The notes under the pieces are model-generated. The model searched no databases. It was given only the letters and a program-made list of their open reading frames with translations, and was not told where the DNA came from. A DNA stretch of 63,729 nucleotides, the filler included, from Rhabdomonas costata (Eukaryota): the NCBI GenBank assembly GCA_019059605.1. It is 26 parts of 26 records of this genome, joined end to end, with 100 filler letters (N's around TTAATTAATTAA, not from the genome) between each part and the next. Parts side by side here need not be neighbours in the genome. Positions count along the whole stretch, not along the records: positions 46,651 to 49,005 come from JAHMHO010003856.1; 25 more parts are not named here. One strand, given 5' to 3'. The position numbers and the translations under genes were made by a program. Below are positions 1 through 63,729 of the stretch, piece by piece (the stretch's first letter is position 1; every line of letters starts with the position of its first letter).

Positions 1-597
1 TGTTGTTGGGAGAATGCACTGATGTATTCAACGAGGAACCGATCTGGTCTCTTTTTCTCATGGGTCCTCATGGGGGGGGGGGGCGTTACCCCCCGTCCCC
101 CCCGCAAAAAAAGAGACCAGATCGGTTCCTCGTTGAATACATCAGTGCATTCTCCCATTCAGCACTATCCTCTCTCTCTGCGCCAGTCCTTCCACGGTCC
201 TATTTGCACCGCTTTATTCTGAGGTGCCGCTTTACGCATGGAGTTTTTCGGGTTTACGCCTGCCCGACATGCCTGCTCTCCAACTGTGCTATTCTCCCTT
301 ATTCCCCCGAGCTGTCCCGTACTCCTCTCCTCTGTGCAGCTGCTGTCTGCGCGGGTACTTTGATTTTGAGCATTGGCAAACAGATACGCCACGATATGCA
401 AGATGTAAGGCCGTCTTAGGAGAACAATGAGGGCTGGTTGTGCCCCCAGAATGCCCTCAGAATAACCTTTTCGGTGAGTCACAGGCCTGGGCCTGGATCC
501 TTGATTTGGTGGCCACAGCGGAAGCACTGTGGTGGCATGAACGACGTGAACCTATCCTTTGCGATGAATTCTTTGTCGCATGGGTTTCTTACTGCAG

Positions 598-765
598 GGC
601 ACCGAGACCACGCCCAGGCGACGACAGGGGGTTATACGGAGCCTCTTGCGGTCGCGGTCGTGGTCCTGGCTGCTGCTGGTCTTCCTGGGCGGTGCCGCCG
701 CTGGAGTGGCAACCATGGCAGCCGCGACGCAGCTCCGGACTGCCCGACTCACCACCCGCCCGTGA
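598..765 (+). CDS. Probable exon of an unknown protein with one hydrophobic segment
   Basis: Acceptor ctgcag at 597, then GC-rich coding-like GTETTPRRRQGVIRSLLRSRSWSWLLLVFLGGAAAGVATMAAATQLRTARLTTRP, followed by TGA or a GTGAGT donor and (GT/GCGT)n microsatellite. Confidence 0.4.
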   Translation, partial: GTETTPRRRQGVIRSLLRSRSWSWLLLVFLGGAAAGVATMAAATQLRTARLTTRP

Positions 766-1599
766 GTGTGAGTTCGTGCGTGTGAGTGAGTAAGTGTGTC
801 GTGTGTGCGTGCGTGCGTGCGTGCGTGCGGCCGAGTGCACGTGTCGTTGTCGATTTGATGTGTGTGCGTAGGGGGAGTACTTCAGCCTGCCCCCTCAGTA
901 TTGGTCGCCCTGCCTCAGTATTGAGTGAGTGATTGCCCCGAGCTCGTTCACCGCTCCTGCGGCTTTTTATTTGGGATGATTCCTTTGCTCAGAGAGTGGT
1001 GTCTTGCCCGCCGTTACTGGCGAGTGGCTTGCTTATCTATTAGGATTAGGGTCACAGCGTGATCCCCGTAGGGGGTGGGGTAGGAGGGGGGGTTGGTCCT
1101 CTTGGGAACCGCCCACCCTCCATTCGACACGTGTACAGCTGCTGGTTCTTCTTCTGCGGAGAATTGCAAAGGACTCGGGGACAGCGATTGGTCCACCCCA
1201 TGATGCATTTTACATCCCGATTTCCGCAGTTATACACGTATCGGCTCGGGTTGCTCCTACGGTTACTACGGCTCCTACGGCTACCAGGCTGTTGGTCTTA
1301 ACATCAAAGCAACCTGCCACCTGCTGCTCAAACTTCCCAGAACTCCTTTCTTGGCGGAACCATTGATGGGGAAAGGTCTTGTGGTTGGGTTTTTGATGTT
1401 TTTTTTGCCGTAGAGCCGCAACAGGCGGTATGGCGGTATGGCCACGACTATTGTGGATGCAAGAACGGCACTCCAGGGTTTCGCATGCAAGGTGGCCGAA
1501 ATGCACTCGCTTCCGTAGACGTCGCCCTGTTTCAGAAAGCTTTTTCTTTTCTGTACTCCTTGCTCCCACCTCCTCCTCCTTTGTCAATAACGTCGGGTG

Positions 1600-2300
1600 A
1601 TCCTCCGCCGGGTAAGATGCAGAGTGGCCTTCAGATGTACCTGGTGTGCGAAAGGAGAGGGGCTGAGCCATACCGTCCATTACAGTTTGCTGACTTGGTT
1701 GTGGGACTTGCGGAAAAGAGTAGGATGGGGTGGTGCCGATAGGAAACCACAAGCATCCTTTGCCCTTTTCACCACAAAGTGAATTTCTTGCATTTTTTTC
1801 TGCATACGTTTTGGGGTATTACCAAAGGCTCTGCTGGCAGGCGATGCCATTCTCCAATGATCAGGAGAGAGGGGTTGAATACGGGGGGAAACCGTGAAGA
1901 AAGTAATGGTGGAACAAGGTAACTTTTGCCTCCAAACATGATATGGATACATTGGCATGTAGAGTTGAGGGCGAAAAGAACGGGCTTGCGGAGAAAGGGG
2001 GAACGAGTCGAAAGCAGAGAAGTTCCCAGGTAGAGAGAGAGGGCGAAAAAATGAGGGCTTGCGGAGCTTCCTTTGCAACTAAACAACATGGGGATGCCGG
2101 AAAAAACGGGATGCCAGTCTTCTGAACTGGACAAACAGCAAAAAATATGTACTTGGGTTTCAAATGAATTACAGGGAAGCCGAAAGAAGCCTTTTTAAGC
2201 CTTTTCACCCCTTGCATCACCAGCGACTGCCCTAGCGTTGAGAAAGGAATGGCGGCACCAAGAAATGTCTCCACGTGAACTGTATTCGGCATCATCCTTC
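1600..2300 (-). mobile_element. Possible highly decayed tyrosine-recombinase (DIRS/Crypton-like) remnant
   Basis: Frameshifted fragments in YR-like order: VMQGVKRLK, CCLVA..LRK, KDACG..HPTLFRK, GTSEGHSASY. Weak resemblance only. Confidence 0.22.
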
Positions 2301-2347
2301 AGTGGTGGTCTGCCGTTGGTCTTTTTGCATCCGTCCCACCCCCACAC

Positions 2348-2447
2348 NNNNNNNNNNNNNNNNNNNNNNNNNNNNNNNNNNNNNNNNNNNNTTAATTAAT
2401 TAANNNNNNNNNNNNNNNNNNNNNNNNNNNNNNNNNNNNNNNNNNNN
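2348..2447. other. Artificial contig linker N44-TTAATTAATTAA-N44 (first of 25)
   Basis: Identical 100-nt spacer with stops in all six frames. Also at 4801, 7257, 9715, 12171, 14626, 17082, 19537, 21995, 24451, 26904, 29359, 31822, 34276, 36731, 39186, 41641, 44096, 46551, 49006, 51460, 53915, 56369, 58823 and 61277. Contigs between linkers are all about 2.35 kb (size-sorted assembly). Confidence 0.99.
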
Positions 2448-4349
2448 CCTACCTTCCCAAACTGGCTCGCGGTCAATAAATGCACCGTGCCTTTTCTGAA
2501 TTTTACGGCTGGATCAGCAGGGTGGTGGTTCAGATCTCAGGTGACACTGCGTAGCATAGTTGAACGATGTGCTAACATATGAGTGAAAGAAGCGAGTCTA
2601 AGGGCAAGTGCTGGGTAAACGGGTAGAACAGAGGAAAAGGAACAACCACTGCAGCGGTGAATAAAACTCATGCGGACTGTCGCAGGAATACTCCTCAAGA
2701 GCCAGCTGGTCCCCAGATGAGAGCCCTGCACAAGGGGTGAACGTACATGCAAACGCGCAAGTAATTCAGATGTACAGTTCGGGTGATCTTCACGTCAAGT
2801 GGTTACGGAGTTCAAGATAACTTTCGGAAACAATCCAGTAGAAAAGATATCAAGTCAAAATCAAACGCGAAAGTCCAGTGCTGATGATGCCCACGCTGCA
2901 CCCCCCCCCAAGAAAGACAAAATAAATGTAAGAGCATCACTTGCTTTGGAGGTTTTGCAGTTCTCACCCACATCATTATTGGGTAAGGTCACTCACATTC
3001 TGCGTGCACAGTGCACAAATTTTGGGAGGTAGTATATAAACGGGCTTTCTGGCAGCTTCCACTAGTTGTGAACATGAGTCTTCAATGAACCTGAGTGGCA
3101 CTTTCAAACGCGTTTGAGAGGTCACACAAACACACACCTTCGCCCACAGCCACCAGAGTAGTCACCTTTCCCGCGATGACAGGAGATCCTGCAAATTGTA
3201 ACCTCACACTAGCACAATATACACTGTGCGAGTGTGCAAGCATCCTCGCCACGAAGCCTTGATGTATGCGGAATAGACCTTGCGATACATGAGTGCATTT
3301 GGTACACGCGAGTTTGCAGGCAAGCTCGTCCAAAGCCAGCATGCCTGACTCAGCAGTCAGGAATGAGCGAGGGCATTTTGGCAGAGTAGCTCGAGAAATA
3401 GAGATGCGCAATTGATGCAATTAACAATGAACAAACGTGAGTACAGTCTCAAGCAGAGTACAGTCCACACATATAACATATAACACCATATAACAACATA
3501 TGACACCATATAACAATATACATGCATACAAAAAAGCATACTACTACTCCAGGGAAGGCGGAATGAGAAAAAAAACGCTCAGTGAAAGATGGGAAGATCA
3601 AGCTCACGAAGAACGCCAAACAGAGAATGCACATGCACATCCAGGAGCCACATCACCAAGACGTGGGAGAGGGGTTTTGGGACACAGGCATTGAAGCACG
3701 TGGCAGATGCTATTTGCTCCAGCGCTGTTACACGATCCGATTCCAGTGCAATCGAACTGAGGTGAAGGGACAGCTTTCCACTAAACAAGAATATCATTGC
3801 CCTGGGAGCCTCATGGCGGCAAAATGCTTTTCAAGCTTCTCTTGACCTCATCAACTGATAAAGTAAATAGCAGCATCCGATCGAAAACAGGTGAGTTGAG
3901 GGGGAGAAGGAAAGAGAGCCAGACCACTGGGAAGGCTGGTGATGTTGAACACGATGGGAGGGCTAACCACGAGGGTGTTATTCACGGTGTCCCACTGCAG
4001 GGATCCACGCCTGGCGGAGCCAACACGCCACCGAGGGCAAATGCACATTCCCTTCAAACTTCGGACTTACCTGCTCTAATGTGGGGATAGCCTTGAAACC
4101 CGTGCACCCATCCAATTGCACAAAGGAGTGGGGACAGAGATCCCTCGACGGGTTCCTTCCTCATAGGGTGCGGCTCCTTTCCAACTATTCACACAGGGCA
4201 GTGCCGACCATGAGTGCAACCTTTTCCCAACAAGTTAATTGAGTCAACGGGGAACCTCTGAAACTCCGCAACTGAACATCAGTGAATACCGAGGGGAATG
4301 AGATTGCCTCGGGGGAACCATGCAGTGGGAGCAGAGGCGTGATGATATG

Positions 4350-4800
4350 CCATGTTTCCTGCACCTCAAATAACACAGCGTGAAGTTGCCCGCGGGAAGG
4401 ACGAAGCTCGCGTAGAAAGAGCCGTTGGTCGCACCGGACTGCACCGCGACCCCATCTGCAAACACAGCAAAAGCGGGACTAGGCCAATCGCGTGCCTTTT
4501 TGCCCATTCCAAAGTCTTCTTCGGAATATTATAGCGGTGTGCATCCGTAAAATGTTCAATGCGGTAAAAACCTGCAAAACGGGCTTACACGCTGGACAGT
4601 CTCGCGGCAGTCTCAAGGGCGTTCTGGATATTCATTTGGCACATGACAACTGTTTGAAGGCCGATTTGCGCCCATGATCTCGCAAGGTGAGCTGACAGGA
4701 GTCCAGTCCAGAATTGAATGGTGAAGAGCTAGTGAAAAACCCCAGAGCGGTTCCAAGCAAACGAATTACTGCAATTATAGGCTGCTCAAGACCAACAACC
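4350..4800 (+). mobile_element. Possible decayed pogo/Tc1-type DDE transposase fragment
   Basis: ADRSPVQ (cf. N-x-DETP) followed after a frameshift by VPSKRITAIIGCS (cf. KERITVxxxxN of DDE_1). Interrupted by stops and frameshifts. Confidence 0.25.
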
Positions 4801-4900
4801 NNNNNNNNNNNNNNNNNNNNNNNNNNNNNNNNNNNNNNNNNNNNTTAATTAATTAANNNNNNNNNNNNNNNNNNNNNNNNNNNNNNNNNNNNNNNNNNNN

Positions 4901-5082
4901 GGTGGGGGGGTGTGGGTGAAGTGTCGCTGGAAGGCGCTGACGGAGGGGTTCATGTCGAGGAACTGCACGCACCCCAGGCGTCCCAGCCGCAGCACCACGT
5001 CGTGCGCCGCCTCGCGCTGGAAGTGGAGCTGCACAAGGGTCATGTCTTCGGAGCGCCATAGCCCCGAGCAGGACGAAGGCAT
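4901..5082 (-). CDS. ATP6V0A: V-type H+-ATPase V0 subunit a, N-terminus (truncated by contig end)
   Basis: MPSSCSGLWRSEDMTLVQLHFQREAAHDVVLRLGRLGCVQFLDMNPSVSAFQRHF matches the conserved subunit-a start (RSEEMxLxQL...LGxLGxVQFxDLN...FQRxF). Confidence 0.93.
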
Positions 5083-5777
5083 GTGGGAATATCTTAGTCC
5101 CGGGAGGGGTGATTTGATAAGAACGATCTAAAGCTAAACAGAAATCTATGTGAAATGGCTGCGAAGGAACACGTTCAAAGGGAGAACGGATGAAGTGGGC
5201 ATGAAGTGGGAACACCCCGAAGAGACCACAAACGCTCCTGTCCAGTGTTGTTCACCTCCTGTACCCCAAAAAATCAGATCACGAATGACGACCATGTGGT
5301 GACCCGTTACTACTCAAAGCTAGTGAACTAGTCAACCAGTCAAAGCCCTTGGGAATTCATATGCTCTAGCAATACGCTGAAGGTATTTATGGTATTCATG
5401 GCCCGCCGTTATGAACACGGGAGCAAGTCAGGTTGCGTGTCGCAACACGCCAATCTAAGCGTATAGGCAAAGGTTTCTGCATCACCCTTCCCCCTCGGAG
5501 CAGAGCACTGAGTAGTGGAAAAGACCTTAACCTCGGGTTGAATTGAGGGACGGATAAAGGCAGAATGGTTCGAGAAGTACAAGTGAGGGGTGGACATCCC
5601 CTTTCCCACCAACTTGCGCCACATGGATCCAGATAAGTGCACAATACAAACCCTAAGCAATTCATCGCGAAAGCATATCGATAACAGGCAGACAAATGGC
5701 AACACCGCTTCAGCAAACTCCGTGCGTTGCATTCGTTTCCAAGAGTCATACCAGCAGCTTTGCCATATTTCATTGCC

Positions 5778-7178
5778 CTACTCCTCATCCTCCTCTCCCT
5801 CGTCTGACTCCAAAGGGTCCTGCGGTGGGGTGCCCGTGGCAGCGCGCGCTCGCTTTCGCTGTGCAACGCTCTGTCGGAATTGAGAGTGAGCCTGCTCCCA
5901 GGCCTGTCGCCACGCCACCTGGTTCGGGCTGTCCACCGCCGCGGCGCGGTCCTGCAGAAGGGTAACATCCACCGTAGGCCCACCCAGCAGCAGGGAGTCC
6001 CACCACACGGTGACCCCACCAGGGGACTTCTTCCGCAGCTCAACCTTTTGGCATCACGATGGAGGGATTGAAGGCACAAAAATGGCATAGGCATATCCGC
6101 ACTTGCGCGACTGATTATCTGAGACAAAAATACTTGTTGGGGTTACGAAATTGACTTGCACAGAGCTGGTGAGGCGCGAGGTGAAGCAAAAGGGTAATGA
6201 AAATGAACCGAGAATGCTTAGAAGCAAAAGGGAGGAGCGGATAAGAATAGCAAAGATGTTTGGACGTGGACGAGAAAGGAAAAATAAAGTGACTGATTGG
6301 CACAGTGGAGGGGGGAAGGGTAACAGACACAAACACCGCAGAGGTGGATGGTGTTGGAAGGGAAAGCTGCTAAAACAACCTCACCACACCACTGTGTAAT
6401 TCCGAGGCCCAATGGAAAAATCCAGCACAGGAAGGCCAAGCTGGTTGGAATGGGGAAGGTGCGTGTGGAGATTGGGCTGCTGCCTCGATGAGCCTCCGTC
6501 GAGAGGGGCCAGGCGGGTCTCCAGGGTGGTCCAGGAGCTGCCACGAGGCATACTGCGGCGGGGGGCGAGGCGCCCCTCCGTCACCACTGTCGTCATGGTC
6601 GTGCTCCTCAAATGGGCTCACCGCGTACCGCAGCGCACCACACACTAGCGCAGACTGCCCTGCCAAGCCTTTGGAGGGGAAAAATGAAAATGTTCAAAAA
6701 TTGGAGAAAAAACGGCACGGAACAATCGAATGAAATGACAACAAATCACAAATATCTCATATCATCCAAATTTAATGCAATGACGTTATGATTAACAGCA
6801 GCAAAGATCGTTGCGGGAGCAAATAACTACACCAGCAAGATGCAAAAGCAGTTTCCCAAAGAGCTGCCCTCGGCAATTCTTGCAACCTGGAACTTCGAAA
6901 AACTAATGAGAAGGCAAGGTACCTTCCCGCATCCCGTCTGATACTATGATGATGTGAAGTGATTTGTTTGCAAACCAGCGCTGAAATTTGTCTCTGTGAC
7001 TTCGATGGCGACGGCCTTTGCGCGAACCCCTGCAGGCGCAATCACGTAGGCCGTGACTGTGTCCCGGGTCTGTGCCCAGAGATAGCTATCGGTAACCCCA
7101 CCATTGCGAGTGAGACGAGCCACCGCCGCCTTCTCCGCCTCACCGCCAGAAGCAGCCCCAGCCTTTAAGCCTCCGGCG
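5778..7178 (-). CDS. NudC-family CS/p23-domain protein, 3' part (exons 7178-6976, 6668-6484, 6044-5778)
   Basis: Spliced in phase: NGGVTDSYLWAQTRDTVTAYVIAPAGVRAKAVAIEV...ALVCGALRYAV...SWQL...LIE|VELRKK...WWDSLLLGGPTVDV, ending TAG. The second intron is GC-AG. Confidence 0.85.
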
Positions 7179-9814
7179 CTGCGAATACCATCCAAAAAAA
7201 CGTCAGCATACACGTGCCTCAGCACACACAGATGCACAGAGGTCAAAAAAACAACCNNNNNNNNNNNNNNNNNNNNNNNNNNNNNNNNNNNNNNNNNNNN
7301 TTAATTAATTAANNNNNNNNNNNNNNNNNNNNNNNNNNNNNNNNNNNNNNNNNNNNAGTGTTGGGTGTGCTTGGTTTTGGTGTGGGAAGGTTGATGCCCA
7401 GGACCTCCAGCTCGTCGGCTGACCCGCCTCGGACCCGCATCCTGCCTTGCCGTGCCGTGTAAGGTGGTCGCCGTCCTCAGCCACACCGCCGTGGACAGCA
7501 CACCATCCTTGTGATGGTGTGTTTTGACCAAAGGACCCGCCATGCCGCGACCAGACCGTGAAGTCCAAAGCGTGTAGGCCTTTGGGAAGCATGTACGTGA
7601 ACACCAGGTCGGCGAGTACTAGTTCAGGAAGCTGATGGAGGCGCTTTTCCGGCAGTGCCAAGATGTTTCCGTCTCGGCAGATGGCCGGCATTGTCTCTTT
7701 GAGCACACTGTGTCCGCGTGCCGAAGTTCCAGATACCGAGCATTTGGTCAGGTTCTTCCCTTCGGTGTCGCTCTAGACTAGCAGCATGTATCTTCTGCAA
7801 TGGAGGTCAAGCAGCCATGTTAGGGATGCGCTGAACTGACTGGGCGCCATAGATACCCAGGGATTATATCCCGTGAGCCAGTTGGCCGCGTGCGTGGACT
7901 GAACGAGAGCAGGCGTTCTTCCCCCAAGCATGTGAATAGTTGTGCTTTGGTTGCCGCGTGGAGCTCGAGTGTCAAGACGTGCTACACTTTCACTGGACCA
8001 GATTTATGTTAGAAGTTGATGATAACAGCTCCCTGTGATCATTGAGTGTGTGCCGTAGATTTGGAATATGTAAATGGGTCTAAATATATACCTAAAAAAT
8101 AAAAATGCAACAGTATGCTCATAAAAATACATTTATATTCAAGCACATCCAGGTCCTTTTTGTTTGACAATTTTTTAGATTATGCTAACGTCATTGAGCA
8201 AGTGACTGGTCTCAAGAGAACCTCGAAAGTGCATTTATAGCTTGCAAGAAACAATAGATGGATGGTGTGCTGTAAACTCCTCGTCCACAACGGATTATCG
8301 ATGTGGTTGGTATCCCATAGTCTGGTAAGATTTTAAAATCCGAATCCTGTTGTTTATAAATGCAATCCCATAATACCTACCTGTGGTTAATGGATAACTT
8401 GAAGTTTTTGGCTGATACTTGTGTACTTTGAATAATCGAAGTATTTATCAATTGATCTTGTTATCATTGGTGACTCTGAACCGATTTGACCACATGGTAT
8501 TGTTCACAGGTTTCCACTTGTTGTAAACATAGCAATAAATTGACCACAANGTAATTTGAATAATCGAAGTATTTATCAATTGATCTTGTTATCATTGGTG
8601 ACTCTGAACCGATTTGACCACATGGTATTGTTCACAGGTTTCCACTTGTTGTAAACTAGCAATAAATTGACCACAACATCTATCTCTCCACAAAATGTAC
8701 GGAAAGTTGGTAACAGTGTGTTAGCGAGCAATCAGTTAAAAAAAAGGGTATTCAACAACGCTCTATGCAAAAGTTTCAAATCACTAGAAGAATAAGTGGC
8801 CATGATGTTCGCTTACCAGCATTTTTATACTCCTTTGTAATTGATTGCATTAAGTTTGCTTGCAAGCACTCAGTAACAAAACGCACTGAGTGTTGCTGTT
8901 CCTCGCAAGCATATCAATTTGTTCAAAAAAACGGTAATTTTGGGTTTTGTTGAAGTAAACACCCCAGCACGACATATGTGGAAACAATTGCACTGGAATC
9001 ATTCTTTTGCAGGAAGACGTTTCAAGCGGAGACCAGCGCAACACGTAGGCCACAAATGCTCACACTTGTATTTTAAACCACATTGGCTGCTACATATTCA
9101 CAAGTTTTTAACGTTTTTGCAAGTGTCAACACAGTGTGTGCGTGGATACTTTACTGGTGACATGCCTGTTTCAAACAATGGATACACGCAGTAATCTATC
9201 GGTGAATAGAGACATGGTATGCAAATGATATGGCTCAATTAATTATAATCCTGCAGAAAAAATCCGCAGTATTGCTTCCAGTGTTTTCAGAAATGTTTCA
9301 AAAGAATCAAACATAAAAACCACCAATTCCATGAAAACGAGCCCGTGCTTCTGTGTAAGGATGTTTCATGTAATTTCCCGAGTAGTTATAGGAACAAACT
9401 CCGGTTTTAGTGGCGTTTTATGAATCTCCAACAGCATCACACCATTTAATTTAATTACAGTGATGTTTTTCCAATGATTTGCAGCTTTTTGTATCAATTT
9501 GACGTTTACATAACCCAGAAATTATCGTCTTCAGAATTTTGGAAAACAGATTTAGCAAACTTCCGGCAGCAGCCTGGGCATCTTACACCGCTTCTGAATC
9601 AACAGTAGGACCAAGAGTTACAGTGGACGCAGAGAAGGTTGTGTGAGTAATCGCGGTGGAAGTGTTGCAGGGCCAAGTGGTTCTGTGAGATTTTCACCGC
9701 GATTACCCACACAANNNNNNNNNNNNNNNNNNNNNNNNNNNNNNNNNNNNNNNNNNNNTTAATTAATTAANNNNNNNNNNNNNNNNNNNNNNNNNNNNNN
9801 NNNNNNNNNNNNNN

Positions 9815-10359
9815 GTGTGGTCGTGATAGACGTCGAGGCTGCGGTGGGTTCCTGGCTGCCTCGCTCCCCTTGTACGATGGATGGAACTCACTGCAAGCGC
9901 GAGTGCTGCGACGGGCTGGTCGACGCCGTGTACGCTGCCATCCACCACGCCTGGGCATGGCGTGCTCGCCACCTCTGCAAGCCTCCCACTGTCCACCCCT
10001 CATCCTGCGTCGCCTGCGGACTTCCCGTGGAACTCGCCCTGACCCCCGAGCCCAGCTGGCTGTACTCCTATGTCGACAAGCTCAACCGCTCCGCTTGGGA
10101 AGCGAGATATCTGAAGGGTCGCCGGCAGTCTTGGACCGATCCCCAGGAAGAGCTGGCTACCGCTGCTCGCTGCTCGGACTCCAGCGTCGCTGAGGCGGGA
10201 TCGAATCGCAGTAAAAGAACGTGGGAACTCCCACGGCGGCACTCTGCCCAGGCCGTCATTGAGTGCAGGGAGAGCACTGTTCCGCTGCTGCCCGCGCTGC
10301 TGCTGTCCTTTGTGTGCGGGGGCCTGCTGGGGCTCCACGCTGGCCGAAGGTGGCGCTGA
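9815..10359 (+). CDS. 3' end of an unknown Cys-rich protein with a C-terminal tail anchor
   Basis: 180-codon open frame with high GC3, ending LLPALLLSFVCGGLLGLHAGRRWR* (hydrophobic segment plus basic tail). Confidence 0.6.
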
Positions 10360-13161
10360 TATGGCGGCGGGGACCTGTCTTCATTCCTTGTTTTCTTTTT
10401 TGCTTTCCTCTGACTTTGGATGCAAGGCCTCTTTGATTGTGGAGTGCAGTTCGTGGTGACGAAAGTGGCGACTTGGGCCGCAGGGCCTTTTGTTATGCTA
10501 CGAGCTGATTGCCAATGTTGAAGCGCACTTGACCGATGGCGCACTGAGAGTTTACCGGCATGGAGTTCTCATCCAACAGTGAATTGACGTCCTGGGACAC
10601 GTTGGATCATATGTATTAGTTTCTGCCCCTCCACGACCATTTTAGTTTCTGAACAGTTACTCTCTAACCCCATGCTGAGCCGCGAGACCAAACCTCTCAT
10701 CTGGGACACGTGCTGCGCCCCCATCCTTCAGCGCTTAGGATCTTGGGCCCAACACATTGCCAAACATGGTTCTCACTCCACCCCCCCCCCTCTCATTTGG
10801 ACAAATGATAAATCCCTGCTCCTCCTTTCCCCTGCACGAAGTTCTGGGGGGGGGGTACTGAATATGTTAATGTCAGTATCCTACTGCATCCTTGACCCGA
10901 ACTTGACCCGAAAGCTGCACCAAGCGGGGGGTATGTCGTCTGGAATCCCAGTTGAAACTTAATTATCAACCCTGTGCTTGAAATCAACTGTCCTGCAATG
11001 TTCTCTTCACTTGATTCGCTCCAAGATAAATTGCGCGTTTTGCCTTCTCACAATTTTATGGTTTACTCACGGTGCTGTGGTTGCATTCCGCCGAAATAGC
11101 ACACCTTTGCTTGTGCAGACACATCATTACGGCTCGTGTGCTTTTGCTGTTGCACGGTGAAATGCCATCCCCGGCTGTTCGTGTATTGATGTCACATTTG
11201 ATTCCGGTCTAATATACAATACGGTCCAATGTGGTCTAGTATATATTGTGTCGGGTCGGAACGGGTCTTGAATGACCAACCGAAAATTTTTAATTTTTGA
11301 AAGAAATAGCGCGAAAGAGAGTGTGTGGGGGTGTGGACGGGTCTGATATACATTTATTTTCGATTGGCTGGGTTCTGGCACTGAAAGTTTTCTGTTTTGT
11401 CTTGCAGCTGACATCTTTCTTTGCCCTTCCCCCTGTGCCGAGATGCCCTATCGATACGAATGGCAGAAGACGCGGGACAAACCCCCCACCCTGCACTGGG
11501 ATGCCGACAATCGCTTTGAGAACAGACTGAGGGTATCTCACCCCACTCCACCCGCCGGTCTCTCCTGCTCTGCTGTCTCTTGCTCCCTGTTTCCCCTCGC
11601 CTCCTCATCACGCACGTTCATCTCAGAACCATGAACCCGATTTCACGATGAATACCCCCCCAAAAAAATGCCCAAAAGCAGGCGAAAACCGAGCCCAAAA
11701 TATCACCCAGGCGTCCTTCTTGTTTCGTGTCGAGTATTTTCAAAACTCTCCATCATAAGTGGAATATTTGAAGTGGAGTATTTTGATCGTAAATCGGGGG
11801 GAAACAGGGCCTGGTTGAGCCTTTGCTGGCGGAATGGTGATAGCCCCTGTTTAAAACGAGTTTTGGCAAACAAAATCGGTCGAAATGGCGAACAGATTAA
11901 CTTGTTCGTTTTCGAAAGGAGATTCACAACGCTGGCGACGACATGCGGGAAAGAAGAACAAGTGAAGAATTCTGAAGAGCAGAGAAGATGATGTGGTCTT
12001 GAAGTCGACGTTTTCCATAGAACATCTTTCCAGGCACAAGAGCTGAAAATGACCCAAAAACAACCTTAAAGTTGCACTACCGAGATGGTACCTCAGACCA
12101 AGACAAGCTAAATAGCGTGGAACATGGAAATTCGGACACCACGGTTACTGTACTTCGAGGATGACCCACCNNNNNNNNNNNNNNNNNNNNNNNNNNNNNN
12201 NNNNNNNNNNNNNNTTAATTAATTAANNNNNNNNNNNNNNNNNNNNNNNNNNNNNNNNNNNNNNNNNNNNGGTGTTTGTGGACCGCGAGCCATACTCCCA
12301 CGCAGGCGAGGCCGGCCAGCTCCAGCCGGTCCAAGTTCCCAAAGACCCAGCACAGATCATGAAGAAATGGACCATTTCTCCGGGGAACAAGTCGTTCCAT
12401 TGCGAACACCTTGTACACAATGCTTCAACAAGAGTTGCAAGAGAGTTGCGACTCGGAAAGCGAACGTCTTTAAAGAGGGGAGAATATTTTACAGGGGCTG
12501 GGCGTCCCGCAGTCCACTAACATGGTCCTACACACGGCTAGAGGACTGTCCCAGCTCCACTTCTCATGGAACTACAAGTGAATATCACAACAGAAGAACA
12601 TACAGGAGCAAGCCTCGGAAAAAGCATATACACAGGCATAAAGAGATCCCTGCAGCCCCAAGCTATTGTGCAGTCCTCCGGGGCTTATATTTCAAAGCCA
12701 GCTTGGGAAGCACGACACCATCCAGCATCATGTCCAGTCGCTGGTGCAGCGGGAGATACAGCCGCGGGTTGTAGAAGTTCGCCACCACAGTTAACGCCGC
12801 CACAAACTGACAGAAAGGGGGGCAAGGGCAGGTGAGAGAGTGGTCCGTCTCCGGAGCGCTTGAGATCCCAAGCGCCAGGCATTGACGCGAAGCAACACTT
12901 GAAAGAAGAAAGCCGGGGCTGAGCTCTCAAATGATGGTCTTGCCCCATCCCGGATGCAGGATAAAAAAAACGCTACTCTGACCGCACAGGATGGAGTCGC
13001 GGAAGGTCCCAATTTGTGATGACAAGGCATGCACTTCTCCTCTGCCAAATTCTGTGGCAGTGGGGGAACGACAGCACGAGGAATGCTCCAAAACATGTAC
13101 CCGCGCATTTTAAAAAACAGCACAACTGCGTGTGGTGCATGGAGGTGCGCGGGATGACAAC

Positions 13162-14316
13162 CTCAGAGAACGTCAGCATGCCCGACTCGTCCTCAAACTG
13201 GACCTCAGAGTAGATCTCGGAAACAACGTCGGTGGTCAAGGAACCTCCCAAGAGACCTAAATGAAAATAGGCCAAGCCACGGCACGGCCACGGAATCCTT
13301 CGAGTATAACTCTCCATTATAGAAACTGGCCCCCACGCACCAGCAAACACATTCCATGGTGCAATACCCAGATCATGTAACCACGGAAAAAGAAAGTGGA
13401 TGCATTTGTTGATCTCCAAGGGAAACAAACTGTAATGGCGGATTGAGCTTGGGAAATGTGAGGCCAAATCACAACTCTTCACAATCCCCTCCCCCTTTCT
13501 ACTTTGCTCGGGTATTTCACTGTATAGAGTCCTGCTAAATTATATCATCCTCGAGCACATAATAGCACCCCATCCTCCTCTTCGATCTCCGCACCGGCGT
13601 CCCTGACAAGCGCGGTGAGCTTGGAAGAGTCCAGCCGCTGCCTGACCTCAGGCTGCTGGCCTCGGGAGCAGTAGCTCCGGAACACCGCCAAGAGGTGCGG
13701 GCGGGACCGCACCAGCACCCCTTGCACCTCCGCAGAGCCCACTCGGGCCCGGAACTCCTCCCCGGAGTCCCTCCGCAGGTTGGCCGCCAGCCGCTGCAGC
13801 AGCTCCTTGGGTGAAAACAAGGGGGGGGGGACATGTAATGCAGCTCAAGCCGTGCAATGCAAGAAAGCGACGAATACTGACGTTGCAAAAACTCATAGGG
13901 CTGCACCCGTACAATTGGATTCACCGGGACCAAGCAATTGTCCATCGTCCAATGGTCCGCGAGACAGAGAGCTGAGAAGCAGAGAGAGAGGGGGGGGGTA
14001 TCACCTCTCTACCTTGAGGGACCCAGCGAGAACCTTGAATGTGAGAGCATAGCTTCTGTACCTAACAACCCGATCCGACAGGCTCATCCTTCCAACCCTC
14101 CCTTTCCCCCATCGCCAACCCTATGTAGAGTACCAGGAAGCTCTCTGCGGTGGAGGCGGAGCCCCCGCCCCCGAACCTCTTCACCGCGACTTGCAGCAGG
14201 GCCAACACCCACACCGAGGCGGTTAGCACGCACTCCCTGGGGTTTGCCAGCGAGGGGTCCTCCTCCGGGGCGGCCTCACACACCGAGGCCGCGGGTACCC
14301 CCGTGTGCAGCACAAT
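13162..14316 (-). CDS. Uncharacterised EF-hand-like helical protein, internal exons (14316-14134, 13805-13595, 13244-13162)
   Basis: Three exons join in phase via GT-AG introns: ...VWVLALLQVAVKRF...ESFL|ELLQRL...LLAVFRSYC...LTALVRDAG|SLTTDVVSEIYSEVQFEDESGMLTFSE. The pattern is like degenerate EF-hand pairs. Confidence 0.65.
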
Positions 14317-14744
14317 CTGACCAACAGCGAGGAAGGCAGCAGCGCTTTCACTGCCAGAGTTTCCCAAACCCAAACCCATAGCTACTTTCCAAACAACACG
14401 AGCCTGAGCTTGGTTGAGAAGATAGAGAAAAAGAAGGATTGAAGATGAATGAGGACATTTTAATCTGTCATTCACATGCATGATTTAACCCTGCTAAACG
14501 TATCCGAAGTATTTCCGGCACCAGAGACAGAAACAAAAAAGAAAACAAAAAATGCCTCATTACCCCTGCATCCCGGGGGTCACTGCACGCTTTCGGTTTG
14601 GGTCCTGTACCTTTTGGTTTGCCCGNNNNNNNNNNNNNNNNNNNNNNNNNNNNNNNNNNNNNNNNNNNNTTAATTAATTAANNNNNNNNNNNNNNNNNNN
14701 NNNNNNNNNNNNNNNNNNNNNNNNNGGGGGTGGGGTGTGTTTGG

Positions 14745-15600
14745 GTTGTGGTTGGAAGCTGATGATACCTTCTCGGTGCAAGCAAGTCCACACACGGTAA
14801 TACGAACAAATTGTTACACATTGCCATGAAAATGGTTCCACATTTACCTCATCCTCCGTCCATAAGTATTGGAAATGAATCCATCATTTAGTCATTTTAC
14901 CATACCAATTATCCACACATTACTCGTGTACGTTTGACATTTTTGAATCTTCCACATCATCGCTAACTTTTGCCACAGAGGAACTACTGATCATCCCTAT
15001 GCACCACCCATGGGCATCTGCCGTTTACCACCACACGTGGATATCTTCCTCTAAGTTGGGTCAGTATATATCCAGCTAGGATTTGGTGCTGATGGCGTGG
15101 CGGGACACCCCGGGCAAAATAACCACACAGCCTGAGTACCTTTTCATCAACAAGTCTTCAAGGGTAGATTGGTCTGCACAAACAAGACATTTGATGGACC
15201 ACGCCAGGGAGCAGCAACAGCAACTGCGGCAGCTGAACAACAGGTGCTGGACCCAAAGTAGAACCACATTATGGCGAAAAACCTATCTCTAGTCAGATTA
15301 ATACAAAACGTTCCGAAGCAGTGATGGTGATGCAAACCGGCCTGATTCCTGATTCGCCATGCCCCTGGCCACCACGGCGTCGGACGAGGACTGGTGACAT
15401 CGGGGTGCACGTTTTACCCGGTGGCGCCGTATTCCGAAGACCGGAACAGAAAAACTGGCACGCCAAGAGGGTGCGCCAACATGGTAGGTATGAACCGTTG
15501 ATGTTGGGAGTCTTAGAGTGTTCTTCTTTTTTCATTTAATCACTGGCAAACAGAGATCGAAGGTAATTTCATGATCGACCGGTTGAGTGGCATATCCTGG
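14745..15600 (-). mobile_element. Decayed DIRS1-like retroelement (RT, RNase H, MT region)
   Basis: Frameshifted fragments in DIRS order: QPVDHEITFDL (cf. QPGDWxxxxDL), CQFFCSGLRNTAP...MSPVL...GIR (RT), TADAHGW (RNase H DASxxGW), IFMAMCNNLFVLPCVDLLAPRRYHQLP (cf. IDLFASxxNHQLP). Confidence 0.5.
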
Positions 15601-17389
15601 AAAAGGGCAGCCACCGATTCCGTACCCGACCGGTACAAATGGTGTATGTATGCTTGTTTGTGTTCTGCGCTGCAAAAGAAGCGATCAGTCATGTCAGGTT
15701 AGATTCAATAACGATTTCTTTGTATGGAAAGGACCATTTGTAACGGTCCTTCTAATGTCAGAAACCGATTCATCACACCCCTGCCAAGGATCACTCCTTG
15801 CCCGGAAACACATACTCCCACAACACATACTTTCACCCACGTTTTCCCACTAACGAAATTCACTTTTGGCCAAATGACCTTTCTGGTCATTCCCCTTGAC
15901 CATTGCTACTGTCTTTTCCCTGCCCAATACCCGTTGTATTTTTCGTGCTTTTCTTCCTGCATTTGGTTTCCTTTGGTACCGCTTTTCCCCCGCGGACCTT
16001 TTGGTCACTTGAGCCTACCGGCTTGTTTTGAAATTTGCTACCGCATTAGACCAAAACTAAAGGAATCTAATTGGAAACCCCCTTTTGCTGGACCAAAACT
16101 CCCAACCTCACAAAACTAACGGATTTGACCCGAAAACATAGGCCAATGAATTGATGTAAATATTCCCCATTCTTTTCATACACATTTGCTTTTCATTTCC
16201 AAGCTTTTACACACTCTTCTTCCCTCTCTCAATTCCCGTATTTTTTTCAATCCGAAGAACCGTGGTTACAATGTGTTTTTTTTTGGTTTCCTTCTAACGC
16301 TTTTGTTTTAGGGTTGGGGAAGAGAGGACTTTAAACTAAATTACTACCGAAATCAGTGAAGTATTTTGTAAAAGTCCGTAAGTATCAGTAAACCGGGCCC
16401 TGAGCCCAGTACGAGGTTCGGGCGACAGAGCCCTATCACCTGGTAGCAGAGGTTGGGTGCGACCTACCGGCCTCAGCTGTGTGAATTTTCTTTTCTTTTC
16501 GTTCCTACCGACTTTTTGTGTCCAATTTTTGTTTTCTTCTACCGACTTTGGAAGAAAAGGTTTTCTTTTGAAGGTTTTGTTCTATTGCTACCGCTTTTCC
16601 ACCACCGGATTTTAGTAAGAAGAAATTCTTTTGAAAGGGAATCCCCCGCCGAATCCAATGGAGTTGGCCGCCGTGCAGTCACACGCTCATGGACTTGGAG
16701 CCTGTTTGGGTCTCTCGACTACTGCGTTTCAAACTAACGGAGAAACCCCAATGACTAACGTCGCAGTTTCCAGCAATTCCCGACATTGACACTAGCGCCC
16801 TTCAGAGTGCCGCCACGTGAGTCCCAACAGGGGCCGTGACATAATAGAGTCGCCGTATATGGAACGCGACAGAAGAAAGTCCCCCTACCGCGGAAAAGAT
16901 CGAGATGAGCGGAGCCCAAGCCGAGAGGCGCGCGACTCACCACGAAACGGTTAGGAACGAGGCCGCTCGTATCAGGACAGAAACAGAAGGAACTCACCTC
17001 GAGACCGAGGGGACCTACGTCCGCCCGCACGAGACAAAGTTTACGAGCGGATCAGCCAGAGGCCACCGTACCCACCAACCCNNNNNNNNNNNNNNNNNNN
17101 NNNNNNNNNNNNNNNNNNNNNNNNNTTAATTAATTAANNNNNNNNNNNNNNNNNNNNNNNNNNNNNNNNNNNNNNNNNNNNGTGTGTGCCTGCTGTTCGC
17201 CGCGGAATTTTTTCACCCTATTGGCTATCATCAGAGGGGGATTTGCGGCTGGCGAACACAGCAGCGTTTTGCGGCAGAGAGGAAGGCTCCCGGCAAGGTG
17301 ACTGGAGCGGAGGGGAGATGAGGGACCCGTGGATAGAGCGTCCTCAATGCTTTGTCACTGCGAACTATAGGGATATCTACCTCTACATA

Positions 17390-17944
17390 ATGTCCCGCTT
17401 TCTTGGAGTGGTGGCCCTGGCCTTGGCCTTGGCATCGTTCTGGGTTGCTGATGGAAAAACTATAACGCTTGGCAAGGAGCAGGCTAACCAGAATGTGATC
17501 CTGGGGGAGCATGACGACCTGCGCATCGAGCTCCCCACAGACCCTTCTTCAGGTTTTGGTTTCTTTCGGTTGAACTTTGGGTTCCCTGGTCTGTTAATTT
17601 TTTGCGCTCTTCTGTATTTCCAATGCTCTGTTTTATCAGGCTACCATTGGCACCCTGTGTTTGACTATTCTGTGCTGACGAACACGGAGAATGCGTGCGT
17701 GTACACCGACACTGAGCGTCGCACGGACACCCTCTTTTCCAGCCGCAACTGTACCACTGTGCTGGGCTTCGTGAGCAAGACGTCGCACGATAACTCGAGA
17801 ATCGATGTGATGAGTGTTCGCGCGGCCAACTTCGAATTCAAGCCGGCCACCCCAGCGGAGATTGTGACCTTCTACGTGCTGGTGGAAAAGCCCTACAAGG
17901 CTGAAATCCCCCATTTTGAGTTTGGAGCTCCGCCCGCGCCATAA
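17390..17944 (+). CDS. Secreted chagasin-like (I42 cysteine-peptidase-inhibitor fold) protein, copy 1; intron 17553-17639; 155 aa
   Basis: Signal peptide MSRFLGVVALALALASFWVADG. Splicing restores LRIELPTDPSSG|YHW (chagasin NPTTGYxW motif). Ends TAA. Confidence 0.75.
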   Translation: MSRFLGVVALALALASFWVADGKTITLGKEQANQNVILGEHDDLRIELPTDPSSGFGFFRLNFGFPGLLIFCALLYFQCSVLSGYHWHPVFDYSVLTNTENACVYTDTERRTDTLFSSRNCTTVLGFVSKTSHDNSRIDVMSVRAANFEFKPATPAEIVTFYVLVEKPYKAEIPHFEFGAPPAP

Positions 17945-18943
17945 ACGATCCGCTTTGTCTTCTGGACCTCATCAGCTCCTTGTTCTTTTTTGTGACGCAT
18001 GTGTGATATGTGTTTGCTGCGGTGTGTACCGAGAGCACATCGTCGCGTTGCGTTTGTTAGAGGTTTTCCTGCTTCCCGTAGGGAAACCCTTTCACTGTAA
18101 ACTGAAACCTGCTTTTCTGGTGCAAACCTCGCTGGCTGCATACTTACAGGTCCACACCACTGTGTTCTTTTGCTTTGTGGTGCTTAGATTCTTGTTTTAA
18201 GCTTTCGAAGGGCAGATGTGGTCCTCTTGTGATGCATTAGATGTCCCGTGCCTCTACACGGTGTTCTTTGGAGGTGGAGCAAGACCAGACGTCACTGAGT
18301 GGACCATTAGAGAAGTTGGGGGGTCTTCATTCATTTTCTTTTCCCATTTTCATAAATAGCACGAGAAACTAAACGGTGGTGGGTTTTCCCGAGTGTTGAA
18401 CCGATGCTGGTGGGAGGAAGGTCCGGGCGCTGGTGGTCTGTATACAAAAACCGTTAATCGCATTGGAAGTATCGGTGAAGTAGCAGGTAGTAGCCCCTCC
18501 CCCCGAGTACACACCCACCCAAATGTGGTGAGCATCGCGCAGATTTTGTTTTGGTTTTCCGGTTTCGAAAAATTGGGGCATCCTTGAATTATCAGCATTT
18601 AAAGCCGTGTCTGACGACAGTGGAGGAGAAGGCATTTGCTGAGTAATTTCGTGCTCCCTTGCACACTCATCTGTGTATGCTTCTATGCGGGACATGTTGC
18701 TATTTTGACCGCAAACGCGGCCGAATGTGTGCAATGCATCGTGAATAAGTATCCTGCACGGCCATGAACGGCAAAGGCTTGCTCCCGGTTGGATACAGAG
18801 AACTTATATAAAAAGGGATTATGTTGGTGGAAGACACCAGAGATGTTTCGCGAACATACTGTGCAATTAACATTCTCTGAATGCTGCGAGTCGAAAACCA
18901 GTTCCCTGCAAATCGATAGGACCTCACCTCTACAATTGCCACA

Positions 18944-19470
18944 ATGTCCCGTTTTCTCGGAGTGGTGGTCCTGGCTTTGACCTTGGCCTTGTCATCTTTC
19001 TCGGCTACCCATGCCCGAGTTCTTACAGTGGGCAAGGAGGCTGCCAACGAGAAGGTGATCCTGGGGGAGCATGACGAGCTTCGCATCGAGCTTCCGACAA
19101 ACCCTTCCTCAGGTTTCTGGATTTCAAGCGTATTTTCGATTGTGATTGTCTTTTCTTTCATCTGTGCTGATGTTGCTGAACTCTCTCAGGTTTTCATTGG
19201 CACCCTGTGTTTGATGGCTCTGTGCTGAAACTCACCTCGATGTATTGCAAGTATACCGACACAGAGCGTCGCTTGTTCGGTGTCCACAACTGCACCACGG
19301 TGCTGTCCTTCGTTAGCAAGGCGCAGGACAAGGCAACACAGATCGAAGTGAAACAAATGCGCGCACACAACTTCAACGTGCCCCGCACGGAGATTGTGAC
19401 CTTCCATGTCATCGCGGAAAAGCCGTACAAGCCCCATCGCGGTGAGTCTGGGGCTCCGCAGAAGCCTTAA
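18944..19470 (+). CDS. Secreted chagasin-like protein, tandem copy 2; intron 19113-19189; 149 aa
   Basis: Clear paralogue of copy 1 with an intron at the same position and phase; LRIELPTNPSSG|FHW. Ends TAA. Confidence 0.78.
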
Positions 19471-19636
19471 ATGCGCTTCTTTTTCTTCGTCTTACTAGCT
19501 GTTTGCTGCCCTTTGATGTTTCTGTCCTGTCCATTTNNNNNNNNNNNNNNNNNNNNNNNNNNNNNNNNNNNNNNNNNNNNTTAATTAATTAANNNNNNNN
19601 NNNNNNNNNNNNNNNNNNNNNNNNNNNNNNNNNNNN

Positions 19637-21401
19637 GTTGGGGTGGGGTCCGCGCCATGGTGCTGCACAGCCAGGCCCGCGACATTCAGCTCTCCAATCG
19701 TGCAAGGTGCGTGTGTGTGTGTGTGAACTTTTTTAGCTGTCCACCAGGAAAGCGGGTCTAAGCCCGGAGTGGGATGGAGGACCCAAACCCAGAAGGGCAA
19801 TAGCGCCCAAAGGGAAGTGTACGAACGCGGAAGGTTGAGTATTCACAAAAAAATCTCTAAACGCGCCAATCGGGGTTCCCAAGGCCCCGCGTACACTGTG
19901 GATCGGGGGTCACATGGGGTAAACCAACCCTACGTGACAAGACAGCGGGACAAGGTACCATGGGCTGACAAGGTTGTGAGGCCCGATGGGCCCATGCCCC
20001 ATCGAAAGGAGGGAGCCCAGGGGGGAAGTGGACCTCGAGTCCTCCCCAGAAAAAACTCATCCTTGCCAAGTGCACCAAGTGTGAGAACTTTTTTAGCTGT
20101 CATCTTCAGTGTCGATACTGAATGAGGCTCCGGAGGCAACCCCAGCCAGGCACCCACGTTCCACAGGGAGGTCCTGTTGGGGGTGGGGGCCAAAGTTGCC
20201 TTCACCATCACGCCGAAGTGAGATAAGCGTGTTAGACGTGAATATGTATTCCAGCCGATATTCGACGCGTGACAGGTTTCGTGGTCAGGGTCCACCATCA
20301 TGAATGAGAATCCGTGAGATTAAGACATGGAATTGTCTCCTGCTGTCATGCGCAACTCGCCCTGTGCCCTTTTTGTGAGAAGTGAAATGTGGACTGCAAA
20401 GTTAAGACCTCCTCCAAAGCAAAGACAAAAAGTTAGAGGACACTAAGATGGCAATCAATTCTGCATCTTTGGGACGAAATTGAAGGCATCGATGCTATTT
20501 AAGTTCGAATTTTGCCTAATTTCTCCTAATTTGCCTTAAATTTGCCCCTTTTGCATATTTTTTGTTGTTATGCATTTTATGGCCGTTCCATTTATTGTCA
20601 AATTTGACTCCTCTGGGGGGCCTCCTGGATACTTCACAAGCGGGCAAAGGAAGGGCATGCAGCAAGAAGGAATTTCAGGGGGACGATTGTGTCTTAGGAT
20701 CAAAATGAGGCCTGGGCCAGAAAGTTTCGGATTTGCCATTTTGTCTATGTAGAGGACCCTTTTCAAATTGAGTTTTGTCGTGTTCTTTGACATTAAATCG
20801 GCACTGCGGCACAGGTAGTAGTGGGGAAGAAGGATACAGCTTCGCTTGCAGCCTCCCTCTGCTCTGCTTCTTTCTCTCCCTCTTTTGCGTGCACAATACC
20901 TTTTGTATTTCTGCACCGCCCCGGACACCTGTGCGTGTGCCTGTGGGGCCCCACCCAACCCTCGCCTCCGCCTGTAGGGATCGCCGGTGGCCCCTGCACA
21001 ACACGGGCATCAATGCCCCGCCGTACCCGAGGATGACCATCCACGGCATGTGCTTTGACGCAGTCGGGGAGTCCTCGTGCCGGCCCCCAACCTTCCTGGG
21101 GAAGGCCTCCTCACGGGGCTCCCCTGACGAGCCCGAAGGGGGGGCGGACCCCCACGGCTCTCTCCGCAGCGCCACCGCTGTGAATATGAACGTCGTGGTG
21201 GGGGGCGCCGTGGTGTGCGTGGGCTTCGTTGTGGCGATTGCCACTCTGCTGGGACTGCACTCGTGCCGCAGTGGGGGCCGCGGGGACTCCGCGGGGCACC
21301 CCGCGTCGGAGTTTACTGCTCTGAACCCCCGGGTGCCCGACTCGGCGTATGGCGCCAGCCCTCCTCTGAACACCATGCAGAACTCCCCTGGGCTGTGGTG
21401 A
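19637..21401 (+). CDS. 3' end of an unknown single-pass membrane protein (exons to 19706 and 20978-21401)
   Basis: GT-AG intron 19707-20977 joins ...DIQLSNRAR|DRRWPLHN... in phase; transmembrane segment VVVGGAVVCVGFVVAIATLLGL; TGA stop. Confidence 0.65.
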
Positions 21402-21914
21402 GGGGTGAAGGTTGAAGAGGTTGAAGTAAGGGCGCGGTTCCGGAAGTGGCAGAAGAGACGGGTTATCTCATTTTGCTTTTTTTGCTCTGTTACGAAAACG
21501 CAGGAGACAGACACATTGTTGGGTCATGCCGTGTTCATTGTTGCTGTGATGCTGTTGAGGTAAACTTTCTGGAATCGGAATACGGACCCCCGGTGGGTGG
21601 ATGACTTGCTTCCTGTGTGTTTGTTAGTTGCGATGTAGTGTCAACTGGCGTTACCATTATTTTGGGTTTGAAATTCGCAATCACCCACTTCATTGCGCCG
21701 AGCCACAGTCGCTGAAGCCGTGGGGCGATTCGGTTTGCGGTGCTCGCCCCCTCAGAACAAGTATCAGTGCATCAGGTGGTGGCCAGTTCAGTTTGCGTAA
21801 TTGCCCGTGTGAAACAAGTCAAGCGCAATTGAACTTAAGTCAACGAACGGCTCAAGATCAACAAAGTCGATGCACCCATTTTCTTTTTCTTTTCCGCCCT
21901 ACCGTGTCAGTTCC

Positions 21915-21990
21915 TTGCCGACGTCTCGGAGTTGAACCCGCGACATTTGGCACGGGTACCACATACTTACCCCCCCCCCGGGGGTTACCC
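21915..21990 (-). mobile_element. Possible tRNA-derived SINE head remnant
   Basis: Minus strand reads ...GTCGCGGGTTCAACTCCG..., a Pol III B-box/T-arm-like motif. No complete cloverleaf; truncated by the contig end. Confidence 0.25.
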
Positions 21991-22571
21991 CCCANNNNNN
22001 NNNNNNNNNNNNNNNNNNNNNNNNNNNNNNNNNNNNNNTTAATTAATTAANNNNNNNNNNNNNNNNNNNNNNNNNNNNNNNNNNNNNNNNNNNNACCAGG
22101 TGTTGGGATAGGCGTAAGGTGAACGTCACCATGGTTATGCTGCCGATGCACAGTGTGGTAAGCCATAGTGGTTGTAGCCTGTACCTATCCCTTCACTCCG
22201 TGGTGGTGGTAGTGGTCAAGGCATGTCCTACGGCAGCACCTCATGTAGAAGGAGTGTCAGCCTACCGTTGGATGTGCTCTACCCTACTCACTCATCCGGT
22301 GGTGGTCATGGCAGTGTTGGTGCTGGTGTCGTAGCCGCTACCAACCAGTGACGTGGTATGGGTATCACAACCCTGTCAATCCACCCACTGTGTTGCTGCT
22401 GTTACGCTGCTAGTGCTTATGCTGGTGTGATGTCTGATGGTGGAAGTGCCATAGTGGAGGGTGCCACAACCCAACATGATGGTATGGATGCCTCAGTCAC
22501 TCCCACTCACAGCATCAACGCTTCAGAGGAACCATGCTCAGGGTGTCAGGGTGTAGAGTTGACAGCCCAAT

Positions 22572-22870
22572 GCTAAGGGTATGCGTAAGGCTAAGGCTAA
22601 GCGTTCATGCTGATGCTAAGGTTGAAGCGTAGACCTAAGGCTAATGGTTGACATCCACACTAAGGCAAGGTCGATGCATAGGGTGTAACGCTAAGCATAA
22701 GCCCAAGGGTAACACCTGATGCTGACTGTAACGCTAACCCAACGCAAAGAGACCTGAACCATCACTCAGGGTATGGGAGTAAGGAGTAAGGGTAATGCCT
22801 TAAGCCTGAAACCCAACTGAGGGGTTCCTCTGTGGCTACGCCCGGTCGGAACTCACGTAAGCGCCTTAGG
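22572..22870. repeat. Degenerate hexamer array (CTAAGG/GTAAGG/CTAACC-like, telomere-repeat-like)
   Basis: Repeated ctaagg, gtaagg, ctaagc, taacgc and taaccc units with about 6-nt periodicity. Confidence 0.5.
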
Positions 22871-23299
22871 GCGGTGGTGTGAGTGAAGAGACACGTGTAT
22901 AGAAGGGTGTTGATGGGTTGAGTTACCGTAACCGTGCTTATGCCGGTGGAGGGAACGAAGAGGAATATCTAAGGCGGTGTGTATTTCACTGGAAGAGTGT
23001 TATGGTAGATAAGTCATGGTGCCAACGCTACTGATGACACGCTGAAGATAAAGGAGTGATTTGGAAATAAAATTAAATCTTACAATGTTTAGGCGCTCTT
23101 TCTCCGACTCATCCAAACTGTGGCGATTCCACATTAGTAATGTATATTTTGTGTTTCGGTGTCCTCCATTTTTTCATTGTGTCTTTTTAGTTTGAGTTTT
23201 CTGAGGAATTTAGGAGGAATTTAGACCGCTTCTTTTTCTATAATTCAAAACAGTGTTTCCAGCAAGTCCAATTTCAGAAGCTCAAAAACTTAGAGAAGA

Positions 23300-24400
23300 G
23301 ACACCTCCATCGGTGTTCAACTCTTGAAATTCCTTTTGAAACTGTTGATACACATAACTTCCAGCAAGAGGTCCGTCCGGTTGAAATTCATGATACACGG
23401 CTTGATGTTGGTGATCCGTGACATAAGGCAAACATGTACGCCTGCTCCATCTCCGTGTGTTTTTTGGGCTGAAGCTCTGTGATATCCGCATTGGCCAACG
23501 TGGCCAAGTTCCTGCATTTCAAATGGGATGAACTCGCATAAATATAAAACAAGTCTGACAATTTTGCGGACTTTGCCAAAGATGTAGATATGTTCTGCTT
23601 GATCTTACTCTTGATTTTGTAGGTACCATTGGATTTACATCTGGTTCTTCCTCTGGTTTATCAAGATGTCATGCCATACCACAAACTGGTAGTGGGCAGC
23701 TTGCGGTTGCCGAACTCAGCTGACTTTGATTGCTCATAGTAAAGAGCTCGGTGCACAAAGACCAAGTCAAAGTTTAGCTGCGCAAGCAATTCCCTCCTGC
23801 ATCTCTGCCAATACATTGGTGCTGATCGTCTGGTTGGTTATCTGCAAAGCTCCTTTCCAATGATAATGAAAATGGGACGTCATACTCTGTTTTATCTCTA
23901 CCATGCGGAACAGTGCATTCCAAAATGTACTTTCAAACTTTGTTTCACTGTCGGAGATAATGCTCGAAGGAAATAAGCGATGACCAGCGACGACAACATC
24001 GTGTATAACCTTGGTGCTTTGGTCTTGTATAGTGGATTAAGATAATTTGCTTTGTGCCACGGTCCATTAAAGTGACGTGATTGACCATCTTACTCGTATT
24101 TTTAATTTCCGTAAGACTGGTTCAATCCATGGAAATTTACTGAAAATGCCTCATTGACATATACAGATCCATCTGGCGTCTGTAAAGATAATGCTGAGCA
24201 TTTGCCTGAAGACACCACACACACCTCTTGTAGTTGTTTAGCGTAGAACCAGACTCCGTTGATGATCAATTCGGTACATTTGCCTAATGATACAAACGGT
24301 ATTATTGAGTCGACAATGACCTGCAACTGTAAGGTCATGGTACTGATACAGTGATCCTCATAATCTCCTTAGATAAGGTTTTTGGGGACGATGATGAGGT
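23300..24400 (-). mobile_element. Decayed Ty3/gypsy LTR-retrotransposon integrase
   Basis: Zn-finger start YHDLTVAGH, then core FPSSIISDSETKFESTFWNALFRMVEIKQSMTSHFHYHWKGALQITNQTI (cf. PxSIVSDRDxxFxSxFW...TSAYHPQTDG.TER.NQT). Many stops and frameshifts; AT-rich. Confidence 0.8.
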
Positions 24401-25530
24401 ATAGCTACCAATGCGTACACAGTGGAATCAACTGGATCATTTATGGTCTCNNNNNNNNNNNNNNNNNNNNNNNNNNNNNNNNNNNNNNNNNNNNTTAATT
24501 AATTAANNNNNNNNNNNNNNNNNNNNNNNNNNNNNNNNNNNNNNNNNNNNGACCGGTGCCCGTCCGTTCTCCTTTTTTTTTTTTGCGTGCCGCTGTCAGC
24601 GGAAGTGCCGGTTTTCCTGTGCGGTGAGTACCTGATCCGTTGTGTTGTGTAGGACAACTGTAAAAGGTTTGTGCCGTTTTTTTTTCTGTGCGGCTCAGCA
24701 AATTAGGGGCGGTTTCGGTTGGTGGGTGATGGTGACGGCTTTTAACCAGGGCCATGGTACCTTGCTGCCACTCCTGAGCAGAGCTGTAGTGCATGTTTTC
24801 CATAGTGATTATTGGGGTCATCCGCGGTGTGTCTTGGAACCTTTGTCTGGTCTTCTCTATGCAGGTTTATCCTCGAGTATGGCGTCCGATGTTGTGAGCA
24901 CACGCTTTACGTTCGGTTACCTTCGGTTAAGTTTGAGTTTTTAGTTGGGTTTAGGAGCTTGATCGTCTTTTTGGTGTTTATAATGTGTGTGGGAATGACC
25001 GCTTTCATGGTTACAAGTTTTTTCTGGTGGAGTAAAAAGCTCAAAAGGCCTCCCGCTCTGCCAGTTTCGCGGCGGGCTGGCCAGCAACCAGCAACGGGTT
25101 TGCCTCTTGTCTGTATAACATGGGGAGTGCTGGCCTAACCCAAACCCCTTCACAGAAAAGGAAATCAATGGCGCAGTTTCCCCGCTTGCACTAGTTTACG
25201 TAATCCAAGGACGTTGACACAGTGAACGAGAATTTAAGGTTCATTTGGGTTTCAGTCGCTGCTAGTATTGCCGTCACTGCTGGTAACTGCTCACTTGGGC
25301 CGTCCTTTAGTGCCCCAAAAGTTACAGTGCTCTGTGAATCAGCAATGCAGACGCAAGGGCGCTCGAGGAGCTCCAAAAAGCGGAGGGAGTTCCTTTGTGC
25401 GCATGCTGGTCTCTTTTTCTGCTTCATATGAGCAGTTTTCTATGTAGCTGACACTCAGCTGCTTCCTTACGTGTCTCTCACGTGTGTCGGTGGGGGCCCA
25501 CTCCAGAGATGGCTCTCGACGCCCGCTGCG

Positions 25531-25668
25531 ATGGGTGCAACCACGTCAAAGAAGATGGGCTCCATAGTGTGGTCCTCCCGATGGATTCGGCCAAGGTTAG
25601 ATTGCTTTCTCCCCTTTGCTGTCTCACTCCTCCTCATAGTCGCATTTGAGGGTTATCACAATATCAGG
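25531..25668 (+). CDS. Probable first exon of a type II membrane protein
   Basis: MGATTSKKMGSIVWSSRWIRPRLDCFLPFAVSLLLIVAFEGYHNIR followed by an AG|GTGTGA donor. Downstream exons are uncertain. Confidence 0.35.
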
Positions 25669-28118
25669 TGTGATTCATTGTCAAGGAATCTTCTACAGCA
25701 ATCGAGAAGCTGGCACCAGAGATGCCGCTACAGAAAAAAATCCAGTCCATCGAATACCCTCATGCTCAAGGCTTAGCCACTGACTGGCTGGACCCTTGCC
25801 AATGTCTTAAGAGCATTGCTCAGAAGGTGGCATGCTGTTGTGTGTCTGCAGTGGTCTCTTGATTGGGGTTGTTTTTCAGCCTCCCTTATCATCCAGCCAG
25901 AAGCAGAAGAGAATATTTTCAGGCATGGTTCCCCACCCCAAGGAAAAACAACACAAAACCCCCCAAAACGGTTTTTTCACGTTGCTGTTGTCGCCCTTGT
26001 CCTGCATCCCATCACTCCACTGAGCTGTGCATTTTTCCGGTTTCCGCCGTGCAATCTCATATATTTTGCACAATCGCGCAGCGATAATTTCAACTAAATA
26101 TCGAAATTTTCGGTTGTAAGCGAGCTTTACTACCTTGCCATATACTTTTTATTCACATCCAGGCGATCGGATCACCTGTCAGGCGGAAGCGGTACTGTGT
26201 CCTTCAGTCCTTACCGGTGGAGGGTGGGCCGTTCTCTGTATGCGCTCTTCTCTTTTTGTATTCCTATTCCACGATGATAGTGTCTTTTTTTTTTGCTGCC
26301 TTGTATGCAGTGCAGACTTCGGTGTGTCTTGTGCGTGAATCTTGTCTTGAGGGGGTGGGGAGGCAGCACCATGCACCCTGGAGAGGGATCGGCCATCTCC
26401 TTCCTGGTGATTCGGCGGGTCTCAATGCAGGCTGAGTGGGCTGGGTTGTGAGGTGCAACCGGAACTCGCTTTTGCCAGGGCACGAGGGTAGTAGGCGCCA
26501 GCATGCTGTGGTCGGTTGCGGTGAGGCATTTTCAATGCCATCTTTGCTATTTTGGTTTTTTGTTGGGTGGGGTCATTACACGTTCGGCATGTGCTGCGCC
26601 CGAGCCCTTCCTAGGGTGTACCCCACCACTCCCCAAAGTCGTTTCTAGGAAAGGCTCGGGCGCAGCACATTCCGAATTCATCCATCCATCCCGGCTGCTC
26701 ACATTTGGGCCAGAATGTTCTTGCACCGCATCACCCCCTCAGAGGCAAGCTTGGTGCCGGGCTCGATCTCCATGACTTTTTGGTAATCTTCCGCGGCTTT
26801 CTTGTACTTCTCAAGGCCCTGTTAAAAGTCAAATCACACCCACCAACTCCAACACGTCCATGCCTACAGACACACCCCCGCGGTTTTCGCCTACAACTGA
26901 AGTNNNNNNNNNNNNNNNNNNNNNNNNNNNNNNNNNNNNNNNNNNNNTTAATTAATTAANNNNNNNNNNNNNNNNNNNNNNNNNNNNNNNNNNNNNNNNN
27001 NNNATGTGATTTTTGGTTTGGGGTGGTCTTCATTGTGCTGTCCAAGTTCATGCCCAGCGTTTCGCTTTCCCTGTTGTGTGGTTTTTTGTGGCTTTGTTGA
27101 GAAGGTGGCGCGTCCGTTCCCCATCTCATTGTCGTCCCTTTTGGAGAACGACAGTGTGTTGGCTTTGCCGTTTGTAGCGTAAAAGCTGCCTTTGTGAGAG
27201 AACACGCCCAGGCAGGTGGCGTGGTGACATTATAGCAGAAGTGGTTCGGGGTGGGGGTGGGGGGTGCCAAGATGAGGCAGTGGGCGTCGACCTGTGACCT
27301 CATTTAGATCTGGGACTTAGCCCAGAAAGGCTCTGGTCTCCTGAGGTCCTCGCTGCAAAAGCTTGTTGAGGTTGAGGCATTTCACGTGCTTTTTCTTTGT
27401 ATTTTTAAGGATAGCTGCACCCCGAAACTCAGGGGTCGTCGCCTCGGCAGGAAGGATTGGGGGTGGGGGAACAATTACAAAAATTGTTAAAAATGCAATT
27501 GCCCGTCTGAGTTTTTGCCAAAAAAAAAGCAGTTCCTTTTTTCCCGGTTTTTCGCCTTGTTCATTATCCAGTAATTGCCTTTGAGCCGTTTTCATCTTTC
27601 TGCTGTACAAAAAATAGCATCTCTAATTCCTCCTTCTCGCAATTGTTTGGAGCGGAACCAGACACCCCAGCTCAGCTGAAAAATACCTTTATATTTTTGC
27701 GAAATAAAAACTCGACAAAGCCCGAAAGAAATGGGCCTTACAATGGACAGTGGTTCGGTTTTTCCCATTCCCCCGCCGGTCTGCGTTGGACACAGAAAAG
27801 TGTAGGGCCCGGAGGGACACTGTCATTTTCCAACCAACAGTGAGTGCATTCATTTTTTAGTTGCACTGAAGATCAAGGGTTCAGGAATGCAAGCTCTTGC
27901 GGTATCGTCTTTTCCCCCTCACCACCTTAGGCGCGAGCCTGAGCCACCTCAGCGCAGCAGGAATGGATGATCTTTTGTAACCTCCCTCCCCCATCACCAT
28001 GTAAACGGGACGTAAGCAAGAGCAGTTCTTGCCTGGTTTCCGTTGCGCTGTTTTTTTGAAGGCTGTAGTGGCTTCTCGCTCTCCTTTTGGCCAGGATTCA
28101 CTGGCTTTTGGCGGTAGA

Positions 28119-29358
28119 ATGGCTTCGTCTGCACAAGCTTGGACCTTTGAGAAGAGCCAGCAGTGGTACTGTCACGTCAGGATCCACACGGCCAGTACGT
28201 CTCTGGGGTTGAACTGCGTTTCCTCCGACGACACCGTTGTTCGAGTGCGCCCTTTTACAGACAACCGGTATCCGACTCGTCCCTTGGATTCGGTCTCCGT
28301 CGCATTTGTAGAGCCTTACGCCCACACCATGGCCTACGCCCTCCTTCCGTATGTCCTAGGAAAGGTCCCGAAGGAGCAACTTCATCAGGCTACCCAGGAG
28401 GACACCCGGTGCTGCGTTTGGGGGATTTTCGACGCCCACCTCCTGCCTTATGCTTGGCAACGCGGCTTTAAGGCCTCCTTGGTCCCCCTGGATCCTCGTC
28501 CAAAACATGACCCGGTCTTGAACACAGAGCGGCCCAAGCTTTTCCGCTTGGAGCACCGGGACGGAAAGGTGCCTCCATTTTTTGTCCTTGCGGTGTTTCC
28601 TTGAAAGGACTGCGTCTACCATTACGGTCGGCTTGTCCACCAGGTCCTTGAGCTGATGCGCCGTGGCTCCGCGCATACTCTTTTGGAGGTCCGCCGCTTC
28701 CCTGAGATTGAGAGCAGTCTTGAGCAATGGACGGGGTTGGAGCACGTCCCTGTCAAGCTTGGGGATGTGGTTATTCTCGGTCATGTTCGACACTACGCGG
28801 AGCGACTCCTTCTACTGGACGTGAAATCAGCTTGCCCGATTTTCAGAACGTCGGGGTGGACCCTTTCTTCCATGTTCAGCTCAGCTGAGGCGAGAATGAG
28901 CCAAATTCTTGCCGAGCAGGAAAGGATCCTGAACGACGCGCTTTGCAATGAGCAGGACTTCTACGAAAGGCTGAAGGTTGAGCAGCCCTCACTGGACTTC
29001 CAGAACTTTCTCTGGCTTGGCCTTCCGTTCTACGCAGAGTGCACTCGACCCCACAAATTGCCATCTGCCCCGACACGCGTCCTACTCCTAGGAGCTCAGT
29101 ACAGCTACTGGGGAGACATCTGTCGCTTTGTGGCTCGATCCCTGTTTCGAAAGACACATTACGTGATTTACGCGGCGAAGTGTGGCACGATGCTGAGTGC
29201 GAAGAAGATCGAGAGCATTGTTGCCCCTCATGAGTACATCTTGGTGGAGGAGCCTGATGACAGCCCTGAATCAGGCAAAGATGTTGGTTCACCGGGGACA
29301 AATTTTCATGTTCAACTTTCCCACGTTGGTGGCCGAATGGCAAGGGAAAGATGTCTGT
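28119..29358 (+). CDS. Nucleoside-phosphorylase-fold-like hypothetical protein with an in-frame TGA at 28602-28604 (truncated by contig end)
   Basis: ORFs 28029-28604 and 28656 onward are in the same frame, giving about 410 codons broken by one TGA. Motifs VLLLGAQYSYWGDICRFVARSL and YVIYAAKCGT resemble PNP/UDP-fold segments (xxIxxGxxG). Confidence 0.6.
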
Positions 29359-29599
29359 NNNNNNNNNNNNNNNNNNNNNNNNNNNNNNNNNNNNNNNNNN
29401 NNTTAATTAATTAANNNNNNNNNNNNNNNNNNNNNNNNNNNNNNNNNNNNNNNNNNNNGTGGTGTAAGATGGTTTTCCGTGATCCCGAACTTTGTGATTT
29501 GTGATTTCCACAGGGGGCGCCTCAACCCTACCTTTATTACCGTAACGATACGAGGTACGAGTGTAGTGTAGGGTTTACTGTATAGGGATGTGTGTGTGT

Positions 29600-29633
<34 letters not shown>

Positions 29634-29700
29634 CAATTTTAAGTGGAGTTTCTTTTTGCGCGAAGTAGTCGAAGCCGCAGGGGGAGGTGTTTTGTCCTAC

Positions 29701-31519
29701 CCCCATGTTAGTGTGTTAGGAAGCTGTCCAATGGAGGTGGTCCGGACCGCCGACTCGAAGGCCAGGTGGTAGCACTGGCGAGAATATTTGATCCGGCCAG
29801 CCCCCTCCGTCGACTTAGCCAATTTCTTCTCAAAAACGCTAAAAAAAAATCGCGTTTTTGACTATAAAACGAAGTAGACTTCGAGTCCACAGAAAAAGTG
29901 ACCTCCTCCCCCCCCAGACAGCGCTCCTTCAAAGCAGCCAAGTAACAATTCCGTGGTTCGGTCGGCAAGGATAATAACAAGTCGGCTAAAGCACTTCTGT
30001 CACATGATGAGCGCAACCCCCACAAGGCACTGAAGCCCAAACGGCTCAACAAAAAAGGGGGAGACCTTCAGCTGCAGCGCCGCGTTCAAGGCGAGCTGGT
30101 CATGGACCTGCCTCTTCCACGAGCCTTCCAGGTGCCCAAGCTCCGCCGTAACGTCATGCAGCCCAGCCATCTCGGCCAGGGCGCCCGTGGGGTCCCCAGA
30201 GGGGGTCAGCCCCTGCGCCCGCTGGGCCAGCTCCTCTTGGAGCACGTGGCTGCCCGCCACGGCGGTGCGGCACAGAAGCTGCCCAGCCTGTACCTGGAGC
30301 TCCGGGGGGAAGTCTGACGCCGTGGTGCGCTCCATGAGATCACTTTGAAGGGATGAGGGCGAAGGAAGATGGATGGAGAGAGCAAATCCCTTGGTGCCAC
30401 ACCTATCATCATCACGAAGGCATCATCCTATCATCACGAAGGCAAATGCAGGTACGTCGATTTCGACGTCTTCAGCTCACAGCCACGTTGCGAGTTCCCA
30501 AGAGAGGAAACGCGGTACTGGCCTGTGCAATTGAGCGAATGCTTCAAAGTTTTTGCCGACAACCTGCTCCTGCGCCTGTGGCAGCACCGACTTTCCGTCT
30601 CTCACCACAAACGCAACAGCGATCATTGAAGCTAAAGCAACTCACAGAAGGGGGTGGCGTACTCAAACGGAGTGACGTTGTGAAGAACGGCTGGGTCAAA
30701 GGCATCGTCCGAGAGGGGAAGCGGGTACCGCACAAGCATGTAGCTGCGAAGAAATCATTGAGCAGGACCAATCGCCAAAGAAAGGGCACTTGCACACCAC
30801 ACATACCAAGATCCTATACCGTCTGATGGTGGTGTGTAATCCGAAAAATACCGTATCAACAGCAGCACCAATAGGTTCAGTCACTTCAGGTCAGGTAAAT
30901 AGGAGAATGGAAAACAAGCACGCAATAACAGCAGACAGCGGACAGCACAGGCAAAGCGACAGCGGCAGCAGGACGGGTTCGAAGGGTTCGCATACCCCAG
31001 AAGCGGGGTGTAGGCACTCAGCAAGATGCTGTCCTGGTCCGAGAACGCTCCGGAGGACCTCCGGAATTCCACAACTCCAACCGCTTTTCTGCGCCACAGG
31101 CATTTTGGCAACGGTCACTGTTCGTCATTAGTACATAAGACTGTCAACCAAAGGGCAGGGTGTTGTGCCTGGAACACATGACACTGAAGGCTGCTAAGGG
31201 AGCCACCACCATATCGATGCAGGTTTGCAAATATCAAACTGAACTGCAGCAACACTGCTGCAAAGTCGAACTTTGTCCTGCGATTATTTTCACAAGTTAC
31301 CAGCACAAGGAAGGGCAAACAGGGTCAACGCCAGCGCGTTTCCGGAAGCGCATGAGCTGAAGTGTAGAGGGGGTGTGGGCCTGGCGCCGGAGTAGGAGTG
31401 GACAGGGAAGAACAGGCTGGGCTGCGGTACCACCTCGGAGCCCTGGCCCTCCTCAGCATCGGCGTACTTCTCCACCATCAGCGCAATCCCCGAGGACAAC
31501 ACAGTGCCCAGCGTTCCCA
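29701..31519 (-). CDS. GAF-domain-containing protein, internal exons (31519-31381, 31088-30996, 30342-30066, 29774-about 29701)
   Basis: Spliced: ...PSLFFPVHSYSGAR|KAVGVVEFRRSSGAFSDQDSILLSAYTPLLG|DLMERT..., a typical GAF C-terminal P...vGV...FsxxD..lL pattern. The first intron needs a GC donor. Confidence 0.65.
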
Positions 31520-34375
31520 CTGAAAAGGCAGTTCCCCCCACCCTGACGGTTTTATAATGGAACATCCAAAGCAGAGTACATTCAGACAAGTCAAAAAAAA
31601 AGGTGGGGGGAAATGCTTCGAATACAAGGCAGGTAGGATAGGATCAAGGCAAACGCCTTTACAAGCAACTTTACGACTTCCATGTCCAGACTCCAGTGCT
31701 CACTTTACTGAGAGCGGGAGTGAGAGAACACCTATAGTCCCTTCCAAAGTTCGGTGCAAAGACGATTCCCAACATGACTTTCGAGGCCTCCCGCCGAAAA
31801 CTGGAAACAAACCACACCCCCNNNNNNNNNNNNNNNNNNNNNNNNNNNNNNNNNNNNNNNNNNNNTTAATTAATTAANNNNNNNNNNNNNNNNNNNNNNN
31901 NNNNNNNNNNNNNNNNNNNNNTGTGGTGGGTGTGGTTGGGTAGGTGCTGAGAGGAGTATCAGAGAAGCGAATGAGGTAAATAGGTGGGCGTTTTAAAGAC
32001 TTTGAATTCTATTTGAGGGTTGACGACCTTGGTCACGAAAGGCCTTTGCGATTGCAGCTCCATGTACGAGTGCAGAATTTCCCAAGAAAAACCCCTGGTC
32101 AAAGCTAAGGCCTACTCATAAAAACCCTCGCCGTGCACACTCACCTCAAAAAGCCTGACGGGTGCCAAGTCCAAGCTTTGGGGAAGACAGCGCAAAGCCC
32201 CCAAACTGTCTGCTCTTTGACCGCCTGGTTTGGCCTCGTCGCTGGCTCAACATCAAGAATGCACGTGCTGTGTGTTAACAGCGGGTGACTGGGGAAGGCG
32301 GGTCATGTCGAGTTAGTCCCTCAGCTTTTGGCGGCCGGAAAAGCGCTTGGCTACAGGAGCGGTGGGGGGAGGCTGGCGGCACATGGCGTTCACCCCGATG
32401 CAATTCTTGACATTTCTAAAGAGCTTCGGCCTTCGCGTAGCCCCACTTCAGAGTCCGGGTTGTAGCCAACCTATGCCAAGTTATGGTGCGAGCGAATTGG
32501 GTGAGGCTTTTTTTAAACGATCCGGGAACTGCTGCACAAGAAAATTCGCCAACGCGCAAGCTTCATCAAAGCAGGCGAAGGTGAAGACGAAGAAAAAGGA
32601 ACTCGGGGGCCGTGGGGAGTGGTAGAAACGTGGTACACGGGTGAGGCGCAGTATCCTTCGAGATTTTTTGAAGCAATTTGCAAAGGTTTTCACTCCCTTG
32701 GGTGCTTTTATTGTAGTTTTGCGTCAAAAGGAACAATTGCTTGATTCCGCTTGAAGTGAAATCCTACGAATGAAGTTCGGGATTGGATGGGATCCTGACT
32801 TTCCCTTCAGGGAGCAGACTTTTCCAGTCTGGTGGCATCCTGATGGGAAATACGGAAGCGAGGTTTCTTGTTCATCTTTCACCCCTGCAGGGATTTGCAA
32901 TCGGCCACCTTTGTTGATGTTGTGCACTGAATTGTCTTGATTGCTTATTTAGGAGTACAGGTTGGCTGATTTCCGCGCAACCCGTGACCCTGTTCTTGTA
33001 GCGTTGGAGCCACCTGTCCGAGATAAGCGAGGTAAGCGCAAAGTGGTTTGGACTGTTTGTGTGTGGGGAGGGCGCCCAAATGTGCCTGGTAAGTGGTCAC
33101 GAGTGCACCAGGTCCAGTAAGTGTGACACTCCCTCCGCTGTTCAGCTGGGAGACGGCGCGGTACGCTGCACTCGGGTGCACTGGGGGCGATCAATCAGCG
33201 GCTGCTCCTTCAAAACGCCCGCAGCCATAAATTAAACGGTGTCCCTCAAGTTGTGTGAGCGGGTGATGTCCCCAGTCCGCCAGCAAAAGCAAGGTTCAAC
33301 TCCAGGACTCCCCATATCGCCTCGTTATGGGAACGTCCGCGGTGGGATTCGATTCCAGGGAGCCCACTCCATCTCTGCTAAGGTTGTAATACGCAAAAGT
33401 AGTCTTTTGTTTTCGTTGTCGCGGTCTCTTTTCTTACCTTTGCTTTTTCACAGGCAACTTTGACTCTGACCTGTCCATACAAGAGTACACCTCGTGGATG
33501 AAGTGGTTGTGACTGTTTTTCTGTTTCTTGTTTATCGTTTTTCTTCTTGGAACAGTTGCCTTCTCCCAATGTCCTGGTGATCTCCACCCGTGTCGCGTTT
33601 TTGTCCTACAGGGAATTTGCTGTTTTCCAAAAGGAAATCGGCTTGGTTCGCGCTGAGTTCACCTCTTGCATGTACCGTAACTCTGCCATCATGAAGAAGT
33701 TGGCCTGCCTTGATCTCAAAAAGAAATATTTTGACTTCGGCCACCTGAGGCAGAACTATTACCGAGCACTGTATGTTGTTTTACTTTTTGACCTTGCTGA
33801 ACTTTCGCTCTCTTTTTTTTTGCGCATTTGCGCATTTAGCGCCTTTTTCACAAAAGAATTTGTGTCACAGTGGTGTGACTTTGCTCAGTTCAAAAGAATT
33901 GGATTGTGCTTTGTGGCCATTAATAGCATAGTCAGAATAACCAGGGAAGCCTTGCAGCACAACACACCCAGTAAGCTTCATGATAGGCCTGGCGCCGTTT
34001 TCCAGGGGGTTGTCCGCAGATGCATAATGTTTTTGGTTTTCACTGTAGAGATCGAACTCATGTGTATGAACCGATTTTGAGCCAATTAACGCCATTTAGC
34101 TCCATTTTTTATTGATGGCGCACCTAAACTTATTGGGCACACCGAAGATAAAAGGGGGGGTCCCCCCCCCAACAACAACTTCCCAGGGTTAGGATGCAAT
34201 GCCTGCACTCGTTTTTGTCAGCCATGTTTACCATTTTTGATTTGGAAGCTCCGAGCCTTTTTTGCCACACAAACANNNNNNNNNNNNNNNNNNNNNNNNN
34301 NNNNNNNNNNNNNNNNNNNTTAATTAATTAANNNNNNNNNNNNNNNNNNNNNNNNNNNNNNNNNNNNNNNNNNNN

Positions 34376-35039
34376 GTTGGTTTGTCTGCAATGAATTCCT
34401 GGTTTGCATCACCAGTGTGGACTGCGAGGGCCCGCACTGGGACCTTGGTTGCCGGGGCACGACTCTTCAAGAACTACCAGAGTCTGTCAGCGAAATGTCC
34501 TTGTTGCAGCTGTGGTGAAGAGGTCGACGTGCAGGTTCTCATAGCGTGCCCTTCTACTGGGTCGGCATACTGCGCTGCCATTGTTGTAGAATTTGGCGGG
34601 CTGGTGGCGTTGTTCCCTCCTGCTGCAACGGATTGGCGCTCATTTGACGCTGCTCTCCGTGGGCTTCGACCCGCGGTCGGTGATGGACTTTATCCCCGCA
34701 CAGGTGGACTGGCTGAGCCGCAACCTCTCCCGAAACTTTCATTTGACCGTGGTCACGCGTGTGACCGAGGTAGTTGGGCGGCGGGTGTGCGTTATCTCTT
34801 CGTAGTCGGACCGGGCGGTCTCGTCTTCCTCGGGGGATTCTCGGTTGGCCACTGTCAGAACGTTGACGGAGCTTCTCCGAGGCGAACGCGCTGATCCTCC
34901 TGTCCCTGCCAGAGCTGTGCCTCGGACCTTCAAGGGCGCCGCTGCTGCAGTTCGTGCGGCAGCGACCCGCCTGCATCTGTGGCCTCCCACCTTCGTGAAG
35001 CCCCTTAGGCGAGTCGGTGGCCCCCTCCTGCTCCCGTGA
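34376..35039 (+). mobile_element. Decayed 3' end of a non-LTR (LINE) retrotransposon ORF2
   Basis: ARARTGTLVAGARLF...KCPCCSCGEEVDVQVLIACP resembles the C-terminal CCHC zinc knuckle (CxxC...HxLxxCP) of LINE ORF2. Frameshifted downstream. Confidence 0.6.
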
Positions 35040-36246
35040 GAGGCCGAGCAAGGAACACATTCCAATTGCTTTGCCTGTGATAAGCATGACTTGGTTTGGA
35101 CAACGCCATCGATGTGAAAATCTTTATGGGAAGAACTTGATGGAAAGGAATACAATGTACGCCCCTACATTCGCACAATTAGGTCTTTCTTTCGAATAAT
35201 ACGAATATTTCCTTTCCTCTGTGTGGTGCCAAAACTCTTGCGTACAATGGTTGAGCTGCTCTAATCAAATAGACAAGAACACAATATTAAAACTGAAAGA
35301 ACTAGGACTTAACCGCTTGCCGCAATCCTCTCGGAAGATCTACCGATACGAGAACCAAACTGAACCGCACCACAGCTACCTTTCGGGGACGACATCTTTG
35401 AAAACAACACGTCTGGAAGTCTGGTGGAAGCCGGGCACTCCTTGAAGCCGAGAAAAAAGTCCCTGACAAAGATTATCAATCATGACAAAAGCGCATAAAA
35501 AAGCCAGGAAGACAACGGTTGGTGCTCCTACCAGCTCAAAATCGAAAGCAAGAATGGGAAGGCACAGGCCACGGCACCTTGGATTGAGTCAGCTCCACCC
35601 CAACGCCGGAGATGGAACTGCCCGACAGAACCCGAGCCACCTCGATGAACTCAGCCACGCTAATCGGCCCGCCCTCAGGAGAGCAGCTCTGCAGGCGAAC
35701 CACCTGCAAGGCCTCCCTGACGGCGAGGTCCCCAGAGAAGCTGACCGAGCCCGCGCTGAACCCAAAAACAGAGGACACGTCACAGATAGCAAAGAATAGA
35801 TGAGCAGGTGAACAAATGAACAGGTGCACTACCACGGAAACTGAAACAAAGAAAGCCAACCTTAGCAAACAACGCCGAAAAAACCTGCAAAAAGTATCAT
35901 TAAGCCACCTGCCCATTTTTCGAAGTGGAAGTGAGCGTAACTGGGATTTTTCAAGTGACGCAGACAAAAACATAACCCTGACGGAAGGGGATATTGTTCC
36001 TCATCCATTGAAAACGTCAAGTGTGCAATTCGTGAAATTCCGCAGCAGAACGGCAATGGATTGCGAGGAGAACGTTCAGGCTTCACTACTTCCCCACATC
36101 TTAAATGCTCGACAATGTCTCCGCTCAGCTTTCCCAAGCTTTTCGTACGACTGCCAACTTGTTTGTTGCCCAAGCACGTCACGCTCCCCTGTCATGTTTG
36201 GAGCGGGCGTGCTCCTTGCAAAGGGCCCCCACCTTCCATCCAGTAC

Positions 36247-36427
36247 CCACCAGAACGTCGCGGGTGGAGACCACCCCGAAGCGCTCCGCGAGCTCGGCCA
36301 GGGGCGCGAAGGCGGAGAAGTCGACGCCCTGCGTGCAGGGCTCGCAGCTGTGGCTCGTCTCAAACGCGGGCCGGCCGAAGACCCGGTTGGCGAAGGTGGA
36401 CTTCCCGCTGCGCGTCGGGCCGGCCAC
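36247..36427 (-). CDS. Exon of a P-loop GTPase, GBP/atlastin-like (G1 and G2 region)
   Basis: AG...GT-bounded exon VAGPTRSGKSTFANRVFGRPAFETSHSCEPCTQGVD (GxxRxGKS and CTxG motifs). A further coding-like exon lies near 35755-35580. Confidence 0.65.
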
Positions 36428-36830
36428 CTTAATGAACTGACCCCCACAACCCAAACCCCATCCACCAATCCTTGTCAAGCGGTCAGAAGCAAGGAGGGAC
36501 CACCAGCACTTCTTCGACAGGACACTCGTATTGCACTGGGTGCCAGTGGTCTTAGGGGCAAACTATTACGCACCCCCACGCTTCCAAAAATATCCCTGAC
36601 GCCTCATTTTGATAAGAAGTTTATTGGCAGCGGATAAGTGCTTCACTCGTAATAAATAACACAGCGCGCCTGACTGGTTTTAATAGCAGACTGTTACGCA
36701 GAAGAACATGGTCAAAAACTCCCCAAAACANNNNNNNNNNNNNNNNNNNNNNNNNNNNNNNNNNNNNNNNNNNNTTAATTAATTAANNNNNNNNNNNNNN
36801 NNNNNNNNNNNNNNNNNNNNNNNNNNNNNN

Positions 36831-38710
<1,880 letters not shown>

Positions 38711-39899
38711 GTACGTTGTGCTCCCATACAAAACACATCCAGACGCAACAAGCTTGCACGGGAGGACTGCGCCCTCATTGCAGAAAGCCCGGGAAGTGCT
38801 TCCCCATTCCCTTCCTCCCACCGCATGGGGGGGGGGCGCTGTGATTGTACCACTGTATGTGTGCGATGAAGTCGTGAAAGAGCCTGGTCTTCCCGTTGGT
38901 TTCCGTGGTCACACTGCTTCCTTGCAATCTGGGGAAATCCTGGAATGCCTTTCCTTATTTCTTGCAGGTCCCTGTAGATCTCTTCTCCGCAATTAATGGT
39001 TCCGCTTTAGATTTAAATCGGCTCCTAATTCAGAGCCCGAGTGCCGCGGCACAGTGTTTTACCGTAGCCAACCGTGGTCAACTGAAGACGTTACATGAGG
39101 TTAAATTTTGTAGGCGTTCGAGCAAAACTCGCGAGGTTATGCTCCCCTCCCCCCGACCCCGTAGCGCTGCGCCCGACGCTCAGCGNNNNNNNNNNNNNNN
39201 NNNNNNNNNNNNNNNNNNNNNNNNNNNNNTTAATTAATTAANNNNNNNNNNNNNNNNNNNNNNNNNNNNNNNNNNNNNNNNNNNNGGGGTTTGTTTTGTC
39301 CTCTTATTTTCATATTCATTCACTGATTTATGTATTATTGCTCTCTTCGTTTGTGTTTTATAGTTCTTATCCGTTAACATCATGTATAAATCTTTCAGAT
39401 CTTGTAATGTCTCATATATTATCTTTTCGTTCTCCGCAAGTATTGTTATGTCATAACATGATCTTAACAATTTTATATCAAATATTATCATATCTATATT
39501 TCTAAATATTAATCGTCTTGTATACCAATGTACTCTCGCATTTGGAATCTATATTCTATAAATTATATATATTCTATAAGTTAAGTTTAAGTTTCGCAAA
39601 TGATACTACGTATATATTTCTTTTATTCGTTTGTGTCCTTATTTCTTCTGCTTCTACAAATATATATGAAATATGATATATGAAATACAGTATGCGTAGT
39701 ATAAATGGTTATTGCACATGAGGTTGTGTATATAGTCGTCAGTGCAAGTGCCTCGCCCGCTCTGTCCGTTTGCTGCTGCCGCCGCCTCCTTGCCTTTGTG
39801 TTCTAAAAAAATCGCATGAAAAAGCGCAGCGTGAAACTGCTTCTGTTCATCGCCCGAGTAGGTGAACACAATAAGGCGACGGCGATTCTTAACTGTGTC

Positions 39900-40660
39900 T
39901 AGCACGTTCCATCGCCGTCAGAGATCACTTCTACGTTGATCTCGGCGTCAGTTGCGTATAATGCTACACGAAGCATGTGTGCCACGTTTTTAGCGTATTT
40001 TGGGATGTAACCGCACAACACACAATCTGAAACGAAACTTTTGTTGTTTCTGCCCAGACTAGTGGTGTCCATTGGTAAAGTGTTGAGCTTCGCCTCGCTC
40101 CGCCCGCGCACCACTTTTGTGTTCTAGCACCAGAACGGTGTAAACGCTGTTGAATCGTCAAGACTCCCGCAGCTCCAACTCCCATTGTAGTATCGGACAG
40201 CGACTGCGTCGGAATGCTTGCGGGTCTGCTTGATTTTTTCGAATTGGTAGAGCCACTGGAGAATGGTAATTCGCTTGCCGTCCCAATCGGGAGTGTGTGG
40301 GTCTTTTTCGGGAAAACCGGCAATGATCGCCCTGGTGCTGTCGGCTGTGCCGATGCCATTCGGTTCATTTGCTCGGCAAGATTTTGGCATATCCAACCGA
40401 TGTCGGTTGCAATTCTGTTGTGGGCACTTGCCCGGGTCGAATGATTGGACCTTAAAAACTCTCGGTTTGTCGAAACGTGTCTGTTTGCAATTGCGGTCGA
40501 CTAGTCCGACGACCAGAGTTCCCGCTGCTTCAATGAACTGTTGATACTAATTGTTGATGAACCTGCCGGCTTCCTGGGAGAAAAGCTCGAGTTGCTGATG
40601 GACATCAAAAAACAGCGTTCGATTGCTTGACGTAAGATTTTCACGGCGTGGAGGGCCCTA
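39900..40660 (-). mobile_element. Decayed LTR-retrotransposon gag-like ORF
   Basis: PHTPDWDGKRITILQWLYQFEKIKQTRKHSDAVAVRY resembles Ty3/gypsy Gag (PxxFDG...WLxxFE...D). Interrupted by stops. Confidence 0.45.
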
Positions 40661-41180
40661 AGTGGGCGGCCGACGCCGCTTCGTAAGCTGTAAACAGATT
40701 AGTTCGCTTCGACTGACTGACTGCAAGTGCAGGTAATCGAGCCCGTTGAGAAAAGCGATCAGCAGAGCTTTTTCTCGACCTATTTCAGATGTGGACGATT
40801 TGCCTGGAACTGGCTGAAAACCAGATTGAAGTTTCCATCCACCATTTTTAACTGCGTTGCGATGGAAGGTTGGATATGCAGCCAAGCATGAGACTGGACG
40901 CTGGTATGTCGAAAACAGTAGTAGAGCAGCAAACGCACAAATGCGAAACAAACGCACGCGCGCGCACGCACACGCACACGAGTCGGGGACACGCGCACAC
41001 AAACAGGTGGTTGCACAAGGTTTGAATTCGTTTGAATGCAAATGAGGCCATTCCTCAAGTGCTCTGTTGCTCTGAGAACTCTCCCACATCCGTGGCCGCT
41101 GCTTTTGGGAGGGAGCGGTAGCGACTCCTTCTTCCCCTGCTGGGTGGTTGTCCTTAAGAAACCTCATTCGCGCGTTAAAA

Positions 41181-41628
41181 CCGCGGTTTAACTCCCAACG
41201 TTATCCAAAGCGGCAAACTCTAGACGCTCTTGCAAACACAGGCACACAAACCACATCAATGTTATACCATGAATTTTCAAAAAGCCACAAATTCAGGAGA
41301 CCAACATAAGCACTGATTCAACAGTTTAACACCTAGAATAACCTTTTCGTTAATAGGAAATGTCGAATGAAACGTTTATGCTATTTGGACAACGACTCTT
41401 GCGCTTCGAATGCGATGGACATTGCGTATCCAGCGCAACAGCTTTCCTCAGCCCACTGAGCGCCAGGGGCTGCCGCCGCCCGCGGCTCGCAGCTTGCGTA
41501 GATAGCCACATGGTATAACGAAGGTGGTTGCCCGCCACCAACGGTCTGGAACATACGCAGCTCACATGAGCTAAGAGGGAACAGGGAAATAAGTTCCGCT
41601 TTGGATAACGTTGGGAGTTAAACCGCGG
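41181..41628. mobile_element. MITE / non-autonomous DNA transposon, 448 bp, perfect 33-bp terminal inverted repeats
   Basis: CCGCGGTTTAACTCCCAACGTTATCCAAAGCGG at 41181-41213 and its exact reverse complement at 41596-41628; non-coding interior. Confidence 0.85.
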
Positions 41629-41740
41629 CTACCACAAAACNNNNNNNNNNNNNNNNNNNNNNNNNNNNNNNNNNNNNNNNNNNNTTAATTAATTAANNNN
41701 NNNNNNNNNNNNNNNNNNNNNNNNNNNNNNNNNNNNNNNN

Positions 41741-43855
41741 GTGGGTGGAGTCAGCACAAAGGTGAGGTTCAGAGAGAAGAGCCTGGCCACCGGGTCAAAG
41801 CCCAGCAGGCGGTGGCTCTCATTGTCGTACACCTGTCCCCCCACACGAGGAGGGATTACACCACTAATACAATAAACAACCACCAAGACAACCGCAAAAC
41901 GGCCTTTCTCAAGTCGTGGTGCAAGGCCCTCCTCTCCATATCAAAGCTGAGCTCAAGGAAACCATACGAGCACCGTCGGGATCATTCCCACACAAACTCA
42001 AAAACCCCTATGGGGTCCAATCCCTGCCCATTCCAATGGCGAGGTCGAGGGGTACATGGACAAGGGAAGCGAGCGCGGGTACCCAGATCGAGATGTCATC
42101 CAAGGTAACATTGACACCAGACAGGTAGGACTCCCGGGTGGACTCAGAGGAAGGAATGTCGATCTCGAAGGGCTCGCCCACTATGTCAAAGGTCTGGTTG
42201 GACCGGCTGTACACGAAGCCATCGAAGGTGACCTCGATGTAGCTGGGCAAGGGCATCGCTCTGCATTTGTGAGGGATCAATCAGAGCAGAATGAAGCGAA
42301 CGGTGGCAGCAGTGCAGATCATTGGGCCGGAAAGAATCGCCAGGATGGCAGAATGACGTAGCCGGGAAACCATGCACGTCCGCCTCGTGGAGAGGTCTTC
42401 GTTTCGCGACCAACTAAAAGCAATGCGCCTTTCCTGATTAGTCGTGGAGGCTCAGCATCAGGATCGCCACCGAGAATGACATGAGGGGTTGACAACCCAC
42501 ATCCCAAACGGGGGACAGTTTGCGGGATATCAGCATAATTCAGCCAGCCCCTCGTTATCAGAGAACACGAGCAATGCCACTCAACAAAGGTTATGGCATG
42601 ACAGTGTTCTCTTTAGTTCGGGAGAGGCGATGACGGGGAACCCAGGCAATGGGGCACCTCGCCATCCCCACTGACATCGCAATTTAGAACCTGCCGCCTT
42701 CCAATTGCCAGTTGCATCGGAAACCGACCGTTTCAGAATCAGCTTGTCCTGATAGAAACTAATGCCGACAAAATGCCACACACCTCACAACCAGACAGTC
42801 AAGAATAGGGAAAAAATCGGGGAAGGCGAGAAACACCTGGTCATCACAGGCTGCTCGCAGGTCACCTCCTCGCTGGTGCTGAAAACCAGAGCGGTGTAGA
42901 TCGGGGGGATCCACCGCGGGGCTGGCGCCGCGGTGTAGAACATGCACCGCACGTAGGGCGTGCTGGAGAAGCCCTGGCCGGGTAGTGTGATGACCAGAGA
43001 GGTGTTGTAGTAGCCCCGGCTGCGAGGACAGAGGACAAGCGGCAGGCACCCATCGTTTTGGATCACACTTGTCTTCATTCGCAGAGCAGCGAAAAGACCA
43101 AGAATAAGTGCAACAAGTTCCAACAACTTTCAGTTCGACAGATATAACACACCAGATGGGTAGAGTTCCTCTATCGATCATGATCGATTGTCAAGTGACC
43201 CAAAACTACACTCCATTCACAAAATTGCGGAGGTTTAGAGCGGTTTGGAACATAGAACCGTATCGGCCTTCAGAAATCCATAGAAGCGCACCTCGGCTGC
43301 ACCGCAAGGATGGTCGCGCTGGCCCTCTGGATAAACGGGATCAAATTCCGCGTGGTGGTTGAACCCAAGCCGATCTCCAGAGGAATCCCGGAACACCCTT
43401 GCTCGCCTCCAGAGGGGGTCGTGCACACCATAGTGGTGTCGTTCAGCACCACCGGGCTAGAGTCCACCAACTGTAGCCCATTCCCATCGCACCATGCAGG
43501 TTGCACACAGCCACAGGTTTTGCTCGGCATTGCACTTGAACTACCAGTGTTTGGCATGAAAGGTATTCAAAAGAAGACGAAGGAAAGTCGAAATACAGTA
43601 CGGTATGAAGAATATGAGAAATGGGGGACAGAAAAGGCTTTCCCCACGAAGGGGCGCTCCAAACGTTGCACAAGGCGCGAATCAAAAGAAGAGGGCTTCG
43701 CAGCTGAGGAACGCTGCAGAAATAGGGAACGCCAAAACCGGGTGCAAACCGGATGACACAGACACGTAAACACACAGTCACCGTTCCGAAGAAGCACCGA
43801 ATCGTCCAGGAAGAGTTCAGAAATCCGTCGCCGACGACGGTAATCTTTGTACCTC
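41741..43855 (-). CDS. IPT/TIG-repeat surface protein, five internal exons
   Basis: GGTKITVVGDGFLNSSWTIRCFFGT|LVDSSPVVLNDTTMVCTTP...VQPS|RGYYNTSLVITLPGQGF...VRCMF...VTCEQP...|...YIEVTFDGFVYS...ISIW|VYDNESH. Two IPT repeats, GT-AG introns in phase. Confidence 0.82.
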
Positions 43856-44744
43856 CTGTGGGAGATAATTTGGTGGAAAAAGCAAGGAGCTCCCTGAGGG
43901 CCCCAGCTTCACCGAAAAAAGAAACTCCCTCCCCTGTCCCCGCCGCTGATAATACACACAAAGAAATTGGTCAAAAACTTACAGCACAGAAATAAAGCAG
44001 GGCTTTCCCACCCTCAGGACACGATTGTGGAGGCTGTCGTGCGCTTAATCAAGTGTGTATTCCAGTATCCTTCGTTGCGCCTTATCAAACCACAANNNNN
44101 NNNNNNNNNNNNNNNNNNNNNNNNNNNNNNNNNNNNNNNTTAATTAATTAANNNNNNNNNNNNNNNNNNNNNNNNNNNNNNNNNNNNNNNNNNNNCACCC
44201 CCCCCCCCGCCATTTCCGGCCTCATCCGCCCGCTCCAGTCCTCATGCATCGCTGTCCCAGTTTTCCACCAAAGCCCCAGGCTTGTCCCTAGTCATCTAGT
44301 TTGTAGGCCACCCCCAAAATTTCTTGAAACTGCTTGACCCTTCCACTTCTCGTATGGGTGCACTGGCGCAGTTTACGTGCCTCTCTCCTTGTTGAAGTGG
44401 CAAAAGTCTTTTTGTCTTGCTGACCGATTGTTCTCGAAAGGTGCTTTGGGCCTCAAAACCCAAGAGCCTGTGGTTTAAGATGTGACAAATTTTTAGTTGT
44501 AACCGCTGCTGGAGTTGCCAACAGATGACAGCTCGCAGACTCCCTGACAAGTTTCCAGTTAGCAAGTTTTGTTAATTCATACGGATGACATACGAGATCA
44601 ACCCCCACCCCTCGCTGTGATGCTGTGGTGTGCCACGGTGGCCCGGTCCTTTTGACCGCCAATCTTCATGGTAGGCCGTTGAAGTGTGAAGCACTGCTTT
44701 GGATTACTTGGTGTGCTTTTTGTTGTGGTTCATGTGTTTCACAG

Positions 44745-46321
44745 GTAAGCTCGGTGGCGATCCAGCCCTTCGGGCAGATCATCCTCTCCCGCATCCCCAT
44801 GACCCGCCTGCAGCTGTACCACATGAACAAGGCAATGCCTACCACACATACAACCCTACATTCACCCCATGCATGCAGATACACCCATCCAGTATCTATG
44901 TAATGTCCGGATTGATTCCCGCGTTTATTTCGATGGCCACGTGGGCCATTCAAACATGCCTTTCAGCCTTTCAGTCCCAAATCTTTGTGTATTGCTATGC
45001 TTTTTCTTCGTGGTGCTTTCAGGTGAAAACGGCCTTGTTTGGTCACTTCAACATTTGTGGAGTAGACCATGCCTTCTGCGTGTGCCACCTGGTCTCCAAC
45101 TTCAGCACCGCCGTGGACATCCATGCCCTTCGTCAGGTCCTCGCGTCGTAACAACCCCACCTCTGACACCCGCATGTTTGAAGAGTTCAGGAATCGATGT
45201 GCACATTTCCTGCACCTGACCTTGGCGCTTGCAGCAGTGAGGGTGTCGCTTGCTTTCTAACTTCGGATTTGGGGTTTGGGTATGTGAGGGAGGCAGCCAC
45301 TAGCTGCACATCTGAGAAGTCTTTGGATCGCAGTTGCTTCCCCAATGCCTTGCCTGGTCGGTCGTTCACCGGTGCCTCTGCGGCCACAGGTGCATCTGGA
45401 CGCGATCTTCTTCGAGCTGGGCCGCCGTGCTCCCTGCAGCATTGTCATCGGAGACTTTAACTTCGGCGACGACGAAGGGAGCTACCAGCTCCACCCCTAC
45501 ATCGACGTCTGGAAGGAGCTCCGCTCGGACCACCCTGGCTACACCTACGACGTTGCTCACAATGGCCTGGCCCAGGTTCCCCCCACCTCCTCCCGTTCAG
45601 CGACAATTCTCCAGAAAGGAGGGACAACGCTCTTGTTAACGTGCTGCTGGGTGGACCAAAGCAAGCTGAGGAATTGTTAGCTCATGCGGCCTTGGTGGTG
45701 GGGTACAGGTAACGATGAAGCCCGACTCTGTCTCCCGGAGGTATGACAGAATACTGATCAACTCCAATGTCCTGCGCCCGGTGAAGATAGAGCTATTTGG
45801 TGTGTCCCCCTCCCCTCCCCTCTTCCTCTTCTTTTCTCCCGTCTTCATCCTCTGCTACTGTGCATCCAAAGGAGTTTGTCGTAGCTTCCACATCCACATC
45901 CACTAAGAAATACTTGAAGGGGACTGTGTGTTGTTTTTTTGTGAGTGATGTAAGGGAAGAGGGGGAGGTAGAAAGATAATGGAGCGATCATGGAGAGTAT
46001 TCGGCCCATAATCCCGCGGGGGCTCATCTGACACCAATAAGGGATCCCTTCCTTACATTCCCTTCTTATTTCCCTACCCTGTCTTTAGGGACGAAGCCCT
46101 ACGCTCTGCTTCCCCAGCACGCCTCCATCAAGCGCAGCCCCACCACAGCCTCTGGGGGGGTACCCGGGCAGACATACCTCTCGGACCACTACGGCCTGAT
46201 CTGCCAGCTGGTCCTTTGCCACACCCTTCACCTTCCCTTGCTTCCTTTCGAGCCGCTGCTGAGGGTTTCTTCGCTTTCAAGTCGAGAACGCTACTTAAGC
46301 TGCGATGGGTCTCGGGTCTAG
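44745..46321 (+). CDS. Endonuclease/exonuclease/phosphatase family, TDP2-like (exons 44745-44831, 45023-45136, 45390-45575, 45709-45799, 46089 onward)
   Basis: Motifs GQIILSR, VCHLVS, IGDFNF, DVWKEL..PGYTYD, RYDRIL and LSDHYGL in order. The first intron is GC-AG; the 3' end is uncertain. Confidence 0.88.
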
Positions 46322-46948
46322 CAAAATGCGCGACGTACCTTTGCTTGGTTTCTCTGCAGAATGCACTGCTTGCTACCATTGTGTTGACATCTCCACGTTC
46401 GAAGAATCACGTTTCGAGCAAACACCACCCCTCTCTGCGTGAGGTGGCAGGCAGCAAGAGCGATAACCGGTCATGAAGGGTTCGCGATGATCGGCGAGAA
46501 CGAACCATGCAGGAACCATGCAACTTCTGGGGTATCCATTCTTTTCTATGNNNNNNNNNNNNNNNNNNNNNNNNNNNNNNNNNNNNNNNNNNNNTTAATT
46601 AATTAANNNNNNNNNNNNNNNNNNNNNNNNNNNNNNNNNNNNNNNNNNNNGTGGGGGTGGGTGTGCATTTAATGTGCACTTAGGCTGGATGTTTCAGGTA
46701 AGGCCCACAAGGGTTCCAGCGGAATGCAAAGCAGTGTGGAAAATCAATGCCCGTATGACGCCAGACGCACCTCTGCGACGCCAGGCGCACCTCTGACCAC
46801 CACCGTATAAAGCAGAAACCAGCAGGGAAGAAGAGCAACCCGAACAGAACAAGCATGACATTTGATAACACCACCATTGTCGTTATACAAGCGATTATAA
46901 AAAACCGCCTTTGCGCGTGCCAGTCAATGACGGATGCCCCCACCACTA

Positions 46949-48987
46949 TTAGGTCATCCCAAAGCCTGCGTCCTCTGCGTGGTGGAGGACGTTGAGCACC
47001 GCCTCCCGCATCTCCGCCAGGCTGGGGTAGGCCGGGAGGTTGATCTGGTTGTTGCATGTCGCTGCCGTGGGCCATATGGAGCGGTGCTCCACAACCTGTG
47101 GTTCAGGGGTGAGTTTACGCCCTACCACTGACGAAATTGCACCACAACAACGGCGACTCAAATAGTTCAACGTCGCAATGGTAGTAGCTGCAGTAGTCGC
47201 AATAGTACCTGCTGTATGCAATGCCCTTGTTTTGGGGATTGAGAAACACCACAGCCACAACAAGTGTTCAATGTCCAATGGTCCACAACAGACAGAGAGG
47301 CAGAAGCAGAGAGGGGGGGTGCGAAGGTGTTGTGTTCAAAAGAAAAAGTGCGGAAAGCTGGTGTGTGTGTGTGTGTGCAGGATGCTGGATGAAAGCTTCT
47401 TCGGGATCCGTGCGATGTATGGCTGGTGTGTCGTCGGTGGTGTGGATGTTGGGGGAAACAAAAACCACGGGGACGGACGGGACCGGCCTGTTGCACAAAA
47501 TCACAGGGTGTAGCGACCAAAAAAAGATAGTTTCAGGCGTGGTCCGCCCCCTGGTTAGATTTGGAAGCCTAGCGCTTGCATTGCATCGAAACGGTGCTCA
47601 GGGCTGGTTTCTCTGCTGTAATCCCGCTGTAATCCCGCTGTAATCCCGCAGCCCAGCAATGCGCACACATCTTGGTTAGTATGCAGCTGGTAAAGGCTAA
47701 CAGCACGCTTATTACACCGCCACTTCATAAAGAAACGTCGCCGCGTAGAAGCGGGCATCCGATGCAATTCACAGTGAGATGACACAAAACAATAGTGGGG
47801 ATGTAGTGGAATGTAGTGGAGTTGGGGTGGGCCTCGTCGACCTGGAGCTGGAACCGGGGCTTCAGGCCTGCGAAGCCCCCCAGGGGCAGCCTTGGGCTGC
47901 CCGTGACGAACTGCAGGAGCTGCCGCCTTTGGGCCTCCGACAGCCCTTCAAGGACCTCCCACCACCACCTCTGCACCGCCTCCGTGGCCACGGCAGCGGA
48001 GAGCGGGATGTACCCCAGGGCCAGCGCCGTGGAGTGGGCCGAGGTGTCCGTGAGAATCCTTCGCGCCGCAGGGAGAGATCGGTGCAACTCGATGGCTTGG
48101 TGTGAAATCGAAAAACTTAGGTGAGCGGCGTTCTGGTGCAAAGGGAAGTTCAGGACCTTTTTCTTTACTGATTTATTCCGAGAAGAATTGAGGAAAGGCA
48201 GCTCTCCATTTCGGGCAGCTCTCTCTCTCCTGGCATCTGCTGAGCTTCTTTTCAATAATTAGCGGAAGAAGATTTCGGACAACCTGACTTCGACTGAGGG
48301 GGATGCCTGCTAAGTGGTACAGTCTGTTAATGGTTGCGGGTACTGGAGTCGCGGGCGTTGCTATGGAGCCACGCCATGCGACGTGTAACGGCGATAAGGA
48401 ATTTTTGTCTGGTGCCTTGCGGTGGTTGGTACCTCGCTGTCGACTTGACCCTCGAGGCAAGTGGTTCCAGGCGGCCATCCTTTTTGAGACTACTCTCTGA
48501 GAACACTCCTGAAAGAAGGGCCTCCTGCCAAGTCGTATAGCCGCCTTGCAGGAGTTCCGCCTTCCTTTCGCACCGCCAGGCGCCAACCGCGCTTCGACTC
48601 CAGCCTGGACTTGGCGGAAAGGAGGATTTGCTGCCTTCTAGACAATGTGGTGGTGGGCGAGAGACTTTAGAGGGACTGGCGTTGCAAGGTAAAACGGCTC
48701 GAACCCGATTTACCTTGCAACGCCACTCCCTCTACAGTGATCCCCCATGCTCCATTTTACTAAACCTGTGCTGATTGATGCAAAATCTGGACGCTGGTTG
48801 AAGAGGAAGAGCTTTCCTGAGCGAAAAGCACTCTTTCGGCGAAAGAGCAGAATAGGTACCACTTCAGGAAGCCCGTGACCGTGGCGGCATTGCTGCAGTT
48901 CAGGGCGAGGCTGCGGTTGTCGATCAGGGCGTAGGCCAGGCCGAGAATGGGGTAAGTGTTCAGCCCCGGAAGCCCAATCACATCGGC
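46949..48987 (-). CDS. Chimeric CDS: PstS/periplasmic-binding-protein-like C-terminus fused to a HECT E3 C-lobe (exons 48987-48860, 48058-47842, 47095-46949)
   Basis: NTYPILGLAYALI...NCSNAATVTGFLKW|ILTDTSAHSTALALGYIPLSAAV (PstS-like) runs into WWWEVLEGLSEAQRRQLLQFVTGSPRLPLGGF...|WPTAATCNNQINLPAYPS...GFGMT* (HECT). Intron phases are consistent. Confidence 0.8.
48668..48734. repeat. Near-perfect inverted repeat (26-bp arms, 1 mismatch, 15-nt loop) inside an intron
   Basis: TAGAGGGACTGGCGTTGCAAGGTAAA ... TTTACCTTGCAACGCCACTCCCTCTA. Confidence 0.9.
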
Positions 48988-49441
48988 CTGCACGAAAAAC
49001 CCCCCNNNNNNNNNNNNNNNNNNNNNNNNNNNNNNNNNNNNNNNNNNNNTTAATTAATTAANNNNNNNNNNNNNNNNNNNNNNNNNNNNNNNNNNNNNNN
49101 NNNNNTGTTTTTCGGGCGTACGAGCACATTCCGTCACTCACCCGACGCCCACAAGGATTGAAAACACACAAACCCCTTTCAGTGACCTCCGCAAAAAGCG
49201 GTTTTGATGAAGATTAAGTTCACACCCCTGTTCCGTGCGCGCTAAAGTGAGTCCACTATAAACTAGTGGCAGTGCCCAAAGTGACATACCCGAGCGGGTG
49301 ATGTGGAGCCCTCTCCTCAATTTTTCAAATTTTTCAGCTGAAAAAAAAAATTGAAAAATGTGCACAAATCACCCAGGCGACGCTGAAACACCTAAATTCA
49401 TCATTGCTGCCCGAAATTGGGACAAATCCAACAAACAGGAC

Positions 49442-50785
49442 CTGGCCTCGAGAATCGAGCCCGTCCATGAGGGCAAGCAGAGTGGAGACAATAGCAGCGT
49501 GGGTGTGGTCCTGCTTGGAAGACCGGACGGGGGCAAGCCCGTCGAGCTCGTCGAAGAAGATAATTGAAGGCTGCCTTCTCCTCGCCTCCTCAAAGAGCAG
49601 TCGGAGTTGCTTTTCGGATTCCCCAACCCTAGTGCGGGAAGGAAAACAATGTCCTCATAACAGTTTGCGAATGCGTAAAATTTCAAGTCAAGGGGAGGTA
49701 AAATTGGGGTCACACCACTTAGACAAAATGTCCGCGCCCTTTCGCATGAAAAAGGTGATCTTCTGGTCCGCGGATGCGCACGCGTTGGAAAGGGCTCTGG
49801 CCACAAGAGTCTTTCCAGTGCCTGGAGGACCTGCAGTGGAAATAAGAACGAACCAAACAAAGTAAACTTCAGCGGAAACTGACAAGTGGGAAGAAGTTGA
49901 CCGGCGACTTAACTTCATTCTAAAGACTTCCATCTAAACAATCTAATCCCGGCGTTTTGAGAGTTACCCTTTTTGAATTTTTTCAGAGTCTTGGGTTTAA
50001 TTGGAAATCAGAAAGACACAAACCGATGAACAGCACTCCCAGAGGAGGCTCCATATGAAATTTCGTGTACACTTCAGGATACAGCAGAGGAAAGGATATC
50101 ATCTCCTTCAGCTCATTGATGTGGTTTCCCAGACCTGGGTGCCCCGGAAAGCATAAGAAACAACACGCCTATTTAGGAGAGTAAGCATTTTAAAATGACC
50201 CTTTTCCAAGGACCTCCAATGCTGTCCCACGTAATGGTTCTATCAACGGCAAGAGGAGTGATGTCACCGGCCGTGCCTTCACATCGACGAAGGGAATGAC
50301 GCATGTGGGTTCCATGGAGAGAGGACGGATCCAGGGAAAGCTTGTATTTCTTGTACAGTCTGTGCAAAAACAACTTGCAACAGATGAACGACAGACACGA
50401 AAAATAATTCGTTGAATGAAAAGGAAATGGACCGAAAATGTTTGCGGTGTAGGTCAGACAAATCAGACGCCGTCGAAGAATCGGGTGAGGAAGAGGACTC
50501 ATCGTCAACACTGCTTCCGCTTCCAGCACGCTCCCATCTGGAGAGGGGGAGAATGCCAGTGACCCCCACCCAATTCTTTTTTGGGACCTTCCGGAGCAAA
50601 GGCAACGGAACACAAAAGGAGTGGACCGGTGCCGGCGGCGTTTCTTCCCATCCTGCTCACGTAATCTTGGCAGACGGGAGTCACGTTGCTCTCGAGACAC
50701 AGGCTTGCCGTGTGTGTCTACTGAGCAGGCAGGATCAAATATCTGAAACCGATCAACCTCCTTGCGGTGCCGTCTCATGTTATAC
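49442..50785 (-). CDS. ATAD2: ATAD2/Yta7-family AAA+ ATPase, first ATPase domain, multi-exon
   Basis: ITWDSIGG|LGNHINELKEMISFPLLYPEV...PPLGVLFIG|PPGTGKTLVARAL...ITFFMRKGADILSKW|VGESEKQLRLLFEEA...IIFFDELDGLAPVRSSKQDHTHAAIVSTLLALMDGLDSRGQ (diagnostic FFMRKGAD and APVRSSKQ). Confidence 0.95.
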
Positions 50786-52011
50786 CTGACAAAAATGATC
50801 ACTGGTGAACGAGTGGTTGTGTCAATCAATTGGATTGAATCAAGTTTGATTTAAGATTTTTTTTTTGAATGTTTTGTTTTTTGGCAGCATGGCTCCTATC
50901 GGGGCACGGGAAAGTCACTATTTTGGCAGCACCTCAGTGAGAGCGAAGTCGAAGGAGGCTTCAAGGTCTTTTGCACATAGCAAAGCCTCCCGAAACGGTG
51001 CGTGGCTGGAACTTGGGATCATGGTTTCCCATCTTTCACCCTCGGCCCTGGGTGGCCCTTTCCTTGCCCTTTTGTACCGCTTCTTGCTCCATGCAGAAGC
51101 GAGGGCTCATAACAGCACTCTATCAGACTGGGCGAGCGCATAACCACAACCGCGCCTTAAGCCTTCGTCCCGTCAACGCCAACCTCCCACTCCTCAGAAA
51201 CGAAGAGAAGGCCAGCGCCCACCGCCCAGGTGCAGCCAGTCATTATCCAGGATTTCACAAAATCTTATATTATAAATTAACCCGTCACCTGTCACCTTCT
51301 TAAGGTTAGGTTGTAATTTTTCTTAGTTTCAAACACCAAAATTGGTTCTTGTCACGACACTGCACCCCCGGCAGGTAGAAGGAAATTCACGTACCCGCCC
51401 AGCAACATGCCTCCACCCGGGATGGGGCCCCATTTTGCCCCCATTTTACACACAAAAAANNNNNNNNNNNNNNNNNNNNNNNNNNNNNNNNNNNNNNNNN
51501 NNNTTAATTAATTAANNNNNNNNNNNNNNNNNNNNNNNNNNNNNNNNNNNNNNNNNNNNTTTGTTTGGTGCACGTGTTCTTCACCAGAGTCTCGACCCAT
51601 TCCAGTATCTGGGCCATGTTGAAGGACCCGTCTCTCTCACTCTCAATCACACACACACACACACACTCTCTCTCTCTCACTCACTCTCACTGCTTCGCTT
51701 CCTCCATGTCCATCTCATCATCGTCCTCGTTGAAGATCTTGTCGACGTTTTTTTTTTGAAGGGTAAGGCCCTCTTTTTTTTGTGTGGAGTTATTTACATT
51801 TTTTCCTGCGCCATGTTCCGGACCGCAACCACTTCCCATTGCGAAGCGAACAATATCACACCTGGAGTCAGTTCCACCGCTGTGGAGTGCCCATCCACAT
51901 GTGCTACCTCGACTTCCCGATTTTCCTTGCTCAGTCACCAACTGTCATCCCAGGTATTTTGCTTTCACACACACACACAAAGCACACAAGAATAGCACAC
52001 ACACGCGCAAC

Positions 52012-53844
52012 CAGCTGCTTTGCCTGGACTCTCCTTGCAAAGAGACCAGCCATTGCGGCGGTGGAGTGGTGCTTTCGCAACGCCATCTCGTGGTGCTCTT
52101 CCGCAAAGGTGGCCTCGTGGACCACAACCTCCGCATCCATACACAGCGGGACCATTCTCTCGCTGTCAAAAGTGTCGCCCAGTATGACAAACCTATAACC
52201 CAGCAACCAGCAAGCAAAGTACGTACCAAATTCGTTGCAAACTTTCGCAAGCCACGTTGCAAATCGTTGCAAATCATCAAATTCGCAAGCCAATGCAACA
52301 ATTCGACTTTCCCGTTTTATACCGTTGTATCTTCTCAAACAAAACCTGCGGTACCCCTGTCGCCCTCCCGGTGCATATTAGAAACCCTGTGAGCGCTGCG
52401 TTTCGGCTGTGCCCTGCACATTCGTGTTCCGCGGTTGCCTGGGACGGTGTATACCAGACAAAAGTTTGCGGGAAAAAAAATATCAAAAATCCATTGTGAT
52501 GAGTGGACCCGCCCGTGATAATGTGATGCAGTGATTTTTGTGGGCTGCAGGCGGCCAAGAGCCAGTTGCCGATCCCCTTTCGAGTGGTTCCTTCAAAAGT
52601 ACGTTTTGGTCGTAAACCCTCCGCTGCGTGGGGCTGCGCAGCGGGTTAAGAGAGAGAGGCCAAGGGTACTACAACCGGCCCAGGGTGAAAGGTCGGGAAT
52701 ATCCTGACCCCAACGTCCGGCCACGCAGGGTTTCGGGAGGCCTGCTGTATATACTAAAGACCCCACGCCTGCTTCGGCTTCGCCCCTATAAAAAATTGTT
52801 TCAAAAAGGATTGTTTTTTCTCTTTTGCGACCAAATCACAATAGAGTATGACTCACCCACGAAAAAACAATATCGCCAATCTGCGCAAACCAAAAACCAG
52901 TTTTTTCTCCGGGGCGGGTTAATTACCAGGTATAACCAGGGATATAACCAGGGTTATAACCAACCAGATATTTTTCTTACAGCCCTTCCGCAGAGGAGAG
53001 TTGAATTGCAGGGGATGACCGAGGGAGCTGTCGAGAGCAAGTGGAGCGCACTCATTACATTTTACAGCGTTACAGTTTACAGTCATCACGGACTCTGACC
53101 TGCCCAAACAACGAAACCCTTCCAAGGGAAAACTTCTCCTGAGCAACGTACCTGCGGCCTTTTTGAGATGGAGTCATCACTTCGGAAGGGTGGACAACTC
53201 TTCCATTCGGCAGAGTCACGCTTTCGCCTGCCTGAGGGCAAACGTGCACGAGGAGAGAACCATTTGGCGACTGTTTGTGGTCAGATCTTTTCTAAATTCA
53301 GAAATACAGAAGGTTTTTGTGGGAACCCAGAACACCGCATGAAGATAATGAAGCGGTCCGAAAAAGGACGCACTGCATCACCCTTCACGGAGATAAAAAC
53401 GAAGAAAAATGAAGTTTGCGAAGTTACCTGCTTTTTAGGATTTTGCTGATGAATGGATCTGATACGCTCCTCTGAAGCTAACTGCACCCCCCCCCCCCGT
53501 CGGTTCAGAAAGCTTGCAGTAAAGGCATACACTGAGGTAGGGCATCTTACACAAGGCTTCATGTCACTTCATGTCAATACCAAATCTTCGACTTCGACGA
53601 CGGTGCAGATGATATGGTTGATGGCGGGTGAAGGTACCTTGAGTTGGCTGCACAGAGGCCCGCGAACACCCAGCTTCTTCAGATTTTCCGCGTTCATCAT
53701 CCCTGGTCTCTCGGGCTCAGTGACAGCATAACCCAGGCAGATTAGCCCCGGAGCGTGGGACAGCTCTGCTGCACTCACACAAGGATCTGTCGCAGAGCTT
53801 TCGATAAAGGCGTAGGATCCATCCGTCGCAGAAGGCCGAAGAAA
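52012..53844 (-). CDS. RNase Z (tRNase Z, short ELAC1/Rnz-like), exosite to HEAT/HST motifs (three exons)
   Basis: SHAPGLICLGYAVTEPERPG...KLGVRGP..SQLK|AGESVTLPNGRVVHPSEV...GRR|FVILGDT...VVHEATF...HHSTAAMAGLFA. Introns are GT-AG and in phase. Confidence 0.88.
52925..52965. repeat. Short tandem repeat (TATAACCAGG-like, about 3.5 copies) in the RNase Z intron
   Basis: accaggtataaccagggatataaccaggggttataaccaaccag. Other short tandem repeats occur at 3470-3520 (10-mer) and 47616-47648 (CTGTAATCCCG x3). Confidence 0.7.
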
Positions 53845-56507
53845 CTGCGGATGGTATTGTAGGGCCCAGACGAAGTGCCAGGCGAAAAATGGGAAGGGGA
53901 CCCACAAACCAAAGNNNNNNNNNNNNNNNNNNNNNNNNNNNNNNNNNNNNNNNNNNNNTTAATTAATTAANNNNNNNNNNNNNNNNNNNNNNNNNNNNNN
54001 NNNNNNNNNNNNNNTTGGGGGGAGCGCTTCGCGTTTAGCCACGTGCTCTGCACTTCGTCGGAAGAACTTGCCTCGCTTCTTCCTCGGTGCATAGCACCCG
54101 TTCGAGTTCCCAAGGAAACATATTTACTGCTACTCCCGACGCGCTGCGACGCGTCCACTATGCAGGCATCGCGTGCTGAACAGGTGTTCTCAGCTTCAGC
54201 ATTTGCCCTAATCCCGCCGGTTGTCACATCCATGAACTCTGTCCGAAACCCCATCCCGTAGCGTCATTCGCTTTTTCGCCAATGCCACACTATTTTATTG
54301 GTTTTAGTCGTCGCTCCCTCCCTCCCCCTTTTTTTTCTGCACGCTCTCTTCCTCTCCCTCGTTCATTCCCCTTCGGTTCAGGTCCCTCTCCTTTCCCTGG
54401 CATCCTTCCCTTCACACCCTCTTCTCATGCCTCGCCCTGCAACATAGTACCTCTTGTGTTGTTGTTGAAAAAAATTCATTGCTTCTTCGCGGACCCTGAA
54501 CCCTGTCCCATTTGCCGCATTTCAATTTGTGTGAAGACCCTCCAGGGGCAGCAGGATGGCACGCTGTTAATTCAGGAGAGATGCAGCACCGTGGATCGGA
54601 CCTGGGAGCAGAGAATAGGGCGCTCCAGGGGCTAAGCAGGGCAAGGGCCGCGACCCAAGCTACCAACCAGGAGCAGTTACGCCCGAAGTACTGCGCTGGG
54701 AGGGCCCTGCTCGCTACGAGGCGCCACACAAGCCAGTTGCTGAGCAATAATGTGTTTTTTCTTCGCAATTTGGGCTTAAAGGGCTCACAAGTTCTTGATC
54801 AAAGATGTAGACCACCTCTCGGATGAAAACACATGAATTTGTAAAAATGGGGGTAACCCAGTCGAATGTTCTCCCGAAAGTCATCTCTGCAAAGAAGGCC
54901 AACTCACAGGGCGTGCCCGTACAAACGGGGTGTCAGTGTCCATTGAGGAGCAAGCAAACAGACAACAAGAAACATCGAAGAAACAGCCACGTGGTGAAGA
55001 GCGACAGAGGTATCAGGAGGATCAAACGAACAGACCCGTGTGGGTGTGTGTGCTTCTTTTTGCTTGCTGTCTTTATCAGGACATTGTTAAAGTCGTTTCT
55101 CTTTTCCGACGGCACGATCCGTCAACAACCACAGCGTGCCGAAAAGGGCCTGCTCACTGCCTGTTTTAAGTGGGTTACAAACTCCCGACTGACTGTATAG
55201 CCACCACACCAGCACCCCCCCACCCCACACACACACACACACGTACACACATCCATGCTTTGCAAGATTTATTCCGTCTTTGTTCCTCAATTGCATGCAA
55301 ATGTTCTGCACCGAAACTCGTGCTCTTCCGCTGCTTCTCATTTACGAACTCTGCCGTCCCTCTGTGGGAAGTTCCCATCCTAACTCTGTTTCTTTTCTTC
55401 TAACTTTCTCCACTTGTGGAAAATTGTGGAAAAGCGCGCTGGTAACTTTCACCTTTCCGACAGATGCCACATACGTTTGAACCTGGAAAACACAAAACCA
55501 ACAACTTTGTGAATAAATTCGTGAGCCAAAAACTTTGAACCAAATGCAAGCCAAACACATGGGTGAAAAAGGTAACGTAATATAGCAATGAAAGAAATAA
55601 CCTTGCGTTCAGACATTTGTGCGAGGGGGAAGTAGGAAGTGCTCGGTAGGTCGCGGCAACGCTCCAACTTACGGTGAACATTCAACCTGTTCCACCTCAA
55701 ACCCAGTTAAAAACGTTAAAAAAAATAAAACACTGAAATCACGAAATTGAATTTTCATTTTCTTTTCGTTTTGAAAGAGTTGGTAGCTGGAGTTTGTTGG
55801 TGTGGGTTGTAAAATCCGGCATTGCTGTGACCTGTGCACGCGGTTCTTCGAATCTTTGATGGTGAAAATTTTTGTACTGAAATCAACATTAGAGGCGAAA
55901 GACGGGTACGCGTTACAGGTCTCCAACCTTCCAACCTGCATTCCATTTCTCTTTGTATGCTGTGATTTGGCGACGCCTCACAGCTCCGCTGTGCTGTGAC
56001 CTCTCGCAAAAAGAAACTATCTTGAAGGTGGAAGGTGGTTTCGTTTTGTTTTCATTTTTTCTTGTTTTCGTTTTTTCCTCCTAGTCCAACGCAACTTTTT
56101 TTGTTCCTACCTTTCATCCCCTTCAAAATGCTCAGTCGCGCCGAGGACTTTCCTCAGCACAAGCCGGTTGCTCCTCTTAGCCGTTTTGTATCATTTATTC
56201 CCAGCCCCACCCCAACTAAGGACTATGTCTGTGGTTCCTCGTCTGTGCTGGAATTACCTTCTGCGATCGGATTGTGTGTATCTGTGTTCAACTGTGCCGC
56301 GGAGTGGGCTGGCCACACGGTCCGATCGCAGAAGGTAATTCCAGCACAGACGAGGAACCACAAACCACNNNNNNNNNNNNNNNNNNNNNNNNNNNNNNNN
56401 NNNNNNNNNNNNTTAATTAATTAANNNNNNNNNNNNNNNNNNNNNNNNNNNNNNNNNNNNNNNNNNNNGGGGTATTTTCACCTTGCCTCTGCCCTTTTGC
56501 GGCTCAG

Positions 56508-58822
56508 GGTAAGCTACATGCTGGGCCTCAGCGGGCCCAGTATCTCCGTGCAGTGCAGCTGCGCCACCTCCGCGGCGTGCGTCAATCTGGCCACCGCAGC
56601 GCTGGCGCTGCAGGACTGCTCCATGGCCCTGACCGGGGCCAGCTCCGTCATCAGCCCACAGACCTACGGCTACATCTGGACCGAAGGTGCCGAGGCAGTG
56701 CTTGGTGGGGTACTGCAGTCCCCACTCTGCCTTGTTGTGTGCAGAGAGGAGAATATAATGCAGAAGGCATTTTTACCGGCCACCGTTAGACCCAACCCGT
56801 TCGTGGGGTGGCTGAGGTCGAAAGCAAACAAATGGGATGTTGTCTTCCACTTGGCTCTTTGTGCTTTTGCTTGCAATCTTTGTTCCACGTCCGCCAGGGA
56901 ATGTGCTTTCTCGAGATGGCCACGTGCGCACCTTCGATGCCAACACAACGGGTACGGTGGTCACTGACGGCGTGGGCGTGGTTCTGTTGAAGCGCCTCTC
57001 CGACGCCATTGCGGATCGGTATCCATCCTGACCCTACATTTTCACCACAACTACCACAGCGTTAAAAGCATTCAGCGTTGCTGCGAGAAGGAAGTTGCCA
57101 ACTCACAAAAGAAAGATTATGAAAAGCACATCGTCAACAGGTCGCGATAACCTGTGAGAAAGATTTAGAATGCGTCAAAAGTCACCAGGGCTCACTGCTT
57201 TCACCACAACACACAACACACACACACACACACGCAAATAAACGCGCTCACTCACTCGCTCACTCTCACAAATACACGCACCTCCGCACCCTTTGCGGTA
57301 TTGCCTCATCTCTTGGGGGAGGGAGGTGACGTAGTAGGTTCCCTTTTGTGTTGTTTTCAGGGCATTAGAAGACCTTTGAAGCGCTTGCACTATTGGCCAA
57401 GGGAAGGGTTGATGTTGCCCCATTCTAAAATGGTATGGTAATTGCTTTTGCCATTGCATCTGCCTGGGACCTTGCCAGTTTGGATCCAGTAATAATTCTG
57501 CTACACACTTACTCCCCCCCCCCGTCTCTCTGTTTCTCTCGCATTGCAAGATGCGCACAGGGAGACCGAGGCATAGAGATGCGTCACCTTTTCCTTCTGC
57601 TCCTCGTTCCAGCGACACGGTGTACTCCGTGGTGCAGTACGTTGGGGTCAGTAACGACGGCACGAAGGCCTCCTTCCACTCTCCCTCCGCCGCTGGGCAG
57701 GCCGCCGCGATTGAGGCGGCTTACAGCAGCACCGGAGTCAATCCTGAGAACGTGAGCTACGTCGAGGCTCACGGCTCGGGAACCATCATCGGTGCTGATC
57801 CCTGTTCCGAGCATGATTGCACGTGAGCAAATGTTCTTGTTCGATCGGGCAAAGACCATGTAACATAATTTTTGTGAGGTGGCTTGCTACTACAATTGCT
57901 TGCTACTGTATTTTTTTTAAAACACACCAGCTCCCTTGGGTCGTCGCACCCCCAGCCCTTGAATTAAGGCTTTTATTTTTTTTCGGAAAGACGCGCAGTA
58001 AGAATCGAACTTTTTTTCTCCGGTGACATGGCATTTGACCCTGGGAGAGGGCGGAAGTTAAATCGAAAACAAAAACCATGCATAAAGCAGGTGGGTTTTG
58101 GACAACCCATATCTCCATTGTGGCGTGATGACTGTGCGTTGGGACAAATTTCCCTCAATTCCTTATTTTCCTGGGTTGCTTTTTATTTGGTGCGGGGACG
58201 GGGGGGCGGTGTACAGGGGATCCCGTTGAGCTTCAGTCCCTCACCACGGCCTTCCGAAAGTTCACCCCGCGCTCCCGCTTCTGCGTCGTGGGCAGCCTCA
58301 AGCCCAATGTGGGTCACGCGAACATCGCTTCTGGGATGGCCAGCCTGATCAAGATCACCCTTATGCTCTCCAGAGGGGTCATCCCGCCGCAGGTTTGCTG
58401 CTAAGGCTGGTCAACGTGGGGATTCCAGAAAAAAGATGAGGTTCAAACTCTTAGGATGTGGATGACCTTCCAGTTATGTACATTTGTTCTGCAGTGACTG
58501 GAATTTAGTATCTCAATAGTGTACTGGGGTTTATCTCGTTGTTATATCGGGTCTGAGTCATCCACCAGACACAGCCCTATATGCGTCCTCTGTCCAGTTT
58601 TCCCTGTATTTGTGTCCCTATGCACCTGTGGGCGAGTGCTGCTTTGCCTTTTTGCCCATCTCTACGGTCTCTACTGATCTGTACGCGTTGCTCTGTACGC
58701 CTTGCCCGGAAGTGTATTCGAGGTATAATCTCTTCTTCACAGATCAACCTCACCCGCCCCAGCCCCAGCCTAGCTCTGGCGGACTCCCCCTTCAACCTGG
58801 CCGGCTCCTCCGCCACCCCTAA
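56508..58822 (+). CDS. Type I polyketide synthase ketosynthase (KS) domain, five exons
   Basis: RVSYMLGLSGPSISVQCSCATS (catalytic Cys), SRDGHVRTFDA, VLLKRLSDAIAD, SNDG, YVEAHGSGTIIGDPVE (His), GSLKPNVGH (His), IPPQ|INL...DSPF. Four GT-AG introns in phase. Confidence 0.93.
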
Positions 58823-59269
58823 NNNNNNNNNNNNNNNNNNNNNNNNNNNNNNNNNNNNNNNNNNNNTTAATTAATTAANNNNNNNNNNNNNNNNNNNNNN
58901 NNNNNNNNNNNNNNNNNNNNNNGTGGTGGGTGTGTTTGGGTGGTGGGGGTATCGATACATGCAGGCGAAAACGATGGGTTGATCACTCACAGGGAAAGGG
59001 CAAGCTTCCAATTATATTTCATTTATATTCCGGTCATAATTTTGGGTTTTCAGCTGATACGAGAAAAAGAAAGATGTACAGGTTGGGAATCTAAGGGTAA
59101 GGGCGGCTGAAATGCCGGAAAACATGCATGCCGGAAAACATTACATCGAACAAACAAGCTAATACTCAACCCTCACCCAGGGCACGGGATTCGTCATCAG
59201 CTTGCACCAGCCATGTTCCACGCGGAAACGCTGAAATCTGTTCCATAATCCGTGATGGCACAACACCCG

Positions 59270-61276
59270 AGCCGAAGAGGATGCTCCTCTGCTGCGCAAG
59301 GCAAGCACTTTCACGTCAGCAGGAGCCGCACCCTCCGCTGAGACTGCAGCCTGCACTACTGGGTCACCTGGATGACCTACACGCAGTGCATTTGTCGAGG
59401 ACATCACCACTGAAGATTTGGCGGAAGAGCTTGGACGGTCCTCGGGGGTGAGTAAAAAAAGGGCAAACGGTCTTTAAGTCTCAAGAGCCTCTCTCCCTCC
59501 TCCCTCTCTTGCCCCCACCTTTTCTGTCGCAGCTCACTGCACCATTGCCGTGCTCTTCACCGTGGCCACCGCGGCGAGCTGAGCCTGTTGAGTCCTAAAG
59601 TGCATCCATTCCAACGTACCAACAAACCAACCCAATCAAAAGCACACTCGCCCACTCCTGCGAAAAGTTCCTTCACAGGTTCACTTTTCCTCCTCTTGGA
59701 GCGTCTTGCTGCTGCGCTATTGCACTGCCATCACGGCTAACTGCCAGTTTCCTCCATGCCCACTAAAAGAAGTCACGCAGGAAGTTCACCAGCGTGGTAA
59801 GCGCAGCAGGCGCTTAAGAGACTGAGTCTTCAGATGTCACATGCCTTGAGATGTGTCACGGAGCGCGACCATTGCCGCGCCGCGGCTTGCCGGAGCTCCT
59901 GGGTGGCCCACAGCCCTCTCTCCCCAACCACGGAGCTCCAGTAGAGAAGCTCAAGCTTTGGCAGCCCGGAGGCCAGAGAGATGGCCGCAAGCCCGCAAAG
60001 AGAGCCTCGTGGCTGACAAATGGAGTATGGGCAACAGGTCGGGTATCCCCACACGCAGAGAGATAAAAATGCGTTAAGGTGCACATCCATTCCGAATCAT
60101 TTGCAAAATCATTAGCAAAATTATAGAAACGTATCACATATATCACATGAAATCCAGAAGTCTTTGAGTGTTGCACAGAAATATCCGCCACAAGGTGCAG
60201 TCCTGTGCTGAGAAAGAACGCGGTCAAAACAGCATTTGGGCAACCGCCCCCTCAAACTTTGCAAATACCACATCCCAACAAAAACTCGCTGACCGCCCAC
60301 ACCAAAGAGCTTAATAGCACACCACAACCCCACCTATTCCCCCACCGACAAACATGCAACACGTCCGACACTGAGGCCGCAAAGCCCGCCCCGCCCTCAC
60401 CAATCGCTCAGCGTCCCACTGCGATCTCCAGCTGAGGCCGACTCGCCACCGCTGCGGTCCTCAGCGGCCACAAAGTCTCTGGATTGCTGGACGTCATCTC
60501 CTCCGGTCCCACCCCGCCCTCCCGAGGAGACCCCGGGGGGCACTACCGTGAGTCATCCCTCCACAGGTCAGGTGAATGGGGTCCACACCACAGCGGTGAC
60601 CCCATTCACAGACCCACAACGCGGCGAGGCTCGCACACCACCACGACCCCACAGCGTCCATAGCGCCAGCCACGGCAGCACAGAAGGAGCTGCAGGACTC
60701 CCTTTGGTGATTCCCGTGGGGCTCTTCCTCCGTGGGGCACCAGAAGCCCAAACTGTTGCCACGCATGTCAAGCTCAGCCAGAGAGGATGCCGTGGCAATG
60801 GAGGGCCGGCGATGGAAGCTGCGCAGGGCGCAGTAGCTGAGATCAAGGACTCGCAGCGTGGGTGGCAGGTGGCTCAGGAATCCCAAATCGGACAGGGGGT
60901 TGAAAGCTAGCACAAGCCTCTGTAGCTATTCCAGCAGAAAGAAGCCCATCTCCACAATTCGTTCCCACCCAAAATGCTACTAAGGTTCCCTGGGATTTCA
61001 GTCAGGTTGCCCGCCTGTTGAGCTTATTTCTCCAGTTACACCACTCAAAGCGCTGGACCACATCTCCCCTCCGGTTGGTCTCTCTTCAGACTTTGGCTCT
61101 CTAAAGTGCTTCGCCTTCAAATCGGAAACCTCTCCCCCTTCATCACTTGGGCAGACCTGCAGCAGGCAGCACTCCCCCAATGAATCAGGCAGGCCCCGCA
61201 GCCCACGGCGCGCCAAGAGGGCCTCTGAGCCCTGCAGTGCCGCTGCGACATCCCCAGAGCCGCCGGACCCCAACAA
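59270..61276 (-). CDS. Leucine-rich-repeat protein, multi-exon, partial
   Basis: LARRGLRGLPDSLGECCLLQ|RLVLAFNPLSDL...TLRVLDLSYCAL...LAELDMRGNSL (LxxLxLxxN repeats). Downstream exon limits are uncertain. Confidence 0.7.
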
Positions 61277-61703
61277 NNNNNNNNNNNNNNNNNNNNNNNN
61301 NNNNNNNNNNNNNNNNNNNNTTAATTAATTAANNNNNNNNNNNNNNNNNNNNNNNNNNNNNNNNNNNNNNNNNNNNTTTATCCACAGCAGCAGGCACGGG
61401 TGTGTGGGGGTGGGGATTGGTGATTAGAAAAGCAAAGAACTGGGCGCTGGCAGAACACCCAAACGTGTGTGGGGAGGGGGTGCTACAAAAGTAGGGGGAA
61501 ACAAGTTGTTTTCAAGGCGATCATCGCTATCTTGCACGACCGCACGGACAGCCAGAAGTCCCGACGCACGTAGCAAGAGCCCTGCGACCGGCCCTGGCCT
61601 TGCGGCTATGGGTATGGGGGAAAGTACTTCTCTCACAGGATACCATAATAAGTGAAACCACCGATGGCAGACGGAGAGGTTCAGTGGAAAGACAGGCCGG
61701 GGC

Positions 61704-63237
61704 TCACGATGATCCTGCTGCAGCCTTCTTGGAGATCACCTTCTCTGCCTTTCCAAGCTCCACTTGCCGCGCGCCAGACGCGAATTTAAGGGTGGAGACC
61801 TGAGTAAGACGTGGTGGTGGTGGAACAGCTGAAGTTGGGGTCAACAAAACATTTCCAAATTTGTTACGATCCCATTTAGTATAGTCGCTAACCAGTTTGG
61901 TGATTTCATACAGGAAGGCAACTTTCTTTTTCAAAAAACCTGTCTACAGGTATAAACAGTGTTCACGTTTTGTAACAACCCGATGCATCTAAATGCATAA
62001 ATGTGGGTGAAATCATGGTGTTCACAGCCACCGCAATGAAATGCTACAAAGTGGGTCACACCAAAACAAGACTTTGCCGAATGCCGAATTTGGTGGTCAC
62101 TCTATTTTAGCATAGAGGAAGAAAAAGGAGAGAGAAGCAGGGCTCACCGTTTCCCCAACGTTGTCCACAATCATGGAAATGTTGGCAAACATCAAGCACT
62201 TGCAATTCCCACCTGCAAGAACGAGATTCGCAATGGACGGCAAAGCAGACCGGTTGGCCACGCAAAGAGGAGTGTGCTCGTATTTTTTAAGGCTAACCAA
62301 GGCAATTTTTCATGGATGAGATTCTCTTCTGCGGAGCAGCACTGGCAGCTCAGAACAGAATCCGCGGTGCTTCACATGGTTTCCCACTTTTAGTTTTCGA
62401 GTGAAAAACGCTTGTATCACAATAGTCCTGCGTATAGTTCAGTTTACTAAGTGAAGCGTGAAGTACGAAATTGCTGGACCTAACGAGTCCTGCAGCAAGC
62501 GGGTGAGGGCGGAGTTGCGGTAGGGGACGTGATCCCTCTTGTTGGCCAGCGCGTTGATCACCAGGCCTAAGTGGGTCAGCGAGCTGTTGATATTCTTGGC
62601 CTCCTCCACCCGGTCCTGACGGGACACAGTTCCCAAAGACGGGAGTCCAAGCTCACAAGAAGTAAAAACAAAGAATGGTCGACGTTTGCACGGGTGAGAA
62701 CCAGGCAGTCCCTTCCTCTTCTTCAACTCCTCCAAATCGAAAAGCACTCACTACGAAACAGACAGATAGCGAGAGGCGTGCGTTAAAACATTCGAATGTA
62801 TGCGACACATTGCCGAAAAACTCTGCCGAGATAGGCGAGAAACATGAACACAACATAATACATGACACCAGCCATGGGCCATTGCAGCAGACCTTGGCCG
62901 TAGCTCCAGTTTTGGCAAGCCGTTCACTTCCAGCCAGATCCACAAGGTGGAGCTTACCTTAGAAAAAGGCAAGAAGAACTAACTCGCTCGTACATTCGAC
63001 TGTAATTGCAAATTTTGCTTGGTGGACTGCTCTGCTTCTGTCTGAGGAATGAGCGAAAAAAGAAAAGCGAAATACTAAAACCCATACTGGCCAGAAAAAA
63101 TAGGGAGGAGGCGTCTGCACCGGTGGTAGCCTGCCCTGAGGCCTTGTTCGTCGTCTCGCAGTAGATGGACAGCAAGCAGTGGGAGCGCGAGCTGTGCTCG
63201 TTCATGTTCGTGCTGGCGGTCTTCCGGCACTCATAGC
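61704..63237 (-). CDS. C-terminal-motor kinesin (kinesin-14-like), last five exons
   Basis: [11 protein letters not shown] (switch I), LVDLAGSER (switch II), [43 protein letters not shown], then a stop shortly after the motor domain. Confidence 0.93.
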
Positions 63238-63729
63238 CTTCACGGGAATGCAAGGAAAGATGGCACCACAGCGCATTCAGATTGAAACACAACGAAACCC
63301 TACCAGACAGCAGGCGCGAGACAGCAAAGGAAAGCCCGCTGCCGACGTTACTCTTAAATCTGTCCTTTGGAAAACAGAACAACAAGGCAGGACGTCCACA
63401 CATTTGTGCATGGGCGAGAATTATTATGAAATTCAGAACTTAATCGGAACCTTTTTGAGGAACCTTTCGTGCAATTTTCTTGTTCCGCTTCCAGGGCTTG
63501 TAATGCAGATCACTCCTCAACATTTGGGCCGAAGTCCACGAGAAACGATAATGAGGTAGTATGACCAACCAAGGTGTGACTCCAGATCTCTCTGCTCGCC
63601 CATTCTCGGATTGCAGATCACCCTTCTACGGCAGCATAGCCCTTTAGAAACCTTCACGGTTTCCGGGCTCGAGCTTCCACAGCCACGCACACACAACACG
63701 CGGACCTTTCTGCATTGTGACCACCCACA

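Follow-up and report, generated by a model that had tools for sequence, protein, structure and literature searches.

Predicted in-frame join of a PstS-type domain end and a HECT C-lobe on a short contig of Rhabdomonas costata

In HECT ubiquitin ligases the E2 contacts the N-lobe and the catalytic Cys of the C-lobe accepts ubiquitin, and we know of no route by which a HECT C-lobe can be charged without its N-lobe. PstS proteins are normally extracytoplasmic, whereas HECT ligases work in the cytoplasm. The locus described here raises the question of whether the end of a PstS-type binding domain and a HECT C-lobe are truly coded by one gene of the eukaryote Rhabdomonas costata, or whether the two have been brought together by some other process. 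From its sequence, the contig is predicted to encode the C-terminal end of a PstS-family domain and then, in the same spliced frame, a HECT C-lobe that retains the catalytic Cys.

Contig and gene model

The window, which is the whole stretch of DNA analysed (63,729 nucleotides of assembly GCA_019059605.1), contains 25 TTAATTAATTAA linkers and consists of contigs of approximately 2.35 kb each, strung together. As these linkers are artificial, adjacent sequence in the window is unrelated to the gene, which is truncated at the edge of its contig. The finding is confined to the minus strand of one contig of 2355 bases, which is the only usable context. The features are as follows:

46651-49005, no strand assigned: whole contig with the finding; 100-base artificial linkers on either side (46551-46650 and 49006-49105)
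48860-49005, minus strand: exon 1, running off the contig edge, with 48 codons and 2 further bases; PstS-like, ..YPILGLAYALI..GFLKW
48059-48859, minus strand: intron 1, 801 nt, GT..AG, splitting a TGG codon (Trp)
47842-48058, minus strand: exon 2, within which the PstS-like sequence changes over to HECT
47986-48058, minus strand: first 24 codons of exon 2 and the base completing the split Trp codon; PstS-like, ILTD..ALALGYIPLSAAVA
47965-47997, minus strand: change-over zone covered by both profiles, exon-2 residues 21-31 (AAVATEAVQRW)
47976-47999, no strand assigned: near-palindrome of 24 nt (10 of 12 pairs) that contains, at 47982-47993, the perfect 12-mer CCGTGGCCACGG
47842-47985, minus strand: last 48 codons of exon 2; first helix of the HECT C-lobe and the next strand, ..QRWWWEVLEGL..LLQFVTGSPRLPLGGF..
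47096-47841, minus strand: intron 2, 746 nt, GT..AG, phase 0
46949-47095, minus strand: exon 3, remainder of the C-lobe; coding 47095-46952, stop codon TAA at 46949-46951, ending ..GFGMT
47054-47056, minus strand: catalytic Cys codon TGC in exon 3, in the Cys column when aligned to the HECT HMM

The first-pass annotation had proposed three exons splicing in phase, and this holds, with GT-AG introns and one open frame. The joined coding sequence of 510 nt gives 169 amino acids and a stop, and represents the C-terminal fragment of a gene. GC at third codon positions (GC3) is 0.85-0.92 in the four exon parts (0.85 in exon 1), in contrast to 0.51 in both introns. The GT-AG introns and this sharp drop from exon to intron, seen in both halves, suggest that both are nuclear genes of one genome and not a bacterial contaminant. 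A hairpin with 34-nt arms lies within intron 1 (48664-48738), and three 13-nt tandem copies lie within intron 2 (47615-47649).

The PstS-like and HECT segments

The PstS-like part was assessed with an HMM of 334 positions built from 19 fetched PstS sequences, which was queried with the script-joined (spliced) residues. Joined residues 13-80 align to positions 267-330 at 22.4-22.6 bits (P approximately 3e-9), with the last 64 of the 334 positions matched, and the alignment is collinear and crosses the intron 1 splice without a gap. The score climbs with length, from 6.2 bits for residues 1-49 to 17.5 bits for residues 1-73 and 22.6 bits for residues 1-80, and the match stops no more than 4 positions short of the family profile's end. 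None of 5000 shuffled sequences reached the real score (the best gave 6.9 bits), nor did any of 3000 in which residues 50-80 were shuffled. Jackknifed profiles gave 20.3-24.6 bits, and a profile made from the 7 actinobacterial sequences alone gave 8.1 bits. When 2511 natural ORFs were ranked by the PstS HMM, the exon-1 ORF came first and the locus's own exon-1 and exon-2 ORFs took the top two places. The best single PstS match is a plasmid PstS of Mycobacterium lentiflavum. The PstS-type C-terminal signature read by eye in the first-pass annotation is therefore recovered by profile, over the C-terminal fifth of the domain; the ligand- or phosphate-contacting part, and with it the two-lobed fold, would be encoded beyond position 49005, where the contig stops.

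Searches with single exons gave a different picture. No PstS match was obtained for them in Pfam (including PBP_like_2, PF12849) or NCBIfam at E values up to 10, in the PDB by phmmer, or by BLASTP against E. coli PstS. These negatives can be put down to the shortness of the exons, which score just 4.8 and 3.7 bits alone on the PstS HMM. An earlier concern that the N-terminal part might lack any PBP or PstS match applies to the single exons; the joined residues do match the PstS HMM built here. With exon 1, tblastn against plasmids returned four chance matches, none to PstS; phmmer against 1.84 billion representative proteins found no credible relative; and none of 595 pattern matches in a metagenome scan was confirmed. 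The lone phmmer match of exon 1 (P0002), a 2630-aa repeat protein aligned in 12 stretches, was judged to be due to chance. The protein atlas offered a weak lead for exon 1, with PBP_like_2 carried by 10% of the proteins in the rank-22 cluster (score 0.85).

The HECT part is recognised by each exon separately. Pfam HECT (PF00632, curated cut-off 23.9 bits) matches residues 25-71 of exon 2 at 51.1 bits (profile positions 212-257 of 306) and residues 9-47 of exon 3 at 26.8 bits (positions 269-305); both exons are above the cut-off, with coverage limited to positions 212-305. Exon 2 matched 78 PDB sequences, with AREL1 at the top (E 8.5e-10), and the 60 listed are all HECT ligases; all 30 protein atlas matches to the HECT part of exon 2 are HECT as well. 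On a HECT HMM built here from 13 full-length relatives, the alignment of the joined protein begins at residue 78 and is collinear across the intron 2 join, and the Cys of PTAATC sits in the HMM's catalytic Cys column. The Phe at -4 from the C-terminus is retained (..GFGMT, against a consensus of ..AFHLS). The nearest metagenome relatives are, judging by their LPSVMTC motif, what we take to be TRIP12/UFD4-like HECT ligases. These alignments agree with the claim made at first pass that a C-lobe with an intact catalytic Cys begins within exon 2 with no intervening stop.

A HECT N-lobe was not detected in the 77 residues upstream of the C-lobe, where the contig ends at 49005, and an ORF scan found no other HECT-like ORF, and no N-lobe, anywhere in the window. 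The full HECT profile, on the other hand, is present in all eight related long ORFs scanned. In addition, approximately 20 residues that precede the first C-lobe helix in solved C-lobe constructs are PstS-like here, leaving the C-lobe slightly incomplete. The proposal that a binding domain stands in place of the N-lobe is thus upheld for these 77 residues, with the refinement that the C-lobe is itself short by these approximately 20 residues.

Could the 'PstS-like' stretch instead be the divergent end of an N-lobe and the start of the C-lobe, in an ordinary HECT gene? Alignments by tblastn to two ordinary HECT loci (L056 and L058) can be extended as far upstream as joined residue 37 if two gaps are allowed, and letters in C.., LK, ST, GY and S.AV are common to the HECT consensus. 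The HMM of the 13 relatives, however, aligns from residue 78 only; it scores residues 1-73 at -0.2 bits and residues 1-80 at -0.4 bits, with neither alignment in register, whereas the same residues reach 22.6 bits on the PstS HMM. Pfam HECT and the 60 listed of the 78 PDB chains likewise begin at exon-2 residue 21 or later. A divergent canonical HECT gene was rejected on these scores, and we regard it as extremely unlikely.

The seam and how it could have arisen

The PstS alignment stops at W80 of the joined protein, and HECT homology begins at exon-2 residues 21-26 (PDB and Pfam) or at joined residue 78 (HMM). As the PstS score rises up to profile position 330 of 334 and HECT homology sets in with the first C-lobe helix, these profiles put the seam where the PstS-type domain naturally ends and where the HECT domain has a secondary-structure boundary, with frame and strand preserved across it. 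Two features of the DNA here had been pointed out as suspicious at first pass. The G/T run (47958-47970) proved to be ordinary coding sequence for R-W-W-W-E, and with three Trp codons it was ruled out as a repeat artefact. The 12-bp palindrome CCGTGGCCACGG does merit weight: it lies within a 24-nt near-palindrome, of which there are just two in the window. Natural perfect 12-nt palindromes number 14 in 61.5 kb (the 25 linkers excluded). A repeat search of the contig found no long inverted or direct duplication beside the seam.

The same architecture was looked for in relatives and was not found. No PstS-like ORF of at least 60 aa was found within the fetched flanks of 48 related HECT loci, and the architecture was found in none of the 78 candidate longer homologous proteins for exon 1, none of 1750 for exon 2 at E<=1e-3, and none of six near homologous proteins for exon 2. 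Literature searches likewise turned up no paper on a PstS-HECT C-lobe architecture.

The reading that we favour, to which we give about an even chance, is that the contig carries the 3' portion of a single spliced eukaryotic gene truly present in the genome, in which a PstS-type tail replaces the N-lobe and approximately 20 residues of the C-lobe. The main rival, a serious possibility which we rate somewhat short of even, is that two real genes of the same organism, one PstS-like and one an ordinary HECT gene, were joined in amplification, library preparation or assembly through a template switch at the near-palindrome. The near-palindrome is exactly at the seam, the seam is in the middle of an exon, and the equal codon bias of the halves is as compatible with two genes from one genome as with a single gene. 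The assembly is very fragmented and the contig is tiny and unplaced, with the gene cut at its edge; the architecture breaks the known HECT rule and no relative sharing it was found; and the position of the seam suggests a recent template switch, which is equally possible in vitro. It also counts against a real gene that the PstS assignment depends on our own 19-sequence HMM and our own splice model, that PstS and HECT proteins normally occupy different compartments, and that no route is known for charging a C-lobe that lacks its N-lobe. Against the artefact, the join preserves frame and strand, falls 4-12 residues from where the PstS-type profile naturally ends and coincides with the beginning of a C-lobe helix, and well under 1 in 1000 random joins are estimated to be so placed, so that a random chimera would rarely be this neat. 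The sequence shared at the seam would be far below assembler word sizes, the snap-back inverted duplication that usually marks multiple-displacement chimeras is lacking, and the window shows no sign of whole-genome amplified DNA.

The neat position of the seam is equally improbable if the join lies in the genome as a chimeric pseudogene, with fragments captured by a mobile element or by repair (in the style of Pack-MULEs or Helitrons) and the frame open by chance. Such an origin would accord with the introns retained by both fragments, which imply copying as genomic DNA, with the presence of 3' gene parts only, with the mid-exon join at a template-switch-like near-palindrome, and with the intronic hairpin and short tandem repeat. 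The 2355 bases contain no terminal repeats or element hallmarks, however, and the frame, splice sites, catalytic Cys and strong codon bias are all intact; we consider it improbable.

If the fused gene is real, the upstream part of its product would end in a PstS-family (type II periplasmic-binding-protein) domain, running to approximately 4 positions from the usual C-terminus, and the frame would move, inside a single exon and probably a single helix, into a HECT C-lobe that keeps its Cys and the Phe at -4. It may have arisen from a single DNA breakpoint within an exon, by deletion or template switch, that placed the 3' part of a HECT gene directly behind a PstS-like gene, an origin with which the near-palindrome at the seam is consistent. 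Given a real fused gene, it is probably maintained, a young junction free of selection being the less likely case.

Relation to known systems and possible function

The predicted protein resembles HECT E3 ligases from the first helix of the C-lobe to the C-terminus, including LLQFVTGSPRLP, the catalytic Cys, the Phe at -4 and the GFG-type ending, but the 77 upstream residues lack Pfam positions 1-211, which span the N-lobe and the beginning of the C-lobe and are present in all eight relatives scanned. It resembles PstS/PBP_like_2 proteins of ABC transporters in having ..YPI..Y.L.., ..FL.W.L.. and ..LGY.PL.. in order across an intron, and differs from them in being eukaryotic, in having a spliceosomal intron, and in continuing into a HECT C-lobe instead of stopping at the usual end.

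The ligand-gated or trans-complemented ligase suggested at first pass is speculative. With low confidence, the binding domain may be the sensing or targeting part of the fused protein and the C-lobe its output. A C-lobe without an N-lobe would be unable to take ubiquitin from an E2 alone, so it would depend on a complete HECT ligase to charge it in trans, unless it acts only as a ubiquitin-binding or competing module. A more specific possibility, in our view unlikely, is that the gene is maintained and encodes a phosphate-sensing HECT enzyme, in which a PstS-type clamshell sits on the C-lobe, either inserted between the lobes (with an unseen N-lobe upstream) or replacing the N-lobe. How far the catalytic Cys can reach would then be governed by the clamshell closing on phosphate, or on a related anion.

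Two systems offer functional or mechanistic parallels. Plant SPX-RING ligases of the NLA type are described as uniting a phosphate-status sensor and a ubiquitin ligase in one protein which controls phosphate transporters (PMC10748377, PMC5745205). They are functional analogues and not relatives, sharing the combination of a sensing domain with a ubiquitin-ligase domain in one protein; their sensor is, however, an SPX domain and not a binding-protein fold, their RING ligase works without a thioester, and there is no sequence relation. The engineered sensor FLIPPi is described as a cyanobacterial phosphate-binding protein placed between two domains which reports phosphate by their relative motion (PMC4615621). 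This is an analogue of mechanism, but it is man-made with a FRET output and not catalysis, and only a C-terminal attachment is seen here. If the phosphate-sensing reading were true, the R. costata protein would be a natural counterpart of FLIPPi and a HECT analogue of the SPX-RING ligase NLA, and its gene would be a clear PstS-type gene with spliceosomal introns in a eukaryote.

Should the contig prove to be a chimera, it would serve as a warning that an in-frame join at a domain boundary on a tiny contig can satisfy all sequence-level tests. If instead the join is real and expressed, it would represent a HECT catalytic lobe coupled no longer to its E2-binding lobe but to a domain that binds a small molecule, and would bear on the charging of C-lobes in trans and on how nutrient sensing and protein turnover are coupled in protists.

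Gene model and contig context

The gene end under study lies entirely within the contig at 46651-49005, on the minus strand, and the contig edge truncates exon 1. Splicing of three exons in phase had been proposed in the first-pass annotation, and this model holds: the introns have GT-AG borders, the joined CDS is open over 510 nt (169 residues and the stop), and GC3 is 0.85-0.92 in the exon parts, 0.51 in both introns and 0.49 in the 3' flank. Because of this step, the exon borders are marked by composition besides the splice signals. One codon bias is common to the PstS-like and HECT halves.

Features of the gene
49005-48860, minus: exon 1, open at the contig edge; GC3 0.85
48859-48059, minus: intron 1, 801 nt, GT..AG, splitting a TGG codon; GC3 0.51
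48058-47842, minus: exon 2; GC3 0.92 in the PstS-like part and 0.90 in the HECT part
47841-47096, minus: intron 2, 746 nt, GT..AG, phase 0; GC3 0.51
47095-46952, minus: exon 3, with stop TAA at 46951-46949; GC3 0.85

Intron 1 holds a hairpin at 48664-48738 (34-nt arms, 91% complementary, 7-nt loop), which may be a small foldback element, and in intron 2 the unit GCTGTAATCCCGC occurs in three head-to-tail copies at 11-nt spacing (47615-47649).

A six-frame stop linker, TTAATTAATTAA, is found inside the N runs in 25 copies across 1-63729, spaced by about 2455 bases. The linkers are 100 bases each and the pieces between them 2353-2363 bases, except for the cut first piece and one N-split piece. 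The latter is a contig divided by a single N at 8550 into 1193 and 1164 bases, the second with a low G+C of 0.39. The window is not a natural chromosome stretch: it strings together unplaced contigs, each about 2.35 kb long and sorted by size, so the genes adjoining the finding are unrelated to it, and gene-neighbourhood readings across linkers in 1-63729 are meaningless. This applies to the ATPase exons on the next contig, since a linker intervenes. The ketoacyl synthase ORF is a fragment of a polyketide or fatty-acid synthase. Among the 1421 ORFs of at least 30 aa examined in the window, no other was HECT- or PstS-like.

Genes on other contigs
49334-49933, minus: AAA-type ATPase, two exons (Pfam AAA 56.2 and 29.7 bits), Walker A in the upstream exon
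58132-58401, plus: beta-ketoacyl synthase C-terminal domain ORF (Pfam Ketoacyl-synt_C 60.8 bits)
60497-60925, minus: leucine-rich-repeat ORF (LRR_1 23.2 bits, above the cut-off of 20.6; LRR_4 25.7, below the cut-off of 27)

The two halves of the joined protein

The HECT C-lobe with its catalytic Cys, as first described, is confirmed. Pfam HECT (306 positions, cut-off 23.9 bits) is matched by exon-2 residues 25-71 (profile 212-257, 51.1 bits) and exon-3 residues 9-47 (269-305, 26.8 bits); the Cys of PTAATC falls in the catalytic Cys column of a purpose-built HECT profile, and the C-terminal ..GFGMT retains the Phe at position -4. In PDB, exon 2 has matches to 78 different chains; all 60 of the matches listed are HECT ligases, with AREL1 (E 8.5e-10, residues 26-71) the best among them, and all 30 Atlas hits are likewise HECT. 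Among those 60 listed matches no alignment begins before exon-2 residue 21. In the isolated C-lobe constructs of SMURF2, HUWE1, HECW2 and E6AP listed there, 21-28 residues precede the aligned start, so about 20 normal C-lobe residues have no HECT-like counterpart here.

The PstS-like half is invisible exon by exon. Exon 1 alone had no Pfam match at E up to 10, single exons had no PstS match in NCBIfam or PDB, BLASTP of single exons against E. coli PstS gave nothing, and exon 1 matched one of 1.84 billion representative proteins, a repeat protein set aside as chance. Therefore 19 PstS genes (E. coli K-12 and 18 plasmid records picked from a tblastn listing) were collected for a profile of 334 positions. 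Against this profile, residues 13-80 of the joined protein score 22.4-22.6 bits (single-comparison P about 3e-9); they align to positions 267-330, and the alignment crosses the splice ungapped. On their own, exon 1 scores 4.8 bits and exon 2 scores 3.7. When the 80 residues were shuffled 5000 times, no shuffle reached the score of the joined protein (top 6.9), nor did any of 3000 with exon 1 shuffled (best 11.0) or any of 3000 with exon 1 kept and residues 50-80 shuffled (best 21.8). Subset profiles, or those built without the two closest sequences, gave 20.3-24.6 bits, and one from the seven actinobacterial sequences alone gave 8.1. Among 2511 natural ORFs of at least 60 aa, drawn both from the window and from 48 metagenome loci, the exon-1 ORF (6.0) and the exon-2 ORF (3.5) ranked highest, followed by a third at 3.3. 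The score climbs steadily from 6.2 bits (joined residues 1-49) to 11.1 (1-66), 17.5 (1-73) and 22.6 (1-80), so the PstS-like reading extends well into exon 2, ending four positions before the profile end. The tail proposed upstream of the C-lobe is thus recovered on the joined protein; its assignment to PstS is based on our own 19-sequence profile and splice model, and it may instead belong to a different branch of that binding-protein superfamily.

A rival reading is an ordinary but divergent HECT gene with a misread PstS-like stretch. Some tblastn alignments to 48 HECT loci, obtained by a metagenome scan with exon 2, can be extended as far back as joined residue 37 by allowing two gaps, and a few letters are common with the HECT consensus near the lobe boundary. 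However, a HECT HMM (439 positions, from 13 of the 48 loci having long ORFs) aligns the joined protein from residue 78 only (75 bits), and residues 1-73 and 1-80 score -0.2 and -0.4 bits, both out of register, as expected from the claim that the N-lobe is missing directly upstream. All eight long-ORF relatives scanned span the full Pfam HECT, from position 1-6 to 301-306. A divergent ordinary HECT was therefore ruled out, and we consider this reading very improbable. Joined residues 37-77 show a loose common pattern (C.., LK, ST, GY, S.AV) with two metagenome loci, L056 and L058, and the HECT consensus. This resemblance between the PstS-like tail and the stretch it replaces may be chance or an aid to a hybrid fold, and it suffices to mislead the eye either way.

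The seam and the origin of the join

Features at the seam
47965-47997, minus: overlap zone, exon-2 residues 21-31 (AAVATEAVQRW), matched by both PstS and HECT profiles
47976-47999, no strand: 24-nt near-palindrome, 10 of 12 pairs, its core a perfect 12-mer palindrome (47982-47993)

Two sequences at the junction had been suspected. The G/T run is merely the codons of R-W-W-W-E; the 12-bp palindrome is present as the core of the near-palindrome. The window has 39 perfect 12-nt palindromes (25 linkers, 14 natural) and only two near-palindromes of such strength, this one included. Its rarity and its place on the seam suggest a template-switch breakpoint. The same signature would be expected alike from in-cell repair or replication errors and from in-tube polymerase switching, so it does not separate a real join from an artefact.

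The earlier interpretation is partly supported as to architecture, a PstS-like tail and a HECT C-lobe with the seam inside exon 2; as to origin, we give a genuine fusion in the genome an even chance. The join preserves frame and strand, the seam falls where one domain naturally ends and a helix of the other starts, and both halves carry introns and the common codon bias. The chimera caveat stands, and that the join is such an artefact has a probability somewhat under one half: the contig is one tiny piece, the seam falls in the middle of an exon and coincides with a rare near-palindrome, and the architecture has no known route for ubiquitin loading. Neither relative nor precedent was found, whether by protein searches with exons 1 and 2, among the 48 metagenome HECT loci (0/48), or in full-text literature searches, where HECT with PstS gave nothing relevant (whole-word co-mentions were neuro-imaging, and none of the word-start matches listed was relevant, their titles pointing to other meanings of the two words) and HECT domain with periplasmic binding protein had no co-mention. 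There is no long duplication, inverted or direct, on either side of the seam, and this speaks against a product of snap-back amplification. A pseudogene of captured gene fragments is improbable.

Possible function of a genuine fusion

With a single breakpoint, a genuine fusion would attach a C-lobe to a complete PstS-like domain, and the N-lobe would be missing. The C-lobe would then have to be charged in trans, or it would work without catalysis as a module that binds ubiquitin or competes. Under a bolder option that requires two breakpoints, N-lobe and C-lobe would be separated by an inserted binding domain, whose closure on ligand would determine how far the catalytic Cys can reach. The residues through which PstS contacts phosphate fall in the part of the domain absent from the contig, and ligand binding here is purely putative.

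As proposed for the inserted domain, phosphate binding moves attached domains in the FLIPPi sensors, which are engineered from a cyanobacterial phosphate-binding protein, according to the excerpted account (PMC4615621). A natural analogue for coupling a phosphate-status domain with a ubiquitin ligase is the plant ligase NLA, as excerpts of two sources describe it (PMC10748377, PMC5745205). The fusion is of moderate interest, and would be of high interest if read-level or transcript evidence bears out the seam.
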